Assembly: GCA_016927655.1 (NCBI GenBank)
Contig: JAFGMG010000012.1
Span: 1-40,617 of the forward strand
DNA: 40,617 nucleotides
Direction: 5' to 3'
DNA from: Candidatus Dojkabacteria bacterium
Lineage (GTDB): Bacteria; Patescibacteriota; Dojkabacteria; B142; JAFGMG01
The notes under the pieces are model-generated. The model was not told the DNA's origin, did not search any database, and worked only from the letters and a program-made list of their open reading frames with translations. The translations under genes were made by a program, and so were the position numbers. Shown here piece after piece: positions 1 to 40,617 of this stretch. Every line of letters begins with the position of its first letter. Within the stretch, counting starts at the first letter, position 1.

Positions 1-132
1 CAGTCCTTCTACTCCATTCTGACTGCTGTATATTTCATAGTCTTCCTCCACCTTTCTGTCCCACGACGCTATCAGGGTCTTGATCCCTTCTCTGATTGCA
101 TAATCATCGTCTATTAGGACTATTCTTTTCAT
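1..132 (-). CDS. Response regulator receiver-domain protein, N-terminal part (runs off window)
   Basis: Manual translation from ATG at 132: MKRIVLIDDDYAIREGIKTLIASWDRKVEEDYEIYSSQNGVEGL, a typical REC N-terminus (hhhIDDD...R...NG.EGL). Not in the ORF track. Confidence 0.85.
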   Translation of the reverse strand, partial: MKRIVLIDDDYAIREGIKTLIASWDRKVEEDYEIYSSQNGVEGL

Positions 133-206
133 TTTCACACTTTAAAATATGGATATAGACAAGATAACAGAACCATTTCCTGCCGTAAAGGGATTTATCG
201 ATTTTT

Positions 207-3200
207 TTAACCGCATTTTGAAAATCCGCATCCCCTGCATAGAATACATCCCTCAGCATATTCGAGATCACCTCCGCATTCCGGGCATTCCATTAGATCC
301 CCAGTCATATTTTTTGTTGTGTATTTAGAGGAAGCCTCGATTACAGGCTTTGTGGGCGCAATCGTTTCAGCAATCACAGCATCATCTGCTGCCATTTCTT
401 CGATTTCTTCAGTCTTTTCATCTTTGCTTTTTTCAAACATTTTCAATTGCTCCTTCCGTTCATTCATATGTCTTTTTATAATTTTTGCAACTGCATCTGG
501 TACAGAATATACAAATACCCCTCCCTTATTCATCGTGGGCTGACCTGATCTTATTCCTAGCAGCTGTTTTATTATCTCATCAGTTTCGATTCCAGACCTG
601 AGCCCTAATGATACCAGTCTCCCAACTGCCTCCATAAATCCAGATGTAAAACTCCCGCTTTTGCCAACTCCCTGTAAAAATATTTCAAATGGTCCTACTT
701 CATCCTCATTAATCGTTACAAAAAGTCTTCCCTGATTTGTTTCAATCTTATATGTAAATCCCTTTACGACATCAGGTCTTTCTTTTGGTGTTCTTATCTG
801 GCGTGATTCTTCTTTGACCTGTACAATTTCTTTTTTCTTTTCAGCAGTCCCAACCTGAAGTGCAGCATCTTTACTTCCGTCTCTAAACACTGTGATCCCT
901 TTGCATCCAAGATCAAATGCCAATTCATAGACTTTTGCAATATCTCGCCAGGTTGCAGAAGCTGGCAGATTAATGGTCTTTGAAACAGCACTATCAACAT
1001 ACTTCTGAAACGCTGCCTGGATTTTCACATGCTGAGCAGGCTCAATTTCATGAGTTGTCACAAATATGTCAATCACATCATCTGGAATATTGTACTTATC
1101 TTTTATTTCAGATAAATGCTTTCCGTTTGCAATGTCTTTGATTAATTCCTCGCTGTGAAACCCTCGCTCTTTTGCAATTGATTCGAATAGATGTTCAATC
1201 ACTTCCTGATCAGCGCCGCCCATAGAATTTTTCCTCCTATAACCTAGTGCAAAAATCGGCTCTATTCCAGGATTACAATTTGCGATAATACTTACACTTC
1301 CAGTTGGAGCTATCGTTGTTGTTCTTGTATTGCGCATAAATTTAATTTTTGGATTTTGAGCCCATATTGAATTTTCAAATTCAGGGAAATTCCCTTTTTC
1401 TTCGCCTAGTTCTTCGCTAGCTTCATGTGCTTTTTGCTGTATAAATTTCATGATTTTCTCAGCTGCAATTTCAGCCTCATTTGACTTGTATGAAATGCCA
1501 AGCTTTATCAGAAAGTCCGCGTAACCCATCACTCCAAGTCCTACATTCCTTGTTCGAGTAGTCATTTCTTCAATTTCTCTTATTGGATAGTTATTAATAT
1601 CTATTATATTATCCAAAAACCGCACTCCAAGCTTTGTCACTTGTTCAAGCCTTTCCCAGTCAATTGTTTTTAATTTCTCTGGTAAATCCATATCCCTTAT
1701 CTTTGGATTTTCAAGATATGGGAATCCTTTTATAAATTTCGATACGTCGATATTTCCAAGATTGCATGTCTCGTATGGTATTAGAGGCTGCTCTCCGCAT
1801 GGATTTGTACTATCCATTTTGCCAAGTTCCGGCGTTGTATTCCCTTTCTCCGCAGTATCAATAAAGAACATTCCCGGATCTCCGCTAAGCCAGGCATGTT
1901 CAGCAATTTTTTGAAATAGTTCGCGCGCTTTTATTGTTTTGCATACTTCTCTGCTGTGGGGATCAATCAACTCCCATTCCTGATCCTCTTTGACAGCCTT
2001 CATGTATTTATTCGTAATACCAACTGAGATATTGTAATGAGAAAGCCCTTCCAAATCGTCTTTAACTCGTATAAAGTGCTCAATGTTTGGATGATCTACA
2101 TTTAAAATTGCCATTGAACCTAATCCTCTTCCTCCTCGGCCCTTTATAGTATCTTGGGCACGGTTAAACATCTTCAAATATTCAATTGGACCCGCAGCTT
2201 TCTCTCCTGTTGTTTTGACAATTGCATAGGTACTGCGAATTTTTGAGAAATTAAACCCAGTACCAACCCCGCGTCTTAGCATTTGAATGTTTTGATTCAA
2301 TGCCCCAAATATAGAATCAATTGAATCGTCTATTGGCAGGACGAGGCATTTTGACATTACAGAATCAGTCCCAAGTCCAGCATATATTAAAGTCCCTCCG
2401 CTCAAAAATTCGCCTGAATTCATTATTTCAAAAAATTCTTTCTCATATCTCCTGGCTTTTCTTCCATCATATTTTGTTTCCGCCCCTGCCACATACCTTG
2501 CAATTCTTTTCCAAAGCTCATCTGGTGTTTCAATCACATTTCCATTATCGTCTTTTTTGAGTGCCCGTTTTTCTAGTACCTGATATGCATTTGGCGTTAA
2601 TTCATATGTATCTGTGTATTTAAATTCGCTTTCTTCCTTTTTCACAGATTCCACTTGTTTTTTGTCGGTACTATTTTCAAGTACCTGCATCTGCTTGCTT
2701 CCATCGCGGTAAATCGTAATTCCCTTGCAGCCGGTTTCCCAGGCTTGTATATATGATTTCCTCACATCCTCAACAGTTGCATCATTTGGAAGATTTATTG
2801 TTTTTGAAACCGCTGCATCAACAAATTTCTGTGCTGCTGATTGAATTTTTACGTGCCATTCAGGGCTTACATCATGAGTGGTGACAAATATTTTCTTTGC
2901 TTCATCTGGGACCTCATCAAGCCCTGCAAGTGAGCCGTTATTTTCAGCAATTTTCTCCATCAATTCCTTCGAGTAGAATTTGTGTTTTTTTGCATAGGCT
3001 TCGAATTGCTCGTTAACGTAGAGTAACTGCTTATGATCTTCTTTGCCGTCATCCTGGTAGAATCCCCTGTATTTATACACTAATGAAAATACCGGCTCGA
3101 TCCCGCTTGATGTGTTTGCAATCAGGCTGAGTGTGCCTGTTGGAGCAATTGAGCTCATAGTGGCATTGCGCACTTTTTTCCCTTCTTTTTCCCATTTACT

Positions 3201-4463
3201 ATTTTTAAACCCCGGAAAAGTCCCTCTATTTTTAGCAAGTGTGATTGATGCTTTTTCAGCTTCTTCCTGGACAAATTTCATTATTTTTGTTGTCAAATCA
3301 ATTGCCTCGTCGCTGTTGTATGGTATTTTCATCTCGAAAAACAATGTAGCAAGACCTACCAAACCAAGACCAAGCTTTCTTGTCTTTTCAACCTCACGCT
3401 TTATCTTTTCAAGAGGATATACGCTTAAATCGATCATATTGTCTAGAATATTTATCGCTTTGTGAGTTGAATCTTTTAGCTTGTCCCAGTCAATTTGTCC
3501 TTTTGAATCCAAATGCGATGGCAGTACAATAGATCCAAGATTGCATGATTCATAAGCTCTTAATGGCTCCTCACCGCAAGGGTTCGTCGCTTCTATCACC
3601 CCAATCTCAGGTGTCGGATTAGCTCTCTGCGCTGTATCAAGAAAAAATAATCCTGGATCCGCACATTCCCATGCGCTCTGGCATATTTTATCAAATACAT
3701 CTCTAGCTCTTAATTTATCTACCACTTCGTCATTTCTTGGGTTTATCAATTCATATTCTTCATCGTTTTTTACCGCGTTCATAAATATATCGGTAATTCC
3801 TACCGATAGATTGAAATTTCTGATTACAGATTCCCCAGACTTCAAATCAATAAAATCTAAAATATCTGGATGATTTACGTTCAAAATACCCATATTCCCA
3901 CCTCCGCGCTTTTTCCCCTGCAATATATGATCAAAAGATTGAGAATAACTTCTTATAAAATGAATCGGGCCTGCAGCTACATTTGGAGTTCCCCCGACAC
4001 TGTCACCCTTTGGACGAATATGCGAAAAATTAAATCCCGTACCTCCGTTATTTTTCTGAACTATAGCGGCTTCTTTCATTGTCTGAAAAATACTATCAAG
4101 ACCATCCTCAACGGGTAATACAAAGCATGACGCAAGCTGTCCTGTGCCATCTATATAATTTCCTGCTTCGTAAAGAACCCTAGCTCCCGGAAGAAACTTA
4201 TTTCTGCTCATCAGATCATAAAACTCTTTTGCTTTTTTGTTTATTTCAAGCATAGAAAATCCGTTTTTTCTTTCTTCAAGTGCGAAAGAAGCCGCTACTC
4301 TCCAAAACATTTCCTTTGGACCTTCAAGAAAATCGCCCTTTTCGTTTTTTAGGAAGCTGCGTTTCTTCATGATTTCAAGTGTGTTTTTGGATATATTTGG
4401 CTTCTCCAGCTCCTTTGGCGGATTTTTTATAAATTCAAGCTCGTCTTTCGTATATTTTTTCAT
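207..4463 (-). CDS. nrdJ: Class II (adenosylcobalamin) ribonucleotide reductase with two tandem catalytic barrels plus C-terminal TSCPD-like domain and Cys-rich tail
   Basis: Barrel A (~aa 20-600): LASCFV, NPCGEEPL, ESCNLGS, SIAPTGT, AVSKTIN, KGITIYRDGSK. Barrel B (~aa 621-1200): SKCLV, NPCGEQPL, ETCNLGN, TIAPTGS, AVSKTIN, KGITVFRDGSK. C-terminus CPECGG...GCILCRGCGFSKCG. No class I YY pair; no ATP cone. Confidence 0.93.
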   Translation of the reverse strand: MKKYTKDELEFIKNPPKELEKPNISKNTLEIMKKRSFLKNEKGDFLEGPKEMFWRVAASFALEERKNGFSMLEINKKAKEFYDLMSRNKFLPGARVLYEAGNYIDGTGQLASCFVLPVEDGLDSIFQTMKEAAIVQKNNGGTGFNFSHIRPKGDSVGGTPNVAAGPIHFIRSYSQSFDHILQGKKRGGGNMGILNVNHPDILDFIDLKSGESVIRNFNLSVGITDIFMNAVKNDEEYELINPRNDEVVDKLRARDVFDKICQSAWECADPGLFFLDTAQRANPTPEIGVIEATNPCGEEPLRAYESCNLGSIVLPSHLDSKGQIDWDKLKDSTHKAINILDNMIDLSVYPLEKIKREVEKTRKLGLGLVGLATLFFEMKIPYNSDEAIDLTTKIMKFVQEEAEKASITLAKNRGTFPGFKNSKWEKEGKKVRNATMSSIAPTGTLSLIANTSSGIEPVFSLVYKYRGFYQDDGKEDHKQLLYVNEQFEAYAKKHKFYSKELMEKIAENNGSLAGLDEVPDEAKKIFVTTHDVSPEWHVKIQSAAQKFVDAAVSKTINLPNDATVEDVRKSYIQAWETGCKGITIYRDGSKQMQVLENSTDKKQVESVKKEESEFKYTDTYELTPNAYQVLEKRALKKDDNGNVIETPDELWKRIARYVAGAETKYDGRKARRYEKEFFEIMNSGEFLSGGTLIYAGLGTDSVMSKCLVLPIDDSIDSIFGALNQNIQMLRRGVGTGFNFSKIRSTYAIVKTTGEKAAGPIEYLKMFNRAQDTIKGRGGRGLGSMAILNVDHPNIEHFIRVKDDLEGLSHYNISVGITNKYMKAVKEDQEWELIDPHSREVCKTIKARELFQKIAEHAWLSGDPGMFFIDTAEKGNTTPELGKMDSTNPCGEQPLIPYETCNLGNIDVSKFIKGFPYLENPKIRDMDLPEKLKTIDWERLEQVTKLGVRFLDNIIDINNYPIREIEEMTTRTRNVGLGVMGYADFLIKLGISYKSNEAEIAAEKIMKFIQQKAHEASEELGEEKGNFPEFENSIWAQNPKIKFMRNTRTTTIAPTGSVSIIANCNPGIEPIFALGYRRKNSMGGADQEVIEHLFESIAKERGFHSEELIKDIANGKHLSEIKDKYNIPDDVIDIFVTTHEIEPAQHVKIQAAFQKYVDSAVSKTINLPASATWRDIAKVYELAFDLGCKGITVFRDGSKDAALQVGTAEKKKEIVQVKEESRQIRTPKERPDVVKGFTYKIETNQGRLFVTINEDEVGPFEIFLQGVGKSGSFTSGFMEAVGRLVSLGLRSGIETDEIIKQLLGIRSGQPTMNKGGVFVYSVPDAVAKIIKRHMNERKEQLKMFEKSKDEKTEEIEEMAADDAVIAETIAPTKPVIEASSKYTTKNMTGDLMECPECGGDLEYAEGCILCRGCGFSKCG

Positions 4464-4486
4464 AAGTGTTCCTTTTGATAGATTAG

Positions 4487-4897
4487 TTATTTCCTAAATG
4501 CGGCCTTTAGAATTTCATCTGTGCCCCTGAGCAGCGGGACATTTTTCAAATTTGAGATCGGGAACCATCCGACATCAAGAATGTCATCATGATCATCCAG
4601 GTTCATCAATTTCTCGCTTTTTGTCTGGGCAATGTAGTGAATAAGTGTCAATTGTTTATCCTTCTCATATAAATAACTTTGAATTACAGGCAGCAATTTC
4701 AAATCAACAATTTTTATTCCAATTTCTTCTTTGCATCTTCTAACTAATGTTTCCTCAGGATGCTCTCCAAACTGTATAATTCCTCCCGGCAGCGCCCACT
4801 TTTTGTGAAATTTCGGGTTCGGATCATTTCTCTGCTGCAAGATCACATTATTGTTTTTTACGATAACTCCAAAGCTGCCCCATAACTGCTGTTGCAC
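4487..4897 (-). CDS. Nudix-family protein (variant Nudix box)
   Basis: WALPGG followed by GIIQFGEHPEETLVRRCKEEIGI, i.e. GX5EX7R(E>R)UXEEXGU. GTG start; an in-frame stop lies 7 codons upstream. Confidence 0.85.
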   Translation of the reverse strand: MQQQLWGSFGVIVKNNNVILQQRNDPNPKFHKKWALPGGIIQFGEHPEETLVRRCKEEIGIKIVDLKLLPVIQSYLYEKDKQLTLIHYIAQTKSEKLMNLDDHDDILDVGWFPISNLKNVPLLRGTDEILKAAFRK

Positions 4898-4994
4898 TTT
4901 GATCTGGATAAGAATTTATATTTTTCCGTTCAGTCACAACTAGTGACCCATCAGGCTTAATCGTTATTATTGTTACTTGTTTTTCGCCATTCAT
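4848..4994 (-). CDS. Possible 48-aa small ORF (or frameshifted N-terminus of the Nudix gene)
   Basis: ATG 9 nt after the nrdJ (5004) stop: MNGEKQVTIITIKPDGSLVVTERKNINSYPDQSATAVMGQLWSYRKKQ*. It fills the gap in the operon and overlaps the Nudix start by 50 nt. Confidence 0.35.
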   Translation of the reverse strand: MNGEKQVTIITIKPDGSLVVTERKNINSYPDQSATAVMGQLWSYRKKQ

Positions 4995-5003
4995 TTTTAT
5001 GAT

Positions 5004-6764
5004 CTATTTTTTTAGATTTAAAACCTGTTTGTCACGACTTTTATCTCTATAAATTGTCAAACCTTTCAGGTGTTGATCAATCGCAAGATAAAATGCTTTT
5101 TCAATATCTTCGACTGTTGATTTCTCAGGTAAATTAATTGTTTTTGAAACAGCATTATCTGTATATTTCTGAAATGCTCCCTGCATCTTTATGTGCCACT
5201 CTGGAGCAATATCATAAGAAACTACAAATATTTTTTTAATTTCTTCCGGCATTTCATCTATATTTTGCAATGTGCCTTCTTTTGCAATTTTTTCCATGAT
5301 TTCCTGCGAATACATCCAGTCCTTTTTCAGTCTTTTTTCTAATATTGCATTTGTCATTATCATTTCTGTTTCTGCTCCAACTGTTTCCATATTTTTGCGT
5401 ACATAGGCAAGTGCAAAAACCGGCTCAATTCCTCCATTTACATCTGCAACAAGTGATGTTGTGCCATTTGGTGCAATAGTTGTTACCGTTGCATTTCTCA
5501 TATGCTTGTAGCCTTTTTTGTCCCACCTGGAGCCTTTGAAATTCCCAAAATCTCCCTTTTGTTCTCCAAGCTCCTGTGATGCTTCGTGTGATTTTTCCTG
5601 GATGAATTTCATAACTTTTCTGGCAAGAACCAATGCTTCTTCGCTGTCATATGGAATTTCAAGTAAATAAAGTAAATCAGCCCAGCCCATAACTCCAATT
5701 CCCACTTTTCTGTTTCCATATTTGACCATTTGCTCAATCTCAGGTAATAAATGCTTTGAGACTGTGATTGTATTGTCTAGAAACCTAACGCCTGTTTTGA
5801 CAACGTATTCAAGTCTATCCCAGTCAATCCTGCCACCATTGTAGAATTTAGAAAGGACAACTGAACCTAAATTGCATGCCTCATATGGAAGCAGAGGCTG
5901 CTCACCGCATTGGTTTGTCGCAGTCATTTTCCCGACGTTTGGTGTTGGATTTGTACGATTTACCTCATCGATAAATATAAATCCCGGCTCTCCGCTTCTA
6001 TATATCGAATCTGTTATCTCACGAAGCAGCTTTTTTGGATCAATTTCGCGATATATTTTCCCGCCAAATTCCAGTTCAAAAGTTTTTCTTTCTTTGAGGG
6101 CCTCTACAAATTTATCTGTAATTGCAATGGAAATATTGAAATTTGTCAGCTGCGAATAATCCTGCTTTGCACTTATAAACTTCTCAATATCAGGATGATC
6201 TATCCGCAAAATTCCCATATGACCTGCATGCCTTTGAGACCCGCGGTTCATGATTGTTTCAGATGAAAAGTCGTACAACCTCATAAATGAAATTGGTCCG
6301 CTTGCTTCTCTGCCAGTTGAATGTACTTTTTCACCCTCCGGCCTGACTTCTGACCAGTCGTAGCCGATACCGGCTCCACGCCTGTGAAGAGTAGTTGTAT
6401 TTGCCAAAGTTGTATAAATTGACTCAACTGAATCATGGATAGGCATTACATAGCATGCTGCAACCAGCTCTTCGCGCCCACGATCCAGCAGACTCATACC
6501 GGATAGAAATTCAAGATTTGCCTGAATTTCATAAAAATCATCTTCAATTTTCTCTAATTCATTTTTATTTGGTGCTTTGTAGCCTTTTTTCTTGTCACTC
6601 AGATCTTTTTCTCCCGATGCAATAAATTCTGATACTCTTTTGAATAAATCCGATATACTTTCCTTTGGATTACCAGATTCGTCAACTTTTAAATATCTCT
6701 TAGCGGCAATAAATCTTGCATTCTGGCTCAAATTTGGTTTTAGTGAAAATCTACTGTTTTTCAA
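5004..6764 (-). CDS. nrdJ: Class II ribonucleotide reductase, single catalytic barrel lacking the C-terminal Cys tail (NrdJa-like)
   Basis: AACYV, NQCGEQPL, EACNLGS, TIAPNGT, DNAVSKTIN, KGLTIYRDKSR; ends at KQVLNLKK. Confidence 0.9.
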   Translation of the reverse strand: MKNSRFSLKPNLSQNARFIAAKRYLKVDESGNPKESISDLFKRVSEFIASGEKDLSDKKKGYKAPNKNELEKIEDDFYEIQANLEFLSGMSLLDRGREELVAACYVMPIHDSVESIYTTLANTTTLHRRGAGIGYDWSEVRPEGEKVHSTGREASGPISFMRLYDFSSETIMNRGSQRHAGHMGILRIDHPDIEKFISAKQDYSQLTNFNISIAITDKFVEALKERKTFELEFGGKIYREIDPKKLLREITDSIYRSGEPGFIFIDEVNRTNPTPNVGKMTATNQCGEQPLLPYEACNLGSVVLSKFYNGGRIDWDRLEYVVKTGVRFLDNTITVSKHLLPEIEQMVKYGNRKVGIGVMGWADLLYLLEIPYDSEEALVLARKVMKFIQEKSHEASQELGEQKGDFGNFKGSRWDKKGYKHMRNATVTTIAPNGTTSLVADVNGGIEPVFALAYVRKNMETVGAETEMIMTNAILEKRLKKDWMYSQEIMEKIAKEGTLQNIDEMPEEIKKIFVVSYDIAPEWHIKMQGAFQKYTDNAVSKTINLPEKSTVEDIEKAFYLAIDQHLKGLTIYRDKSRDKQVLNLKK

Positions 6765-7203
6765 GTTCGGCTATTTCTTTTTTAAAATCGTTAATTGAAT
6801 TGAAATCGCGGTAAACAGATGCGAATAGTAAATATCCAACTGAATCCAGCTTTCTAAGTCTGGTCAGCACCATCTTTCCTATATCGGTTGATTTAACCTG
6901 GGTCGTTCTTCTGTTTAACAATCTAAGCTCTATATCATCTATCAGCTCTTCAATTTGTTCGTCATTTATGGGTCTCTTTTTGACTGCCTTTAAAACACCT
7001 TTTTTTAACTTCTCTCTGTCAAATTCCTGCAATCTCCCTGATCTTTTCTCAACCATCAAAGATATATTTTGAATTCGCTCATAAGTTGTAAACCTTTTAC
7101 CACAATCCAGGCACTCCCGCCTTCTCCTTGTTGCGCTGGTTTCATCGTTATCCCTTTTATCAACTACTTTATTCTCTTTTGATTTGCAATATGGGCAAAG
7201 CAA
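6751..7203 (-). CDS. nrdR: Transcriptional repressor NrdR
   Basis: CPYC...RRRRECLDCGKRFTTYER Zn ribbon plus ATP cone (VEKRSG..EFDREKL...FASVYRDF); TTG start. Confidence 0.97.
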   Translation of the reverse strand: MLCPYCKSKENKVVDKRDNDETSATRRRRECLDCGKRFTTYERIQNISLMVEKRSGRLQEFDREKLKKGVLKAVKKRPINDEQIEELIDDIELRLLNRRTTQVKSTDIGKMVLTRLRKLDSVGYLLFASVYRDFNSINDFKKEIAELEKQ

Positions 7204-7234
7204 TGCAGCGCTTTAACATTTAATTATTAACACG

Positions 7235-7243
7235 TTATCCACA
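7235..7243 (+). promoter_or_regulatory. DnaA box
   Basis: Exact TTATCCACA in the nrdR-nrdJ leader. Confidence 0.5.
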
Positions 7244-7407
7244 CTACATACACAAATATACACCGGTTATCTACCTACTAAACACAGCATTGTGCTATTT
7301 ATTAGCACAGTATACACATTTTCCTGGTGGGAACAGACAGTAATGAAAGAAAGCAATAAAAGTGCAATTCTTTTATCAATTTTGTATGTCTGCCCCTTGC
7401 ATACAAA

Positions 7408-7455
7408 CCACAATTTCTTGTGTGTGGAAACAGACTACATAACAACTCCTTGTAT
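7408..7455. promoter_or_regulatory. Tandem NrdR boxes
   Basis: CCACAATTTCTTGTGT (7408-7423) and TAACAACTCCTTGTAT (7440-7455) resemble acaCwAtATaTwGtgt and start 32 bp apart, the usual tandem spacing. Confidence 0.75.
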
Positions 7456-7460
7456 GTCAA
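7432..7460 (-). promoter_or_regulatory. Sigma70-type promoter of the nrdR-nrdJ operon
   Basis: TTGACA (7460-7455), 17 bp, TAGTCT (7437-7432); one NrdR box lies in the spacer and the other just downstream. Confidence 0.7.
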
Positions 7461-7586
7461 GAATATTCCCAAATTAGATTTCAGGGCATTCAATTGCATG
7501 TTTCATGCATCTTGTTTTAGAAAGTTGCTCAATATTTGATATTTTTTTTCTATCTTGTAGAATAAAGATACTTTTAGAAAAGGACG

Positions 7587-8939
7587 TTGCAAAAAGATTT
7601 AAACTGGATCCATTTCACTGGTATTGCAGGTGTAGCACTTGCTCCGCTTGCAATTGAGTTTCATAAGCTTGGCTATAAGGTCACAGGCAGTGATTTTGAA
7701 ATTTATGAGCCCATAAAAACACTTCTTGCTAATTCTAAAATTCCTGTTTTCGATGATTATTCTTACAAAAATATCCTAGAAGGTGATATTATCCCTGAAT
7801 TGATTGTTGCTGGAGCTGGAGTGAGCCCAAAAAATAAGGAACTGCTTTTTGCAAAGAAACACGATATCCAAATCAGACATTATGCCGAAATACTTGAAGA
7901 ACTTTTAATTGAAAAAGAGTCTATTGTTGTTGCAGGTACATATGCGAAGACAACAATAACTGCAATGATTGTTGGAATATTCAAAAATTTCAGCAAAGAA
8001 ATCAGCTTTATGTTTGGAGGGATACCTGTTGATGGATCGAATTCCGTTCATCTAAAGACTAGCAAGACGCTTCTGTCTGTTGTAGAAGGGGACGAATATA
8101 TTGCATCAAGATGGGATAAACGTTCTAAATTTTTCTTTTATCATCCAAAGTATCTTATTCTAACGGCTATAAACTGGGATCATACTGACGTTTTTACCTC
8201 AGAAAAAGATTACGTCGAGAATTTTAGAAGATTTATTGAGGAAATGCCGGAGGATGCCGTCATTTTTGCAAATTTTGCAGACAAAAATGTAGTTTCTGCC
8301 GTAAAAGATGCAAAATGTAAAGTAATCGAATTTAGACCTGAAGATTTATTAGAATGGGCGAAAAAATTTAAAATTGAAATATCAATACTTGGTTCTTTTA
8401 ATTTACTAAATGCCGCAATTGCTGCAAAATTTGCCAGCGAAGTGCTTGGAATTGATATTGAATGGGTGAAAATAGCTCTTAAGAATTTTCTTGGCATCAA
8501 AAGGCGTCTTGAAATCCGCTATTCAAGCGAAAATATTCGTATTATTGATGATTTCGCCAGTTCTCCTTCAAAGATCAAAGGCTCAATTGGCGCAATCAAA
8601 GACTCATTTCCAGATTGGAAATTTATTATTGTCTATGAGCCAAACACTGGCAATAGAACTAAAGCAGCCCTTAGTGAATTTAATAATGTTTTTGATTGCG
8701 CTGATATGGTTTTACTACCAAAATTCAAAAAGCTTATTAGCTCTCGTACTACCAAATTTCTTGATGAGAATGAATTTGCAAAGGGCCTAAAAAGCAAAAC
8801 GGAGGTTATTGTCCGCAATGATGATGAGGATCTTGTAAATACGATTTTTCAAGCCGCTAGAAATGAAAAGTCAGTTGTTGCTTTTTTATCCAGTCAGGCG
8901 ATGGAGGATAGAATTCAATTACTTATCTCTAAATACTGA
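7587..8939 (+). CDS. Mur ligase, MurC/Mpl family (divergent)
   Basis: HFTGIAGVA, VTGSD, VAGTYAKTT P-loop, VVEGDEY, INWDHTD, GIKRRLE, IIDDFA. Confidence 0.85.
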   Translation: MQKDLNWIHFTGIAGVALAPLAIEFHKLGYKVTGSDFEIYEPIKTLLANSKIPVFDDYSYKNILEGDIIPELIVAGAGVSPKNKELLFAKKHDIQIRHYAEILEELLIEKESIVVAGTYAKTTITAMIVGIFKNFSKEISFMFGGIPVDGSNSVHLKTSKTLLSVVEGDEYIASRWDKRSKFFFYHPKYLILTAINWDHTDVFTSEKDYVENFRRFIEEMPEDAVIFANFADKNVVSAVKDAKCKVIEFRPEDLLEWAKKFKIEISILGSFNLLNAAIAAKFASEVLGIDIEWVKIALKNFLGIKRRLEIRYSSENIRIIDDFASSPSKIKGSIGAIKDSFPDWKFIIVYEPNTGNRTKAALSEFNNVFDCADMVLLPKFKKLISSRTTKFLDENEFAKGLKSKTEVIVRNDDEDLVNTIFQAARNEKSVVAFLSSQAMEDRIQLLISKY

Positions 8940-8940
8940 T

Positions 8941-9267
8941 ATGACTAAGCCTAAAAGAGAGCCAAAAAGCCTTAAGGATTTATTTATGCAGAACGATATC
9001 ATTGCAGATCGAATGAACGCTGCTAAATATGTTACTCATGAATTCCAGGATTACGGCTACCGCCTTGCTGTAAAATTAGACGATTTAGAGCATAAAGCGC
9101 TTTATATAAGGCTTGCAAAAAATGAGAAACGGCCATATCTTGATCAGGCATTAAGCTACACTCTGGACTATCCAAAAGCACGTAATAAAGCTAAAATATT
9201 TATGTGGAAATTAGGAGATCTAAAACGAAAATTAAAAACTGACAATCAGGATGGAAAAAATAAATAG
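8941..9267 (+). CDS. Hypothetical protein (basic, helical)
   Basis: ATG at 8941 just after the Mur ligase stop, in the frame of ORF 8863..9267; the longer start overlaps the upstream gene. Confidence 0.7.
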   Translation: MTKPKREPKSLKDLFMQNDIIADRMNAAKYVTHEFQDYGYRLAVKLDDLEHKALYIRLAKNEKRPYLDQALSYTLDYPKARNKAKIFMWKLGDLKRKLKTDNQDGKNK

Positions 9268-9664
9268 GAAGTGGTTTATCATACCGCAGAAAAACAAAAC
9301 TATTCGTTTACCAAGAAATCCATTACTGACTGTTTTTGCAGCAATTGCTATATATTCAATGATAATTCCGACTGTTTTTGTTGATATAACTGCGCAGATT
9401 TATCAGGTAGTCTATTTTTCTATCATGCATATTCCCAAAATTAAAAGATCTGATTATTTAGTTTTTGATAGACAAAGAATTTCTACTCTCAACCCGATGC
9501 AGAAGCTTGGCTGTATTTATTGCAGTTATGTAAATGGAATTCTTGCCTGGGCTAAGGCGTTAGCTAATCAGACTGAAATATACAGTTGCGCAATTAAGCA
9601 TAGTACAAAGAGAGAAGGACAAGAACATCAGGAGGAATATTATGAAATAAATAATATAAGTTAG
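9251..9664 (+). CDS. Hypothetical membrane protein with CxYCxY and CAIKH motifs
   Basis: Hydrophobic N-terminal segment and GCIYCSYVNG...YSCAIKH; operonic position. Confidence 0.75.
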   Translation: MEKINRKWFIIPQKNKTIRLPRNPLLTVFAAIAIYSMIIPTVFVDITAQIYQVVYFSIMHIPKIKRSDYLVFDRQRISTLNPMQKLGCIYCSYVNGILAWAKALANQTEIYSCAIKHSTKREGQEHQEEYYEINNIS

Positions 9665-9676
9665 TTGGATTTAATC

Positions 9677-10639
9677 ATGATAACAGTAATTTTGACATCC
9701 TACAAAGAGCCAAACACGATCGGAAAGGCTGCACAGTCGATTGCTGATTCAAAATATTCAGGCTATTCGGGTGAAATGCAGCTTATTCAAATCAGCCCTG
9801 ATAAAGAAACACTTGAAGAAGGGGCAAAAATACTTACACATTTAAAAAATGAAAATTCGAAATTGCAATTCGAGCAAATTACTGATCCCGGGAAAGGCAA
9901 GCCTGTTGCCTTAAATCTTGGACTAAGAGCAGCTAAAGGCGAGATAATTATTTTTACGGATGGCGATGTTTATTTTGAAAAAAATGCAGTAAAAGCTTTG
10001 ATTGATAAATTTAGTGAGGACAGTAGTATTGGAGGTGTCTCGGGAAGACCAGTTTCAAAAGATTCAAAGTCAACTATGATGGGATACTACGGTCATCTTT
10101 TTGCTGATGCAAATCACTACCGAAGAGAGATTGATTTAGCGAAAGCTCATCAAGAAACAAGTAGGATCTTTGTTAGAAGGCATAGATTTTTCCCGATGAG
10201 CGGATATATTATGGCTGTTAAACGCGAATTCCTGGCCGAATCACTCCCGGAAGATGTCTTAGTTGATGACGCTTACATTAGTTATTATGTTTTTAATCAA
10301 GGCAAAAAAATTGCTTATGAACCGGAAGCTATCGCCTTTATTAAATACCCTGCTAATCTTAATGATTATTTTAGGCAGAAAAAAAGATCAACTGGGGGAT
10401 ATATTCAGTTATGGAAATATCCAAATATTGTGAAGGAAGAAACAAAATCAAGAAGTCCCTGGCATGAGCTTGAAATGTTCTGGTTTCCGTTTAAATATGC
10501 GAAAAATGTCCGTGAATTTTTTTGGTCAGGCTTAATAATTCCAATTAGAGCCTGGCTCTGGATGCAAATTATATTTGAACAAAGAATTCTCAAAAAAGAC
10601 TTTGAGAAAACCTGGGTCAGAGTTGAGAGCACTAAATAA
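9677..10639 (+). CDS. Glycosyltransferase family 2
   Basis: TVILTSYKE, GKPVALN, IIFTDGD (DxD), LVDD, QKKRS (QxxRW-like). ATG at 9677 preferred over TTG at 9665. Confidence 0.9.
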   Translation: MITVILTSYKEPNTIGKAAQSIADSKYSGYSGEMQLIQISPDKETLEEGAKILTHLKNENSKLQFEQITDPGKGKPVALNLGLRAAKGEIIIFTDGDVYFEKNAVKALIDKFSEDSSIGGVSGRPVSKDSKSTMMGYYGHLFADANHYRREIDLAKAHQETSRIFVRRHRFFPMSGYIMAVKREFLAESLPEDVLVDDAYISYYVFNQGKKIAYEPEAIAFIKYPANLNDYFRQKKRSTGGYIQLWKYPNIVKEETKSRSPWHELEMFWFPFKYAKNVREFFWSGLIIPIRAWLWMQIIFEQRILKKDFEKTWVRVESTK

Positions 10640-10933
10640 TTATCTAGCTCTCTGCATTCTCTCCATTATCATTCTTAGACCATCGTTTCCGTATTTTAGC
10701 GATTCGCTGATTCTGGCGATTGTTGCTGAGCTTGCCCCGGTTTCCCTCTCTATTTCTACATAGGGGATTCCTTTGTGCAGCATTGTAGCAATTCTGAAGC
10801 GTAAGACCATCGTCTTTAGCTCTGTCTTGGAAAACAAGTCTTTTATATAACTTTTTGCTTCGTCTGAATTTCTTATTTTTAAGAATGATTTGGAGAGCTT
10901 TTCGAGATCTTTTTCAAATTGATCTTCTTTCAT
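10640..10933 (-). CDS. TrpR-like (YerC/YecD family) DNA-binding protein
   Basis: DLFSKTEL...RFRIATML.KG.PY.EIERETGASSATIARIS.SLKYGNDG, the family signature. Confidence 0.92.
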   Translation of the reverse strand: MKEDQFEKDLEKLSKSFLKIRNSDEAKSYIKDLFSKTELKTMVLRFRIATMLHKGIPYVEIERETGASSATIARISESLKYGNDGLRMIMERMQRAR

Positions 10934-10955
10934 AGCTGCTTATTTAATAATTATT

Positions 10956-10993
10956 CTCTTTTACAGAGTAAAGCAGGAAGGATGAGATGTCAA
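10956..10993 (-). promoter_or_regulatory. Promoter and candidate operator of the TrpR-like gene
   Basis: TTGACA (10993-10988), 17 bp, TACTCT (10970-10965); imperfect palindrome CTCTTTTACAGAGTAAAGCA (10956-10975) overlaps the -10. Confidence 0.55.
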
Positions 10994-11018
10994 ATCATGA
11001 AGCAATATTGAAGGAAAG

Positions 11019-11102
11019 TGCCGCAAGGGGGAGTCGAACCCCCAAGCCCTTACGGGCACTGGTTCCTAAGACCAGCGTGTCTACCAATTTCACCATCGCG
11101 GC
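11019..11102 (-). tRNA. tRNA-Leu(TAG), CCA not encoded
   Basis: GCCGCGA/TTGCGGC acceptor stem, anticodon arm CTGGT-CTTAGGA-ACCAG, long variable arm, GTTCGAC T-loop; upstream TGgTATAAT (11122-11114). Confidence 0.97.
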
Positions 11103-11140
11103 GTTTCGTGTCAATTATACCATTGAGACAATCTTAGCAA

Positions 11141-11317
11141 CAAGGTGATGTAATTCATTTATTGACTGACGTCGTATGTGTCCTGCTTTTTCCAAGTCTT
11201 AGAATCAGTTTCTGGAAAGTACTATCTACAAGTGGATTTGAATTACAATTTTTGTATTTAATTAAAGTCAGACACTTAGTACGTCACATTCATAGTGATA
11301 TATGCATCCCCATCTTG
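11141..11317 (+). ncRNA. Candidate structured ncRNA, 6S RNA-like rod
   Basis: Nested long-range pairings: CAAGGTG/CATCTTG, ATGTA/TGCAT, TCATT/AGTGA, TGACGT/ACGTCA, GTGTC/GACAC, CTTT/AAAG. The wobble pairs read as G-U on the + strand. Confidence 0.5.
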
Positions 11318-11344
11318 GACAGCAAACAGAAATTAATGTAAATT

Positions 11345-12586
11345 GTGGGCGTTTCTTACCATCGTTTGGTGAAATCACAACTTACAAGATTTGAAAAATT
11401 GTTTCTTACGAGCAACAACCTCATGTGGGCAGGAGGTTATGTTTTTGATGTTATTCTTGCTTTTTTTATCTGGGGAGAAAGCGACAACCTAAATAATCTT
11501 CTTGTATTCAAACTCTTCTGGACAATTGGAATAGTTGTAGGGGCATTTGCTGCAGTTTTTTTGCTTGTTCGTATAAACCCAATTTTTGTTAGGGTGTTAT
11601 CATTTCTGATTGCGGTCGGATTCGCTATATCGCTTCTATTCTTGAATATCACAGGCACAAAGGTTTTAATAATTCTTGGAACTTTATATGGCTTCAAAGT
11701 CGGGCTAGGATCTCAGCCATACAATTTTATGTATCAGGTTATGATTAGGCCACAAAACAGAATTTACTTTTCAAGCTTGCAAAATGGAGTTTATGAAGTG
11801 GTTATGATTTTTTTCCCCTTTCTAGTAACACAAATAGTAGATATTACTGAAAATTACGATATAGTTTTTATTCTTGCTGTAATTCTTACCATACTGTCAA
11901 CATTTCCTTTATTCGTAGGGCTAGGCAAGAACAAAAAGCAGGAGATCAAAAAGACGGATTTTAAAGGTACGATTCAAGAGATAAAAAATAGTAACAATTT
12001 GAAAAATTTGCTTAAACTTAAATTTATCGATGGTATTCAAAATGGCTTTGAGATCGCTGTTTTCCCCGTACTGGGACTTTTTATTGTATCGGATGTCGGA
12101 ACCTGGGGAATTGTAAACACAATCTTTGCCATAATTGGAGTGATTTTGTACTTTACTGTGGCTAAGAAATTGAGATTTAAAGAAGCTGCACCAATATTTA
12201 ATATTGTTTCTGTACTCTATTCAATAATTGCCTTGTTTTTCGGTATCTATCTTTCTCTAGAATTATATATCGCATTTTTATTTGCTCTTGTGCTTGATAG
12301 AACCTTGATAAACACAGTTTACAACTCAGTTAATTCAAAGGTTGTAGATAGACGTATTGAGGAAACCGAACACCTAGATGAATATTTGACTTTGAGCGAG
12401 ATACCGTTATTTTTAGGCAGGATTATTCCACTGCTTGCTTTGCTTCTGACGGGTGGGAATATTGAAGGAGTCAGCATGAGCCTGATTCTTCTTCTAGTTG
12501 CGTTTATCCCTATGGCGATGACTTATATTTTAGGCAAGATTGAAATCGTAAAAGAGGCAAAGGATCCTTTCATTGCTTCAGATTAG
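11345..12586 (+). CDS. MFS-like transporter (~12 TM)
   Basis: 413 aa, two hydrophobic halves separated by a charged central loop; start uncertain. Confidence 0.75.
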   Translation: MGVSYHRLVKSQLTRFEKLFLTSNNLMWAGGYVFDVILAFFIWGESDNLNNLLVFKLFWTIGIVVGAFAAVFLLVRINPIFVRVLSFLIAVGFAISLLFLNITGTKVLIILGTLYGFKVGLGSQPYNFMYQVMIRPQNRIYFSSLQNGVYEVVMIFFPFLVTQIVDITENYDIVFILAVILTILSTFPLFVGLGKNKKQEIKKTDFKGTIQEIKNSNNLKNLLKLKFIDGIQNGFEIAVFPVLGLFIVSDVGTWGIVNTIFAIIGVILYFTVAKKLRFKEAAPIFNIVSVLYSIIALFFGIYLSLELYIAFLFALVLDRTLINTVYNSVNSKVVDRRIEETEHLDEYLTLSEIPLFLGRIIPLLALLLTGGNIEGVSMSLILLLVAFIPMAMTYILGKIEIVKEAKDPFIASD

Positions 12587-13182
12587 AATTTGTAAATACT
12601 ATCTTCTGTGATGCAATAATCAAGTCCAACGTCATTTTTATGAGCTGGTATTCCTTTCTGTACTAATTGTATTTCATAAGCAAATCCGACTTTAATTGAT
12701 CTTGAAGACTGTCTTTTCAGGAACCTATCGTAGCTGCCATTTCCATGTCCAAGCCTGTTGCCGTTTAGATCGAAACCTAAAAGAGGGATCACTATATAAT
12801 CTAATTCTATCCCAAGCCTTGTACTTTCATCTGGTTGATCTATACCCTCTGGGGCTGGTATGCCAAACCGTCCTTTGTAGAACGTTGTTTCATCGTTAAT
12901 TTTCCTAGGGGTTATTGTGTTTGTTTCAGCATCAAAAACTGGGATAAATAATTCAACATTATCCTGCTTCAAAAGTTCATCCATCAAAAACCAAGTGTCT
13001 ACCTCATTTGAGTTCTCCTGTGGGAGGTATATTAGAATTTGTTTATTTTTTAGGTCAAATTCTTCTAAAAATGCAAAAACTATCTGCTCAGATATAATTC
13101 TGACTTCCTCAGTCTTCATGTTCGCGCGCTTTTGTTTTTTCTTATCGCGAAGTTGTGACTTTTGTTTAGCTTTCAGCGACAT
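12583..13182 (-). CDS. ygfA: 5-formyltetrahydrofolate cyclo-ligase
   Basis: KSQLR, NEVDT, FGIPAP, VIPLLGFDLNGNRLGHGNGSYDRFL, HKNDVGLD..ITE. Confidence 0.93.
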   Translation of the reverse strand: MSLKAKQKSQLRDKKKQKRANMKTEEVRIISEQIVFAFLEEFDLKNKQILIYLPQENSNEVDTWFLMDELLKQDNVELFIPVFDAETNTITPRKINDETTFYKGRFGIPAPEGIDQPDESTRLGIELDYIVIPLLGFDLNGNRLGHGNGSYDRFLKRQSSRSIKVGFAYEIQLVQKGIPAHKNDVGLDYCITEDSIYKF

Positions 13183-15807
13183 CTATTTCCAAAGACTATA
13201 CTTACTTGTCAGTTCATCGATTTTATCCCGATCTCCCCAAATTCCAATCCCATAGTACTCCAATTCGTCAGAATTTTTGTCTCTTAGAACCTTATCGATA
13301 TCCTCGTCTTTCTTAACTTCAAGATGCTCAGCTAAAAATGGATACTTTATTAGGTTAGTATTTATCAACTCAGAGTTCAATTTTTTAAGAGCCTTCCCAC
13401 CAGTTTTCAAAACAACAATTGGGTACTGACCACTTCTGTCAAAGCTTTCTCCAGTTTTGGTCTTATATGGCCTTCCAGAGTGAAAATTTTCTTTATCTAT
13501 TTGGTTACCAAGATATGCAGAAATATGCCCAACAGTATTCAAGACCTTCCAGTTTTCCAGGTCTTCATTGACTACTATGACTATTTTCTTGCTCATGTCC
13601 TGATTCCCACTTTTTGCGGTAACTGCAGGTTCTTTATTACCAACGTTTTCTTGTGTGTAATCCTTCTCCCCGCTAAACTCTTTCATATTGCTAAATGTCT
13701 TTATCAGACTTTCTGCTAGCTCACCAAAGTCTATTCCAAGACCATCTATCCCCAACTGCACGTCTTCTCTGTCAATCTTTCTTGCGAAGCCTTTGTCTTT
13801 GAATTTCTTCCTGATTGATTTGACCTTCATGTCATCAAATCTTCCATCTTTCATTTTCGAATATGCATAGAGGAGCCCTGCGAACTCGTCCACTGCTAAG
13901 ATTGCATTGGCCAAAACAGTCTTCGGCATCACATCTGTGAGTTTGTATGCATGCGCAGCAACTGCATGTATCATTGCCTCCGGATATCCCCATTCCTTGA
14001 ACCACTCTAACTCTGTATTAGGATGCTCGTCTGGGTGCTTGTCAAAATCAAGATCGTGAAATAGACCAGTTATATACCACAAATTTTTATCTTCATTATA
14101 CTTTTCTGCTAGATCCTCAAGCGCAGCTCCTACCATCTTTGCATGAAGGAATTGGTATTCATCCTTGACGTATTTTTCCAGTATCTTCAAAGCGTCTCCT
14201 TTGTTTGGTAGCCCCTTTGTATCCTGACTAATTTTTGGATCATTAGTCTCTTTTTTCCCTTGAACATTTAACCCAACATACTCTTCTCCATATATCTCTT
14301 TTTGTATTTTTGTCACTGGCGAGCGTCTCATCATCGGAAAGAAAATTACGTCATCTATATATTCCGACTCAGTAAACATCATCGCCAATCTTTCAATTCC
14401 AGGGCCCAGACCAGTGGTTGGAGGCATCCCATACTCCATTGCCTCTATAAACTCTATGTCCATTGGATGTGCTTCTTCATCACCACCAAGTTTTCTGTTA
14501 TGTTGCTCTTTGAATCTCTCAAAAAGCTCGACTGGATCGTTTAATTCAGTCCAATTGTCTCCTGCTTCCATTCCCCCCATAAAAACTTCAAATCTTTCTA
14601 CAAATCTTTTGTCGCCTTCCATTCGTTTTGCAAGCGGAGAAATCTCAACAGGATGACCGTAAATAAAAACTGGCTCAATAAGATGCTCTTCAACCTTGGC
14701 TTCAAAAACTTTAAACATAGACTCTCCAATTGATTTTGGTTTTTCTTCCTGGTAGCCTATTTCGTCTAGGATTTTGTGTGCTTCATCTAAACTCTTTACC
14801 TGGTCAAAGTCATAATTCGCATATTTTTTGACTGCATCAAGCATGGTGATTTTTGCCCATGGCTTTTGCAGGTCAACTTCCTGACCCTTTATTTTGAAAT
14901 TGTATTTATCAAAAACATTTTTCGCAATATATTTATACATTTCCTCAGTCAGGTCCATATTAAACTCATAGTTCTCATATGCTGACATTGTCTCAAGAAT
15001 ATTAAATTCAGGATTATGTGTTCTATCAATCCCTTCATTTCTAAAATAGCCAACTATATTAAATACATTTTCAAAACCGGCAACTATTAATCTTTTCAGA
15101 TACAATTCGTGTGCAATCGCTAAGTAAAAATCTTCCCCAAGTGCATTCACAGTTGTCATAAAAGGTTTAGCAGAACTTCCGCCATATACAGGCTGTATGA
15201 TTGGGGTCTTTATTTCCAAAAATCCTTTTGAGTCCATAAAGGCACGAATATTAAAGAGAATTTTTGCAGCAATTTCAAACTTCTTCATTTTCTCTGGATG
15301 CATTATCATATCCAGATATCTCTGTCTAAAGAGTGTTTCTTTGTCCTTTATTCCTTGATGTTTATCCGGAAGAGGTCGAATTGCCTTTGTTAGGATTTTG
15401 AACTCCTTTACTAATAAAGATACTTCCCCGCTATTTGTCTTTGTGACTACACCTGTAGCTTGGACTATGTCGCCAACATCTATTAAATTTAGATCCGAAA
15501 ATCCAATTGTCTGCTTTTCTTTTGAAGTTTCTAACAGTTCTTCGCCTTTGATATAAAGTTGTAATTGCCCAGTTTGATCCTGAATATGACCAAAAAATAG
15601 TGCCCCATGTTCCCGCTTTGATACCAATCTGCCAGCTACAGTCAACGTTTTTCCGTCATAGCTATCATAGTCACTGACTATATCTTTGAGGTGCACATCC
15701 CTCTTTGCTTTCGAAGGATATGAGTTGATTCCAAGTTGCTTCAATTTCTCAACTTTGTCTAGTCTTTCCTGTCTGATTTGTGCGAGAGTTGAGCGCGGAT
15801 TATCCAT
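13183..15807 (-). CDS. lysS: Class II lysyl-tRNA synthetase fused to an HD-superfamily hydrolase and a DUF2000-like domain
   Basis: OB fold, RQRYLD, YFRNEGIDRTHNPEF, ELNDP, EYGMPPTTGLGPGIERL (aa 1-~495); then H..HD..H..D domain; then KKIVIVVNEDL..WKVLNTVGHISAYLG...LTSKYSLWK. Confidence 0.95.
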   Translation of the reverse strand: MDNPRSTLAQIRQERLDKVEKLKQLGINSYPSKAKRDVHLKDIVSDYDSYDGKTLTVAGRLVSKREHGALFFGHIQDQTGQLQLYIKGEELLETSKEKQTIGFSDLNLIDVGDIVQATGVVTKTNSGEVSLLVKEFKILTKAIRPLPDKHQGIKDKETLFRQRYLDMIMHPEKMKKFEIAAKILFNIRAFMDSKGFLEIKTPIIQPVYGGSSAKPFMTTVNALGEDFYLAIAHELYLKRLIVAGFENVFNIVGYFRNEGIDRTHNPEFNILETMSAYENYEFNMDLTEEMYKYIAKNVFDKYNFKIKGQEVDLQKPWAKITMLDAVKKYANYDFDQVKSLDEAHKILDEIGYQEEKPKSIGESMFKVFEAKVEEHLIEPVFIYGHPVEISPLAKRMEGDKRFVERFEVFMGGMEAGDNWTELNDPVELFERFKEQHNRKLGGDEEAHPMDIEFIEAMEYGMPPTTGLGPGIERLAMMFTESEYIDDVIFFPMMRRSPVTKIQKEIYGEEYVGLNVQGKKETNDPKISQDTKGLPNKGDALKILEKYVKDEYQFLHAKMVGAALEDLAEKYNEDKNLWYITGLFHDLDFDKHPDEHPNTELEWFKEWGYPEAMIHAVAAHAYKLTDVMPKTVLANAILAVDEFAGLLYAYSKMKDGRFDDMKVKSIRKKFKDKGFARKIDREDVQLGIDGLGIDFGELAESLIKTFSNMKEFSGEKDYTQENVGNKEPAVTAKSGNQDMSKKIVIVVNEDLENWKVLNTVGHISAYLGNQIDKENFHSGRPYKTKTGESFDRSGQYPIVVLKTGGKALKKLNSELINTNLIKYPFLAEHLEVKKDEDIDKVLRDKNSDELEYYGIGIWGDRDKIDELTSKYSLWK

Positions 15808-15906
15808 CTATACTAAAATAACGGCTAAAACGCGAATATTATAACAAAAGTGGATCGAAGTAGCACATGATGTGTTAGAATAACAATTATTGTTATAAAG
15901 CCTGCT

Positions 15907-17109
15907 ATGAAATACAAGCCAGATTCAAAAATTCTCACAAAATACGCTGATGTTTTGATCAAATTCGCACTTAATTCCGGGGATGGAATCAAAAAAGACG
16001 AGGTTGTAATTCTGCTGGTTCCTGATATTGCAAAGGGTTTGTTAAAAGAGCTCCAGCGTGCAGTTCTTGAAGAAGGGGCTCATCCAATTGTGAGGCTTCT
16101 GCCGACTGGTCTTAATAGACAATATTATGAGCTTGCAAGTGATGAGCAGATTAAGTTTTTCCCTAGAAGATATAAAAAGGCTTTAGCTGATCTAATTGAT
16201 CATCAAGTTGCAATTATTGCAGATACAAATTTAAAAGAACTAGACGGTATTGAGCCTGAAAAAATAGTTTTATCACAGGAATCCAGAAAGCTAACTCGCG
16301 AATGGCTCGAAGATAAGGAATACAAAGGCAAATTTACTTGGACAGCTGCACTGTATCCAACTACTGCTTATTCAAATGAGTCCGGAATGAGCCTTAAGGA
16401 ATACTGGGCTGAGGTTATTCGTGCCTGCTATCTTGATAAGAAAGACCCTGTTCGCGAGTGGAGGAAGATTTTGAAAGCTCAAGAAATTACTAAAGCCAAA
16501 TTGGACAAACTTAATATTAAAAGTCTGCAAATAAAAGGCGATGATATTGATCTAACGGTAAAAATTGGAGAAAAAAGACGCTGGCTCGGCGGCAGCGGGA
16601 GAAATATTCCAAGCTACGAGTTATTTATCAGTCCGGATTGGAGAGGGACCGAGGGCTATATCAAATTTAACCAGCCTCTTTTTATGTATGGAAATAAAAT
16701 CAAAGATATAGAACTGTGGTTTAAAAAGGGTAAAGTCATCAAAGCTGATGCAAGCTACAACAAGCCTCTTCTTTTGAAAATGATTGAGCGCAAAAATGCC
16801 GATAAAGTTGGTGAATTTTCACTTACTGATAGGAAATTCTCCAGAATTCACAAATTTATGGCGAATACACTTTATGATGAAAATATCGGCGGCAGGTACG
16901 GCAATATGCACATTGCTCTTGGGCTTGCATACAAAGAAAGCTACACAGGAGATATTCAATCTATGAAAAAACCTGACTGGACAAAAGCAGGATTTAACCA
17001 GTCAGCCGAACACAAGGACATCATAAATACTCAGAAAAAGACCGTGACTGCTATATTGCCTGGAGGGAAGAAAAAAATTATTTACAAGAATGGGGAATTT
17101 CTTGTTTAA
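15907..17109 (+). CDS. Aminopeptidase, M29 (AmpS/PepS/AmpT) family
   Basis: KYADVLI, NIPSYELFISP, VGEFSL, TLYDENIGG..GNMHIALGLAY, FNQSAEHKDI. Confidence 0.93.
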   Translation: MKYKPDSKILTKYADVLIKFALNSGDGIKKDEVVILLVPDIAKGLLKELQRAVLEEGAHPIVRLLPTGLNRQYYELASDEQIKFFPRRYKKALADLIDHQVAIIADTNLKELDGIEPEKIVLSQESRKLTREWLEDKEYKGKFTWTAALYPTTAYSNESGMSLKEYWAEVIRACYLDKKDPVREWRKILKAQEITKAKLDKLNIKSLQIKGDDIDLTVKIGEKRRWLGGSGRNIPSYELFISPDWRGTEGYIKFNQPLFMYGNKIKDIELWFKKGKVIKADASYNKPLLLKMIERKNADKVGEFSLTDRKFSRIHKFMANTLYDENIGGRYGNMHIALGLAYKESYTGDIQSMKKPDWTKAGFNQSAEHKDIINTQKKTVTAILPGGKKKIIYKNGEFLV

Positions 17110-17113
17110 AATT

Positions 17114-17563
17114 CTAGTTTGAGTAACCGAATGATCCGCTTGTGCTATAGGTTAGATAAGTATTGTTTTTTAGCAGCTCAGTTGTATTTTTTGTCATATC
17201 ATAGCTTCTGATTTCTCCGCCAATTTCTCCGTATTTAACTTTCACATTAGAATAGTCCGTATACTCCTTTAACCACGAAATAGTTTTTACTTCCATTTCA
17301 TCGACTGTTTTGTATCCAGGGTATGTAACGACAAATAAATCTTCGGCTTGTGAATATGATAGCCTGTATTCTTCCTCTACGTATGGCAGCGCTGATTTAA
17401 TATCTTCAATTTGGGCTGGATCCTGCTCTTTATAAACAGTATCTTCATTTGACTCTCTTTTTGTACCGTCGGAAATGAGCGCACTTAGTATGACCAAAAG
17501 AAACACGATCACACCCAGAACAATGATTAGACTTCTATATTTCTTTATATCACTTAAATCCAT
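17114..17563 (-). CDS. Hypothetical membrane-anchored protein
   Basis: Single N-terminal TM; co-oriented 2 nt after the M23 gene. Confidence 0.7.
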   Translation of the reverse strand: MDLSDIKKYRSLIIVLGVIVFLLVILSALISDGTKRESNEDTVYKEQDPAQIEDIKSALPYVEEEYRLSYSQAEDLFVVTYPGYKTVDEMEVKTISWLKEYTDYSNVKVKYGEIGGEIRSYDMTKNTTELLKNNTYLTYSTSGSFGYSN

Positions 17564-17565
17564 GA

Positions 17566-20500
17566 TTACGTGTTATTAACTAAATCAACTACCCACTCTA
17601 GATCAATTGGAACAGGGTCATATAAATCCATTATACACTGTCCATTGTCAGTTCTATAGCTTGAAACACCTTGTATTTGAGCAAGCCTATCTAGTACAAG
17701 CAAAACTTCAAATGAAAATCCTGGATTTGTTTCAATTGGACCGTATTTTTGCAGATATTCTCCAGGTCGTTCTGGATTAAATTCATAAAGCATACTACAT
17801 CCATCTAACTTTCTTGTAACGCATGCCAGCTCCTCATCAAAATTCTGCGGAGGAGTACCACAATAAACCCCGCATCCGAACACATCACTTTTGAAGCCCT
17901 TGTTTTTGAATGTTGGGTTCATTCCATTTTCTGATAGCCATATAGATACTAAAAGCTGGAATTTGATGTCATCGTGCGCTTCTTTATACATCTCGTCCAT
18001 GAACTGATTTATCTCTGGTATTGAGTAATAATCTATTTCGTTGTATGAGGCACCTAAATAATCTATATTTTTATTCGCCAGTTTCACTACCCAATTCTTT
18101 ATCTTGTTTTTGCAGCTCTCATCGCATGTGCTGATTTGAATTGGACATGTGTTTATTAATTTTTGCTGCATTTCTCCTACATTACCGTATTCAAAAATCC
18201 CTTCTGTACTTACAGCTTCCTGCGCAATTTCTAATATACGAGCACTTTGATACCCTTCTTCGCCCTCTAATGTCTCACAAACCTCAAGCCCCATGAATCT
18301 ATCCCCAGATCCTGTATATTCATTTTCATCCAAGTACGCCAAAGGATCAACTGTGCAATCAAGGCCATCATAGTCATAGCAGCCTTCGTAGCGAAGTTCG
18401 AAATGCAGATGCGGACCAGTTGAATTCCCGCTGTTTCCTGTGTATCCAATTTGATCGCCTTGTAAGACTGTATCACTAATCGCCACCGAAACAGAATTTA
18501 GATGAGCATAAACGCTGTGAAAATCACCATGATCAATTACAATCAAGCCGCCGTAGCTGCTGTCTTGATACAAACCATTCCCTATTGTCACAGTTTCTCC
18601 CGGATTTCTTGCATAAATTACTTTCCCATCTGCAACTGCAAGAAGTACAGAATTTACAGGCGTTCCTATATCAATACCCGGATGAATCGCTGCATTTGCA
18701 GACAGATAAGGTGTTACTCCATAATATTGAGTGATATTTCTACTTGTAACCGGCCATATTAAATTTACGTTACCAAGTTCTCTATCAGATACTGGAATAT
18801 CTTCCATCGGTATACATTCATTTATGCAGTATTTCGCAGTAAGAAGATCATTCTGGCAAAGCCACTGATTGAGAGGATCAACCTGATACTTCGTGCCTAG
18901 ACAGTCTGTTGTATTGATAAGTCTTATTAAAAGTTCCCTCTTCTGCTCTGACATATTTGAATTATTTTCTATACTGTCTGCTAGATCGCCTAAGTCGCTG
19001 CATGTGAAAATATTGCTAGGATTACCAAGCGTGTCCTGGACTTTTGTAATTATCTGAGATTCAGAAGAAAGATTTAGAAATGTCGTCATTAATTTCAACT
19101 CATCCTTCCTACTATTTAAATAGTCATCTTCAATAGTGTCAGTAAATATCAAACTGCTCCTTTTTGACATATTTACTATCTGGCCAAGCCACGGGATATA
19201 ATGATCTGCAGCTCCAATTGATTTGCCGGTTATCCCTCTCAAATTTTCGGTCACCGGCGCTAGTGACAGGCTTCCGTCAATCAGCTCATATTGAGTACAG
19301 CTCGCATCAGTGGAAAGTGGCTGTTTGTAATCACCTTTAAAGTTTGTTCCGTCGTATAGCTTCTTTTCAGTTTTAACTATTATTCCAGATTGATCTTTGT
19401 GAATAATTTGATATCTCCCATACCACGGATTATCCAGCAATTCTTCTTTGTACATCTGGGCAAGTGCCTGCCCTGCACCCGGTATTTCAATTTTTTCAGT
19501 TGCTACGGTTTGAGCTACTGTATTGCCGTCAATTTTTAAATACGAAGAACTGGCTCCACCGCTGGCATCTATTCTTCCTTCAGATACTGCGTCTAGATAG
19601 CCCTGTCGATCAAATTCGATCATATCATCATAAATTATGATTTCGGGCCCGATTAGATTGTCAGTATTATTTACATGGTTTATGACTCCGCCGCATCTAT
19701 ATTCATCGCCAGTTAATTCAGAGATTGTCAATTTGCTTCCACCTTCTGGGATAGGACCTGTAATTTCTTGTGTAAATGCTGAAGAGTTTGTAGCGTCAAT
19801 GCTATTATATGGCGGGAATCTTGAGTCCAATTCTCTAAGACTCATTGATTCTTCAGAATTTAGGGCCCAATAAATCATACAAGCAAGGGAATTCCCAAGT
19901 GCCGGCATTTGATAATCTGATACTTCTCCATTTTCATGTGTAATTTTTACAAGTCCAGAAAATTGCGCAGCAAGATTAAACTGGCTTGACATTTGTTTAT
20001 CGAACGCACAAGGAGGAAGAAATGGATTTTCATTTGTGCCTGGATAATCCGCTGTGTCATAAAGATTGCTGCTACCCATCCAGTTTAGAAGAGAGAAACC
20101 CGTAATTTGCTGCGTAATGACTGCTCTTGCACTATAACCGCCTAGATCATTTGACTTCATACTTACTCCAGCAAATACATCATCGTATTTGCCCCTGGCT
20201 TGTCCTGATGGGGTAGTGTTTACTCTCTCGCATGATTCAAGGGAAGGATAGTCCGAAACAGCGGAAAGCTTGCACGAATAATCAGACGTTGTCTCGGCTG
20301 TTCGAGCAGAGCATTGTTCAAATAAATACGCCCAGACCTCAGAGCTTATGCTTAAATTTTCGTTTCCAGAGTTGCTTCCTCGCCAGCCCCAGGGAGAAAA
20401 AATATAAACACCATCAATCTTATCCAAATTTGCATTTACAAAACCCAGCAAATTTTCTGCATAGCCATCAATATCTGGTGCTTGATTAATCTGATTAGCT

Positions 20501-21387
20501 CCAAATATTGTGTATTTAACATCTGTTATTCCTTTATCAGCTAAAATCTGTTCATACTTCGCAAACATTGTTGCAAAATTGTCGGCATGACCTGCGCTTT
20601 CTGTATCATATTGAATACTTAAGCCGAAATTAGCAAAATCACTTGCACTTCCTGCCAACTGACCATTCCCATCTCCAAAGTAATTACCTGTGAATTCTGA
20701 AATATAGTTTGCGTTGTTTGGATTGTGATAATTAAATGCTGGGAACACCAAATAATCAACTGTGTTGCTTATCTCTGGGTTATCGTTTGCCTTGAGGCCG
20801 TCTACGACTTCTTTTAGCCATTTCGAACCATCAATCGGAGCATTATCTCCATATTTCCATGCAAGTTCTGTTCTTGGTTCATTTACCGGCATTACTTGAA
20901 TATCTACACCAAGATTGCTTGTCACTTCTATGATAGTTGATATCTTTCTAATCGCATCGGCAGCTTCAAATACATTTGGCTCCTCACCATACCCAAGCCT
21001 AAATAGATGGACTGATTTACCTGATGGAAGTTTTGCAGCCTCGATTATCTGCGATTCTGATGTCCCTGGCAATACAGCTGTACCTACAACTGCTAATCTC
21101 GTTTCATTGTAATAGGCTGCATATGAGTCCCCCGCAGGGACAGATGTCTCAACCCCAGTCTCCAACCCCAAAACGTCGCATGCGCTTGTCTTGTTTTCGA
21201 TTCCGCGGACTTCTCCTGCATATTTCCTTGTGACTTCCTGATCTTCTGCTCTTTGCTTTGCAATAAATATGCTCGCTAGAGCGATGGTTGTTACTCCAAT
21301 AAGCAGGAAAAACGCGAGACGATTATTTTCCTTCGAGGGACTGTTTTTCATTATTCTCATTCTAGAGAAGTTTGACTCAATTGACAA
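17566..21387 (-). CDS. Large membrane-anchored, Cys-rich extracellular protein with M23 peptidase domain
   Basis: N-terminal TM; WPV..RNITQYYG, HPGIDIG (HxxxD), YAHL, GNSGNSTGPHLHFE (HxH), VDPLAYL. The true start may be a slightly downstream Met. Confidence 0.85.
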   Translation of the reverse strand: MSIESNFSRMRIMKNSPSKENNRLAFFLLIGVTTIALASIFIAKQRAEDQEVTRKYAGEVRGIENKTSACDVLGLETGVETSVPAGDSYAAYYNETRLAVVGTAVLPGTSESQIIEAAKLPSGKSVHLFRLGYGEEPNVFEAADAIRKISTIIEVTSNLGVDIQVMPVNEPRTELAWKYGDNAPIDGSKWLKEVVDGLKANDNPEISNTVDYLVFPAFNYHNPNNANYISEFTGNYFGDGNGQLAGSASDFANFGLSIQYDTESAGHADNFATMFAKYEQILADKGITDVKYTIFGANQINQAPDIDGYAENLLGFVNANLDKIDGVYIFSPWGWRGSNSGNENLSISSEVWAYLFEQCSARTAETTSDYSCKLSAVSDYPSLESCERVNTTPSGQARGKYDDVFAGVSMKSNDLGGYSARAVITQQITGFSLLNWMGSSNLYDTADYPGTNENPFLPPCAFDKQMSSQFNLAAQFSGLVKITHENGEVSDYQMPALGNSLACMIYWALNSEESMSLRELDSRFPPYNSIDATNSSAFTQEITGPIPEGGSKLTISELTGDEYRCGGVINHVNNTDNLIGPEIIIYDDMIEFDRQGYLDAVSEGRIDASGGASSSYLKIDGNTVAQTVATEKIEIPGAGQALAQMYKEELLDNPWYGRYQIIHKDQSGIIVKTEKKLYDGTNFKGDYKQPLSTDASCTQYELIDGSLSLAPVTENLRGITGKSIGAADHYIPWLGQIVNMSKRSSLIFTDTIEDDYLNSRKDELKLMTTFLNLSSESQIITKVQDTLGNPSNIFTCSDLGDLADSIENNSNMSEQKRELLIRLINTTDCLGTKYQVDPLNQWLCQNDLLTAKYCINECIPMEDIPVSDRELGNVNLIWPVTSRNITQYYGVTPYLSANAAIHPGIDIGTPVNSVLLAVADGKVIYARNPGETVTIGNGLYQDSSYGGLIVIDHGDFHSVYAHLNSVSVAISDTVLQGDQIGYTGNSGNSTGPHLHFELRYEGCYDYDGLDCTVDPLAYLDENEYTGSGDRFMGLEVCETLEGEEGYQSARILEIAQEAVSTEGIFEYGNVGEMQQKLINTCPIQISTCDESCKNKIKNWVVKLANKNIDYLGASYNEIDYYSIPEINQFMDEMYKEAHDDIKFQLLVSIWLSENGMNPTFKNKGFKSDVFGCGVYCGTPPQNFDEELACVTRKLDGCSMLYEFNPERPGEYLQKYGPIETNPGFSFEVLLVLDRLAQIQGVSSYRTDNGQCIMDLYDPVPIDLEWVVDLVNNT

Positions 21388-21415
21388 CTCGGAAGGGTTT
21401 TATCATAATAATTCT

Positions 21416-22087
21416 ATGCAGGATCAATTCGGCTCACACAAACTTTATACCTGGACACATGCACATCTTGTAAATGTTCTTTGTGGCGGAGCAGACCCGA
21501 TTTTAAAGGACCCGTTCCTTATAAACGCTTTTAAAAACATAGACCGCGCAGATTTTGTCCCTGAAAATCTAAAAGGAGAAGCTTATTCTGATAAACCACT
21601 CGAAATTGGCTATGGACAGACTATTTCGCAGCCGACAACAGTTGCAAAAATGCTTTCCCTTTTACGCCCAAGAGAAGGGAAAAAATATCTCGATATTGGT
21701 GCGGGCTCAGGGTATGCTGCCGCACTACTTGCCTATATAGCAGGTGATGCGGGAAAAGTCTTTGCAATTGAGCGCAATCAGTACCTTGCGGATATGGCCA
21801 GATTAAACATTTCCAAATATCCAAATTTAAGTCCAAGAGTTGAGGTAATTTTCAAAGATGGCTCCAAAGGACTCGTAGAAAAAGCCCCATATGATTTTAT
21901 CCACGCTGCAGCTGCGTTCGATTCTATTCCACTAGAAATCAGAAATCAGCTTGCAATTGGCGGCAGAATGATTGCTCCTACTTCAAAAGACGACATAAGA
22001 CTTATTGAGAGAGTTTCTCCAACTGAATTTGACGAGAGGATTATTCCTGGTTATCTTTTTGTACCAATTATTGAGGGTATTGAATAG
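21416..22087 (+). CDS. pcm: Protein-L-isoaspartate O-methyltransferase
   Basis: IDRADFV, AYSD.PL.IGYGQTISQP, LDIGAGSGY, APYDFI, QLAIGGRM, FVPI. ATG 21416 preferred; the 21269 start overlaps the M23 gene. Confidence 0.95.
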   Translation: MQDQFGSHKLYTWTHAHLVNVLCGGADPILKDPFLINAFKNIDRADFVPENLKGEAYSDKPLEIGYGQTISQPTTVAKMLSLLRPREGKKYLDIGAGSGYAAALLAYIAGDAGKVFAIERNQYLADMARLNISKYPNLSPRVEVIFKDGSKGLVEKAPYDFIHAAAAFDSIPLEIRNQLAIGGRMIAPTSKDDIRLIERVSPTEFDERIIPGYLFVPIIEGIE

Positions 22088-22093
22088 CTGATT

Positions 22094-22459
22094 CTATTCC
22101 TCGCTTTTTCTGAAGTAATATCCAACTACAAATCCAAGAGGACCAGATAAAATTCCAGAAATAGTTAAAAGCACTTCCTGAGTATTATTCAATTGATCTC
22201 CTTCCATGAAAAATCCAAGAATCATTCCAAGACACATCAGAATAATAAATCCAATAAGAAAAATTAGAGCGAAAGTGCTCCTGGTCACTTCACGTTTTTC
22301 TTTGACTTTGAGAAAAGTTTGATTTTCAATCTCGGGAATCTTTTCAATCTTTTCAACACCTTCTTTTTCAAGACCTTCAACAGGAACAGAAGTCACTTCG
22401 AAATCTGGCTCAAAATCTATCTCTGGTGCATTTTCATAATCAGTATTTTTTTGCGCCAT
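22094..22459 (-). CDS. Hypothetical 2-TM protein with acidic N-terminus
   Basis: Two hydrophobic helices, C-terminal SGPLGFVVGYYF. Confidence 0.75.
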   Translation of the reverse strand: MAQKNTDYENAPEIDFEPDFEVTSVPVEGLEKEGVEKIEKIPEIENQTFLKVKEKREVTRSTFALIFLIGFIILMCLGMILGFFMEGDQLNNTQEVLLTISGILSGPLGFVVGYYFRKSEE

Positions 22460-22473
22460 TATTTATACTTCTA

Positions 22474-22713
22474 TTATTTAATCTCAACACGTCTTTTGTA
22501 TTCCTCAAATTCATCCACCTCCCATTTTTGTTCGCTGTTTTTATCTTTAAGCTCGACTTTTCTTCCGATAGATAATTCCAGCAGCGAGATAGCTTTTACA
22601 AGCACTTCACTGGCAGATTTTACCTTCATGTCATTTTGCAGTGCTTTTATTCTTCTGCTTAGACCTTCTGGAAATACAAACGCTAAGTTTTTTTCTTCAG
22701 TTTTTTTCGCCAT
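22474..22713 (-). CDS. Small protein, possible ribbon-helix-helix fold
   Basis: NLAFVFPEGLSRRIKALQ...SASEVLVKAISLL fits a beta-helix-helix pattern. Confidence 0.55.
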   Translation of the reverse strand: MAKKTEEKNLAFVFPEGLSRRIKALQNDMKVKSASEVLVKAISLLELSIGRKVELKDKNSEQKWEVDEFEEYKRRVEIK

Positions 22714-23224
22714 TATTTTTTAATTTTACTGTTATCTGCGCAATACCTGCCGCACTTCCTAAAATTTCAATTAACCTTGCATATATTTCATTATCGAACG
22801 ATTTTACTTCAATTTCAAGCTCGTTTAGAAGCAACTGATTCATTTGGTCAATTATGACATATGCAAAATTATCAAAAATGCATTCAATTGCCGATGCTGC
22901 CAGATCGTTTATATAGTTTATCCGAAGCTCTTTTTTGAGCACATTGCCTAAATTCCTGTCAACCTTGAATCCTTCTAAATAGCTATCTAGCAGCTCAAAT
23001 GAAAATGATTCGTCTATATCGTACATTCTTTCAAATTCAAAAATTGCTCCATCCCCTTTTCTGGCCTCCCTACACATAGAAAGAGCATTTTCAAATTCGA
23101 GTGTTTCGGCAGTTTTTTGTAGCACTGATTCAATTTCCTTATCTTCAATCAGTATCTTTCGTTTTTCATTAGATTCAATTTCTAAAACTAGAGCCTTATT
23201 TTTTTGAGATAATATTCCTTTCAT
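22697..23224 (-). CDS. Hypothetical protein
   Basis: 175-aa acidic ORF within a tight minus-strand run. Confidence 0.65.
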   Translation of the reverse strand: MKGILSQKNKALVLEIESNEKRKILIEDKEIESVLQKTAETLEFENALSMCREARKGDGAIFEFERMYDIDESFSFELLDSYLEGFKVDRNLGNVLKKELRINYINDLAASAIECIFDNFAYVIIDQMNQLLLNELEIEVKSFDNEIYARLIEILGSAAGIAQITVKLKNNGEKN

Positions 23225-23230
23225 ATGTGT

Positions 23231-23467
23231 TTATATCACACCAGCAAGCACAAGGACAATAAGCACAACAAAAAGGACCGTTATGATGAAAAATCCCAGT
23301 CCAATAAATGGCCTTGCAAAATTCTGCCAGCCGGTTTGATCAGTCAAATCTTTACTGGATAATCGAAGCGACAAAAAGGATATTGTAGATAGTATCAAAA
23401 TGACTCCTGCCCCGATTCCCACCCATTGTAATATTGTCTCTAAATCGCTGCTTATTTCTGGAATCAT
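23231..23467 (-). CDS. Hypothetical 2-TM protein
   Basis: Abuts the Clp stop codon; two hydrophobic segments. Confidence 0.7.
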   Translation of the reverse strand: MIPEISSDLETILQWVGIGAGVILILSTISFLSLRLSSKDLTDQTGWQNFARPFIGLGFFIITVLFVVLIVLVLAGVI

Positions 23468-25975
23468 TTATTTTTTTTCAAAAGTAAAATTATCTTTTGT
23501 AAAATCTATTAGAATTTTATCTTTTTTCTTGAATTTACCCTCAAGGATCATTTTCGATAAAGTGCTGTCTATCTCTCGCTGAATTGTCCTTCGAAGCGGT
23601 CTTGCTCCAAATTGCGGATCATATCCAAGTCTTGCAAGTTCAGCTACTGCTTTTTCGCTCACCTCCAATTTCATGCCCTGTGCTGATAACAGTTTTTCTG
23701 TTTTTCCAAGCATCAGCCTGATTATATTTTCAAGCTGCTTTTCGTCTAGCGATTTAAAAACAATTATTTCATCTACTCTATTTATAAATTCGGGTCTAAA
23801 TGTCTTTTTCAGCTCCTCCATCATTTCTTCCTTCAGCTCGATCCAGTCTTTTTCAAATACTTCACCTGTAGCCTTTTTAATTTCCTGCGATTTGATTTTT
23901 TCTAATATTATTTCAGATCCGATATTTGATGTAGCAATAATAATTGTGTTTTTGAAATCGACTGTTCTGCCCTTGCTATCTGTCAGTCTTCCATCTTCAA
24001 GAATTTGAAGCAGAATATTAAACACATCTGGATGTGCTTTTTCAATCTCATCAAGAAGGATCACACTATATGGCCTTCTTCGTATCTGTTCTGTAAGCTG
24101 GCCGCCCTCTTCATATCCTACGTATCCTGGCGGTGAGCCGATCAATCTGGAAACAGCGAAGCGCTCCATATATTCACTCATATCCAGCCTGATAATTGAT
24201 TCCTCATCGCCAAATATGTACTCAGCAAGTGCTTTTGCCAGTTCAGTTTTGCCAACACCAGTTGGCCCCAGGAAAATAAACGAAGCAATCGGCCTATTAG
24301 GATCCTGAAGACCTGCCCTGCTCCTTCTAATTGCATCTGAAACAAGTCTAACAGCGTCTTCCTGCCCGACAATTCTTCCATGCAGTTTTTCTTCTAATTT
24401 GATGAGCGACTCCTTCTCCTCCTGTTTTAATTCACTTACTGGGATACCTGTCATTCTTGAAAGGATTTCTGCAACATCTTCAACTTTTACTTCTGAGCTG
24501 CCAGTCCCTCGTTTTTTCATCCATTCCTCTTCAATAGGAGCTAGTCTTTCACTTTGTTTTTCAATTTGCTGCTTTAGTTCTGCTGCCTCCTTATGTTTAC
24601 CGGCTCTTGTGAGGGATTCGCGCTCTCTTTCCAGTTTTGCAATCTGAGATTTATACTCACGAAGTTCTTCTGGCTCTGAAGTTGAGGTCAGTCTAACTTT
24701 ACTTGCGGCTTCATCAATTATATCTATTGCTTTATCTGGTAGAAATCTGTCTTTTATATATCTATCAGAAAGATTTGCCGCAGCAACGAGTGCTTCATCG
24801 CTAATTTTTATCCTGTGATGCGCCTCATATTGATCTCTGATGCCTCTTAGTATTTCAATTGTCTGTTCCACATTTGGCTCGTCCACAAGCACAGGCTGAA
24901 ACCTTCTTTCAAGTGCAGCGTCTTTCTCAATGTATTTTTTGTATTCACTAAGAGTTGTTGCGCCTACAACCTGCAGCTCGCCTCTTGCCAGCGCCGGCTT
25001 TAGCATATTTGAAAGATCCAGACCACCCTCCTGCGCTCCGGAGCCGACTATTGTATGAAGCTCATCTATGAATAATATCGTTTCTCTTTCATTTTTTTCT
25101 AGTTCTTCTATCAGCTTTTTAGCGCGTTCCTCAAACTCTCCGCGGTATTTCGAACCTGCAACAAGCATTCCAAGATCCAATGCCTTTACTTTCTTCCCTT
25201 TCAGACTTTCAGGAACGTTTTCTGTGACTATTCTATGTGCCAAGCCCTCTGCGATGGCAGTTTTTCCTACACCCGGCTCACCAATCAATACCGGGTTATT
25301 TTTTCTGCGCCTTGCAAGTATTTCTATCACTCTTGTTATCTCGTCACTTCTGCCTATTACAGGATCAATCTTGCCCTGGGCTGCGAGCACTGTCAGGTCT
25401 CTCGAATACTTGTCTAATTCAGGCGTACCACTTTTCTCAGCTGTAATATTCCCCTCCTTGTCACCCTCTCCGACAAGTTTTATAACAGCCTGTCTGACTT
25501 TTGGATGAGTTAGGGTGTGTTTCTTTAGAATCTGCGCTGCGAGTCCTTCATCTTCTCTAATTAATGCTAATAGAATGTGTTCTGTACCAATATAATTGTG
25601 GTTTAATTCCTGCGCCTCTTGATAGGATAATTGTAAAACTCTTTTGGCTCTTGGGGTAAGCCCGGGAGATTCACCTTCATAATTACCACTGGAAGTTTGT
25701 GAGTCGACATAATCCAATAACTCTTTTTGATCTATTCCGAGAGATTTAAATAGTCTCCTCATCAATTCTCCATCATTTAGGATTCCGTATAGAAGATGCT
25801 CTGTATCGATATTTGCTTGTTTTTTCTCCAGTGTATAAATTGCAGCTTTTTGGATTGCATCCTTTGTCCTTTCAGCGAATAGTTCTGTCAGATCGATTCT
25901 TTCCTGCGGCTGCTGCTGCATTTTTTTTAATCTTTCAAATGGGTCTTCATCGAAAAACGGATCATCTGAAAACAT
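23468..25975 (-). CDS. Hsp100/Clp AAA+ ATPase (ClpC/ClpG-like, short middle domain)
   Basis: Two Clp_N repeats (TEHLL/TEHIL), [21 protein letters not shown], short coiled coil, [32 protein letters not shown]. Confidence 0.95.
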
Positions 25976-26004
25976 TTTCTTTGAGAATTAACAACTACTG
26001 AAAC

Positions 26005-26034
26005 ATTCTAGCAAAGAATAGAAGCATGTGCCAA
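26005..26034 (-). promoter_or_regulatory. Promoter of the clp operon with degenerate CIRCE-like inverted repeat
   Basis: TTGGCA-18-TAGAAT with extended TG. + strand CTAGCAAAG-N9-ATGTGCCAA versus CIRCE TTAGCACTC-N9-GAGTGCTAA. Confidence 0.45.
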
Positions 26035-26042
26035 AATTATTC

Positions 26043-27029
26043 TTAAATAATTCCTGCCTTTTGCCTTATACGTCTATCACTTCTTATACCATGGATAATA
26101 TCTCTAAGTGCTATTGCTCCAACTACGATCATTCCAGCAACCGTACCTCCAAGGCCGATTTTTAAAATATCTTTCTCCGTTAAATTATTTACCCCAAGTT
26201 TTTCTGCAATTGTTTCGTTTGCAACTACGATACTAAATTCCTTCGCGACTACTATATCAGAAGCATTTTGCACGGCCGTATCTTCATTATCAATCAGTGT
26301 CATGTTTGCATCTACACGAACGGCAATAGCAGTATTGTTAAAGCCGCAGGGATTTGTTTTAGCGTCATCTTCACTAACAATTGAAACGACTAATCCAACA
26401 AGGTTGTTTGTTCCTTCTTCATATATTGGACTCCCGCTGTCACCAAAACAAATCCCCGAATCCCCAGTACCTCTAAGCCTAAACGTCTTTGAATTTATAT
26501 CTGATATGCAAAGCTGTGCACTTTTTCTAAGCATTGGAGGATCTTCCGGCAGCTCAGTTCTTCCATATGCGATAACCCGGTAATTGCAGCCTACAGCGGG
26601 CTCTTTAATATCAGCAAATGAAGTAAAAAACCCATCATTTGAAAACCTTAATAGTGCAAAATCATCTGTGCGCGATTCCTCCCTCACCCAGCCTTCTTTT
26701 TGAATTGCCTTCGTCACCTGCTGATCATCTGATCTAGTCGAGGTATATATTCCTTTCCCAAGATACATACCTGTAGCATCATCTACGCAATGTGCTGCAG
26801 TTACAGCTTTCGTTCCATCTATCACAGAATATCCACAGGTTTTTATACCAGTTGATGTTTCAGTTATCACGTATCCAGCAGAGGGATAGCCAAATTCGCT
26901 GACTCCCCCATAAAGCGCTGAAGAATCATCCGGGGCGACATCCTCATCCTTCTGCAGCACATAGACTAGGTATGCACCCAGTGCAAGAAGTACTAACATA
27001 ATTACTGCCGGGATGATTTTTTTTATCAC
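26043..27029 (-). CDS. Trypsin-like (S1) serine protease with N- and C-terminal hydrophobic anchors
   Basis: TAAHC, DFALL, CFGDSGSP catalytic triad motifs. Confidence 0.92.
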   Translation of the reverse strand: MIKKIIPAVIMLVLLALGAYLVYVLQKDEDVAPDDSSALYGGVSEFGYPSAGYVITETSTGIKTCGYSVIDGTKAVTAAHCVDDATGMYLGKGIYTSTRSDDQQVTKAIQKEGWVREESRTDDFALLRFSNDGFFTSFADIKEPAVGCNYRVIAYGRTELPEDPPMLRKSAQLCISDINSKTFRLRGTGDSGICFGDSGSPIYEEGTNNLVGLVVSIVSEDDAKTNPCGFNNTAIAVRVDANMTLIDNEDTAVQNASDIVVAKEFSIVVANETIAEKLGVNNLTEKDILKIGLGGTVAGMIVVGAIALRDIIHGIRSDRRIRQKAGII

Positions 27030-27053
27030 TATGGTTTTTTAATTTAGCCTATT

Positions 27054-27812
27054 TTACTCTAAAAATCTCAGTGCGTACATAATGATAAGACCGACAGCCA
27101 GCATTCCAAATAGTATTATGTCGTACAATTTCCTTTTTGATTCTTTAATTTCTACAAATAAATCTGATAATGAAATCTGCAGAAATACTCCCGCAACAAA
27201 TGCGATAATCAAAGGCTCTACTGGCTCAAGTTGTTCCGCAAATGCGATATAAATTATAGCTCCAGCTATGCTTGTCAGACCGCTTATAAAATTAAAAAAC
27301 AGTGCTCTCGATTTGCTAAATCCAGCGTGCATTAGAATTCCAAAGTCTGCTATTTCCTGAGGTATCTCGTGTAAAGCGACTGCAAGTGTAACGGACAGAC
27401 CAATTACAGGTGACACTCCGAATGCTGCTGCAATTGCGATTCCGTCCAGGAAATTGTGTAGACCATCTCCAAATAAATTCGTCATATAGAGGACCTTGTT
27501 ATGTCTTGAATGCCCGCATTCTTCACACTCAATCTTGCCATGATGATGCCAGTGCAGATATTTTTCGAAAATGAACAATACCAAAATTCCCATAAGTACT
27601 GCAAACAAGATCTCATCTACATTAGAGCTTTCTTCTAGCGCCTCTGGTAATAGGTGGAAGAATGTATCTCCAAGTAATGTGCCTGCAGCAAGTGCGACTA
27701 GGAAATATGAGATATCTTTCACTTTTTTAGATTTCCAGCCAATAGTGAAAAGCCCCACAAGAGCAATACAAGATATTCCGGCTGAAGATAATATCGCATA
27801 CATAAATGACAT
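27054..27812 (-). CDS. ZIP family metal transporter
   Basis: FHLLPEA, His-rich loop HWHHH..CEECGH, GDGLHNFLDG, ALHEIPQEIADF. Confidence 0.95.
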   Translation of the reverse strand: MSFMYAILSSAGISCIALVGLFTIGWKSKKVKDISYFLVALAAGTLLGDTFFHLLPEALEESSNVDEILFAVLMGILVLFIFEKYLHWHHHGKIECEECGHSRHNKVLYMTNLFGDGLHNFLDGIAIAAAFGVSPVIGLSVTLAVALHEIPQEIADFGILMHAGFSKSRALFFNFISGLTSIAGAIIYIAFAEQLEPVEPLIIAFVAGVFLQISLSDLFVEIKESKRKLYDIILFGMLAVGLIIMYALRFLE

Positions 27813-27917
27813 TACTAAAATTTTATGCTTTTATTGTAACAAGTTTGTCAAATGCAATATTTTGACATAACATCCGACGCCTTACTTAGAAAACCAGATT
27901 AGGAATAGAATTAAGAT

Positions 27918-27932
27918 GATATGACCCACGGG
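27918..27932 (-). repeat. Degenerate third copy of the tRNA-Glu 3' end
   Basis: GATATGACCCACGGG versus GATATGACCCCACGGG at 28653-28668 (one C missing). Confidence 0.55.
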
Positions 27933-28024
27933 TTCAAATGTCGAGCCGGATTATTCAAGCTCCCACAAACTTAACACCAATATCTTACTACTGTAATATA
28001 GAAGTGCTTTTATTATAAACTGAA

Positions 28025-28606
28025 ATGACAGATCTAACCAAAATCTTTCTAGCAATCTTCATAATATACCAGCCAATCACTTTGTTTATACTTATCCAGT
28101 TAGAAAGACGTTTTCAAGGCTACACGATCAGACGTGATGTGGTAAGCCTGCTTGGCACTCAAGAATTTCCATACGGTTTTATATTTAATTTGAATGCTGT
28201 TGTCTATGGATTATCAGCACTATCTTTAGCATTGGCACAATATCAACTACTAGAAAGAACTTTATTAAATCAAATAGGATTTATTTCGCTCTTAGTTTGC
28301 TGTCTTGCTACTGCATCAGCAGGTATATTCCCAATGCACACTCGAAAAATCCCACACATTATCTCAAGCTATTTCGTTTTTGGAGGTATATTTATGGTTG
28401 CAGTATCACATATCCCGATCTTTTATCAGCAAATATTTTCCTACTCTTCTTTGATTTTGTATTCGGGAATAGTTGCAATTACCATAGTTATCCTTCTCTC
28501 CTCTTACCTAAACAAAAAACTACAACATTCCTTGCCTGAATGGATGGCAATATTTTTTGCAATTCTCTGGAACACTTCAGTCTCGATACTAATGATTACC
28601 AACTAA
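28025..28606 (+). CDS. Membrane protein, DUF998-like
   Basis: GYTI.RD.VSLLG...IFN, AGIFPM....PH, PEW; about 5 TM. Confidence 0.7.
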   Translation: MTDLTKIFLAIFIIYQPITLFILIQLERRFQGYTIRRDVVSLLGTQEFPYGFIFNLNAVVYGLSALSLALAQYQLLERTLLNQIGFISLLVCCLATASAGIFPMHTRKIPHIISSYFVFGGIFMVAVSHIPIFYQQIFSYSSLILYSGIVAITIVILLSSYLNKKLQHSLPEWMAIFFAILWNTSVSILMITN

Positions 28607-28654
28607 GAGAAGAGGTTTATTTGTGAAGCTCTAAAAGCACTACCTGGAGAAAGA

Positions 28655-28673
28655 TATGACCCCACGGGGAATC
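28655..28673 (-). repeat. Direct repeat of the tRNA-Glu 3' end (att-like)
   Basis: TATGACCCCACGGGGAATC is identical at 28655-28673 and 28800-28818. Confidence 0.9.
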
Positions 28674-28768
28674 CCCACGCCAAGAACAGATAAATCTGTT
28701 CTATGGCTCTGGACAAGCGTACTTTCGCTTCGCTCAGTTACAGTTCACCAGGAGAGTGATAAGCAAAC

Positions 28769-28792
28769 AAAAACCACCTTGCGGTGGATTTT
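28769..28792 (-). terminator. Intrinsic terminator after tRNA-Glu
   Basis: Minus strand CCACC-GCAA-GGTGG followed by TTTTTGTTT. Confidence 0.7.
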
Positions 28793-28801
28793 ATTTTCTT
28801 A

Positions 28802-28873
28802 TGACCCCACGGGGAATCGAACCCCGATCGTCGGGATGAAAACCCGGTGTACTAACCGTTATACTATGGGGCC
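28802..28873 (-). tRNA. tRNA-Glu(TTC), CCA not encoded
   Basis: GGCCCCATAGTATAACGGTTAGTACACCGGGTTTTCATCCCGACGATCGGGGTTCGATTCCCCGTGGGGTCA; anticodon loop TT-TTC-AT. Confidence 0.96.
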
Positions 28874-28945
28874 AGTTTTGAAGCTGGCATGTATTGCCAA
28901 AGAGCTCTGCAATTTTAGCATATTGGTGATTCTTTAGTAAATGAT

Positions 28946-28971
28946 AAAAAGCGCTCTTTCGAGCGCTTTTT
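28946..28971 (-). terminator. Intrinsic terminator (symmetrical)
   Basis: AAAAAGCGCTC-TTTC-GAGCGCTTTTT, about 20 nt after the 28991 stop. Confidence 0.85.
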
Positions 28972-28990
28972 CAAAGCAATTTAAAAGCTT

Positions 28991-29554
28991 CTAATCCTTG
29001 CTTCCGGATAATGCGCTCTCAATCAAGTCTCTTGGAAGTTCAGCAGCCGATAGAAGAGCATCTCTTACACTCTTTGTCGCCTCGTCACCAATATTGTCAG
29101 CTCCTTTGATAAGTCCGGAAACAGTAGCACTTACAGCATCCGCTGTATTTACACCTACTTGTTCGCTCGCTTTTATAACCCCGGACACACTACCTACTGC
29201 AACTGCGCCAAGATCAGCACCAGTGCCGCTTGCTTCTGAGATTGTTGTTTGAGCAAATCCTCCAAGCGATTCTATCACTCCAGCGCCGCTTTTACTCACT
29301 GCAGTCACCAGTCCCATAAATAATCCAGCCGTAGCATCAATCCCTTCATTTCCACTCTCATTGATTCCTTTTAGAACCCCTCTAATTACACTGCTTGTTG
29401 TCTCCACACCCGTTGTTGTGAGACTTCCAATATCTTCCACCCCGCCCTCAATTTGAGAAACAACGAGTTCTCTTACTGCAGTTGCAACATCCCCTACGCC
29501 GTTGATAGCAGCAACTACTGCACCCACCACTTCATTTACAATCTTTTCTAACAT
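28991..29554 (-). CDS. Gly/Ala/Ser/Val-rich protein with 22-aa amphipathic helical repeats
   Basis: Clear ORF with its own terminator; 22-residue periodicity. Confidence 0.8.
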   Translation of the reverse strand: MLEKIVNEVVGAVVAAINGVGDVATAVRELVVSQIEGGVEDIGSLTTTGVETTSSVIRGVLKGINESGNEGIDATAGLFMGLVTAVSKSGAGVIESLGGFAQTTISEASGTGADLGAVAVGSVSGVIKASEQVGVNTADAVSATVSGLIKGADNIGDEATKSVRDALLSAAELPRDLIESALSGSKD

Positions 29555-29607
29555 TATTAACTAATGTAATAAATAAAATAAATTTAACTTCTTATAGACT
29601 ACATAAA

Positions 29608-30705
29608 TTAGCCCCGCTTGACAAGCAATTGCCCGGCACCTACATTTACTTTGATCTTCAGCGTTTCAAATGCATTCTCCAGATCTTGAGTAAACTGACC
29701 GTCACCGCTGTATTTTTTACCATCTATTTCCATCTGTCCTGCACCAATATCATATTCAACGTCCAACTCGACATCTTCTGGCAATACCAGAGTCGCCTCG
29801 CCAGCCCCAATATCTATATTGATCTCATTTGGGATAGCACCACTCCCCAGATCGATTGTTATCTCGCCTGCTCCAATGTCCAAATCAAGTTTGTCGATAT
29901 CCAATCTTTCAAAGTCCATCTCCCCTTCTCCCGCACCCAGATTTACGTCTAAATCTGTCAAAATGTCACTCCTGCCGAAATTGAAATTATATTCGTTTTC
30001 GTAATTTGCCAAAAATGCTATCCATTTTTGCCTTGTTTCAAAACCTATACTCAAATTCCCTTTATTTTCTTCTACACTCCATTCTGGGTTTTCAAATTTT
30101 TCGGCATATTTTAGACCTGCCTCCAAAAAATTCAGCGAATTTTCATCAGTAAGTGTATATTTACCTGCTCCAAGATCCAGAGCGACCGCTCTGCTTTCAA
30201 TTCCCTCGTAATCACTATCCTTGATCGTAAATTCCTCTTCAGTATATTCCGCCTTTTTTATAAGTGAAATCTCAGATAAATTTATTCCGATATTATTATC
30301 TACCCAATTTTTAAATGAGTCATCCGTTGCTGCTGCAACAAGGCCGACAAAAAACAAAAATATAAATGCGGTGAAGCATCCAAATAAGCAGTTCAATACT
30401 CTGTTCTTCCCAATTATCATCTCGATTCCCCAGATTACAAATACAAGCGGCCACAATTGCCAGATATTTGACCATAGATCCCAGGAAATCACTCCAGTCG
30501 TATTTAGCAGAAGAAGAACTCCTGCGCCTATTAATATAAAAGCGCACGAGAATCCGTGATGATCAAATTCCTGTTCTTTTTGGGGTTTATTTTCACTAGT
30601 TTCTGACTTTTGCAAGTCTTGAGGCCTTTCCTTCGCTTCAACTTTTTCTTTCTCCTTGATTATCTCTGGATTATCATTCGCTTTGTCTTTCCTGGATGTC
30701 GCCAT
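29608..30705 (-). CDS. LiaF/LiaI-like membrane protein (DUF5668-like TM part) with C-terminal beta-repeat (toast-rack/DUF2154-like) domain
   Basis: ILIGAGVLLLLN..G......IWQLWPLVFVIWG; repeated (D/N)(I/L)GAGE units. Confidence 0.8.
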   Translation of the reverse strand: MATSRKDKANDNPEIIKEKEKVEAKERPQDLQKSETSENKPQKEQEFDHHGFSCAFILIGAGVLLLLNTTGVISWDLWSNIWQLWPLVFVIWGIEMIIGKNRVLNCLFGCFTAFIFLFFVGLVAAATDDSFKNWVDNNIGINLSEISLIKKAEYTEEEFTIKDSDYEGIESRAVALDLGAGKYTLTDENSLNFLEAGLKYAEKFENPEWSVEENKGNLSIGFETRQKWIAFLANYENEYNFNFGRSDILTDLDVNLGAGEGEMDFERLDIDKLDLDIGAGEITIDLGSGAIPNEINIDIGAGEATLVLPEDVELDVEYDIGAGQMEIDGKKYSGDGQFTQDLENAFETLKIKVNVGAGQLLVKRG

Positions 30706-30797
30706 ATTGAATTTCCGCTAATATCTAACATAACCAGCTTAGGCGAAATTCAAAATAATGTCTAGAGTCTTTTTAAAATCAACAGTGAATCGTTTTC

Positions 30798-31079
30798 CTA
30801 TCTTAGTAGCTCCGTAACAGTAAGCTGTTCTTGCAGGGCCTCTGGCTGATTACAGCCTCCATCATTAGCAATAGCAAGAATTCTTTCAAGTAAACTTTTC
30901 AATCTTTCAGGTTCCAATGGTACGGTGGTTGACCTACCATCTATAATACGATTTGCACCGTTTCCTTTTTGATGTTCATACTCATGCAATAGCAGGCAAG
31001 TAGGAGTATTACCTTCTGGGTCTTCTGCATTGAAATGGTATCTGCAACCAAAACAAAGTTCTGTGTTAATTTCGCTCAC
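30798..31079 (-). CDS. Hypothetical protein (CxxC plus 2 Cys)
   Basis: GTG start, own TGaTATAAT at 31110-31102; fills the intergenic gap. Confidence 0.55.
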   Translation of the reverse strand: MSEINTELCFGCRYHFNAEDPEGNTPTCLLLHEYEHQKGNGANRIIDGRSTTVPLEPERLKSLLERILAIANDGGCNQPEALQEQLTVTELLR

Positions 31080-31123
31080 AATTGGATACTAAAGAGGAGG
31101 TATTATATCATACATATATACCC

Positions 31124-31813
31124 TTATCCAATAATTTTCCCACTTTCCATCTCAATAATTCTCTCCGTTTTATTTGCGATTTCCTCATCATGAGTGACTA
31201 TTACCATTGTCTGGTCAAGCTCTTTATTTAGCCTCAAAATCATATCAAATACTTCAAATGCCGTTTTTCTATCCAGATTCCCAGTTGGTTCGTCTGCCCA
31301 GATAACTGCAGGATTATGAACAAGTGCCCTTGCGATTGTAACTCTCTGCCTCTGACCGCCCGAAAGCTCGCTAGGCTTGTGGTTTGCGCGGTCCTTTAGC
31401 CCGACGACATCTAGCATCTCTAGAGCTTTTTCTTTTGCCTCTTTCGCACTATCTCCTGCTATTAAAAGAGGCATCTGCACGTTTTCTAGAGCAGTTAACA
31501 CTGGTATCAGATTGAACGTCTGAAAGATAAAACCCATTTTTCTCGCTCTGTATTTTGTCTTTTTCCTATCACCCATTTTCTGCAAATCCTGCCCGTCTAT
31601 CAATATTTCACCTGAAGTTGCCTCATCAATCCCGGAAATTACGTTCAGAAGTGTTGTCTTTCCCGATCCACTTGGCCCCATGATAGCAACAACCTCACCT
31701 CTCTTGACTTCTATATCTACGTCATCAACCGCACGTACCTCATTTTCCTTTCCAATATTGTATATTTTTTTGATATTTTTTGCTTTTATTATTGAATTTT
31801 TATTACTGGCCAT
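31124..31813 (-). CDS. ABC transporter ATP-binding protein (LolD/MacB-like)
   Basis: GPSGSGKT, GFIFQTFNL, LSGGQRQR, ADEPTGNLD, VTHD. Confidence 0.96.
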   Translation of the reverse strand: MASNKNSIIKAKNIKKIYNIGKENEVRAVDDVDIEVKRGEVVAIMGPSGSGKTTLLNVISGIDEATSGEILIDGQDLQKMGDRKKTKYRARKMGFIFQTFNLIPVLTALENVQMPLLIAGDSAKEAKEKALEMLDVVGLKDRANHKPSELSGGQRQRVTIARALVHNPAVIWADEPTGNLDRKTAFEVFDMILRLNKELDQTMVIVTHDEEIANKTERIIEMESGKIIG

Positions 31814-31846
31814 TTTTGTCTTTTAATATTTTAAAATTTTACAAAT

Positions 31847-34800
31847 TTATTCCGGATAATTAGTCGCTTCTACCGGGCTCAATCTTGAGGCCTGAATACT
31901 TGGCCACAATGAGAATAAAAGCGAAGCTAAATAAACTATAAGAGAAATTGCTATCACTTCGCCAAATGCAAATACCGGCTTTGCATCAGGCTGATCGTGG
32001 AATTCAATATAGAATTCATTCAGCGCTCCTAGCGTTCCCATTGAAATCCCGATAATAATTCCAAGAAATGTGATAAATGTCGCTTCCAAAAAGAAGCTTA
32101 GCAATATCATTCTTTTATGAAACCCGAGACTTCGAAGCATACCTATCTGCTGTCTTCTTTCCTGCACAGATCTTGCAACGATTATTGCCAGGCCTGAGGC
32201 TCCAACTACAAGACTAAATCCAAGGAATCCCTGGAACATTAAAATCATCATTTCCATAAAGCTTTGCGCAGTAGCAGTAAGCTGTTCAAGTTCCATTATC
32301 TGCATGATATTGTAGCTTATCAGATTTCTTTTTAAGGTTTTCGTGCTTTCAACGACATTTGACCCATTTTCAAATTTCACCAGAATTTCTGAATTTGAGA
32401 GATTTTTGATGTATTGAGCGCTAAAGTTCGTTGAGAGATTTTCCTGTGAAGTAATCACAAAACTATAAAAGCTTCCTTCTCCGAACATTCCGCCATTTCC
32501 TGGATCTACAAAACCTACAATCTCAAATTCTTTACTTGATTGATTCATAATGTCTCCAATTTGGACTTTATCTCCAAGCTCAAGAGCTGGACGCTTACCA
32601 TATCCCATTTCTGTAAATCCTGCACCAAGTATCACTTTCGAGTCATCATTTATTACATCCTTCCAGGCCTCCTCATCATTTTCATATACATCCAGTTTTT
32701 CTGCCAGTTTTATATCTTTGTCCAAAATGAAATCCTCCGGCAATGCGTCAAATTGCGTAATAAAAAAGCTATCCTCGTCGAAACTGCTTTCCAATGGATT
32801 ACCATAATATGCAACATCATCCAGATCTTTGTATTTGTACTCAGGCATTATCACTCTCGTATGAGTAATTTTTGTTGCTTTTTGAACGTTTTGGGATTCC
32901 TCGCTCTTTTGAGCTATTTCATCTACAGTATCTACATCTACATCATAGGAAGGCATAATGATAACTTCATAGCCCCCCAAAGTTTCATTTAGTGAGTCTT
33001 GATTCATTTTCCGCATAGTCACCTTCATCATACTTGTGTATACAATCAGGAAAATAACGATTGAAAACATTATCAGAGTCAAGCCCGTCTTTACTTTGTC
33101 CACTGATGGATATCTGAAGGCAATTTTTGTAACTGCCTTCATTTTCCTGGACCTGCTAAAAAGAAAGGTCGTTATAGCTGTAATTATACTCAAATTGTAT
33201 GTAACGATCAGCGACATAGCAATCACTAGAACCACTCCTGCTAGGAAAAATATCGCAATTGACATCATTGATTCAGATGATTCTATAAATGTGTCAAATC
33301 TTGATAATTGCGATGAAAATGTAATAGCAGCAAGACTCGAAATTGTAACAGTCACTCTAGAGATATCTTTTTTAGTGATCATCTTAAACAGCCTATTAAA
33401 GAGAAATGTCCCGAAAATTAAAGAGAATACAATTCCCATATAAAGACTATAAGACTGGATGACTGCGACATTTTCGTTGAACTGAGTCTCGGACATATCA
33501 GCAAGCGCATTACCGCCTTGATCCCTTATATTCTGCATATAATCTCTAGCTGTAAAGAAAAATGCGAGGTTGGCTAGACTTGATAATGTCAAAACTGCCA
33601 GAATGATAGTCGTTATAAACCATCGAATATTGAATCTGCTGACTTTTTCTTCTTCACTGTTTCTTATTGCTGAGACAATATTGAGCCTGCTTATCCTGTA
33701 GCTTGAGAAAATCGCTGTACATACCGTTATTAAAAACCCGAAAGCAAAAGCAATTATCAGACTGTCAATTTGTACATCAAAAGCAAATCTGAGCAGATCC
33801 TCTTTCCCGATCAATGTCATTATTTTTAGAAACATCCTGTCGAGGGCATAAACAAGGGCATATCCAATTCCAACTCCGAAAATAGTTCCCACAATTGATG
33901 AAAGTATTGAATATGCGAAGCCTTCGTATATAAATGTCCTCATCAGCTGACTTCTTGTAAGAGCAATTGCACGAAGTATTCCCATCTCGTATTTTCTCTC
34001 CGCAGCAAGCATCATATACAGATTTATTATCAGCAGAATTCCCGCAAATATCCCAAAGGAACTCATAACTAGAAAGAAGTCAGCAAAAACCTTCATTCCA
34101 TATCCATTTAGAGCCTGCTCTTTCAGCTCAACAACTGAAAAAGATACATTATTTGATTCTACTGTGGAAAGTCTGTCCTCAAGTTCAGTTTTAAACTCAG
34201 GCCCATTGTATCCTTCCGGCTTGAGGCCGCCAGCTTTTGAAATATAAACATAATTATAACCTTCAGCTGGAAGTCCTAATCTGGGATTAAAAGTATTTAT
34301 ATCTACTGTTACTGAAAGGTCGCCCAATAAAACACCATCATCAAATATCTGCGCAACGTTAAAGTCAAAATATGTATCGGCAAGCGGAACACGAATGGTA
34401 TCACCCTTTTCTAGTTCCAGTTTCTTTGCTAATCCTTGATTGATGTACACATCATTTGGCTCCCTTGGGGCTTCGATAATCGTTGGTTCCATACCGAAAT
34501 GCGAATATTTATCAAAATCCATGGCTACAAGATCCACCATAAAAATATTTAGATCAGGATCACCATTTATATCAAGAGACTGTGGAGAGATTGACTGCTG
34601 CATAACAGGAAGAATCCCATCAATATCGTCTTTGACAATTGCATCTTCAATTTCACCGTATTCTTCCCCATCTAAATAGACAATTTTGCTCTCAAAAACT
34701 TTTTTCGGCTGAATTGTTATCAATGCGTCGACCTCCCCGGAATATTTTTCTACCAGATTTGTAAATGTCCTGTCCAAGGAATCTGACAAAACCAGCGAGC

Positions 34801-34978
34801 CGGAAATAAGAGCTGCCCCGACCATCGAGCCAAGAATCACCATGACAGTATTATCTATTCTTCTTGTAATGTTCCTAAAGCCGATTTTCCTTGCTATTGG
34901 GCTAAGGCCTGCTGAAATAACAATCAATGCAGCTACTGTAGCTGAGACTCCTAGAATAATAGTTGAAAGAGGACTCAT
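31847..34978 (-). CDS. FtsX/MacB-type ABC permease (duplicated, type VII)
   Basis: Two FtsX signatures, ERKYEMGILRAI and ERRQQIGMLRSLG, with large extracytoplasmic loops; ends ASRLSPVEA. Confidence 0.93.
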   Translation of the reverse strand: MSPLSTIILGVSATVAALIVISAGLSPIARKIGFRNITRRIDNTVMVILGSMVGAALISGSLVLSDSLDRTFTNLVEKYSGEVDALITIQPKKVFESKIVYLDGEEYGEIEDAIVKDDIDGILPVMQQSISPQSLDINGDPDLNIFMVDLVAMDFDKYSHFGMEPTIIEAPREPNDVYINQGLAKKLELEKGDTIRVPLADTYFDFNVAQIFDDGVLLGDLSVTVDINTFNPRLGLPAEGYNYVYISKAGGLKPEGYNGPEFKTELEDRLSTVESNNVSFSVVELKEQALNGYGMKVFADFFLVMSSFGIFAGILLIINLYMMLAAERKYEMGILRAIALTRSQLMRTFIYEGFAYSILSSIVGTIFGVGIGYALVYALDRMFLKIMTLIGKEDLLRFAFDVQIDSLIIAFAFGFLITVCTAIFSSYRISRLNIVSAIRNSEEEKVSRFNIRWFITTIILAVLTLSSLANLAFFFTARDYMQNIRDQGGNALADMSETQFNENVAVIQSYSLYMGIVFSLIFGTFLFNRLFKMITKKDISRVTVTISSLAAITFSSQLSRFDTFIESSESMMSIAIFFLAGVVLVIAMSLIVTYNLSIITAITTFLFSRSRKMKAVTKIAFRYPSVDKVKTGLTLIMFSIVIFLIVYTSMMKVTMRKMNQDSLNETLGGYEVIIMPSYDVDVDTVDEIAQKSEESQNVQKATKITHTRVIMPEYKYKDLDDVAYYGNPLESSFDEDSFFITQFDALPEDFILDKDIKLAEKLDVYENDEEAWKDVINDDSKVILGAGFTEMGYGKRPALELGDKVQIGDIMNQSSKEFEIVGFVDPGNGGMFGEGSFYSFVITSQENLSTNFSAQYIKNLSNSEILVKFENGSNVVESTKTLKRNLISYNIMQIMELEQLTATAQSFMEMMILMFQGFLGFSLVVGASGLAIIVARSVQERRQQIGMLRSLGFHKRMILLSFFLEATFITFLGIIIGISMGTLGALNEFYIEFHDQPDAKPVFAFGEVIAISLIVYLASLLFSLWPSIQASRLSPVEATNYPE

Positions 34979-35064
34979 TTTTTACGTTTAATAAGTGTAT
35001 AAAACAAACACATCAGTCTAACACGAAGATTATACCAGTCTCAAGAAGATGTTATAATTGATTT

Positions 35065-35259
35065 ATGGAAAAAACACGAGAACAATCAACAAATGAAGAT
35101 AAAAAGGACAAAATCCCAAAGATTATTGACCGTGCCTTAAATGTAAATCGCAGGATTGATAATTATTGGAGAAAAGGGGTTATGTGGTTTTGGGGAGTTT
35201 TGCTTCTTTTTATCGTTCTTTATATCTTCAATATTTTATTTACCGCAATTGGTCTCTAA
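35065..35259 (+). CDS. Small single-TM protein
   Basis: TGtTATAAT 6 nt upstream of the ATG; C-terminal TM; its stop overlaps the probable mnmA start. Confidence 0.65.
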   Translation: MEKTREQSTNEDKKDKIPKIIDRALNVNRRIDNYWRKGVMWFWGVLLLFIVLYIFNILFTAIGL

Positions 35260-36340
35260 AGCTTCGAAGCAAAAAATATTTGTCGCTATGTCTGGCGGTG
35301 TTGACTCCTCAGTCTCGGCTGCGATTTTGAAGAGTGAAGGTTATGATGTGACTGGCGTTTATATGAAGAATTGGTCAGGCGATGATTTTGGCATACAAGG
35401 AGATTGTCCATGGGAAAAGGATCAAGAAGATGTACTAGAAGTTTGCAAGAAAATCGATATTCCTTTTAGATCTTTTAATTTTGAGAAGGAGTATAGAGAG
35501 AAAGTAGTTGAATACTTTTTTGCAGAATACAAAGCCGGCAGGACTCCAAATCCAGATGTGATGTGCAACAAGGAAATTAAATTCCACTTATTTTTGAAAA
35601 AATCGCTCGAAGAAGGCGCTGATTTGATTGCAACCGGACATTACGTTCAAAGACAAGAGGCCAATGGCAAATTCAAGCTCCTTAGAGGCGTTGATAAAAA
35701 TAAAGACCAGAGTTATTTTCTCTACAGTATCACCCAGGAACAGCTAAGCAAATCGCTTTTCCCGATTGGTCACTTGAAAAAATCAGAAGTTAGGGAATTA
35801 GCTGATAAGTTTAATCTGCCAGTTGCGAATAAACCTGACAGCCAGGGAATTTGCTTTATTGGTGAAATCGATGTACAGGAATTTCTGCGCTCAAGAATTC
35901 AGCCACATCAAGGAGATATCATTGACGTTGATACCGGGAAGAAAGTCGGGGAGCATGATGGGGTCGAATTTTTCACTCTTGGACAAAGGGAAGGAATTGG
36001 AGTTGGAGGGGCAAAGGAGCCTTATTTTGTAGTTGATAAAGATTGGGAAAAGAATGTTTTGTATGTTGGTATGGGATCAGATCATCCGAAATTGTATAAA
36101 GACCTGGTTGAGATTGAAAATCTGTATTTAATTGATCCAAAGTCAGCAGTAAATGATCTGCACGAATTTCATTTGACCGCTTCAGTTCGCTACAGGCATA
36201 CTCCAGAGCCTTGCAAATTGATAAATACTGGCGGTCCAATCACAATCAAATTTAATGACCCCCAACGCGCAGTAACTCCGGGACAAAGCATTGTGCTTTA
36301 CAACGGCGAAGAGTGTCTTGGCGGCGGGATAATTAATTAG
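35249..36340 (+). CDS. mnmA: tRNA 2-thiouridylase MnmA
   Basis: AMSGGVDSS, TPNPDVMCNKEIKF, ATGHY, KDQSYFL, DSQGICFIG, AVTPGQ, LGGG. TTG at 35249 is the most plausible start. Confidence 0.97.
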   Translation: MVSKASKQKIFVAMSGGVDSSVSAAILKSEGYDVTGVYMKNWSGDDFGIQGDCPWEKDQEDVLEVCKKIDIPFRSFNFEKEYREKVVEYFFAEYKAGRTPNPDVMCNKEIKFHLFLKKSLEEGADLIATGHYVQRQEANGKFKLLRGVDKNKDQSYFLYSITQEQLSKSLFPIGHLKKSEVRELADKFNLPVANKPDSQGICFIGEIDVQEFLRSRIQPHQGDIIDVDTGKKVGEHDGVEFFTLGQREGIGVGGAKEPYFVVDKDWEKNVLYVGMGSDHPKLYKDLVEIENLYLIDPKSAVNDLHEFHLTASVRYRHTPEPCKLINTGGPITIKFNDPQRAVTPGQSIVLYNGEECLGGGIIN

Positions 36341-36353
36341 AATCTTTCTAATA

Positions 36354-36893
36354 ATGACTGAAACCCCGGGTAAATTTGAAGAACAGCTTAGGGACTTGAA
36401 AATGGGAGATCTATTCCCTGCACAAGTATCAAGGCGTTTTGATCCACCCAGTATATCTATACCAGATGATTATCCCATTCCATATTGTACTCATGCAGAA
36501 GAGCTTTGGCTTCGTATGGCAGAGAAAAAACGAATAGATGCAAACACGATTCCATTTTGGCTCAATGTAGATCCGGGGATACTGCCTGTTCCAGAGAGTT
36601 TTGATCCAGAAACTTATTATCCTGTCCTGCAGAAAAAAGGAAGAGGATACGGCGAAAAAACTTCTATCACACTAATAGATGGTACCTTGTATATAGCTAC
36701 GCCTCCTCTGTATACATTCATTGATCGAATAAATAATCCAGTAACTGTCTATGATCCAAGAGCGAAGATAGGCAAAAAAGAGAAATATTATCCGACTGGC
36801 ATTAAATTAGTCAGGGAGTTTAAACTCGAGGATTCGATAATAATTCCTAACTCAGATGAATTGATTGCAGAATTAAAAGCCAAACTTGCCTGA
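36354..36893 (+). CDS. Hypothetical protein (Pro-rich)
   Basis: 179-aa ORF directly after mnmA; no recognisable motif. Confidence 0.6.
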   Translation: MTETPGKFEEQLRDLKMGDLFPAQVSRRFDPPSISIPDDYPIPYCTHAEELWLRMAEKKRIDANTIPFWLNVDPGILPVPESFDPETYYPVLQKKGRGYGEKTSITLIDGTLYIATPPLYTFIDRINNPVTVYDPRAKIGKKEKYYPTGIKLVREFKLEDSIIIPNSDELIAELKAKLA

Positions 36894-36902
36894 TTTATTC
36901 TG

Positions 36903-37520
36903 CTATTTACAATCACAATCCCCACAGCAGCAATCCTTAGCCAGCTTTGGCGCATAATCTGTTTTGTATCTTTTGATACACTCATCAAGGATTTTCTTTC
37001 CTTCTTCTACAGTCAAAAATCCCTCAACTTTACAGGTTCCTGGCTTTTTAAGATCTTTATAGTGCTCCCAATAGTATTGTGTTTCCTTTTTAAAGTGTTC
37101 CCCCAGGTCTTCAATTGTCTTTATGTGATCCATTCTTTTGTCATCACTCAAAACTGCAATTACTTTGTCATCTACTTCGCCGCCATCATTGAATCTCATA
37201 TACCCAATCATTCTTGCCTCTGCAACTGATCCGGGAACTAATGGTTCTGTCACATTTACAATTTCGACATCAAGCGGGTCGCCGTCTTCGTCCCATGTCA
37301 TCGGAATCGCTCCGTATGCAAATGGATATGCAAGTGATGAGTATCCCACCCTATCTAGTTTCAAGTGCCCAGTTTCAGTGATCAACTCATATTTGTTCAC
37401 TGTCATCGAGTTTATCTCAATGATTACATTCAATATTCTTTCTTCCTCATTTGCATAAGGATCAAGGACATGTATTAAATTTGGCATGCACTTTGATGGT
37501 TTTAGATTGACATTGGCCAT
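36903..37520 (-). CDS. ppa: Family I inorganic pyrophosphatase with Cys-rich tail
   Basis: IEI....NKYE....G.LKLDR, YPFAYG.IP.T..EDGDPLDV, DGGEVDDK, HYKDL. Confidence 0.95.
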   Translation of the reverse strand: MANVNLKPSKCMPNLIHVLDPYANEEERILNVIIEINSMTVNKYELITETGHLKLDRVGYSSLAYPFAYGAIPMTWDEDGDPLDVEIVNVTEPLVPGSVAEARMIGYMRFNDGGEVDDKVIAVLSDDKRMDHIKTIEDLGEHFKKETQYYWEHYKDLKKPGTCKVEGFLTVEEGKKILDECIKRYKTDYAPKLAKDCCCGDCDCK

Positions 37521-37605
37521 TTTGAGATGCTTAATAGATAATTATAAAAAACGTACAAATTACTAGGCAGATTATGACAAAGAGCCAACCTTTTGGCAAA
37601 TTAGA

Positions 37606-38115
37606 TTATCCTTCGCCGTAGGCGAATCCATCAAAAGTGATATTTTGATCAAAATTCCGGGGCATTCTTATTTCCGCTACCTGTCTATATTTCCTTTCCC
37701 GAAAAGGAGCATACCCTGGTTTAAACATTTCCATCTCAATTTCTAAAAGTTGAATTTTATTTCCAGCACTACTATCTTCTTTCTCTACTTCCTCTTCAAC
37801 GATTTGATCTATCGTAAAACCTGATTTTCCTATAAATGCAATTTCCATGGATTCTTTAAATGTTGACGCAATTTCAAATGCCACAATCGGATTGTGAATA
37901 TCTTCGGGATTTAGCGGGAATATTCTTGTCTTAATTTTTATACCACTTTTGTCATGTCCTTCTTCGACAATTAAGTTTGTCATAGCAAAACCTCCATGCT
38001 CTGCAACCAATCTTTTGTTAAACAAATCTGCCGCAAATGCAATTGAATCTGCCCATTTCTCAGGCTTTCTAAATGGATCTATGATTTGGGGTTCCCATTC
38101 TTGATATATATACAT
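37606..38115 (-). CDS. Hypothetical protein
   Basis: 169-aa ORF between hisS and ppa; no motif recognised. Confidence 0.6.
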   Translation of the reverse strand: MYIYQEWEPQIIDPFRKPEKWADSIAFAADLFNKRLVAEHGGFAMTNLIVEEGHDKSGIKIKTRIFPLNPEDIHNPIVAFEIASTFKESMEIAFIGKSGFTIDQIVEEEVEKEDSSAGNKIQLLEIEMEMFKPGYAPFRERKYRQVAEIRMPRNFDQNITFDGFAYGEG

Positions 38116-38288
38116 ATCTTTACTTAAACATTATTTATACGAATATTATCAGATTATAAGTAATACATGTATTATATACTACGACTAGTTTATATTACAG
38201 GCTATTTTATGCCACCTGAACCATCACCTCCAAGATGGGATAACGAATGGAGTGGAATGGGAAATAAGTCAGCAAAACAGTTCTTTAC

Positions 38289-39545
38289 TTACTCCAATTC
38301 CCTTACACTTGGGCTGCTCCCGGCCTTTATTTCATTCTCACCTAAGACATATACCTTTTTAAATCCTTTTTTGTCTGCAAATTCGAATTGCTTCTTGAGC
38401 TTTTTACTAGAATCTGGATAAAGGAATATTTTTTTGCATTCTTTCCTGAGTTTGTCTGCCAATTGAAATGCTTCTTTTTCATATCCTGGCATTACGGCCA
38501 CCATTTCCACTTCATTACTTAACTGCTCTTTACATAAATCATCTTTTTCAACACTGCCTCGGTCCATCATAACTTCAATAATCCGCTCGAGTCCAAAAGA
38601 AATTCCACTAGCAGGAATATCTCTGCTTGTCATAGTGCCGATCATTTCATCATATCTACCGCCGCCAGCTACTGATCCAACTCCACCATCAGCTACAGTG
38701 ACCTCATAAATCGGGCCTGTGTAGTATGCAAGACCTCTGGCAATAGATCCGTCATAGACAAGTCTTTTATCATCTACCAATTTCAAAATTTCACGAACCT
38801 CTTTGATTCCCACCAGTCCATCTTTTGTATCCTTCAGCAGTTCTTCTAGTTTATCCAATGAACCTTCCGAATCATTTGTTGATAATTCAACTATTTTGAC
38901 TGCCTTTTCCGCATCTTCGGGTCTAAGACCTTTTTCTATCAATGCCTTGAGAGTATCATCCTTGCTCCTCTTGTCCCATTTATCAATTGCATAAATGATT
39001 TCAAAGAATTTATCCTCATTATTTGCGTATTCTGCAATTGCGTTGAGAATTTTTCTATTATTCATTCGAATTTTAAAATCCTTGAAGCCAAGCTGCTCTA
39101 GTATCTCAAGTGTAATAATGATAAATTCCGCATCAACAATTAGAGAATTTGTTCCGAAAGTATCCACATCACACTGGTAAAATTCTCTAAATCTACCCTT
39201 CTGGGTGTTGTCTGCACGAAATACTGGCTGAATTTGATATCTTTTCCAGGGAAGCTTGATCTCATTTTGATATTGCGCAAGAACCCTTGCTGTTGGAACT
39301 GTCAAATCATAAATAAGTGCTACTCTCCTTCCGCCAAAGTCCTCAAAATTATAAACAAGTTTTTCTTCTTCACCATATTTATCCATTAGAATGTCAAAAT
39401 ACTCCAAAGCAGGAGTTTCAAGCGGTTCGAAACCATATTTTTCAAACGTCTGCTCAAAGACTTTAAAAACTGCCTTTCTAAAACGCAATTTATCAGGGAG
39501 AAAATCCCTGAAGCCCTTGAGTGTCCGCGGTTCTATTTTTGCCAT
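38289..39545 (-). CDS. hisS: Histidyl-tRNA synthetase
   Basis: KGFRDFLP, YDLTVP.AR, FRADNTQKGRFREFYQCD, ARGLAYYTG, GGGRYD, SFGLERI, anticodon-binding domain. Confidence 0.97.
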   Translation of the reverse strand: MAKIEPRTLKGFRDFLPDKLRFRKAVFKVFEQTFEKYGFEPLETPALEYFDILMDKYGEEEKLVYNFEDFGGRRVALIYDLTVPTARVLAQYQNEIKLPWKRYQIQPVFRADNTQKGRFREFYQCDVDTFGTNSLIVDAEFIIITLEILEQLGFKDFKIRMNNRKILNAIAEYANNEDKFFEIIYAIDKWDKRSKDDTLKALIEKGLRPEDAEKAVKIVELSTNDSEGSLDKLEELLKDTKDGLVGIKEVREILKLVDDKRLVYDGSIARGLAYYTGPIYEVTVADGGVGSVAGGGRYDEMIGTMTSRDIPASGISFGLERIIEVMMDRGSVEKDDLCKEQLSNEVEMVAVMPGYEKEAFQLADKLRKECKKIFLYPDSSKKLKKQFEFADKKGFKKVYVLGENEIKAGSSPSVRELE

Positions 39546-39631
39546 AAGTTATAATTAATTCATCAAGATTATATCCTTTTGCAATTTAAGTCTCAAATAG
39601 ATAGAATTTGCTCGTCTATCAAACAATTCTC

Positions 39632-40617
39632 ATGGCAGATACTCCAATGATGCGGCAATACAAGGCATTAAAGACAAAGCACTCAGATGCCATACTGCTC
39701 TTTCGTCTTGGAGATTTCTATGAAGCTTTCAATAATGATGCAAAGGAAATTTCCAGGGTTTTAAACATAACTCTGACTGGCCGCGGCAAAGGAGAGAACC
39801 GTGTTCCTATGGCCGGAATTCCACATCATGCAATGAAAAAATACTTGAGGCAGCTTGTGAATTCCGGCCGAAAAGTAGCGATTGCAGACCAGCTTGAGGA
39901 AGCCCAGGCAGGAAAACTTGTAGACCGACAGGTTACAAAAATTATAACAGCCGGCACAATCAGCGATCTGGAGTTTCTTGATGAAGCATCGAACAATTAT
40001 CTTGCTGCTCTTTTCCAACAAACTGATAAAAAATCAAAATCACAGAAGTTTTACCTTGCCTATTGCGATCTAACTACAGGTGAGTTTAGAACATCAGCAA
40101 TAAGCACTCAAAAGGAATTAAACGATGAGCTTTATAGAATCTATCCAAATGAAATTCTGGTTTCTAATGAGCAATTGGAGATTTTTCAAACAATAATCAG
40201 CCCGCAGCTGCAGAAATTCCAGACATGCAATGCGGAGCTTTGGGAATTTGAAATTAACGAGAAGCAATTACGCAAACACTTCAATATCAAAGATCTAAAG
40301 AGCTTTGGCTACAATATCAAAGACTTTGAAATTATTCCAGCTGGGGTAATTCTTGACTATTTGCAGCAGACCCAGAAGACAGATCTGCAGCATATTAAAT
40401 CTCTAAAGAAACTCAATCGCAGCGACTTTATGCAGCTCGATCCTTCAACAATCATTAATCTTGAACTGATTTGGCCGATTCGCGCAGAAAATCAGAAAGC
40501 AACTTTATTTTCAGTTTTCAACAGCTGCCAAACAGCCATAGGCCAAAGAAAACTGAAAAACTGGATACTTCACCCGCTTATCAAAGCACTACATATCCAA
40601 GAAAGACTTGACTCTGT
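39632..40617 (+). CDS. mutS: DNA mismatch repair protein MutS (5' partial, runs off window)
   Basis: Manual translation: MADTPMMRQYKALKTKHSDAILLFRLGDFYEAF...VPMAGIPHH...KVAIADQ...TKIITAGT. Missing from the ORF track because there is no stop in the window. Confidence 0.96.
   Translation, partial: MADTPMMRQYKALKTKHSDAILLFRLGDFYEAFNNDAKEISRVLNITLTGRGKGENRVPMAGIPHHAMKKYLRQLVNSGRKVAIADQLEEAQAGKLVDRQVTKIITAGTISDLEFLDEASNNYLAALFQQTDKKSKSQKFYLAYCDLTTGEFRTSAISTQKELNDELYRIYPNEILVSNEQLEIFQTIISPQLQKFQTCNAELWEFEINEKQLRKHFNIKDLKSFGYNIKDFEIIPAGVILDYLQQTQKTDLQHIKSLKKLNRSDFMQLDPSTIINLELIWPIRAENQKATLFSVFNSCQTAIGQRKLKNWILHPLIKALHIQERLDS

What the first reader, a model, noticed from the sequence alone, without database searches (positions are those of the whole stretch)
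207..7203. Operon with three class II RNR catalytic barrels (one stand-alone, two fused in tandem)
Seen: nrdR > NrdJ-C (586 aa) > Nudix > NrdJ-A+B (1418 aa). All three barrels keep the thiyl-radical finger (NPCGE, NPCGE, NQCGE), both redox cysteines (xCxV and xCNLG) and the IAP(T/N)G and SKTIN motifs, so none looks like a decaying copy, and they are well diverged from each other. Known: one allosteric RNR normally reduces all four nucleotides, and dimeric NrdJ builds its specificity site at the dimer interface. Inference: A+B is a covalent pseudo-heterodimer, possibly joined by C, forming a multi-barrel RNR with division of labour. I know of no described equivalent.
Basis: partly seen in the sequence, partly recalled or inferred. 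Interest (0 to 1): 0.92.

Follow-up and report, generated by a model that had tools for sequence, protein, structure and literature searches.

The report
Three-barrel B12 ribonucleotide reductase operon
A tiny-genome bacterium carries an operon with three intact copies of the catalytic core of the B12-dependent enzyme that makes DNA building blocks, two of them fused into one protein, an arrangement shared by many related bacteria and not found described in the papers searched.

Summary
On the minus strand lie nrdR (6751-7203), NrdJ-C (5004-6764, 586 aa), a Nudix gene (4487-4897) and one 1418-aa ORF (207-4463) with two complete class II RNR units, A and B. B alone carries an IscU-like/TSCPD domain and a six-cysteine zinc-finger tail.

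The fusion is not a chimera. 118 of 119 listed homologues carry two finger motifs. All five catalytic residues are invariant in both barrels in 116 of 116 full-length sequences, and A and B are equally conserved. The C + A-B cluster is present in 18 of 18 relatives that have a complete A-B. Orthologues also occur unfused (C|A|B) and with a Ham1 ITPase domain in the linker.

The 0.9-Mb Patescibacteria genome has a fourth NrdJ (D, with an ATP-cone) and no class I or class III RNR. B and C are sister paralogues, and A belongs to another NrdJ lineage.

The proposed covalent pseudo-heterodimer is plausible but not shown: AlphaFold2 folded each barrel confidently but not their mutual placement (pTM 0.57). 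The division of labour among the barrels is untested. Eight literature searches found no description of tandem barrels. I rate it a new variant of a known enzyme, of high interest.

The parts
6751..7203 (-). nrdR, the transcriptional regulator of RNR genes (150 aa). It overlaps the start of NrdJ-C by 14 nt.
   Evidence: Pfam Zn_ribbon_NrdR + ATP-cone. TIGR00244 scores 164.9 bits against a cut-off of 124.65. An NrdR gene lies upstream of C in 15 of 17 related loci.
5004..6764 (-). NrdJ-C: a stand-alone class II RNR unit (586 aa). Finger motif NQCGE at residues 284-288, with the thiyl Cys at 286. It has no TSCPD domain, no C-terminal cysteines and no ATP-cone.
   Evidence: Catalytic residues are kept in 16/16 orthologues. 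C is the sister clade of B (FastTree support 0.95; SH-aLRT 92.6).
4487..4897 (-). Nudix hydrolase gene (136 aa) between C and A-B.
   Evidence: PF00293 scores 70.1 bits. The MutT equivalog scores only 49.8 bits against a cut-off of 97.9. Nudix genes sit at the same place in L007 and L008 (BLAST) and in L012 and L014 (Pfam).
2673..4463 (-). Barrel A of the fused protein (residues 1-597): lgN + lgC, NPCGE at 294-298 with the thiyl Cys at 296, redox Cys at 113 and 307. It has no tail of its own.
   Evidence: The A clade is supported at 0.98-0.998 (FastTree) and 96.4 (SH-aLRT).
2604..2672 (-). A-B linker (residues ~598-620). It is variable and predicted to be disordered.
   Evidence: pLDDT is below 50 at model residues 582-596, which are protein residues 598-612. 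Mean pairwise identity is 30%, against 59% in the barrels. 17 of 116 homologues carry an insert that lengthens the linker region by about 200 aa (237-248 against 41-96 residues). The insert is Ham1 in 2 of 4 proteins scanned, and 13 of the 17 carry precomputed PF01725.
816..2603 (-). Barrel B of the fused protein (residues 621-1216): lgN + lgC, NPCGE at 887-891 with the thiyl Cys at 889, redox Cys at 706 and 900.
   Evidence: Residues 617-1418 match the NF006417 (PRK08665) equivalog end to end.
465..755 (-). TSCPD / IscU-like domain of B (residues 1237-1333), without the cluster-binding cysteines.
   Evidence: PF12637 scores 69.9 bits. Burnim et al. 2022 describe this domain in long class II C-termini.
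210..287 (-). Six-cysteine zinc-finger end of B (residues 1393-1418). It is the only redox-shuttle tail in the operon.
   Evidence: Seen in the translation. It is conserved in nearly all homologues listed. The function of such tails was shown by Loderer et al. 2017.
7204..7586 (-). Upstream non-coding region, the probable promoter and operator of the operon (inferred).
   Evidence: It is a divergent intergenic region before a Mur-ligase gene on the plus strand. There is one weak NrdR-box-like site at 7408-7423, not above chance. The promoter scan was not above shuffles.

Best explanation
This is a genuine, selectively maintained, multi-paralogue class II (adenosylcobalamin) ribonucleotide reductase module of Patescibacteria.

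What is shown: three dimer-type NrdJ catalytic units (C, A, B) are encoded in a fixed order behind nrdR, usually with a Nudix hydrolase gene. A and B belong to different NrdJ lineages and are translated as one polypeptide. All three active sites are intact. Only B carries the IscU-like domain and the six-cysteine zinc-finger tail that returns electrons to the active-site disulfide.

Working model (inferred): the barrels act in a hetero-oligomer. A pairs with B through the usual RNR dimer interface, either within one chain or across two chains, which creates two non-equivalent specificity sites. The single tail on B re-reduces the tail-less active site of A, and possibly that of C. Paralogue-specific loop 2 sequences give each barrel its own effector-to-substrate coupling. 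On this model the fusion fixes a 1:1 stoichiometry and keeps A within reach of the tail. The Nudix gene, and the Ham1 domain in some lineages, add dNTP-pool cleaning.
For: 1. Reality of the fusion. It is one ORF. 118 of 119 listed homologues (46-76% identity) from many assemblies have two finger motifs. A second assembly bridges the linker.

2. Selection. The five catalytic residues are invariant in both barrels in 116/116 sequences. A and B are equally conserved (59% against 59% mean pairwise identity; 122/577 against 132/580 near-invariant columns), while the linker is at 30%. C keeps them in 16/16 and D in 4/4.

3. Class II identity. The NrdJ_Z equivalog is above its cut-off. The best structural match is T. 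maritima NrdJ with TM 0.82-0.84. The genome has no NrdB and no NrdD and has a PduO-type adenosyltransferase.

4. Dimer type. There is no loop-1 insertion relative to T. maritima NrdJ. The D141 and R171 equivalents are invariant in all four paralogues.

5. The genes travel together. C and A-B are found together in 17 of 17 fetched loci and in 18 of 18 relatives with a complete A-B. The same orthologues also occur as three separate adjacent genes in G169 and G051, or with Ham1 in the linker. This is the fused-versus-split pattern of functionally linked proteins.

6. Tail logic. In S. nassauensis NrdJd a tail on one subunit can reduce another subunit's active site. A separately expressed tail does not restore activity.

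7. Loop 2 is different in each paralogue and conserved within each.
Against: - AlphaFold2 of residues 17-1216 with an 83-row alignment folded both barrels (pLDDT 89.6) but gave pTM 0.57. That is the value expected when the two halves are not placed relative to each other. So there is no structural support for an A:B interface.
- In Loderer et al. the trans electron transfer was weak in the plain dimer (3-7% of wild type) and strong only in higher oligomers.
- Unfused B orthologues in G169 and G051 lack the tail, so the tail-sharing argument does not hold everywhere.
- In A the K158 equivalent is K in 73, Q in 26 and W in 17 of 116 sequences, so A's effector pocket may be degenerate in some lineages.
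- Nothing here shows that C touches A-B.
- No expression or activity data exist.
- The roles of D141, K158, R171 and the loop 2 residues are recalled from the T. maritima structural work. Only their numbering was checked here.
Confidence: 0.5

Rival explanations
1. The fusion is only a co-expression and tethering device. Each barrel pairs with its own kind (A:A' and B:B' between two chains, and C:C), giving independent isozymes with no heterotypic cross-talk.
For: - AlphaFold2 found no confident A:B packing.
- A and B come from different NrdJ lineages, each of which also exists as a stand-alone gene elsewhere.
- The linker is long, disordered and tolerates an insert of about 200 aa, so it does not constrain geometry.
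Against: - The fixed gene order C-A-B and strict co-occurrence are more than expected for redundant isozymes in genomes of about 1 Mb.
- A and C lack any redox tail.
Confidence: 0.25
2. The paralogues are specialised for different conditions or cofactors rather than for different substrates. Examples are different cobamides scavenged from hosts, NDP versus NTP substrates, or different reductants. They need not associate.
For: - These organisms cannot be seen to make B12, yet they keep an adenosyltransferase.
- D differs from A, B and C in the phosphate-binding IAPTG region and alone has an ATP-cone.
- Tail-less NrdJs with an unknown reductant are common.
Against: - It does not explain why A and B are fused in most lineages.
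- No cofactor-site analysis could be done here.
Confidence: 0.12
3. One or two barrels are no longer enzymes. They serve as regulatory or scaffolding partners of the one active barrel, as Rnr4 does for Rnr2 in yeast (recalled).
For: - In A, the lysine equivalent to K158 is replaced by Q or W in 43 of 116 sequences.
- Loop 1 of B reads RS.Y instead of RPKG.
Against: - All five catalytic residues are invariant in every barrel over sequences down to 46% identity.
- The barrels have equal conservation.
- The NF005401 'ribonucleotide reductase-like protein' model scores below its cut-off: 534 and 226 bits against 906.
Confidence: 0.06
4. Assembly chimera, or a sequencing error that joins two genes.
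For: The gene ends 206 nt from the contig end.
Against: - 118 of 119 listed homologues from other assemblies show the same fusion.
- 17 related loci have it.
- A second assembler bridges the joint without differences.
Confidence: 0.01

Closest known systems
Dimeric class II RNR NrdJ of Thermotoga maritima (PDB 1XJE, 3O0O and related entries)
   Same: - The fold matches with TM 0.82-0.84 at about 36% identity.
- The catalytic residues C134, N320, C322, E324 and C333 are the same.
- It has the same short loop 1, so it is the dimer type.
   Different: - The T. maritima enzyme has one barrel per chain and forms a homodimer.
- Here two different barrels are joined in one chain, and a third is encoded in the same operon.
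- Loop 2 of B and of C departs from the T. maritima sequence.
[quoted passage not shown] 2017, PMC5704485), and genomes with two NrdJd of which only one has that domain
   Same: - B has the same kind of tail, with six terminal cysteines after a folded domain.
- The paper shows electron transfer between subunits. It also notes Frankia and Alphaproteobacteria with a tail-bearing and a tail-less NrdJd.
   Different: - Those are separate genes, and the paper does not report that they are fused or form a conserved triad (passages and sections 5 and 10 read; supplements not seen).
- Here the tail-less A is covalently joined to the tail-bearing B.
Split class II RNR NrdJa + NrdJb of Pseudomonas aeruginosa (PMC4520616, search listing only; described)
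   Same: It is a class II RNR whose catalytic part and tail part have an unusual gene structure.
   Different: It is the opposite event. In P. aeruginosa one enzyme is cut into a barrel and a tail. Here two complete barrels are joined.
Monomeric class II RTPR of Lactobacillus leichmannii (recalled; NrdJm)
   Same: A single chain that supplies by itself what a dimer normally supplies for specificity regulation.
   Different: - RTPR does this with an insertion that mimics the partner's helices, not with a second full barrel.
- The TIGR02505 RTPR model scores 94 and 66 bits against a cut-off of 340, so this is not a member.
Heterodimers of RNR paralogues in yeast (Rnr1/Rnr3 large subunits, Rnr2/Rnr4 small subunits; recalled, abstract of PMC6545439 seen)
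   Same: Paralogous RNR subunits that work as heterotypic pairs.
   Different: They are class I, eukaryotic and unfused. Rnr4 is catalytically dead, whereas all barrels here keep their catalytic residues.

Membership tests
Class II RNR (NrdJ), dimer type | Ten-stranded alpha/beta barrel with an N-terminal all-alpha domain | tested here: met
   PF00317 + PF02867 occur twice in A-B and once in C. The AlphaFold2 model has pLDDT 89.6, and its best PDB matches are T. maritima NrdJ chains with TM 0.82-0.84.
Class II RNR (NrdJ), dimer type | Finger-loop thiyl cysteine, with Asn and Glu, and the redox cysteine pair | tested here: met
   Numbering was mapped on T. maritima NrdJ. The residues are invariant in A 116/116, B 116/116, C 16/16 and D 4/4.
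Class II RNR (NrdJ), dimer type | Curated NrdJ sequence model above its cut-off | tested here: met
   TIGR02504 scores 1239 bits (A-B) and 588 bits (C) against a cut-off of 399.95. NF006417 scores 1666 bits against 961 for A-B. C alone scores 712.5 bits, below 961, because it lacks the tail.
Class II RNR (NrdJ), dimer type | Adenosylcobalamin as radical generator | not testable with these tools
   Indirect only. No NrdB and no NrdD were found in the 97%-complete genome, and a PduO-type adenosyltransferase is present. Cobalamin-contact residues were not examined.
Class II RNR (NrdJ), dimer type | Specificity site at a dimer interface (short loop 1, effector-phosphate ligands) | tested here: inconclusive
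   There is no loop-1 insertion, and the D141 and R171 equivalents are invariant in all paralogues. The K158 equivalent is variable in A. The roles of these residues are recalled. Which barrel pairs with which was not resolved (pTM 0.57).
Class II RNR (NrdJ), dimer type | C-terminal cysteine shuttle for re-reduction | tested here: inconclusive
   Met for B, which has TSCPD plus six cysteines. Not met for A and C, which have no C-terminal cysteines. Tail-less NrdJs are known.
Monomeric class II RTPR (NrdJm) | RTPR sequence model and a dimer-mimicking insertion | tested here: not met
   TIGR02505 scores 94.3 and 65.6 bits against a cut-off of 340. There is no insertion at loop 1.
Split NrdJa+b | Barrel and tail encoded by separate genes | tested here: not met
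   The tail is fused to B. A and C are complete barrels, not fragments.
Ribonucleotide reductase-like protein (NF005401) | Curated model above its cut-off | tested here: not met
   533.7 and 226.1 bits against a cut-off of 906.
NrdR regulon | NrdR gene and NrdR boxes upstream of nrd genes | tested here: inconclusive
   The NrdR gene is present, with TIGR00244 above its cut-off. The box search, using a consensus recalled from memory, gave one site with 3 mismatches at 7408-7423. Overall there were fewer hits than in shuffles: 3 against a mean of 12.7.
MutT (8-oxo-dGTPase) | MutT equivalog model above its cut-off | tested here: not met
   TIGR00586 scores 49.8 bits against a cut-off of 97.9. Only the general NUDIX domain is met.

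The most novel reading that the evidence does not exclude
C, A and B (with D where present) form an obligate hetero-oligomeric RNR. Its non-identical active sites and specificity sites split the four substrates among barrels, and one shared cysteine-rich tail recycles them all. This would be a way of balancing dNTP pools different from the one-enzyme, four-substrate allostery of all RNRs characterised so far. It may have evolved in host-dependent bacteria and archaea that live on salvaged, unbalanced nucleotides.
Probability: 0.2. Interest if true: 0.9.

Novelty: new variant of a known kind. Interest (0 to 1): 0.72.

Why it matters
RNR is the only de novo route to DNA precursors. Its catalytic subunit has always been described as one barrel per chain that handles all four substrates through allostery at a symmetric dimer interface.

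A natural, conserved chain with two different but fully intact barrels would be a ready-made asymmetric RNR. Each active site, each specificity site and the single redox tail can be mutated independently. That would make three long-standing questions directly testable:
- half-site reactivity,
- which subunit's effector controls which active site,
- how far a tail reaches.

It also bears on the biology of ultra-small symbionts. A 0.9-Mb genome spends about 1% of its DNA on four NrdJ barrels and keeps them under strong selection. This suggests that dNTP supply from salvaged ribonucleotides is a central constraint for these organisms.

Tried and rejected
**Complex prediction.** I ran A core (model residues 88-574) against B core (681-1189) with alignments. 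The verdict was 'no answer' (score 0.00, controls not run). I do not use it for or against binding.

**Expression.** No RNA holder was listed. The two metatranscriptome runs of the same study held next to none of the sampled words and nothing was laid. This says nothing on expression.

**Triple fusion.** The genome search listed a 2118-aa 'open frame' with three barrels in G063. Reading the DNA showed TAA stops between a 731-aa gene and a 1373-aa A-B gene, so it is not a triple fusion. Likewise the '1234' and '1295' frames of G169 and G189 are separate genes. No protein longer than 1668 aa appeared among the 120 best of 7996 scored.

**NrdR boxes and signals.** The NrdR-box scan with a recalled consensus was not above chance. 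Promoter and terminator scans were at or below shuffles.

**Trees.** I replaced it with IQ-TREE -fast with SH-aLRT. A's sister group differs between FastTree (P0230 + first barrel of P0124, 0.93) and IQ-TREE, so I treat it as unresolved. Before the trees I took every fourth fused homologue (29 of 116). For one search I took 62 of 259 rows.

**Literature.** Searches returned nothing on tandem RNR barrels. The search was badly designed and returned mostly irrelevant papers. Burnim et al. 2022 (PMC9669993, passages and section 8; bioRxiv version, passages) use 'tandem' only for ATP-cones. Supplements were closed.

**Not done.** I did not analyse cobalamin-contact residues, dN/dS (synonymous sites are saturated at these distances) or residue co-variation between A and B (too few sequences).

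Full report
**What is there.** The first 7.2 kb of the window hold four minus-strand ORFs:
- 6751-7203 (150 aa)
- 5004-6764 (586 aa)
- 4487-4897 (136 aa)
- 207-4463 (1418 aa) (translations)

Pfam and NCBIfam identify them as NrdR, a class II RNR catalytic unit ('C'), a Nudix hydrolase, and a protein with two complete class II RNR units ('A', residues 1-597; 'B', residues 621-1216). In the last protein, B is followed by a TSCPD domain (1237-1333) and a terminal six-cysteine array.

The curated NrdJ_Z equivalog is passed by both RNR proteins (1239 and 588 bits, cut-off 400). A, B and C are 40-42% identical in protein, and only short patches align at the DNA level. They are therefore old paralogues, not a recent duplication.

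nrdR overlaps C by 14 nt. The gap between C and Nudix is 106 nt, and between Nudix and A-B it is 23 nt. No terminator-like site lies between the genes on the coding strand. This fits one operon, although the scans themselves were not above chance.

**Is the fusion real?** Yes.
- A search with the 1418-aa protein listed 119 homologues (46-76% identity, mostly about 99% coverage, 1370-1670 aa) from many different assemblies. Where a source names them, they are called Dojkabacteria/WS6, Kerfeldbacteria, Parcubacteria or 'Patescibacteria group'.
- 118 of the 119 have two N-x-C-G-E finger motifs. The exception is a 1031-aa fragment.
- A second assembly of the probable source run has one contig covering 207-5168 with no differences, bridging the linker. 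It is not an independent sample.

**Are the barrels under selection?** I mapped the catalytic residues on T. maritima NrdJ through an HMMER alignment: C134, N320, C322, E324 and C333.
- In an alignment of 116 full-length fused sequences (the window's and 115 homologues), all five are invariant in A and in B.
- Mean pairwise identity is 59% for A, 59% for B, 63% for TSCPD and 30% for the linker.
- 122 of 577 columns in A and 132 of 580 in B are at least 95% conserved.
- The same five residues are kept in 16/16 C and 4/4 D sequences.

No barrel looks relaxed.

**Genome context.** The window is contig 14 of a 908-kb, 97%-complete genome.
- A fourth barrel ('D', 733 aa) lies on contig 10. It has an ATP-cone, a barrel with NVCGE and a cysteine-rich end, but no TSCPD.
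- The genome has no class I small subunit and no class III enzyme.
- It has a PduO-type ATP:cob(I)alamin adenosyltransferase.
- All ribonucleotide reduction in this organism should therefore go through these four NrdJ barrels.
- The neighbours in the window are housekeeping genes: Mur ligase, ClpB, HisRS, MnmA and a MacB-type transporter. The operon is therefore chromosomal, not on a mobile element.

**Distribution and fusion states.**
- Among 41 relatives, 35 have an RNR barrel.
- The window's own genome and 17 of these relatives have a complete double-barrel frame. In all 18, a 580-617-aa barrel ORF lies just upstream.
- I fetched the 17 related loci. All 17 have C followed by A-B, and 15 of 17 have nrdR in front.
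- A Nudix gene lies between C and A-B in L007 and L008 (BLAST) and in L012 and L014 (Pfam). Five more loci have an ORF of the same size and place that I did not scan.
- 17 of the 116 aligned sequences carry an insert that lengthens the linker region by about 200 aa (237-248 against 41-96 residues). It is a Ham1/ITPase domain in 2 of 4 proteins I scanned, and 13 of the 17 carry precomputed PF01725.
- In an even sample of 201 genomes of the phylum, 141 have a barrel. At least 8 have clusters of three or more barrels: the window's genome, G051, G063, G126, G128, G161, G169 and G189. This is a lower bound, because 22 matches were not listed.

Read out, the clusters from the phylum census are:
- C | A-B in the window's genome and G161, and in G128 with a frameshift in A
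- a 731-aa barrel | A-B in G063
- C | A | B as three genes in G169 and G051
- C | A | D' | D in G126 and G189

Pairs or triples of NrdJ genes also occur in another Patescibacteria MAG, a Beckwithbacteria MAG and DPANN archaea (6 of 80 loci).

**Phylogeny.** I aligned barrel-only sequences to an HMM and built trees.
- FastTree (228 and 259 sequences) and IQ-TREE -fast (62 sequences) agree that A, B, C and D are each monophyletic. FastTree supports are 0.98-1.0. SH-aLRT values are 96.4, 99.8, 91.3 and 100.
- B and C are sister groups (0.95; 92.6), and A lies outside B+C.
- Unfused A and B orthologues nest inside the A and B clades. Fusion or fission has therefore happened more than once.
- A's nearest relatives are unresolved. 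One analysis places a 571-aa barrel-only NrdJ next to it, whose relatives occur in Elusimicrobia, WOR-3 and archaeal MAGs. The other analysis does not.

**Clues to mechanism.**
- *Dimer type.* All four paralogues are of the dimer type. They have no loop-1 insertion relative to T. maritima NrdJ. They keep the D141 and R171 equivalents, which, as I recall from the T. maritima structures, hold the effector's phosphates.
- *K158 equivalent.* It is R or K in B (114/116), C and D. In A it is K in 73, Q in 26 and W in 17 of 116 sequences.
- *Loop 2.* This is the element that couples effector to substrate. It is distinct in each paralogue and conserved within each. A stays closest to T. maritima (Q-G-x-K-R). 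B is glycine-rich (K/R-G-G-R). C has N-R-G-x-x-R-H-A-G-H, invariant in 16/16 at most positions. D has R-Q-Q-G-R-Y-E-S.
- *Redox tails.* Only B and D have the terminal cysteine array. Loderer et al. (PMC5704485; abstract, sections 5 and 10, passages) showed that this array delivers electrons to the active site. They showed that it can serve another subunit's active site, strongly in higher oligomers and weakly (3-7%) in the dimer. They showed that a separately expressed tail does not restore activity. They also note that some Frankia and Alphaproteobacteria have two NrdJd of which only one has the tail.
- *TSCPD.* Burnim et al. (PMC9669993, section 8) describe the TSCPD region as an IscU-like domain and suggest that it mediates oligomerisation.

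**Structure prediction.** AlphaFold2 on residues 17-1216 with an 83-row alignment gave mean pLDDT 89.6 and a disordered linker (protein residues 598-612). The pTM was 0.57, which is what two well-folded halves without a defined mutual position give. The best PDB matches are T. maritima NrdJ chains (TM 0.82-0.84 on the target). The fold is therefore confirmed, and the pseudo-dimer geometry is neither supported nor excluded.

**Reading.** The following are shown:
- a real, conserved, selectively maintained three-barrel (four with D) class II RNR system
- a natural fusion of two non-identical catalytic subunits
- a single redox tail in the operon
- paralogue-specific loop 2 sequences
- a recurrent association with nucleotide-cleaning hydrolases

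The following are inferred:
- that A and B share a dimer interface
- that B's tail recycles A (and perhaps C)
- that the barrels differ in specificity regulation

The main rival is homotypic pairing with the fusion serving only co-expression. Regulatory pseudo-enzymes and an artefact are unlikely.

**Novelty.** The enzyme family, its tail, tail-less paralogues and the split form are known. I did not find a tandem fusion of two whole catalytic barrels, or a conserved C-A-B triad, in eight full-text searches. I also did not find it in the two most relevant papers on RNR architecture. Their supplements and RNRdb could not be consulted. Public annotations name these proteins simply as adenosylcobalamin-dependent RNR. 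I rate it a new variant of a known kind, with high interest for RNR enzymology and for the biology of ultra-small symbionts.

Noticed in passing
G000:C10, locus L004 844-3045 (minus): A fourth NrdJ ('D', 733 aa) in the same genome. It has an N-terminal ATP-cone, a barrel with NVCGE, a cysteine-rich end and no TSCPD. Its phosphate-binding region reads LPPSSG instead of IAPTG. In G126, G189, G051 and G169, D-like genes lie directly beside the C-A(-B) cluster.
   Followed up: partly
P0019 residues 620-805; P0071 residues 602-788 (homologues): In about 1600-aa relatives, a Ham1/ITPase domain sits in the A-B linker. This makes a three-enzyme chain: barrel, nucleotide-cleaning hydrolase, barrel.
   Followed up: partly
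window 13183-15807 (minus): An 874-aa protein combines a class II aminoacyl-tRNA synthetase core (D/K/N type, with an OB anticodon domain) with an HD domain and a C-terminal DUF2000. This looks like an unusual fusion.
   Followed up: no
L012 6463-6915 and same-sized ORFs in L013, L015-L018, L020, L021: A roughly 150-aa ORF with no Pfam match recurs between C and the Nudix gene in related operons. It is absent from the window's operon.
   Followed up: no
L032 7533-11924; L033 4510-9851; L053 4892-9707: DPANN and other archaeal MAGs (Aenigmarchaeota, Woesearchaeota, a Methanobacteriota-labelled MAG) also carry two adjacent NrdJ genes of different lineages. In L053, one gene shows no N-x-C-x-E finger motif.
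   Followed up: partly
L113 2737-4449; L109 4296-8881: The B-type gene of G051 has an in-frame TAA. The A part of the fused gene in G128 is frameshifted. These could be assembly errors or decaying copies.
   Followed up: no
representatives P0124-P0272: Many NrdJ representatives are interrupted by large insertions at three recurring barrel positions (about HMM positions 119, 161 and 273, the last at the finger loop). This is the pattern expected for inteins.
   Followed up: no
G063:C1 (L107 2808-9155): The 'open_frame_aa' of 2118 reported by the genome search spans two genes separated by TAA stops. That column can overstate ORF length.
   Followed up: yes
window 7408-7423: The single best match (3 mismatches) to a recalled NrdR-box consensus lies upstream of nrdR. 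The window as a whole has fewer such matches than shuffled sequence, so it is only a hint.
   Followed up: partly
window 17566-21387 (minus): A 1273-aa protein whose only recognised domain is an M23 peptidase near residues 901-1002. The rest is unassigned.
   Followed up: no

What the first reader, a model, noticed from the sequence alone, without database searches (positions are those of the whole stretch)
2110..6255. Each RNR barrel has a different, non-canonical specificity loop and substrate-site motif
Seen: loop 2, canonically IKQGGRRRGANMG, reads ILQGKKRGGGNMG (A, ~3889-3927), IKGRGGRGLGSMA (B, ~2110-2148) and IMNRGSQRHAGHMG (C, ~6214-6255). The substrate-contacting Arg aligns in all three, but the base-reading Gln is lost in B and C. 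The usual FLPNSPTLMNAG becomes FLPGARVLYEAG, FLSGGTLIYAG and FLSGMSLLDRG, and the KxGGGTG segment becomes KNNGGTG, RRGVGTG and RRGAGIG. Inference: allosteric switching has been replaced by hard-wired, substrate-specialised paralogs, or some barrels act on different phosphorylation states or non-standard nucleotides.
Basis: partly seen in the sequence, partly recalled or inferred. Interest (0 to 1): 0.85.

Follow-up and report, generated by a model that had tools for sequence, protein, structure and literature searches.

The report
Three diverged ribonucleotide reductase barrels
A tiny uncultured bacterium carries three copies of the enzyme core that makes DNA building blocks, two of them fused into one protein, and each copy has its own fixed version of the loop that normally chooses which building block is made, which hints at a division of labour not yet shown for this enzyme.

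Summary
On the minus strand lie nrdR, a tail-less NrdJ-like gene (barrel C, 586 aa), a NUDIX gene, and a 1418-aa gene that fuses two NrdJ barrels (A, B) to one TSCPD and Cys-rich tail. The three variant loops are nearly invariant within each orthogroup in 20 Dojkabacteria genomes. The A/B asymmetry recurs in 118 fused Patescibacteria proteins. A, B and C are separate, well-supported clades. All barrels keep the catalytic Cys/Asn/Glu set, Arg207, and the effector anchors Asp141 and Arg171. Gln203 survives only in A. Fixed between-barrel differences are about 5.5-fold enriched in the nucleotide-binding segments. Where no fourth barrel was found, the set was the only RNR found. My best reading, about 50% likely, is a sub-functionalised multi-barrel class II RNR: A handles pyrimidines, B and C handle purines, and effector binding is retained. 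"Allostery replaced" is not supported. No publication describing this was found in nine searches. It is a new variant of a known kind.

The parts
6751..7203 (-). nrdR (150 aa; Zn-ribbon plus ATP-cone repressor), first gene of the cluster
   Evidence: Pfam PF22811 and PF03477. NCBIfam TIGR00244 scores 164.9 bits against a cut-off of 124.65.
5004..6764 (-). Barrel C: NrdJ-like, 586 aa, with no C-terminal TSCPD or Cys tail
   Evidence: PF02867 and PF00317. TIGR02504 NrdJ_Z scores 588 bits against a cut-off of 399.95, but PRK08665 scores 712.5, below its 961 cut-off. Translation: the protein ends ...YRDKSRDKQVLNLKK with no Cys.
6213..6254 (-). C loop 2, IMNRGSQRHAGHMG
   Evidence: I[ML]NRG[SA]xRHAGHMG is found in 20/20 Dojkabacteria C orthologs.
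6477..6509 (-). C segment equivalent to T. maritima 87-98 (FLSGMSLLDRG); Ser91 is replaced by Gly
   Evidence: Gly in 20/20.
6363..6383 (-). C segment RRGAGIG (Lys158 to Arg; Gly161 to Ala)
   Evidence: Ala in 20/20.
5901..5915 (-). C finger-loop motif NQCGE (equivalents of Asn320, Cys322, Glu324)
4487..4897 (-). NUDIX hydrolase (136 aa) between C and the fused gene
   Evidence: PF00293, 70.1 bits. MutT-like NCBIfam models score below their cut-offs.
207..4463 (-). Fused two-barrel NrdJ gene, 1418 aa, one uninterrupted ORF (A, linker, B, TSCPD, Cys tail)
   Evidence: Homologous fused proteins of 1373-1676 aa are listed.
2634..4463 (-). Barrel A (aa 1 to about 610)
   Evidence: phmmer domain 21-609 of the stop-to-stop frame. 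It falls in the A clade, support 98 and 97.
3888..3926 (-). A loop 2, ILQGKKRGGGNMG (Gln203 and Arg207 equivalents kept)
4161..4196 (-). A segment FLPGARVLYEAG (Ser91 to Ala here and Ser in 16/20 orthologs; Pro92 to Arg)
4035..4055 (-). A segment KNNGGTG (Lys158 kept; Gly160 to Asn)
3570..3584 (-). A finger-loop motif NPCGE
819..2606 (-). Barrel B (aa about 620-1215)
   Evidence: phmmer domain 620-1215. It falls in the B clade, support 100 and 99.
2109..2147 (-). B loop 2, IKGRGGRGLGSMA (Gln203 to Gly)
2376..2408 (-). B segment FLSGGTLIYAG (one residue shorter; Ser91 to Gly)
   Evidence: Gly in 19/19.
2256..2276 (-). B segment RRGVGTG (Lys158 to Arg; Gly161 to Val)
   Evidence: Val in 17/19.
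1791..1805 (-). B finger-loop motif NPCGE
465..755 (-). TSCPD domain (aa 1237-1333)
   Evidence: PF12637, 69.9 bits.
210..287 (-). Cys-rich C-terminal tail CPECGG...CILCRGCGFSKCG, the only such tail for A, B and C
   Evidence: Translation. The tail is nearly invariant in the 79-row alignment A1.

Best explanation
The window encodes a conserved Patescibacterial multi-barrel class II (adenosylcobalamin) ribonucleotide reductase. The gene order is nrdR, then C, then A-B, with A and B fused into one chain. All three barrels are probably catalytic.

What is shown: each barrel keeps the thiyl-radical Cys, the redox Cys pair, the Asn and Glu that hold the ribose, the loop-2 Arg that latches the substrate phosphate, and the Asp and Arg that anchor a dNTP effector. 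What differs, and is fixed within each orthogroup, is the set of residues that read the substrate base and phosphate. These are loop 2, the Ser91 segment and the GGG strand.

What I infer: the one-site, four-substrate job of an ordinary RNR has been split among paralogs. A keeps the pyrimidine-reading Gln and would serve CDP/UDP. B and C lack it and would serve the purines. Each barrel may be biased toward one of the three loop-2 states that a normal enzyme switches between. dNTP effectors would still bind and act more as on/off inputs. The single Cys-rich tail on B would be the likely shared route for re-reduction. A and B would pair as an intramolecular equivalent of the usual alpha2 dimer.
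For: The canonical motifs dominate the family, at 123/149 and 134/149, so these barrels are outliers.

Orthogroup conservation across 20 A, 19 B and 20 C barrels from 20 genomes of at least 4 families:
- A has [IV]LQGKKRGGGNM in 17/20 and RQ[GS]GKRGG in 3/20.
- B has xxG[RK]GGRGLGSMA in 17/19.
- C has I[ML]NRG[SA]xRHAGHMG in 20/20.

In 118 fused proteins, A has Gln at position 203 in 116 (one has Lys, one row did not align), and B has it in 0.

Cys134, Asn320, Cys322, Glu324, Cys333, Asp141, Arg171 and Arg207 are invariant in the Dojkabacteria A, B and C barrels. The same positions are invariant in the 79-row alignment of fused proteins.

Group-specific fixed sites are enriched in the nucleotide-binding segments, which I defined beforehand. 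At a 90% threshold, 9 of 28 such sites fall in 52 of 567 columns (odds ratio 5.5, one-sided Fisher p 4e-4). At 85%, 19 of 67 do (p 8e-7). Two of the three sites that differ three ways at 90% lie in loop 2.

A, B and C are separate clades with matching internal sub-clades.

The order C, A, B is kept in fused and unfused forms. Every fused A-B gene whose locus was read has a third barrel without Gln203 directly upstream: 20 Dojkabacteria loci plus G063, G161, G242, G286 and G128.

In the genomes where no D barrel was seen (G004, G006, G008, G010, G012, G013, G015, G017, G018, G021, G022, G026, G035), the set is the only RNR found. They have no other PF02867 hit and no NRDD.

In the window's own genome I found no NRDD and no class I beta subunit, and I did find a PduO-type adenosyltransferase.

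Published biochemistry, read as passages of PMC4728125: E. coli Gln294Ala loses CDP/UDP activity and keeps or gains ADP/GDP activity. Arg298Ala is dead. Three loop-2 conformations serve the three effector states.
Against: There are no biochemical data for any of these proteins.

The effector anchors are retained, so ordinary effector-driven switching in each barrel is not excluded.

G027 and G036 carry a single RNR with the non-canonical loop IKQQGRHGANMA, so an odd loop 2 is compatible with serving all four substrates. PMC4728125 itself notes that Gln294 is unlikely to be strictly conserved.

The C-type loop 2 is not conserved across the phylum. Variants include VNNASARRGGNMG, VGEAGTRKAGNMG and INEECMRYGGTMG.

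Some wider B barrels carry a Gln one position earlier (VQTKGGR...).

In G126, G189 and G285 the gene in the B position belongs to another clade, nearer to D. In G063 the third barrel groups with ordinary NrdJ.

The single-chain AlphaFold2 model folds both barrels well (pLDDT 89.8), but its pTM is only 0.57 and the linker is disordered. The A-B packing is therefore not predicted with confidence, and I could not read the coordinates.

The Fisher test treats columns as independent, which they are not.
Confidence: 0.5

Rival explanations
1. This is an ordinary allosteric RNR in several copies. Each barrel still reduces all four substrates under normal effector control. The loop differences are lineage-specific drift, or co-adaptation inside a hetero-oligomer, with no change of specificity.
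For: Asp141, Arg171 and Lys/Arg158 are kept in all barrels. The sole RNRs of G027 and G036 also have a non-canonical loop 2. The C-type loop varies between lineages.
Against: Genomes of 0.8-1.9 Mb keep three barrels in fixed order across families. The loops are more conserved than the barrels, 0.89-0.93 against 0.65-0.69. Fixed between-barrel differences concentrate in the nucleotide-binding segments. Gln203 is kept in 116/118 A barrels and in 0/118 B barrels.
Confidence: 0.22
2. One or two barrels are not turnover enzymes. They would act as regulatory or structural partners, for example as effector-binding half-sites. This would resemble catalytically dead paralogs in other RNR subunits; the yeast Rnr4 example is recalled and comes from no call.
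For: A and C lack any C-terminal Cys tail for re-reduction. Only B carries TSCPD and the Cys-rich tail. Ser91 is Gly in B and C, and Gly161 is Val in B and Ala in C.
Against: Cys134, Asn320, Cys322, Glu324, Cys333 and Arg207 are invariant in all three orthogroups and in both halves of 79 fused proteins. A dead site would be expected to decay.
Confidence: 0.13
3. The barrels differ in the phosphate state of their substrate (NDP against NTP), or they act on non-standard nucleotides.
For: The phosphate-contacting Ser91 segment is altered in all three barrels. A gains an Arg at position 92, in 17/20 Dojkabacteria A barrels. A NUDIX gene lies between C and A-B. A Ham1/ITPase domain forms the A-B linker in G006, G022, G026 and G035 by sequence likeness; Pfam confirmed it in G035 and G006. 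The same domain is recorded in 13 of the 120 listed database proteins.
Against: The second phosphate-binding element, the APTG motif, and Arg207 are kept. No sequence rule for NDP against NTP use is known to me (recalled). NUDIX and Ham1 neighbours fit dNTP-pool hygiene equally well.
Confidence: 0.1

Closest known systems
Thermotoga maritima NrdJ (dimeric class II RNR; PDB 1xje/1xjk)
   Same: It is the best PDB match for all three barrels: E 5.6e-117 for A, 3.2e-104 for B and 7e-111 for C. It shares the barrel, the finger-loop NxCxE motif, the Cys134/Cys333 pair, and Asp141, Arg171 and Arg207. B also has the TSCPD and Cys-rich C-terminal region that the PRK08665 model covers end to end.
   Different: T. 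maritima NrdJ is one gene forming a homodimer with the loop VKQGSRRRGALMG and the segment FIPNSPTLFNAG. Here there are three diverged barrels, two of them fused. Gln203 is kept only in A, Ser91 is replaced, and there is one tail for three barrels.
E. coli class Ia NrdA loop 2 (Gln294/Arg298; Zimanyi et al. 2016, PMC4728125, passages read)
   Same: The logic of loop 2 is the same. The Arg latches the substrate phosphate and the Gln selects pyrimidines. The Gln294Ala phenotype (purines retained, pyrimidines lowered) is the model for what B and C may do.
   Different: It belongs to another class, is a homodimer and needs a beta2 radical subunit. In it, one loop switches between three states.
Pseudomonas aeruginosa split class II RNR NrdJa/NrdJb (PMC4520616; seen only as a search listing and abstract)
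   Same: It is a class II RNR with a non-standard gene architecture.
   Different: There, one barrel is split into two polypeptides. Here, two whole barrels are joined and a third is added.
Monomeric class II RTPR of Lactobacillus leichmannii type (described in PMC9669993, passage read)
   Same: A single chain supplies both halves of the specificity site.
   Different: RTPR mimics the partner with a long loop 1 insertion. Here the partner would be a complete second catalytic barrel. TIGR02505 RTPR scores 94.3 bits against a cut-off of 340, so this protein is not a member.

Membership tests
Class II (adenosylcobalamin) RNR, NrdJ | RNR barrel (PF02867) with the all-alpha N domain (PF00317) | tested here: met
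   two copies of each in the 1418-aa protein (838.3 and 103.4 bits) and one of each in C (395.9 and 28.4 bits).
Class II (adenosylcobalamin) RNR, NrdJ | NCBIfam TIGR02504 NrdJ_Z above its cut-off | tested here: met
   1239.2 bits for A-B and 588 bits for C, against a cut-off of 399.95.
Class II (adenosylcobalamin) RNR, NrdJ | Thiyl-radical Cys with Asn and Glu on the finger loop, plus the redox Cys pair (T. maritima 320, 322, 324, 134, 333) | tested here: met
   invariant in 20 A, 19 B and 20 C barrels.
Class II (adenosylcobalamin) RNR, NrdJ | Adenosylcobalamin as radical source, with no beta subunit and no glycyl-radical activase | not testable with these tools
   Indirect only. In the window's own genome (97% complete) I found no PF00268 and no PF13597, and I did find a PduO-type adenosyltransferase.
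Class II (adenosylcobalamin) RNR, NrdJ | Family-typical loop 2 KQGGxRRGA and segment PNSPT | tested here: not met
   These motifs occur in 123/149 and 134/149 family representatives. None of A, B or C of the window has them. This is typical of the family, not strictly defining.
Class II (adenosylcobalamin) RNR, NrdJ | C-terminal Cys-rich Zn-finger tail (that most class II RNRs have it is recalled, not tested) | tested here: inconclusive
   The tail is present after B and absent from A and C.
Class II (adenosylcobalamin) RNR, NrdJ | Dimer through the alphaA/alphaB four-helix bundle, carrying the specificity sites | tested here: inconclusive
   Effector anchors Asp141 and Arg171 are kept. The single-chain AF2 model has pTM 0.57, so the inter-barrel packing is not confident, and no coordinates were available.
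NCBIfam NF006417 (PRK08665) vitamin B12-dependent RNR, equivalog | Whole-protein score above the 961-bit cut-off | tested here: met
   1666.2 bits for the fused protein; the best stretch is aa 617-1418, that is B plus the tail, covering model positions 7-759 of 759. C scores 712.5 bits, below the cut-off, so C is not a member of this equivalog.
Monomeric RTPR (TIGR02505) | Score above the 340-bit cut-off | tested here: not met
   94.3 and 65.6 bits.

The most novel reading that the evidence does not exclude
The C plus A-B set would be the first ribonucleotide reductase in which substrate choice is divided among dedicated active sites. Each barrel's loop 2 would be frozen in one of the three conformations that every studied RNR switches between: pyrimidine, adenine or guanine. 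dNTP effectors would gate each barrel on or off instead of re-tuning a single site. The fourth, ATP-cone-bearing barrel D, elsewhere in the genome, would be a separate general or back-up enzyme.
Probability: 0.25. Interest if true: 0.9.

Novelty: new variant of a known kind. Interest (0 to 1): 0.7.

Why it matters
A review of RNR evolution describes modern RNRs as reducing all four ribonucleotides through allosteric control of substrate specificity (passage of PMC4390871). A natural system that spreads this job over three diverged barrels, in genomes of about 1 Mb where little is kept without need, would offer two things. It would be a ready-made dissection of loop-2 specificity, a natural counterpart of the Gln294Ala experiment. 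It would also be a test of whether allosteric switching is indispensable for balanced dNTP pools. The question is open to direct test with recombinant proteins. It also shows that hundreds of database entries named simply 'adenosylcobalamin-dependent ribonucleoside-diphosphate reductase' are two-barrel fusions with non-equivalent halves.

Tried and rejected
Intramolecular dimer. Complex prediction on barrel A (aa 88-585) against barrel B (aa 683-1180), using alignment A1, returned 'no answer'. I draw nothing from it. The single-chain AF2 model gave no readable coordinates, so I could make no structure-based residue alignment and no interface check.

Literature. Nine searches and term searches inside the two Burnim et al. 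2022 texts found no description of tandem-barrel or multi-paralog class II RNRs. In those texts 'tandem' refers only to ATP-cones. Subscription papers, such as Larsson 2004 on the T. maritima structures, could not be read. Their residue roles are taken from Table 4 of PMC4728125.

Considered and rejected:
- Assembly or frameshift artefact. The fusion is one clean ORF here and in 118 database proteins.
- Inteins. There is none in A, B or C, although many other NrdJ representatives carry insertions inside loop 2.
- Cobalamin riboswitch. There is no Rfam hit apart from two tRNAs.
- B barrel as a free-standing gene in P0128 and P0150. Both begin with the end of another barrel, so they are truncated fusions.

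My first labelling of the 703-aa genes of G126 and G189 as 'B-type', based on position, was wrong. The tree puts them nearer to D.

Full report
WHAT IS THERE. The window is contig C14 of a 0.91-Mb, 97%-complete genome. Close homologs are named Candidatus Dojkabacteria (WS6), Patescibacteria, by their sources. Four genes lie on the minus strand:
- nrdR at 6751-7203.
- A 586-aa NrdJ-like gene, barrel C, at 5004-6764.
- A NUDIX gene at 4487-4897.
- One 1418-aa ORF at 207-4463 that holds two complete RNR barrels, A (aa 1 to about 610) and B (about 620-1215). These are followed by a TSCPD domain (aa 1237-1333) and a Cys-rich tail.

TIGR02504 (NrdJ_Z) is passed by both proteins. The PRK08665 equivalog is covered end to end by B plus the tail. 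C falls below that cut-off. A and C have no tail and no C-terminal Cys. A fourth barrel, D, sits on another contig. It is 736 aa, with an ATP-cone, an NrdJ barrel and a short CxxC tail.

CHECK OF THE OBSERVATION. All nine quoted peptides are present, one base off the stated coordinates. HMMER alignments to T. maritima NrdJ (1xje) give the numbering: Cys134, Asp141, Lys158, Gly160-162, Arg171, Lys202, Gln203, Arg207, Asn320, Cys322, Glu324, Cys333. The roles of Ser91, Arg207, Asp141, Arg171 and Lys158 come from Table 4 of Zimanyi et al. 2016 (PMC4728125; passages read).

I took 149 representatives of 50%-identity clusters, the best 150 of 18,986 hits to C minus the one already held. Of these, 123 have [KRQ]Q[GS][GSA]xR[RM]GA; 107 are contiguous and 16 are interrupted by an insertion. 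Ninety-six have the strict KQG[GS]xRRGA, and 134 have [PF]N[ST]P[TAC]x. The 26 exceptions are either CPR-type barrels (P0124-P0128, P0150, P0165, P0202) or mild variants that keep GGxRRGA.

ARE THE VARIANTS CONSERVED? A Pfam search of 41 related genomes found RNR barrels in 35. I fetched 20 loci, 19 from related genomes and one holding the window genome's own barrel D. With the window, that gives 20 genomes with the same cluster, 18 complete and 2 cut by contig ends, spread over four families.

| Feature | A (20 barrels) | B (19 barrels) | C (20 barrels) |
|---|---|---|---|
| Loop 2 | [IV]LQGKKRGGGNM in 17; RQ[GS]GKRGG[GA]N in 3 (G004, G026, G035) | xxG[RK]GGRGLGSMA in 17; IIGRGGRQMGSMA in 2 | I[ML]NRG[SA]xRHAGHMG in 20 |
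| Ser91 segment and GGG strand | The 3 odd barrels also keep canonical FxPNSPT | Equally group-specific | Equally group-specific |

Within-group identity of loop 2 is 0.89 (A), 0.90 (B) and 0.93 (C), against 0.65, 0.68 and 0.69 for the whole barrels. Between groups, loop 2 identity is 0.31-0.45.

WIDER DISTRIBUTION. The protein database returned 7963 hits at E<=1e-50 among 8000 scored candidates. Of the 120 listed plus the query, 119 carry two NxCGE motifs and 118 split cleanly into two barrels. Their source names include Dojkabacteria, Kerfeldbacteria, Parcubacteria and 'Patescibacteria group'. In these 118, A has Gln at position 203 in 116 (one has Lys, one did not align). B has it in none and reads xxG[RK]GGR... 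or xxTKGGR.... About fifteen wider B barrels have a Gln one position earlier (VQTKGGR).

A phylum-wide sample of 251 genomes found 107 with a match to C. It revealed further clusters, which I fetched and classified by motif and by tree:
- Fused A-B with a C-type gene upstream in G161, G242, G286 and G128.
- Unfused C, A, B genes in G169 and G051.
- C, A, and a third gene of another clade nearer to D in G126, G189 and G285.
- Fused A-B next to a barrel that groups with ordinary NrdJ yet has the loop INEASARRGAIMG in G063.

The order C, A, B is the same everywhere. The C-type loop 2 varies between lineages. The D-type loop FRQ[QE]GRYESGNM is identical in 10 genomes.

PHYLOGENY. FastTree on 133 and then 169 barrels gave these local supports:

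| Clade | Support, 133 barrels | Support, 169 barrels |
|---|---|---|
| A | 98 | 97 |
| B | 100 | 99 |
| Dojkabacteria C | 100 | 99 |
| Wider C-type | 97 | 90 to 97 |
| D plus relatives | 99 | 96 |

All of these lie outside the cluster of canonical representatives. The same species groups recur inside A, B and C: (G000, G001, G002), (G003, G014, G020), (G008, G013, G021), (G010, G012) and (G026, G035). The set has therefore been inherited together. These are quick trees with SH-like supports only. The deep order of the clades is weak (75-88).

WHAT IS KEPT AND WHAT IS CHANGED. Cys134, Asn320, Cys322, Glu324, Cys333, Asp141, Arg171 and Arg207 are invariant in 20 A, 19 B and 20 C barrels. They are nearly so in 19 wider A and 19 wider B barrels, where one A has Asn at 207. 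The same positions are invariant in both halves of the 79-row alignment A1. Lys158 is K in A and R in B and C; among 31 canonical representatives it is K in 20 and Q in 9.

The changed positions are these:

| Position | A | B | C |
|---|---|---|---|
| Gln203 | Q | G or T | N or R, depending on alignment |
| Ser91 | S or A | G | G |
| Pro92 | R in 17/20 | | |
| Gly161 | | V in 17/19 | A in 20/20 |

I then looked at sites fixed in each group but different between groups. At a 90% threshold, 9 of 28 such sites fall in the 52 columns I had defined beforehand as nucleotide-binding (T. maritima 87-98, 158-186, 201-213), out of 567 columns. The odds ratio is 5.5, with one-sided Fisher p 4e-4. At 85%, 19 of 67 do, p 8e-7. 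Columns are not independent, so these p-values are descriptive.

RNR INVENTORY. In the window's own genome I found no NrdD and no class I beta subunit, and I did find a PduO-type adenosyltransferase. None of the genomes of families f1, f2, f3 and f7, which hold the cluster, has NrdD. D was seen in G000, G001, G002, G003 and G020, and perhaps as a fragment in G014. In the others, the C plus A-B set is the only RNR found, so together these barrels must supply all four deoxyribonucleotides. That last step is inference.

MECHANISM. In E. coli class Ia, Arg298 (T. maritima Arg207) latches every substrate, and its Ala mutant is inactive. Gln294 (Gln203) swings in to bind pyrimidines and swings out to make room for purines. 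Gln294Ala lowers CDP/UDP reduction and keeps or raises ADP/GDP reduction. Three loop-2 conformations serve the three effector states (PMC4728125).

Applied here, A can read pyrimidines, and B and C look like natural 'Gln-out' enzymes suited to purines. The positions that set the ADP/GDP choice in E. coli are Gly299 and Gly300. My mapping of these onto T. maritima 208/209 follows from the loop alignment and is inference. At those positions the barrels read G-G in A, G-L in B and H-A in C.

All barrels keep the effector anchors, so I expect effectors still to bind. Effectors that gate dedicated sites fit the data better than a loss of allostery. The fusion of A and B, and their existence as neighbouring separate genes in G169 and G051, suggest that they pair as the usual alpha2 dimer does. 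The only Cys-rich tail sits on B. Neither the pairing nor tail sharing is shown. The AF2 model folds both barrels (pLDDT 89.8), but its pTM is 0.57 and residues 576-593 of the model are disordered.

CAVEATS. There is no experiment on any member. A non-canonical loop occurs in the sole RNR of G027 and G036. The register of loop 2 in B and C is ambiguous by one residue. C's loop is lineage-specific. The B slot is filled by another clade in some lineages.

COMPARISON AND NOVELTY. The proteins are members of class II NrdJ by profile and by catalytic residues. They depart from it in the family-typical specificity motifs, in copy number, in the fusion and in tail distribution. They are not RTPR. They are the opposite of the split Pseudomonas NrdJ (listing only). 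In nine literature searches and two in-paper term searches I found no description of tandem-barrel or three-paralog class II RNRs. Supplements and subscription papers were not visible. I rate it a new variant of a known kind.

VERDICT. My best reading, at 0.5, is a sub-functionalised multi-barrel class II RNR with retained effector sites. Interest is 0.7.

Noticed in passing
L052:6022-6642 (G035), L040:4230-4862 (G006); also G022 and G026: In four genomes a domain of about 200 aa forms the linker between barrels A and B. It is Ham1/ITPase (PF01725; 58.6 and 47.3 bits in the two I scanned). Thirteen of the 120 listed database homologs carry PF01725. This places a nucleotide-sanitising domain inside an RNR.
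   Followed up: partly
G000 contig C10, L055:3013-5220 (-): The same genome holds a fourth RNR barrel, 'D': 736 aa with an ATP-cone, an NrdJ barrel and a short CxxC tail. Its loop 2, FRQQGRYESGNMA, is identical in 5 Dojkabacteria and conserved in 5 other Patescibacteria genomes.
   Followed up: partly
G025:C22:19965-23661, G031:C6:34966-38794, G040:C10:24584-28604: Related genomes that use class III RNR instead carry two adjacent NrdD-like ORFs, about 720 and about 610 aa. This may be a parallel duplication of the catalytic subunit in another RNR class.
   Followed up: no
proteins P0132, P0148, P0153, P0154, P0156, P0160, P0166, P0176, P0203, P0212, P0214, P0250, P0252, P0263, P0264: Many NrdJ representatives have a large insertion, intein-like with ...C and HN junctions, exactly inside loop 2, between KQGG and xRRGANMG.
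   Followed up: no
window 13183-15807 (-): An 874-aa ORF joins a class II aminoacyl-tRNA synthetase core (PF00152 plus an OB anticodon domain) to an HD domain and DUF2000.
   Followed up: no
window 7409-7422: The palindrome CACAATTTCTTGTG lies upstream of nrdR. The window holds 2 matches to CACAN6TGTG against 0.31 expected. It may be an NrdR-box-like site; I did not compare it with a published consensus.
   Followed up: no
L036:5991-6686 (G001), L041:6092-6970 (G008), L043:3883-4872 (G012): The genes between C and A-B differ between genomes. They are a 3'-5' exonuclease (PF01612) in G001 and longer NUDIX proteins in G008 and G012. The 157-aa ORF at the same place in G008 has no Pfam hit.
   Followed up: partly
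L059:4316-5479 (G051): The B-type barrel ORF of G051 is cut to 388 aa by a TAA inside the match. It may be a pseudogene or a sequencing error.
   Followed up: no
window 17566-21387 (-): A 1273-aa ORF whose only Pfam hit is an M23 peptidase domain near aa 901-1002.
   Followed up: no
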